The notes under the pieces were generated by a model, which was not told the origin of the DNA, searched no databases, and saw only the letters and a program-made list of their open reading frames with translations. Shown in pieces: positions 1 to 12,295 of a stretch of DNA of 12,295 nt. Made by a program: the position numbers and the translations under genes. The stretch lies in contig CAWDOY010000027.1 in the NCBI GenBank assembly GCA_963803975.1, positions 1-12,295 on the forward strand. The letters are read 5' to 3'. The DNA is from an uncultured delta proteobacterium (GTDB lineage Bacteria; Desulfobacterota; WTBG01; CAIYCZ01). The first letter of the stretch is position 1; each line of letters opens with the position of its first letter.

Positions 1-1
1 G

Positions 2-1255
2 CTTTTTTTATTTTTCTCGGACGCTGCCAGCGCTAATGATCTGAGGGGTTATTTCCCCTTGTATGATGGAAGGTTCTGGAATTTTACGGGATCACCGGAC
101 GGCACTACCTCAACCTGGGCGGTCAATGGAACGCTCTACGCTGAAAGATGTCGGGAGGGTGACTCTGCTGGCGCTTGATAACGGCAGCTTCCTCTGCCTG
201 CGCGAGGACTGGGAGGGAATCCGTATATATGGAGAATATAGTTCTGATGAGTATCTCATTCCCGATAAGCCGCTGCTGTTTTTGCCCAGCGCTCTAAAAC
301 CTGCGGAACCGATTGAAGTATCAGTAACGCTTAAGAAATTTTCTGACCCGGAGGGAAATATTAATTTCAAAGAGACCGGAAAAATCAATCAGAGCATAAA
401 TTCATCCATAAAGAGTTTGAGGATGTGACCGTTTCCGGGCGATTATTTAAAAATTGCGCTGTTGTTGAAAAAATTACCAGGGAGCAGAATACGGTGACCG
501 CGGAGACGATATATCTGGCCCCCGGCGTCGGCCCGGTCAAAAGGGTCCTCTTGAAAGGGAAGGAAAAAGTTGTTTATATCGTCAGCTCCTTTGCGGGTAG
601 TGATACGGTTGCAGCTGAAAATTTTCCCCTGAAGGCGCTGCTGCCGTTTAAACCGGGCATAACCTGGACCTATAGGGACCAGAAGGGAACTGTCTGGCGG
701 ACTACCACAAAAAACAAAGAACCCGTTCAGGGCACGGCGAGCCTGCCATTTGCTGAAGAAACCGGGGATATTTATTATTACACTCTTGACAACCGCGGAC
801 TGTTATTGACCCAGAAGTACTGGTCCCTGGTGGGCGGCTGCACTGATTTTCGCGCGCCGGATGCTCCGCTGGTGGTATTTCCGCCCACATTAAAACTGGG
901 GGCCTATTATTCATCGATATCCAATGCAAGCGTTCATACCTGGCCGAGCATGACGCTGATGGAAGATTTTTATCCGGAGATGCTCTGTGCAAGCATAGCT
1001 GTTTTAAAGGAAGATGTGACGGTCCCCGCAGGGAAATACCGGGATTGCCTGAAAGTATGCCTTTTCTCCGTGTCAAGAAACTTCAACATGAATAATGAGC
1101 AGGTCCGGATCGGTTATATATGGCTTGCGAAAGATACGGGCGTTATCAAGAAAAAGCTGGTCGACATGACCAACTATTTTAACCCCCAGCGAATAAACAG
1201 GATCACCTCCATCAAGTTCTGGGACTTAACGAAAATAGATAAAAAGGGCAGTTAG
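2..1255 (+). CDS. Secreted protein with two tandem DUF3108-like repeats; 5' end outside the window; split by two apparent frameshifts (~137 and ~416-418)
   Basis: Frame +2 from nt 2 reads LFLFFSDAASA|NDLRGYFPLYDGRFWNFT (end of a signal peptide, A-x-A site). It continues in +3 (TLKDVGRV...PDKPLLFLPSALKP) and returns to +2 (EDVTVSGRLFKNCAVV...IYLAPGVGPVK). The second half repeats the motifs: LLPFKPGITWTY, APLVVFPPTLKLG, EDVTVPAGKYRDCLKV, IWLAKDTGVIK. Joins track ORFs 63..428 and 425..1255. Confidence 0.7.
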
Positions 1256-1300
1256 CCGCGCATTCCCCGCCCCCCAAAAAGAGTGCTCAACACTGCTAAC

Positions 1301-1333
1301 AAGCGGGGAACTCAAACCGTTCCCGCTTTTTTT
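1301..1333 (+). terminator. Rho-independent terminator
   Basis: AAGCGGGGAAC-TCAAACC-GTTCCCGCTT stem (one bulged G) running into a T7 tract, 45 nt after the stop at 1255. Confidence 0.8.
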
Positions 1334-1338
1334 CGATT

Positions 1339-1355
1339 GCATAAAATATTTATGC
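1339..1355. promoter_or_regulatory. Perfect palindrome, candidate transcription-factor operator
   Basis: GCATAAA-ATA-TTTATGC, ending 7 nt upstream of the predicted -35 of the flavodoxin cluster. Confidence 0.4.
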
Positions 1356-1362
1356 CTCACAC

Positions 1363-1391
1363 TTGATAACCCGGCAGTTGTGTGATAGGAT
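1363..1391 (+). promoter_or_regulatory. Putative sigma70 promoter of the flavodoxin-like cluster
   Basis: TTGATA (1363-1368), 17-nt spacer, TAGGAT (1386-1391) with extended -10 TG. RBS AAGGAGG at 1465-1471. Confidence 0.5.
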
Positions 1392-1426
1392 TCGGTAGTA
1401 TGCTTTAAAACTACTACAGCTGCCGG
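1371..1426. repeat. Inverted repeat straddling the promoter
   Basis: CCGGCAGTTGT (1371-1381) pairs with ACAGCTGCCGG (1416-1426), 11 bp with one G-U. Inner GTAGT/ACTAC stem. Confidence 0.6.
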
Positions 1427-1475
1427 CTGGTAACTGAAACAATGACAAAACAGTAAAAAAGCTGAAGGAGGCGTT

Positions 1476-2084
1476 ATGAAGAGAAGCTGCAAATTCCTGC
1501 TGGCGTGCACTGTTGCCGCGCTTATTTTCACCCTGCCACTTGCGTATGCCCAGGAGAGCGGTGCGGGGAAAATCCTTATCCTGTATTATTCCCGGACCGG
1601 CAATACCAGAATGACCTGCGAGGCATTGCAGAAGGCTTTGAATGCACAAATGCTTGAGATCAAAGATTTGACAGACCGTTCAGGCTCCTGGGGCGGGCTT
1701 ACCGGTATGCTCAATACCCTGTTTAATATGGAAACCGGCATTGAGCCTGAGCATCCGGATCTTTCTTCCTACGCAAATATTATACTTGCATCGCCACTCT
1801 GGGCAGGGAAATTTGCTCCGGCAATCCGGACCGTAATCGCACGCAACAAATTCGACAAGAAAAATGTTGCTGTCCTCACGACCGGCAATGCCCTGTTAGA
1901 TCCGGCAAATCAGGAAAAGAATAAAGCCCCCATTATTGCCACGGGCGGTAACGTGGTTGGTTATTTTCAGGTTGCCGTGCAGGAAAAGGTAAATGATAAA
2001 AAGGTGGACCGGCCAAAGGAAAAAGTTATGGAGGATACGCTCAAACTGGTCCCGGAAATCAAAAAGGCTTTTAACCTGCCATAA
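1476..2084 (+). CDS. Exported flavodoxin-like protein 1 (Sec signal peptide)
   Basis: Signal MKRSCKFLLACTVAALIFTLPLAYA|QE. FMN phosphate loop YYSRTGNT, IILASPLWAG, VAVLTT. Strong RBS. Confidence 0.85.
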   Translation: MKRSCKFLLACTVAALIFTLPLAYAQESGAGKILILYYSRTGNTRMTCEALQKALNAQMLEIKDLTDRSGSWGGLTGMLNTLFNMETGIEPEHPDLSSYANIILASPLWAGKFAPAIRTVIARNKFDKKNVAVLTTGNALLDPANQEKNKAPIIATGGNVVGYFQVAVQEKVNDKKVDRPKEKVMEDTLKLVPEIKKAFNLP

Positions 2085-2114
2085 ATAATGACTAGGAAAA
2101 CACGGAGAAAAACT

Positions 2115-2736
2115 ATGCGTTATATTAGTTCCTTATTCACTGCAGCCTCCCTGCTCATTGTTCTTGCTGTTCTCTCAGCACCCCTGAGCGAAGCTTTTTC
2201 ACAGGAAAACCCCGTGAACAAAACATTAATTCTGTACTATTCCCGCACCGGCAACACCAGGCTGTGCAGCGAAACATTGCAGAAAGCTCTGGGTGCAGAC
2301 GTGCTGGAAATAAAGGATCGTAAAAATCGCGCCGGCGGATGGGGCTTCTTCACCGGGGCAGTCGGTTCGTTGTTCAACGTGCACACTACAATTGAGCCGG
2401 CACATCCCGACCTCTCAGCCTACAGGAATATTATCATCGCATCCCCAATCTGGACCGGCACGCTTTCCACCGCGATCCGCACCCTAATCGACGACAACCG
2501 GTGGGACGGTAGAAGTGTGATGCTGTTTACTACCACCAATGCCGCGGAAAAAGAAAAGTATATCGAAAAAAGCAAAGCACGCGTTGCACAGCGGGGCGCG
2601 CCGGTGGCTCGGCTACTGCCAGGTTGTGGTAAAAAAAGAGGTGGCCGGAAAAAAAGTTGATAGACCAAAGCAGGAAATCATTGAAGACACGCTCAAGTTT
2701 GTCCCGGAAATCAAAAAGGCATTTTCTCTTCCCTGA
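2115..2736 (+). CDS. Exported flavodoxin-like protein 2; one extra base at ~2607 shifts the frame
   Basis: GGAG RBS at 2104-2107 before ATG 2115. Signal MRYISSLFTAASLLIVLAVLSAPLSEAFS|QE, YYSRTGNT, IIASPIWTG. The C-terminus GYCQVVVKKEVAGKKVDRPKQEIIEDTLKFVPEIKKAFSLP (track ORF 2539..2736) is collinear with paralog 1 once one G is removed. Confidence 0.82.
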
Positions 2737-2791
2737 CTAAAAGTGCCGTAACTACCACACACAGCATTACACACAAATAAAGGAGGACAGT

Positions 2792-3442
2792 ATGTTTCAC
2801 AGAAGCTCTGGTCGGACGTTATTGATATCAAACGTACTGATGTTGTCCCTGATGTTCGTCTTGCTCCTGACGATGACCGGCAGGGACACGGTCAGCGCAC
2901 AATCAGCCCCGCCGGCGGCAGCAGTTGCAGTGCACGGCTCAAAGCCGCTGATCATCTATTATTCCCTCACCGGTAAAAATAAAATTATTGCAGAAGAACT
3001 GAAAAAGCAGTTTTCCTGTGATATGGGAGAAATCAAACTAGCCTCTGAGCGATCAGGTATCTGGGGTTTTATAGTCAGTGGATACGAGAACATATTTGAT
3101 AAAGATGCGGAGCTGCAGCCGTTTGCCATGGATTTGGCATCCTACAATCCGATCATCATCTGCGCACCCATATGGATGCAAAAGCTGTCTTCGCCGGCCC
3201 GGACCTTCTTGAAAAATCCGGCCCTCAAGGGAAAGGAGCTCTATATTTTTGCATCATTTCAAGGCCGCTGGGGCGAGGATAAAGAGGCGGAGCTGGTAAA
3301 AAATCTGACCGGGACGGGGATCGACGTCAAGGGTGTTTACCGGATGGTGCTGGGCAAAAAAACCGAGGAAGAGATAAAAAAAGAGGTTATAGCCCAGCTG
3401 GAGAAAAAGCCTCTCCTCAAAAAAGAGACACCTGCTTCGTGA
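2792..3442 (+). CDS. Exported flavodoxin-like protein 3 (more divergent)
   Basis: RBS AAGGAGG. Hydrophobic leader ending VSA|QS, then an Ala/Pro linker. Altered P-loop YYSLTGKN. RSGIWGF loop shared with paralogs (RSGSWGG, RAGGWGF). IICAPIW. Confidence 0.8.
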   Translation: MFHRSSGRTLLISNVLMLSLMFVLLLTMTGRDTVSAQSAPPAAAVAVHGSKPLIIYYSLTGKNKIIAEELKKQFSCDMGEIKLASERSGIWGFIVSGYENIFDKDAELQPFAMDLASYNPIIICAPIWMQKLSSPARTFLKNPALKGKELYIFASFQGRWGEDKEAELVKNLTGTGIDVKGVYRMVLGKKTEEEIKKEVIAQLEKKPLLKKETPAS

Positions 3443-3460
3443 TTTAAATTGCGGTAGATA

Positions 3461-3510
3461 ACAAAAAAGCCGCACAGAAGGATAAGAGGGGGCAAATCCT
3501 TCCGGCGGCT
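3461..3510 (-). terminator. Putative terminator for the minus-strand unit
   Basis: AGCCGC/GCGGCT plus GAAGGAT/ATCCTTC stems preceded on + by A6 (3463-3468), i.e. followed by a U tract on the - strand. Confidence 0.5.
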
Positions 3511-3554
3511 CACGAACCTCCGGTCTCCCGGAGGAGCATGTTCATGATCACCAG

Positions 3555-3607
3555 GGGGAGCGTATCTGCCGGCATTGGTCAGGCATACACGCTTCCCGCA
3601 GTTTTTT
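3555..3607 (+). terminator. Putative terminator for the flavodoxin cluster
   Basis: GGGGAGCGT...ACGCTTCCC extended imperfect hairpin, followed after 4 nt by T6 (3602-3607). Confidence 0.5.
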
Positions 3608-3613
3608 GCAGCC

Positions 3614-3937
3614 TTATTTTGCTGCTTTTTTCTTGGCAGCGTATACTTTAATCTTCTCGGCAGTATTGGTACCTTCTTTGAGGATCACCTTAACCTTATC
3701 CCCCTGCTTTAAGGTGGCAATCTCCTTGGGATCTACCACGACTTTCTTTTCTGCGTTGGTCGTTTTCTCTTTAATTACTACTTCATTCTTTGCCGCATCA
3801 ATGGAAACGATCTCACCCTTTACCACCTCGGCTTTAGCCTTTGGCGCCGGTGCTTTTGCTTCCTCTGCTGCAAACCCCACTGCAGAAAAACTGATCATGA
3901 CCAGTCCCGCTACTAATACCATCAGTATCTTTTTCAT
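3614..3937 (-). CDS. Small exported Lys-rich OB-fold-like protein (107 aa)
   Basis: AGGAGG RBS 10 nt before ATG 3937. Signal MKKILMVLVAGLVMISFSAVGFA|AE. Pattern VKGEIVSID...VVIK...LKQGDKVKV is typical of small periplasmic OB folds (DUF1344/DUF5666/CusF-like). The mature part has no His, Met or Cys metal ligands. Confidence 0.8.
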   Translation of the reverse strand: MKKILMVLVAGLVMISFSAVGFAAEEAKAPAPKAKAEVVKGEIVSIDAAKNEVVIKEKTTNAEKKVVVDPKEIATLKQGDKVKVILKEGTNTAEKIKVYAAKKKAAK

Positions 3938-3976
3938 CTCGCACACACCTCCTTTCTTATTATAATTAATGCACGC

Positions 3977-4023
3977 ACAATAGCATAGCTATAATTAAAT
4001 AAAGATTAGAAGCAGATTAGAAA
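3977..4023 (-). promoter_or_regulatory. OmpR-type tandem direct-repeat box overlapping the -35 position, plus extended -10
   Basis: On -: TTTCTAATCTG CTTCTAATCTT TATTTAATTAT (11-bp period, 4023-3991), then TG-C-TATTGT (-10 at 3982-3977). No consensus -35. Confidence 0.6.
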
Positions 4024-4026
4024 ATT

Positions 4027-5514
4027 CTAATGGTTGGAAGCGAGTGCGGGCAAAGAGATGATAAAGGTCGTACCCCTGTTCAGGCTGCTCTCTGCTGAAA
4101 TGGTTCCCTGGTGTGCTTCTACAATGGATTTGGCAATGCTTAAGCCAAGGCCAAACCCGCTGCTGCTGCGCGCCTTATCCACCCGGTAAAAGCGATTAAA
4201 AACATGGGGCAGTTCCGTGGCCGGAATGCCGATGCCGGTATCCTGTACGGTAATGTGCACCATATCCGCTGCTGCAGGGGCAGCTGACACCGACACTGCT
4301 CCATGCGGCGGAGTATATTTTATGGCATTATCCAGGAGGTTGAGAAAAACCTGCTTCAGCTTCTGCTCATCTCCCGGTATCATGAGGGCCTCATCTGCCA
4401 GGAGGGTAAGCGACAGGGATTTTTCGCGGGCCAGGCCAGCCATGTCTTCCACTGCTGCCCGCAGTACCCGCTGCAGATTAAACTCCTTGACGTCAAGTCC
4501 TGTTGTTTGATCTTCGACGCGGGCCAGCAGTAATAAATTTTCCACAATGCTGCTGATCCGCCGTATCTCCTCCAGGCTGCTTTCCAACACCTCTTCATAC
4601 TCAATAACCGGGCGGATTCTTTTCAGGGTCACCTCCAGCTCGCCTTGTAAAATAGTCAGCGGCGTCTTCAGCTCATGGGATGCATCCTGAATAAAGTGTT
4701 TCTGGGAGGAGAATGCCTTCTCCAGCCGGTCAAGCATGTCGTTAAACGTTGCAGCCAGCCTTTCAATCTCATCCCGGGTGCCGGGCATCTGGATGCGCAA
4801 TTTAAGATTCTCGGCAGTGATTTTCTGTACCGTCTTTATGATTCGATCAACCGGATTGAGGGTAATTTTTGCCAGAAACGCACCAATGATACCGGTAACA
4901 AAAATGGCCAGGGGCAGCAGTACAAAAAGTATTTCCTTAAAGTCATCAAGCGCCCCCTGTATGGTATCCAGAGGACAGGCCACCTGCACGATATACATGA
5001 TGTCCTTATCCTGAAAAACAGGCTTGGTCAAAACCCGCACGTTGAGATCTACGGCGTCGGGAAATACAAAGGTGGTGGTATCAAAGCGGTGTGTTCCCTG
5101 CAGGGCGGTGGTAAAAAAATCCCGGGAAAATTTAATATTGGCGGGGATATTTTTTGAGGAAACCAGAATGGTGCCTTTTGCGTCAAAAATCTGCACGATA
5201 ATATTCAACAGCTCAGGCGCGTTGGATTCTTCATCGACCCAGAGCCGCGCAATTTTTGAAAAATTAACAATATCAATTTTTTTTACGGCATCGGTCTTTT
5301 TCCCTGCCTTTTTTACCTGCAGTTTTTCAACTTCCCAGTAGGTATCAATGGAATCCTCAATGCCCTCCGCCCGGGATTGCAGCAGGTTATCAGCATTGCG
5401 GTACAGGTCATTCTGTAATTTATTATAGAGCACTATGGTGAACACGGTAATCGTCAGCGTCAGCAGTACCATGTACAGCAGAATGATCTTAAACCGTATG
5501 GTGCGGAACAGCAT
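4027..5514 (-). CDS. Membrane sensor histidine kinase (2 TM, HAMP, HisKA, HATPase_c; CusS/CzcS-like)
   Basis: Two hydrophobic helices. HAMP RDEIERLAATFNDML, H-box DASHELKTPL, N-box NLLDNAIKYT, G1 DTGIGI, F-box FNRFYR, G2 GFGLGLSI. Confidence 0.95.
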   Translation of the reverse strand: MLFRTIRFKIILLYMVLLTLTITVFTIVLYNKLQNDLYRNADNLLQSRAEGIEDSIDTYWEVEKLQVKKAGKKTDAVKKIDIVNFSKIARLWVDEESNAPELLNIIVQIFDAKGTILVSSKNIPANIKFSRDFFTTALQGTHRFDTTTFVFPDAVDLNVRVLTKPVFQDKDIMYIVQVACPLDTIQGALDDFKEILFVLLPLAIFVTGIIGAFLAKITLNPVDRIIKTVQKITAENLKLRIQMPGTRDEIERLAATFNDMLDRLEKAFSSQKHFIQDASHELKTPLTILQGELEVTLKRIRPVIEYEEVLESSLEEIRRISSIVENLLLLARVEDQTTGLDVKEFNLQRVLRAAVEDMAGLAREKSLSLTLLADEALMIPGDEQKLKQVFLNLLDNAIKYTPPHGAVSVSAAPAAADMVHITVQDTGIGIPATELPHVFNRFYRVDKARSSSGFGLGLSIAKSIVEAHQGTISAESSLNRGTTFIISLPALASNH

Positions 5515-5520
5515 ATAGCA

Positions 5521-6186
5521 TCAGTCCTTTATCATGTAGCCCCTGCCGCGGATTGTATGGATCAGCTTTTTTTCGTACCCCGAATCAATCTTATTGCGCA
5601 GGTAGTTGATATACACATCGATGATATTCGTGCTGGTATCAAAGTCAATCTCCCAGACATGCTCGGCAATCATGGTCCTGGTAACCACTTTCGCGGCATT
5701 CCTCATGAGATATTCCAGCAGTGCATACTCTTTCATGGTCAGAACGATCTCGTGGCCGCTGCGCGCTGCCGAGTGGGCCGCCACATCAAGCACCAGGTCC
5801 CCCGCCTGCAGCCTGGTCTCATGCCTCACGCCCTTTCGCAGCAGGGCACGGATGCGCGCCTGCAGCTCTGCAAAGGCAAACGGCTTGGTCAGGTAATCAT
5901 CCGCCCCGGAATCAAGGCCCTTCACCTTATCCTGCACCGCGTCTTTGGCCGTAAGCATCAGGACCGGTGTAGCTATGCCATCGTGGCGCAGCTGCCGGCA
6001 CAGCGTTATGCCGTCTTTTTTAGGAAGCATAACATCAAGGATAATGAGGTCATACTCGTTTTCCGCTGTCAGCCGGTAGCCTTCTTCACCATCAAAGGCC
6101 GTATCAACCGTATATCCTTCTTCTTTGAGACCCCGCTTGATGAAGGAAGCAATTTTACGTTCATCTTCAATGACGAGTATGCGCAT
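5521..6186 (-). CDS. OmpR/PhoB-family response regulator (CusR/CzcR-like), 221 aa
   Basis: True start is most likely MRILVIEDE (ATG 6186). Phospho-Asp in ILDVMLP, LTAKD, GADDYLTKPF. wHTH end IIDVYINYLRNKID...HTIRGRGY. Confidence 0.95.
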   Translation of the reverse strand: MRILVIEDERKIASFIKRGLKEEGYTVDTAFDGEEGYRLTAENEYDLIILDVMLPKKDGITLCRQLRHDGIATPVLMLTAKDAVQDKVKGLDSGADDYLTKPFAFAELQARIRALLRKGVRHETRLQAGDLVLDVAAHSAARSGHEIVLTMKEYALLEYLMRNAAKVVTRTMIAEHVWEIDFDTSTNIIDVYINYLRNKIDSGYEKKLIHTIRGRGYMIKD

Positions 6187-6225
6187 CAATAATACCCTCA
6201 GGTATGTGTAATCGTTGGAACCAGC

Positions 6226-6277
6226 CCGGCACTGTTCTGCGCCGGTGCTTTTTGCGAAAATAGCAGAGCAGCGCCGG
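6226..6277. repeat. Inverted repeat straddling the response-regulator promoter
   Basis: CCGGCACTGTTCTGC (6226-6240) versus GCAGAGCAGCGCCGG (6263-6277), 13/15 Watson-Crick complementary. Confidence 0.6.
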
Positions 6278-6285
6278 AAAATCAA
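6257..6285 (-). promoter_or_regulatory. Putative sigma70 promoter of the two-component operon
   Basis: On -: TTGATT, 17-nt spacer, TATTTT with extended -10 TG. Confidence 0.45.
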
Positions 6286-6307
6286 AGCAAAGTTGAAGAC
6301 AAAGGGA

Positions 6308-6336
6308 TTGACAGGAGAGGAAAAATTGGTAAAGAT
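6308..6336 (+). promoter_or_regulatory. Putative sigma70 promoter of the bcd-etf operon
   Basis: Consensus TTGACA (6308-6313) then TGG-TAAAGAT at 16-17 nt spacing. Divergent from the regulator promoter. Confidence 0.55.
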
Positions 6337-6347
6337 GAGAAATTCGT

Positions 6348-6382
6348 AGCTATCAGCATTCAGCCGTTCGGCTTTCAGCTAT
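6348..6382. repeat. Degenerate heptamer tandem repeat in the bcd leader
   Basis: AGCTATC AGCATTC AGCCGTTC GGCTTTC AGCTAT. Confidence 0.5.
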
Positions 6383-6404
6383 ATTAAAATAAAAGATTCT
6401 ATTT

Positions 6405-7553
6405 ATGGACTTTGAACTAACCAAACAGCAGAAGCTTGCCCGGCACGTGGCGCGGGAGTTCGCTCAGCAGGAGCTTGAACCCCGCGCCCAGGAACTGGAT
6501 ACAACCATGGAGTTCCCCCGGGACGCCGTGCAGAAAATGGCTGGCCTCGGGTTCATGGGGATTTCCATCCCGAAAGAGTACGGCGGCGCGGGGCTTGACA
6601 CCGTGAGCTATACCCTGATCATTGAAGAGCTTGCCCGGGCCTGCGCATCAACCGCCATAATCGTTGCCGTGCATAACTCGGTATGCGCCTATCCCATACA
6701 TCTCCTCGGCACTGAAGAGCAGAAACAGAAATACCTCATCCCGCTTGCCCGGGGCCAGAAGCTTGGCGCCTTCGCGCTCACCGAGCCGAATGCCGGCTCA
6801 GACCCGGCATCGATGGAAACAACCGCTGAGCTGCGGGGCAAACACTATATCCTGAACGGCACCAAAATATTTATCACCAGCGGCAGCAGCTCTGACATCG
6901 TGATGGTCATGGCATCAACCGACCGCGCGAAAAGGGGTCGGGGTATCACGTGCTTTATCGTAGAAAAAGGGTTGAAGGGATTCTCAGTTGGCAAGAAGGA
7001 GGATAAGCTCGGCATACGGGGATCTGACACCTGCGAGCTTATCTTTGAAAACTGCGCGGTGCCGGCTGAAAATGTCCTGGGCAGCCCGGGAGAGGGGCTC
7101 ACCAGCGCCCTCACCACACTTGATACCGGGAGAATCGGCGTCGGGGCGCAGGCTCTGGGAGTTGCCCAGGCAGCTCTCGACGAATCCGTCAGATACAGCA
7201 AAGAGCGCAAACAGTTCGGAAAACCGATAGCGGATTTCCAGGCCATCCAGTGGATGATCGCTGACATGGCGACTGAAATCGCCGCCGCACGGTTTCTCGT
7301 GCACCGGGCAGCGTGGCTCAAGGACCAGGGACGGCCGTTTTCAACCGAAGGCTCCATGGCCAAGCTCTATGCCTCTGAGGTTGCCATGCGCGCCGCTTTA
7401 AAAGCGGTCCAGATTCACGGCGGCTACGGATGCATGAAAGACTACAAGGTTGAGCGCTTTCTGCGCGATGCCAAGGTAATAGAAATTTACGAAGGCACAT
7501 CTGAAATCCAGCGGCTTATTATCGCGCGCAACGTAATAGGCAAAAGAATTTAA
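6405..7553 (+). CDS. bcd: Acyl-CoA dehydrogenase, short-chain/butyryl-CoA dehydrogenase type
   Basis: [49 protein letters not shown], catalytic Glu in [10 protein letters not shown]. Followed by etfB/etfA. The exact substrate cannot be read from the sequence. Confidence 0.92.
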
Positions 7554-7565
7554 ATCCTGACCAAA

Positions 7566-7697
7566 TAAGTTCAAATGTCAAAATCCAAATGACAAATAAA
7601 GTTCAAATACTAAAATAAAACCCAAATTTTATAAGGAGCATTTGATCATTTGAGTTTTGATATTCATTTGGCATTTGAACTTTGGCCTTTGTCATTT
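7566..7697. repeat. Inverted pair of heptamer arrays (CAAAT-rich left arm, ATTTG-rich right arm)
   Basis: Left: TAAGTTC AAATGTC AAAATCC AAATGAC AAATAAAGTTC AAATACT. Reverse complement of right: AAATGAC AAAGGCC AAAGTTC AAATGCC AAATGAATATC AAAACTC. Both have the same 7-7-7-7-11-7 register. Confidence 0.75.
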
Positions 7698-7743
7698 ATA
7701 TCTGGTTAGAATACGTGTTTAGATTTTTTTCGGAAAAATATAG

Positions 7744-8549
7744 ATGCCCAGGAAGAAAGACCTCCACATCATTGTGACCATAAAGCAGGTCCCGGACACC
7801 CACGAGGTGCGGATCGACCCGAAGACCAACTCCCTCATCAGGGAAGGGGTCCCGAGCATCGTCAATCCGGAAGACCGGAATGCGGTTGAGGCGGCTCTGC
7901 ACCTCAGGGAAAAGCACGGGGGCAGCATTACGGTGCTGACCATGGGGCCGCCCCAGGCAGAAGACGCCCTTGCCGAGGCCATTGCCATGGGAGCTGACCG
8001 GGCAGTGCTTCTTACCGACCGCGCGTTTGCCGGCGCTGACACCCTGGTCACGGCCTTTACCCTGTCGCGGGCAATCCGCAAACTTGACGCGTTCCAGCTC
8101 ATCATCTGCGGCCGCCAGGCAATCGATGGCGATACCGCGCAGGTCGGGCCGCAGCTGGCAGGGTTTTTAAATATCCCCCAGGTGACCTACGCAACAAAAC
8201 TCGCGCTGAAAGACAGCATCCTGACCGCTGAGCGCTCTCTTGAGGACACCATGGAAACCGTACAGGTAAAGCTGCCGGCGCTTGTTACCGTGACGGGAGA
8301 GGTCAACCAGCCCCGGCATCTGTCCTTATATAATATTATAGATGCCTGCTGCGGCACTAAAATCACCCGCATGCAGGCAAAAGACCTTGACGTGCCCCAT
8401 GACATGCTTGGTCTCTCCGCTTCGCCCACCTGGGTGAAAAAATCTTCTCTCCGGAGCAGCAGAAAAAGGGGATGATAATTCCCGGCACTGAGAAAGAGAT
8501 GGTAAAAACCCTGCTCGCAAAGCTGAAGGAGCTGAACTTTATCCAATAA
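7744..8549 (+). CDS. etfB: Electron transfer flavoprotein beta subunit; one A missing in the run at 8437-8442
   Basis: IKQVPDT, NPEDRNAVEAAL, TMGPPQA, DRAFAGADT, GRQAIDGDTAQVGP. Adding one A gives SPTWVKKIFSPEQQKKGMIIPGTEKEMVKTLLAKLKELNFIQ* (TAA 8547-8549). Confidence 0.93.
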
Positions 8550-8554
8550 TTATG

Positions 8555-8671
8555 CTCCCCTCCTTACCAAGGAGGGGCTGGGGGAGGTATCTTCTCCCCT
8601 CCTTGCCAAGGAGGGGTCGGGGAAGGTATCGTCTCCCCTCCTTACCAAGGAGGGGTTGGGGGAGGTCTTTC
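8555..8671 (+). repeat. Three tandem 39-bp palindromic (REP-like) repeats
   Basis: Units start at 8555, 8594 and 8633. Consensus CTCCCCTCCTT-RCC-AAGGAGGGG-YYGGGGRAGGT plus a 5-nt linker. 9-bp stem CCCCTCCTT/AAGGAGGGG. Confidence 0.95.
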
Positions 8672-9034
8672 ATGACAAGGCTCTTTAACAGAACCGCGGA
8701 AAAAGAAAAAAGAAGAGCATTGCGAAATGACATGCCGGAGCCGGAAAAACGAATCTGGGCACGACTTAGGTCCAGACAGGTCAATGGTTATAAATTTCGG
8801 AGACAATACAGCATTGGAAAATTTATAGTAGATTTTTACTGTCCCGAAAAAAAGCTTGCGATAGAAATTGACGGGGATTCTCATTTTACGCAAGAGCTAA
8901 GACCGTATGATGCTGCGCGGCAAAAATATATCGAATCTCAGGGAATTCATTTTTTACGTTTCACTAACAAAGATATTACTGAAAATGTTGACGGGGTGCT
9001 TGTGCATATAGCAGCATCCCTCAAGCATGAATGA
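8672..9034 (+). CDS. DUF559 (Vsr-like PD-(D/E)XK) endonuclease-domain protein, 120 aa
   Basis: RRALRNDMPEPEKRIWARLR, FRRQYSIGKFIVDFYC, LAIEIDGDSH, YDAARQKYIESQGIHFLRFTN. GGAGGT (from repeat 3) lies 5 nt before ATG 8672. Visibly more AT-rich than the etf genes. Confidence 0.9.
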   Translation: MTRLFNRTAEKEKRRALRNDMPEPEKRIWARLRSRQVNGYKFRRQYSIGKFIVDFYCPEKKLAIEIDGDSHFTQELRPYDAARQKYIESQGIHFLRFTNKDITENVDGVLVHIAASLKHE

Positions 9035-9037
9035 TTC

Positions 9038-9071
9038 ACCCCCTCCTGCTCCCCCTTGAAAATGGGGAGAG
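9038..9071 (-). repeat. Inverted, diverged copy of the palindromic repeat directly after the DUF559 stop
   Basis: ACCCCCTCCTGCTCCCCCTTGAAAATGGGGAGAG matches the reverse complement of unit 3 at 23/34 positions. It keeps its own stem CTCCCC..TT-GAA-AA..GGGGAG through two compensatory pair changes. Confidence 0.7.
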
Positions 9072-9084
9072 ACCTAAATGATCT

Positions 9085-9157
9085 TTCCCCTCCTTACCAA
9101 GGAGGGGTTGGGGAAGGTCTTTCTCCCCTCCTTACAAAGGAGGGGTTGGGGGAGGTC
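9085..9157 (+). repeat. Two further direct copies of the palindromic repeat
   Basis: Units at 9085 and 9123 (38-bp spacing): TTCCCCTCCTTACCAAGGAGGGGTTGGGGAAGGT and CTCCCCTCCTTACAAAGGAGGGGTTGGGGGAGGT. Confidence 0.95.
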
Positions 9158-9195
9158 GTTAATTTTAACTCTGTGCTGGTTTCATTGTGTAAGCC

Positions 9196-10379
9196 ATGAT
9201 TAAACTGATCCCCGAAAAATGCGTAGCGTGCAAGCAGTGCGTTAAGATCTGCCCGTTCGGCGCAATACTGCTTGAAGGCAAAACCCCGGTACTGACCGAT
9301 GCCTGCACCGGATGCGGGGCATGCGTGGACGCGTGCCGCTTTGAAGCTATTATCCTCTCTGCTAAAAAAAGCCCGGGCATGAAACATCTCGACTCCTACC
9401 GGGGCATCTGGGTTATAGCCGAGCAGCGCGACAGCACCGTCCATCCAGTCACACTTGAGCTGCTGGGAAAAGCGCGCGAGCTTGCGCAGCTGCGCTCAAC
9501 CGGGGTTGCGGCAGTTCTTCTGGGCAGTGGCATTTCCGCACTGCCACCGCTTCTCATCCGCCATGGCGCTGACCTGGTCTATACCGGCGATGCGCCGCTT
9601 TTGAAGCATTACCGCACCCTGCCCTACGCGCGCATCATCGCTGAGCTCATTGTAGAGCGCAAGCCGGAGACCGTGCTCTTTGGCGCCACCACCATGGGAA
9701 GGGACCTTGCGCCCCGGATCGCCAACCGGCTCGGCACCGGCCTCACCGCGGACTGTACCGGCCTCGAGATAAGCACTGAAGACGGCGCACTCCTGCAGAC
9801 CCGGCCCGCGTTTGGCGGCAACATCATGGCAACCATCGCCTGCCCCGGCCACCGCCCGCAGATGGCAACCGTGCGGCCCGGCGTGATGCAGGCGCTGTGC
9901 ATACCTGAGCGGACCGGGCAGACAGTTCCCGTTGAAGTGAAAGAAAAACCAGGAGACAGTCTTCTTGAAATTATCAAGCGCGTGAAAAGAGCGCTTGCAG
10001 CACGGTAGAGCTGGAAAAAGCCCAAATCATTGTCTCAGGCGGCAGGGGACTGGGTGCAGCGGGGAACTTTAAGTTAATAAAAAAACTGGCTGCTGTTTTA
10101 GAGGCCGAGGTCGGCGCTTCGCGGGCAGTGGTGGATATGGGGTGGATCAACCGCGATCATCAGGTCGGCCAGACCGGAAAAACCGTGCGCCCGATCCTCT
10201 ACATTGCCTGCGGCATCTCCGGCGCGGTGCAGCACCTTGCCGGCATGCAGAGCTCTGATATCATTGTTGCCATTAATAAAGACCCCAAGGCCCCCATCGT
10301 CAGCGTTGCGAACTTTGCCCTCATCGGCGACCTGAACCGCATCATACCTGAGATGATTAATCAACTGCAAAGCAAGTAG
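9196..10379 (+). CDS. etfA: Electron transfer flavoprotein alpha subunit with N-terminal 2x[4Fe-4S] ferredoxin domain; one base missing near 9985-9988
   Basis: [12 protein letters not shown] and [36 protein letters not shown]. After the shift: [16 protein letters not shown]...[12 protein letters not shown]...[11 protein letters not shown]...[12 protein letters not shown]...AINKD. Joins track ORFs 9196..10008 and 10128..10379. Confidence 0.93.
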
Positions 10380-10392
10380 ATTGCTACGTCCC
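10318..10392 (+). repeat. Left copy of a 75-bp direct repeat (etfA 3' end plus 13 nt downstream); attL-like
   Basis: 70/75 identical to 12139..12213. Confidence 0.95.
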
Positions 10393-10393
10393 T

Positions 10394-10586
10394 GTGTACT
10401 TGCTGGTGAGAGAATTTCAGGGGATACGGTTAACTGAGCTGGCAGAAATGATTAGACGCGACCTTTCCAGCTTGAGCATTGCGGCAAGCCGGATTGAAAA
10501 AAGAGCCCAAACGGATAAAGCGCTGGCACAAAAGCTGGTTCATTTCAGAAACAAATTCTTAAATCAATATTGTTAAGCCTGACCCC
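10394..10586 (+). pseudogene. 3' remnant of a Y1/REP-associated tyrosine transposase (C-terminal DnaA_C-like HTH) with terminal GCCTGACCCC motif
   Basis: LLVREFQGIRLTELAEMIRRDLSSLSIAASRIEKRAQTDKALAQKL resembles the HTH tail of long RAYT-type transposases (recognised from memory). It ends TGT TAA GCC TGA CCCC. No HUH/Y1 catalytic part and no RBS; it begins at the direct-repeat edge. Confidence 0.6.
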
Positions 10587-10628
10587 AATTTCAATAGTGT
10601 TGCCCGAGAATACGGAGGGTTCAATAGC

Positions 10629-12119
10629 ATGAGCGAGAAGCAGCGCATCTTTATAAGCTCCGTACAGAAAGAATTTGCGACTGAACGCCGTGCTGTTCGT
10701 GATTTTGTTGATGGCGATGCGTTGTTACGGCGCTTCTTTGATGTCTTTCTGTTTGAAGATTTGCCTGCATCTGACCGTCGCGCTGATGATGTTTACCTGG
10801 CCGAAGTGGACCGTTGCGACGTGTATATCGGGCTTTTCGGTAACGACTACGGTTCTGAGAATGCCGATGGTTTGTCTCCGACTGAGCGTGAATTTGAGAG
10901 AGCTACCATAGCGGGCAAGCAGCGTCTGATTTTTGTCAAAGGCATAGTCGATACAAAACGGCACCTTAAAATGCAGGCGCTTATCCGACAGGCCGGAGCC
11001 CAGCTCATCCGCCGCCGCTTCGCTACAACCGCCGAACTGATCGGATCGGTGTACGCAAGTCTTGTTGACTCTCTGGAGGTTCAGGAACTGATCCGCACCG
11101 GGCCGTTTGATGCCACGTTCTGCCGCAATGCTGTTTTATCTGACCTCTCGGAAGAACGGATCAGCCTGTTCCTGCGCCATGCCCGCAAAGCCAGGGGATT
11201 TCCCTTGCCGGAAGAGGCTGAACCCTTAGAGGTTTTGACCCATCTGAATCTGCTTGATGACGGACGCCCTTCCCATGCCGCGGTTCTGCTGTTCGGAAAA
11301 CAACCCCAGCGTTTTCTGATTTCTTCGGAAGTCAAATGCGCGCACTTTCATGGAACGGACGCAGCGAAACCGATTCCGTCCTATCAGGTGTACAAGGGAA
11401 CAGTCTTTGACCTCGTTGATCAGTCTGTGGATTTCGTCATGTCCAAGATCAATCTGTGGGTAGGCACCCGCAAGGACAGTCCCAGGCACCGGTGGAATAT
11501 GAAATTCCCCGTGAGGTGGTAGCCGAGGCTATTGTAAACGCGGTGGCGCACCGCGACTACACCAGCAACGGCAGTGTACAGGTGATGCTTTTCGCCGACC
11601 GTCTGGAGGTCTGGAACCCCGGCACGTTGCCGCCTTCGCTCACACTGCAGAAACTGCGTGAACCGCATGGTTCGATCCCCGCCAATCCGCTCCTGGCTGA
11701 GTCGCTGTATCTTACCAAATATATCGAGCGCATGGGCACCGGCACGCGTGATATGATTAAACGCTGCAGGGCTGCCGGACTGCTGGAGCCGGAGTTCTCG
11801 CTGCCTGACGGGTTTGTCGCTACTATTCGTCGCAGGGTCCGGGCAAGTCACAGGGCAAGTCACAGGGCAAGTCACAGGACAAGTCACAGGACAAGTCACA
11901 GAAGAAATTCAACGCATTGTCCTTGTTGTACGCGGGGAAATGTCGCGTAAACAAATACAGGATATACTGCAATTAAAAGGGCGCGCAAACTTTGAAGAAC
12001 GGTATTTGAAACCAGCGATAGAAACAGGTTTTATCGAACCGACCATCCCTGATAAACCTCAAAGCCGTCTCCAGAAATACCGACTCACGGAGAAAGGCCG
12101 CGCAGTGCTTAAGAAATAA
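10629..12119 (+). CDS. DUF4062 + HATPase_c_4 (RecG C-terminal-like) + C-terminal winged-HTH protein; two apparent frameshifts (~11481-11483 and ~11835-11840)
   Basis: RIFISSVQKEFATER...YLAEVDRCDVYIGLFGNDYG...SPTEREF (DUF4062). EAIVNAVAHRDY, DRLEVWNPG, NPLLA, IERMGTG (HATPase_c_4). GQVT linker. YLKPAIETGFIEPTIPDKPQSRLQKYRLTEKG (Fic-associated wHTH). GGAGG RBS at 10614-10618. Joins three track ORFs. Confidence 0.85.
11841..11900 (+). repeat. Coding 12-bp tandem repeat x5, (GQVT)5 linker
   Basis: GGGCAAGTCACA x3 then GGACAAGTCACA x2. Confidence 0.95.
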
Positions 12120-12138
12120 GAAAGCATGATTGCCGAAA

Positions 12139-12213
12139 CCCTCATCGGCGACCTGAACCGCATAATACCTGAACTGATTAATCAACTGCAAAGCAAGTAG
12201 ATTGCTGTGTCCC
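12139..12213 (+). repeat. Right copy of the 75-bp direct repeat; attR-like orphan etfA 3' end
   Basis: Encodes [19 protein letters not shown] versus [19 protein letters not shown] in etfA. Confidence 0.95.
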
Positions 12214-12295
12214 GATATTCCGGCAGCGGCCATTACTCAAGCTTTGTTGTGGCTCACTATGCCATGTAATGCGGGCGCTACAAAGATACGGTTTA

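Follow-up and report, generated by a model that had tools for sequence, protein, structure and literature searches.

DUF559 genes are common and are usually annotated as encoding repair enzymes. One of them, Caulobacter vsrA, must be present for a cytosine-methyltransferase mutant to mount its SOS response (PMC12907096). Very-short-patch repair of T:G mismatches has been put forward as a hypothetical role of its product, and over-expression of VsrA failed to induce SOS (PMC12907096).

BoxC/PIT/TM repeats, or intrastrand triplex motifs, have been known since the 1990s; they occur in hundreds of genomes and have been linked to genome instability (PMC4666352). The main text of Holder et al. names neither a function for them nor an enzyme that spreads them (PMC4666352). 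Triplex formation in single strands was demonstrated for TMECO oligonucleotides only, and the triplex was found neither in duplex DNA nor by in vivo footprinting, according to the same text (PMC4666352). Two further systems combine a dedicated gene with repeats or with host recombination. REP/REPIN repeats are accompanied by RAYT, an IS200/IS605-related HUH (Y1) tyrosine transposase (PMC3116915), and the homing endonuclease I-Bth0305I is encoded by a selfish nuclease gene copied through host recombination (PMC3239194). Here we analyzed a locus in which a DUF559 gene is bounded by repeats and compared it with these systems.

Results

Layout of the locus

The window, that is, the whole stretch of 12,295 nucleotides analyzed here, is the entire contig C27 of an uncultured delta proteobacterium. 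Positions 1-10392 match C9:5245-15647 of the same host genome (G000) at 95.6-96%. The two copies come either from different strain haplotypes or from a segmental duplication. The C9 copy carries a 2+1+2 array and a frameshifted DUF559 gene. In the window, repeats and gene follow the order >>> gene < >>, five of the six units being direct and one inverted, as an earlier reading of the sequence alone (the sequence-only reading) had described. That reading was also right in seeing an AT-rich gene between etfB and etfA: both flanks carry ETF domains (Pfam), and the GC content is 0.39 at 8701-9000 versus 0.56-0.67 within etfB/etfA. The features are the following, the repeat units being named after the motif class to which we assign them below.

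7744..8549, + strand: etfB, left-flank host gene (Pfam ETF, 1.3e-46)
8557..8589, + strand: triplex motif unit 1, with a 9-bp stem, a 3-nt loop and a second 3-nt loop (mirror strand 9/9)
8596..8628, + strand: triplex motif unit 2 (mirror strand 8/9)
8635..8667, + strand: triplex motif unit 3, inner left end; its tail carries GGAGG
8672..9034, + strand: DUF559 nuclease gene, 120 aa, 39% GC (E25, D54, E65, D67, H71, D80)
~9037-9072, - strand: inverted triplex motif unit 4, inner right end, with a CTCCCCCTT-type stem, 8/9 pairs and a mirror tail
9038..9119, no strand given: units 4+5, an outward-facing doublet; gene-less doublets lie on C10, C48 and C57 (~75%), and that on C49 is more diverged
9087..9119, + strand: triplex motif unit 5 (mirror strand 7/9)
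9125..9157, + strand: triplex motif unit 6 (mirror strand 8/9)
9166..9182, + strand: remnant arm of a second palindromic family (CTCTGTG...GGT type), both arms of which fill the cassette-free allele of G002 and G003
9196..10379, + strand: ferredoxin-fused etfA, right-flank host gene (Pfam)

As assembled, etfB ends at 8475; with one A restored near 8436, its stop falls at 8547-8549, and the additional A is present in contigs from 4 runs. A second frameshift lies in etfA near 9995, where run X1, the sole informative run reaching it, has two fewer bases. Because both frameshifts are missing from independent contigs, they are likely assembly errors. The DUF559 gene and both inner ends were recovered in independent short-read contigs (471 bp, 3 differences). 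Small shares of RNA runs gave one 202-nt piece over the DUF559 gene, with 23 differences.

The cassette of the window appears to be nested between the arms of the second palindromic family. This family, ACCRCAGAG...CTCTGYGGT, has 8 matches in the host genome and occupies the empty etfB-etfA gap at two loci (L085, L086). Similar repeats presumably flank GxxExxY nuclease genes and would then represent a parallel system. The window has further repeats and genes. An AT-rich imperfect inverted repeat at 7558-7690, in the gap between an acyl-CoA dehydrogenase gene and etfB, matches C25 and C43 and is another repeat family within the same operon. A 1.8-kb insert at 10393-12213 is missing from C9; a 75-nt stretch of the etfA 3' end is directly repeated at its two edges (93%), and it contains a DUF4062 / HATPase_c_4 / Fic-like_C gene split over three frames as well as a 12-nt tandem repeat at 11841-11900. 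Three tandem paralogues at 1476-3442 encode exported flavodoxin-like proteins with a common YYSxTG motif.

The repeat units

Each direct unit is 33 nt long and consists of a perfect 9-bp stem, CCCCTCCTT-NNN-AAGGAGGGG, followed by a G-rich tail. In full, a pyrimidine arm is separated by a 3-nt loop from its purine complement, and another 3-nt loop leads to the mirror of that purine arm. This mirror relation between tail and purine arm is absent from the sequence-only reading; in the five direct units, 7 to 9 of the 9 positions are compatible with G*G-C, A*A-T or T*A-T triplets. The window units are predicted class II intrastrand triplex motifs (BoxC/PIT/TM). The palindromic stems described earlier stand, and what has to be amended is the class, in that the repeats belong to one that was already known. 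They do not match the TMECO consensus, CCCTCNCCC-N3-6-GGGNGAGGG-N3-GGGNGAGGG, their stem being CCCCTCCTT, and because of this difference we regard them as a sister subtype. Other copies in the host genome do fit the TMECO consensus (C5, C37 and C54).

Unit 4 begins 3 nt past the TGA of the DUF559 gene (9032-9034). Its stem had been taken for a copy of the direct unit preserved by compensatory changes, and this did not hold up: it belongs to another subtype and has 8/9 pairs; solo copies with this stem on C10, C48 and C57 are perfectly paired.

At 97 representative loci, the mirror is conserved as a relation and not as letters. A perfect 8/8 mirror was found just 3' of 137/354 hairpin calls from these loci, counted on both strands, versus 2/354 at a control offset. 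Within the 4.25-Mb host genome, the exact window palindrome has 14 copies (5 solo and 9 next to one or other of the two DUF559 copies), and a hairpin-plus-tail detector gave 15 matches versus 0 in the reversed genome. The repeats are thus no product of chance. The genome has 57 motif calls of several subtypes, many of them in inverted doublets.

Gene and motif across phyla

The sequence-only reading had proposed that the repeats are enriched beside DUF559 genes, and a lack of association across genomes would have spoken against it. We found the enrichment across phyla, in three sets of loci. Among the best 80 of 375 confirmed homologous loci (49-91% identity), which come from cyanobacteria, Patescibacteria, Nitrospinota, Chloroflexota, Bacteroidota and others, a motif lies <=150 nt from the gene in 74 and on both sides of it in 52. 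The ends are inverted in 49 of these 52 doubly flanked loci, 36 facing inward and 13 outward. Motif density in the same best 80 of 375 is 7.1 per kb near the gene versus 0.096 per kb beyond 600 nt, these loci not being independent of one another. Only 4 motif calls in 98.7 kb were obtained at etfB loci without the DUF559 gene (n = 28). In the second set, obtained from 151 gammaproteobacterial genomes with the family model, 26/30 loci have a motif <=150 nt away, and 15/16 doubly flanked ones are inward facing. In the third set, found with ycjD, a motif is present at 44/54 loci outside E. coli.

The strict detector, which demands a perfect 7-bp stem, found a motif at 0/28 E. coli-like ycjD loci. 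It misses the K-12 TMECO, which the published consensus finds, and also the degenerate units visible at the Synechococcus PCC 7002 and Neisseria loci. No motifs were found at DUF559-like domains within large proteins (L131, L140 and L141). At the level of whole genomes, a TMECO-type motif occurs in 24/33 DUF559-positive versus 17/117 negative gammaproteobacterial genomes, a count of related, nonindependent genomes that leaves out G077. Speaking against a strict link, three motif-rich gammaproteobacterial genomes have no detected gene (G091 with 31 matches, G093 with 45 and G134 with 23), and in four genomes of the host class (G022, G030, G032 and G034) the gene went undetected beside 19-43 overlapping matches.

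Repeat sequence was further expected to co-vary with DUF559 phylogeny, and it does. We built a tree of 97 representatives, dereplicated at 85% from 163 intact matches, on 120 columns, in which many forks are unresolved. The AGGAGGGG arm accompanies 34/56 window-clade and 1/35 ycjD-clade representatives, and the GGGAGAGGG arm accompanies 1/56 and 26/35, respectively, six rows of two small clades being excluded. The subtype label changes 12 times on the tree, versus a minimum of 25 changes in 500 shuffles. Window-clade carriers of the AGGAGGGG arm fall under 11 NCBI phylum labels, and one genome with both clades (G014) has each with its own subtype (L116 and L135). Counting against this, the host genome carries several motif subtypes and a single gene clade. 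Overall, these data show that gene and ends travel together. Since subtype matching is also expected from joint inheritance, it is no proof of recognition.

The nuclease and its relatives

The 120-aa protein matches PF04480 with an E value of 1.5e-32 (112 bits versus a cut-off of 20.6, model positions 4-108 of 109). The GGAGG at 8661-8665, in the tail of unit 3, lies 6 nt 5' of the ATG and is likely the ribosome-binding site. An upstream in-frame ATG at 8552 could extend the protein by 40 repeat-encoded residues. Across 8552-8671, the three left units are in frame with the nuclease and encode (LPSLPRRGWGR)-like repeats; the motif is therefore translatable without a stop.

Residues E25, E65, D67 and H71 are present in 97/97 sequences, and D54 and D80 in 95/97. 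The dN/dS ratio was 0.08-0.27 in 10/11 pairs, the eleventh, a near-identical pair, giving 0.67 on 7 changes. The predicted active site is intact and under selection. The closest match to the predicted structure (pLDDT 87) is 3HRL, an unstudied DUF559 structure (E 6e-8), followed by the catalytic domain of the homing endonuclease I-Bth0305I (PDB 3R3P; E 3.8e-4; TM-score 0.64/0.78), with Vsr far behind (E 0.47). Pfam, PDB sequence and fold searches returned only DUF559 or Vsr-like matches and no resemblance to an HUH transposase. The Vsr-like PD-(D/E)XK fold hydrolyzes DNA without strand transfer. Having this fold and not the HUH fold, the protein would thus lack strand-transfer chemistry. The spacing of D54-H71-D80 equals that of D196-H213-D222 in I-Bth0305I (PMC3239194).

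The Vsr-like fold named by the sequence-only reading stands. Its statement that the family has no defined substrate needs amending, since a role in mismatch repair has been proposed in print for one DUF559 protein, VsrA (PMC12907096). VsrA residues E73, D102, D115 and H119 are spaced like E25, D54, D67 and H71 of the window protein. The VsrA result shows that the DUF559 family damages DNA in vivo, which is compatible both with a repair enzyme and with a selfish nuclease. As a separate observation on this gene, a LexA box lies 133 bp within the annotated Caulobacter vsrA open reading frame (PMC12907096), and there is a 48-codon offset between the catalytic residues of VsrA and those of the window protein. 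Because of these two facts, the true start of vsrA may lie just past the LexA box, which would place the gene directly under SOS control.

In E. coli K-12, ycjD is the only DUF559 gene (38% identical). A TMECO lies 168 nt 3' of ycjD, and a degenerate inverted unit overlaps its stop. We counted 23 TMECO patterns in K-12, the number reported in the main text of Holder et al. (PMC4666352); with 23 in 4.64 Mb, the chance of finding one <=200 nt away is ~0.004. An intact TMECO lies across the ycjD 3' end in two other strains. In five E. coli strains with ycjD, one copy being a pseudogene, 9-29 TMECO were counted, versus 1-12 in five that lack the gene at this site, a trend confounded by phylogroup; the genome-wide absence of ycjD was checked in 2 of the latter 5. 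That TMECO are retained in strains lacking ycjD at its site counts against a role of the gene in spreading them. A clean empty site in E. coli was looked for and rejected, as strains without ycjD have a TetR-efflux island there.

The best surviving alternative is that DUF559 is a host-selected repair nuclease, either Vsr-like or a resolver of the motif, that the motifs spread by other means and that the gene is semi-domesticated like RAYT. The SOS role of VsrA in a methyltransferase mutant and its proposed very-short-patch repair (PMC12907096), with the matching residue spacing, agree with this, as do the purifying selection on DUF559 and the presence of ycjD at one site in 3,376/5,426 E. coli genomes (62%), which counts against mobility. 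The mismatch activity of VsrA is a hypothesis (PMC12907096). No cytosine DNA methyltransferase was found among the 57 NCBIfam-named of 101 neighbor open reading frames (44 are unnamed), nor among the scanned open reading frames of the window, both searches concerning linked genes. A repair role is also difficult to reconcile with the patchy presence of the gene (19/41 relatives), with up to 9 matches per chromosome and with identical dispersed copies, and mismatch repair leaves the inverted, subtype-matched ends unaccounted for. We thus consider a host repair function unlikely.

Mobility of the cassette

The cassette is present in 2/30 etfB-etfA loci, both within this genus. It is missing from 28/28 loci outside the genus (0/16 close orthologues and 0/12 distant ones), and one contig fuses 8549 (etfB stop) directly to 9196 (etfA start). 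Empty etfB-etfA alleles, as foreseen by the sequence-only reading, therefore exist, and the gene is not vertically conserved at this site. Another contig links a left unit to etfA, which is weak evidence, coming from a single contig with a 35-nt side. As one contig has a single upstream unit, the upstream units number 1, 2 or 3, and a contig joint that steps back 114 nt inside the left array fits additional tandem units. A dS of 0.30 to the nearest relative at the window site indicates long residence and counts against mobility.

Cassettes are also dispersed as near-identical copies. The complete chromosome of G043 has 9 matches to the family model, and five copies there are 82-100% alike. Two of its loci (L020 and L024) share 457 bp at 100% identity, with edges 6-7 nt beyond the tails, and dispersed copies are 93-97% identical in G189 and G067. 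Solo repeats and gene-less pairs, likewise anticipated, were found too: G020 has gene-less inward pairs with an 80-nt spacer and the same ends as the gene-bearing L118, L132 and L133. Housekeeping genes of unrelated kinds surround the cassettes, which in some cases split a pair such as fcl-gmd, and the gene is patchily present in 19/41 relatives. We are therefore confident that the unit made up of the DUF559 gene and its two inner, inverted ends, both triplex motifs, is mobile.

In 27 comparisons, 43 boundaries could be scored, leaving aside 11 further ones without a called motif. Of the 43, 25 fall in or <=12 nt from a motif, 11 beyond and 7 inside. We saw no target duplication: there is no shared-length duplication at L020 or L024, and the boundaries vary among the 27 comparisons. 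The gene had been described as bracketed as if by terminal inverted repeats, and the inverted ends are indeed there, but the precise ends of an insertion sequence are not supported, given the missing target duplication and the variable boundaries. Transposition of the insertion sequence type, with target duplication, was rejected, there being neither duplication nor fixed ends.

The DUF559 family is scarce on mobile replicons, with 33/72,556 plasmid records, many of which are chromids or chromosomes, and 2/50,697 phages. A phage or plasmid origin was rejected on these numbers and on two viral contigs, which match at 36% identity and are both motif free. This rarity counts against the mobile-unit reading. 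Cassettes are often centered on the axis of another palindromic repeat, including in the window. Triplex pairs are nested in several other repeat families at L142-L161 (G020 and G013) and L327-L332, and in G067 the inverted outer arms of the cassette copies, 70-90 nt long, differ from locus to locus.

The dispersal could also be explained by a passenger gene captured long ago by two recombinogenic motifs and moved by motif recombination or another enzyme, the protein ignoring the motifs. Decay or loss of the ends would be expected of such a passenger, but the active site is near-invariant and the ends are kept at 36-60% protein identity. One and the same gene family is the cargo across phyla, and the DUF559-like domains in large proteins (L131, L140 and L141) lack the motifs. 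Although motif-rich genomes without the gene, E. coli motif loci prone to rearrangement (PMC4666352) and motif pairs nested in other, possibly mobility-supplying, repeat families (G020, G067 and G189) would fit a passenger, we find this explanation improbable. More improbable still is that the units work in the transcript, as a ribosome-binding site, hairpin stabilizer or processing site, with no role in DNA movement: the GGAGG supplied by the unit 3 tail 6 nt 5' of the ATG and the frequent co-orientation of the gene within operons (fcl-gmd, mur clusters) would agree with it, but the conserved mirror fits a purine-motif triplex, impossible in RNA according to Holder et al. (PMC4666352), PIT elements are described there as being without promoter or terminator activity (PMC4666352), the ends face outward at 13/52 loci (best 80 of 375), a terminator scan gave 2 versus 1.3 expected by chance, and solo copies are left unaccounted for. 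A terminator or promoter role was likewise rejected, the scans being close to chance.

Discussion

We propose that the enzyme probably acts on the triplex motif, and on balance we favor a selfish unit whose nuclease would recognize the folded motif and nick beside it, with host recombination or repair then copying the unit. The motif would fold while the DNA is transiently single stranded, and the nuclease would recognize the folded form before nicking adjacent to it. Resident motifs or other palindromes would then receive a copy of the unit, or of motifs without the gene, through host repair or gene conversion. The non-autonomous products of this process would be seen as solo motifs, doublets and gene-less pairs, and the tandem units of the window may expand and contract by slippage or recombination. 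Tentatively, we suppose that the motif folds in transiently single-stranded DNA only and that the enzyme hydrolyzes and cannot rejoin; since it would not transfer strands, copying would proceed through repair or gene conversion and not by cut-and-paste. The data show the pairing of gene and motif, the orientation of the ends, the subtype matching, the dispersal and an intact enzyme, and from there binding of the motif, its cutting and the repair route are inferred. It is possible, and we say so with some reservation, that DUF559/YcjD is the missing mobilizer of the BoxC/PIT/TM repeats, a minimal element of ~450 bp in which a stand-alone Vsr-like nuclease would read a DNA triple helix as its end signal and spread both itself and triplex repeats without the gene across many bacterial phyla.

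If true, this would be the first natural bacterial enzyme dedicated to an intrastrand DNA triplex, and the elements would form a class of selfish element with a new end chemistry, in which a bacterial protein reads DNA triplexes. It would also offer an alternative reading of the Caulobacter VsrA result. The link between DUF559 and triplexes makes the old question of these repeats testable in E. coli K-12, where ycjD lies beside a TMECO.

The main text of Holder et al. contains neither "nuclease" nor "DUF" (PMC4666352), and that of the FLSHclust paper contains neither DUF559 nor Vsr. Our search of the literature, mostly of nonsubscription papers, returned no paper linking DUF559 or ycjD to triplex repeats. 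Both parts are known, and their union and its chemistry are undescribed in the literature searched.

Comparison with known systems

The repeats are closest to BoxC/PIT/TM, with which they share the 9-3-9-3-9 purine-motif class II design, the intergenic position, the inverted doublets and copy numbers that vary between strains (PMC4666352). They differ in the stem, CCCCTCCTT in the window and CCCTCNCCC in TMECO. In addition, the main text of the TMECO paper places no mobility gene beside the motif (PMC4666352), whereas here a nuclease gene is its consistent neighbor.

In organization, the DUF559 cassette is similar to REP/REPIN-RAYT, where a dedicated gene is likewise flanked by short structured repeats that form inverted doublets throughout the genome, co-vary with its clades and are mostly chromosomal (PMC3116915). 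RAYT is an HUH enzyme, and DUF559 has a Vsr-like PD-(D/E)XK fold. Furthermore, RAYTs are described as single copy and not self-mobile (PMC3116915), whereas DUF559 cassettes occur in identical or 82-97% identical dispersed copies, and their ends are triplex motifs, unlike those of REP/REPIN.

The closest characterized fold is that of the EDxHD enzyme I-Bth0305I (PMC3239194), and E25, D54, H71 and D80 are near-invariant in the DUF559 proteins. Unlike I-Bth0305I, DUF559 is a single domain of 120 aa with no NUMOD DNA-binding region, intron or intein, and its cassette is intergenic, repeat bounded and without a fixed target gene. With Vsr and VsrA, the latter itself a DUF559 protein, it shares a superfamily group and the catalytic residues (PMC3424549, PMC12907096). 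Unlike Vsr, the cassettes have no linked cytosine methyltransferase among their named neighbors and are patchy, multicopy and repeat bounded.

A gene within inverted ends, with gene-less derivatives that keep both ends, is also found in insertion sequences and MITEs (PMC2229807). Unlike these, the DUF559 unit has no transposase fold, neither target duplication nor TA ends were found, and its ends are GC rich and not fixed. Overall, the DUF559 unit resembles both REPIN-RAYT and a homing endonuclease, and it departs from each of these two, as from Vsr and from IS/MITE elements, in at least one defining respect.
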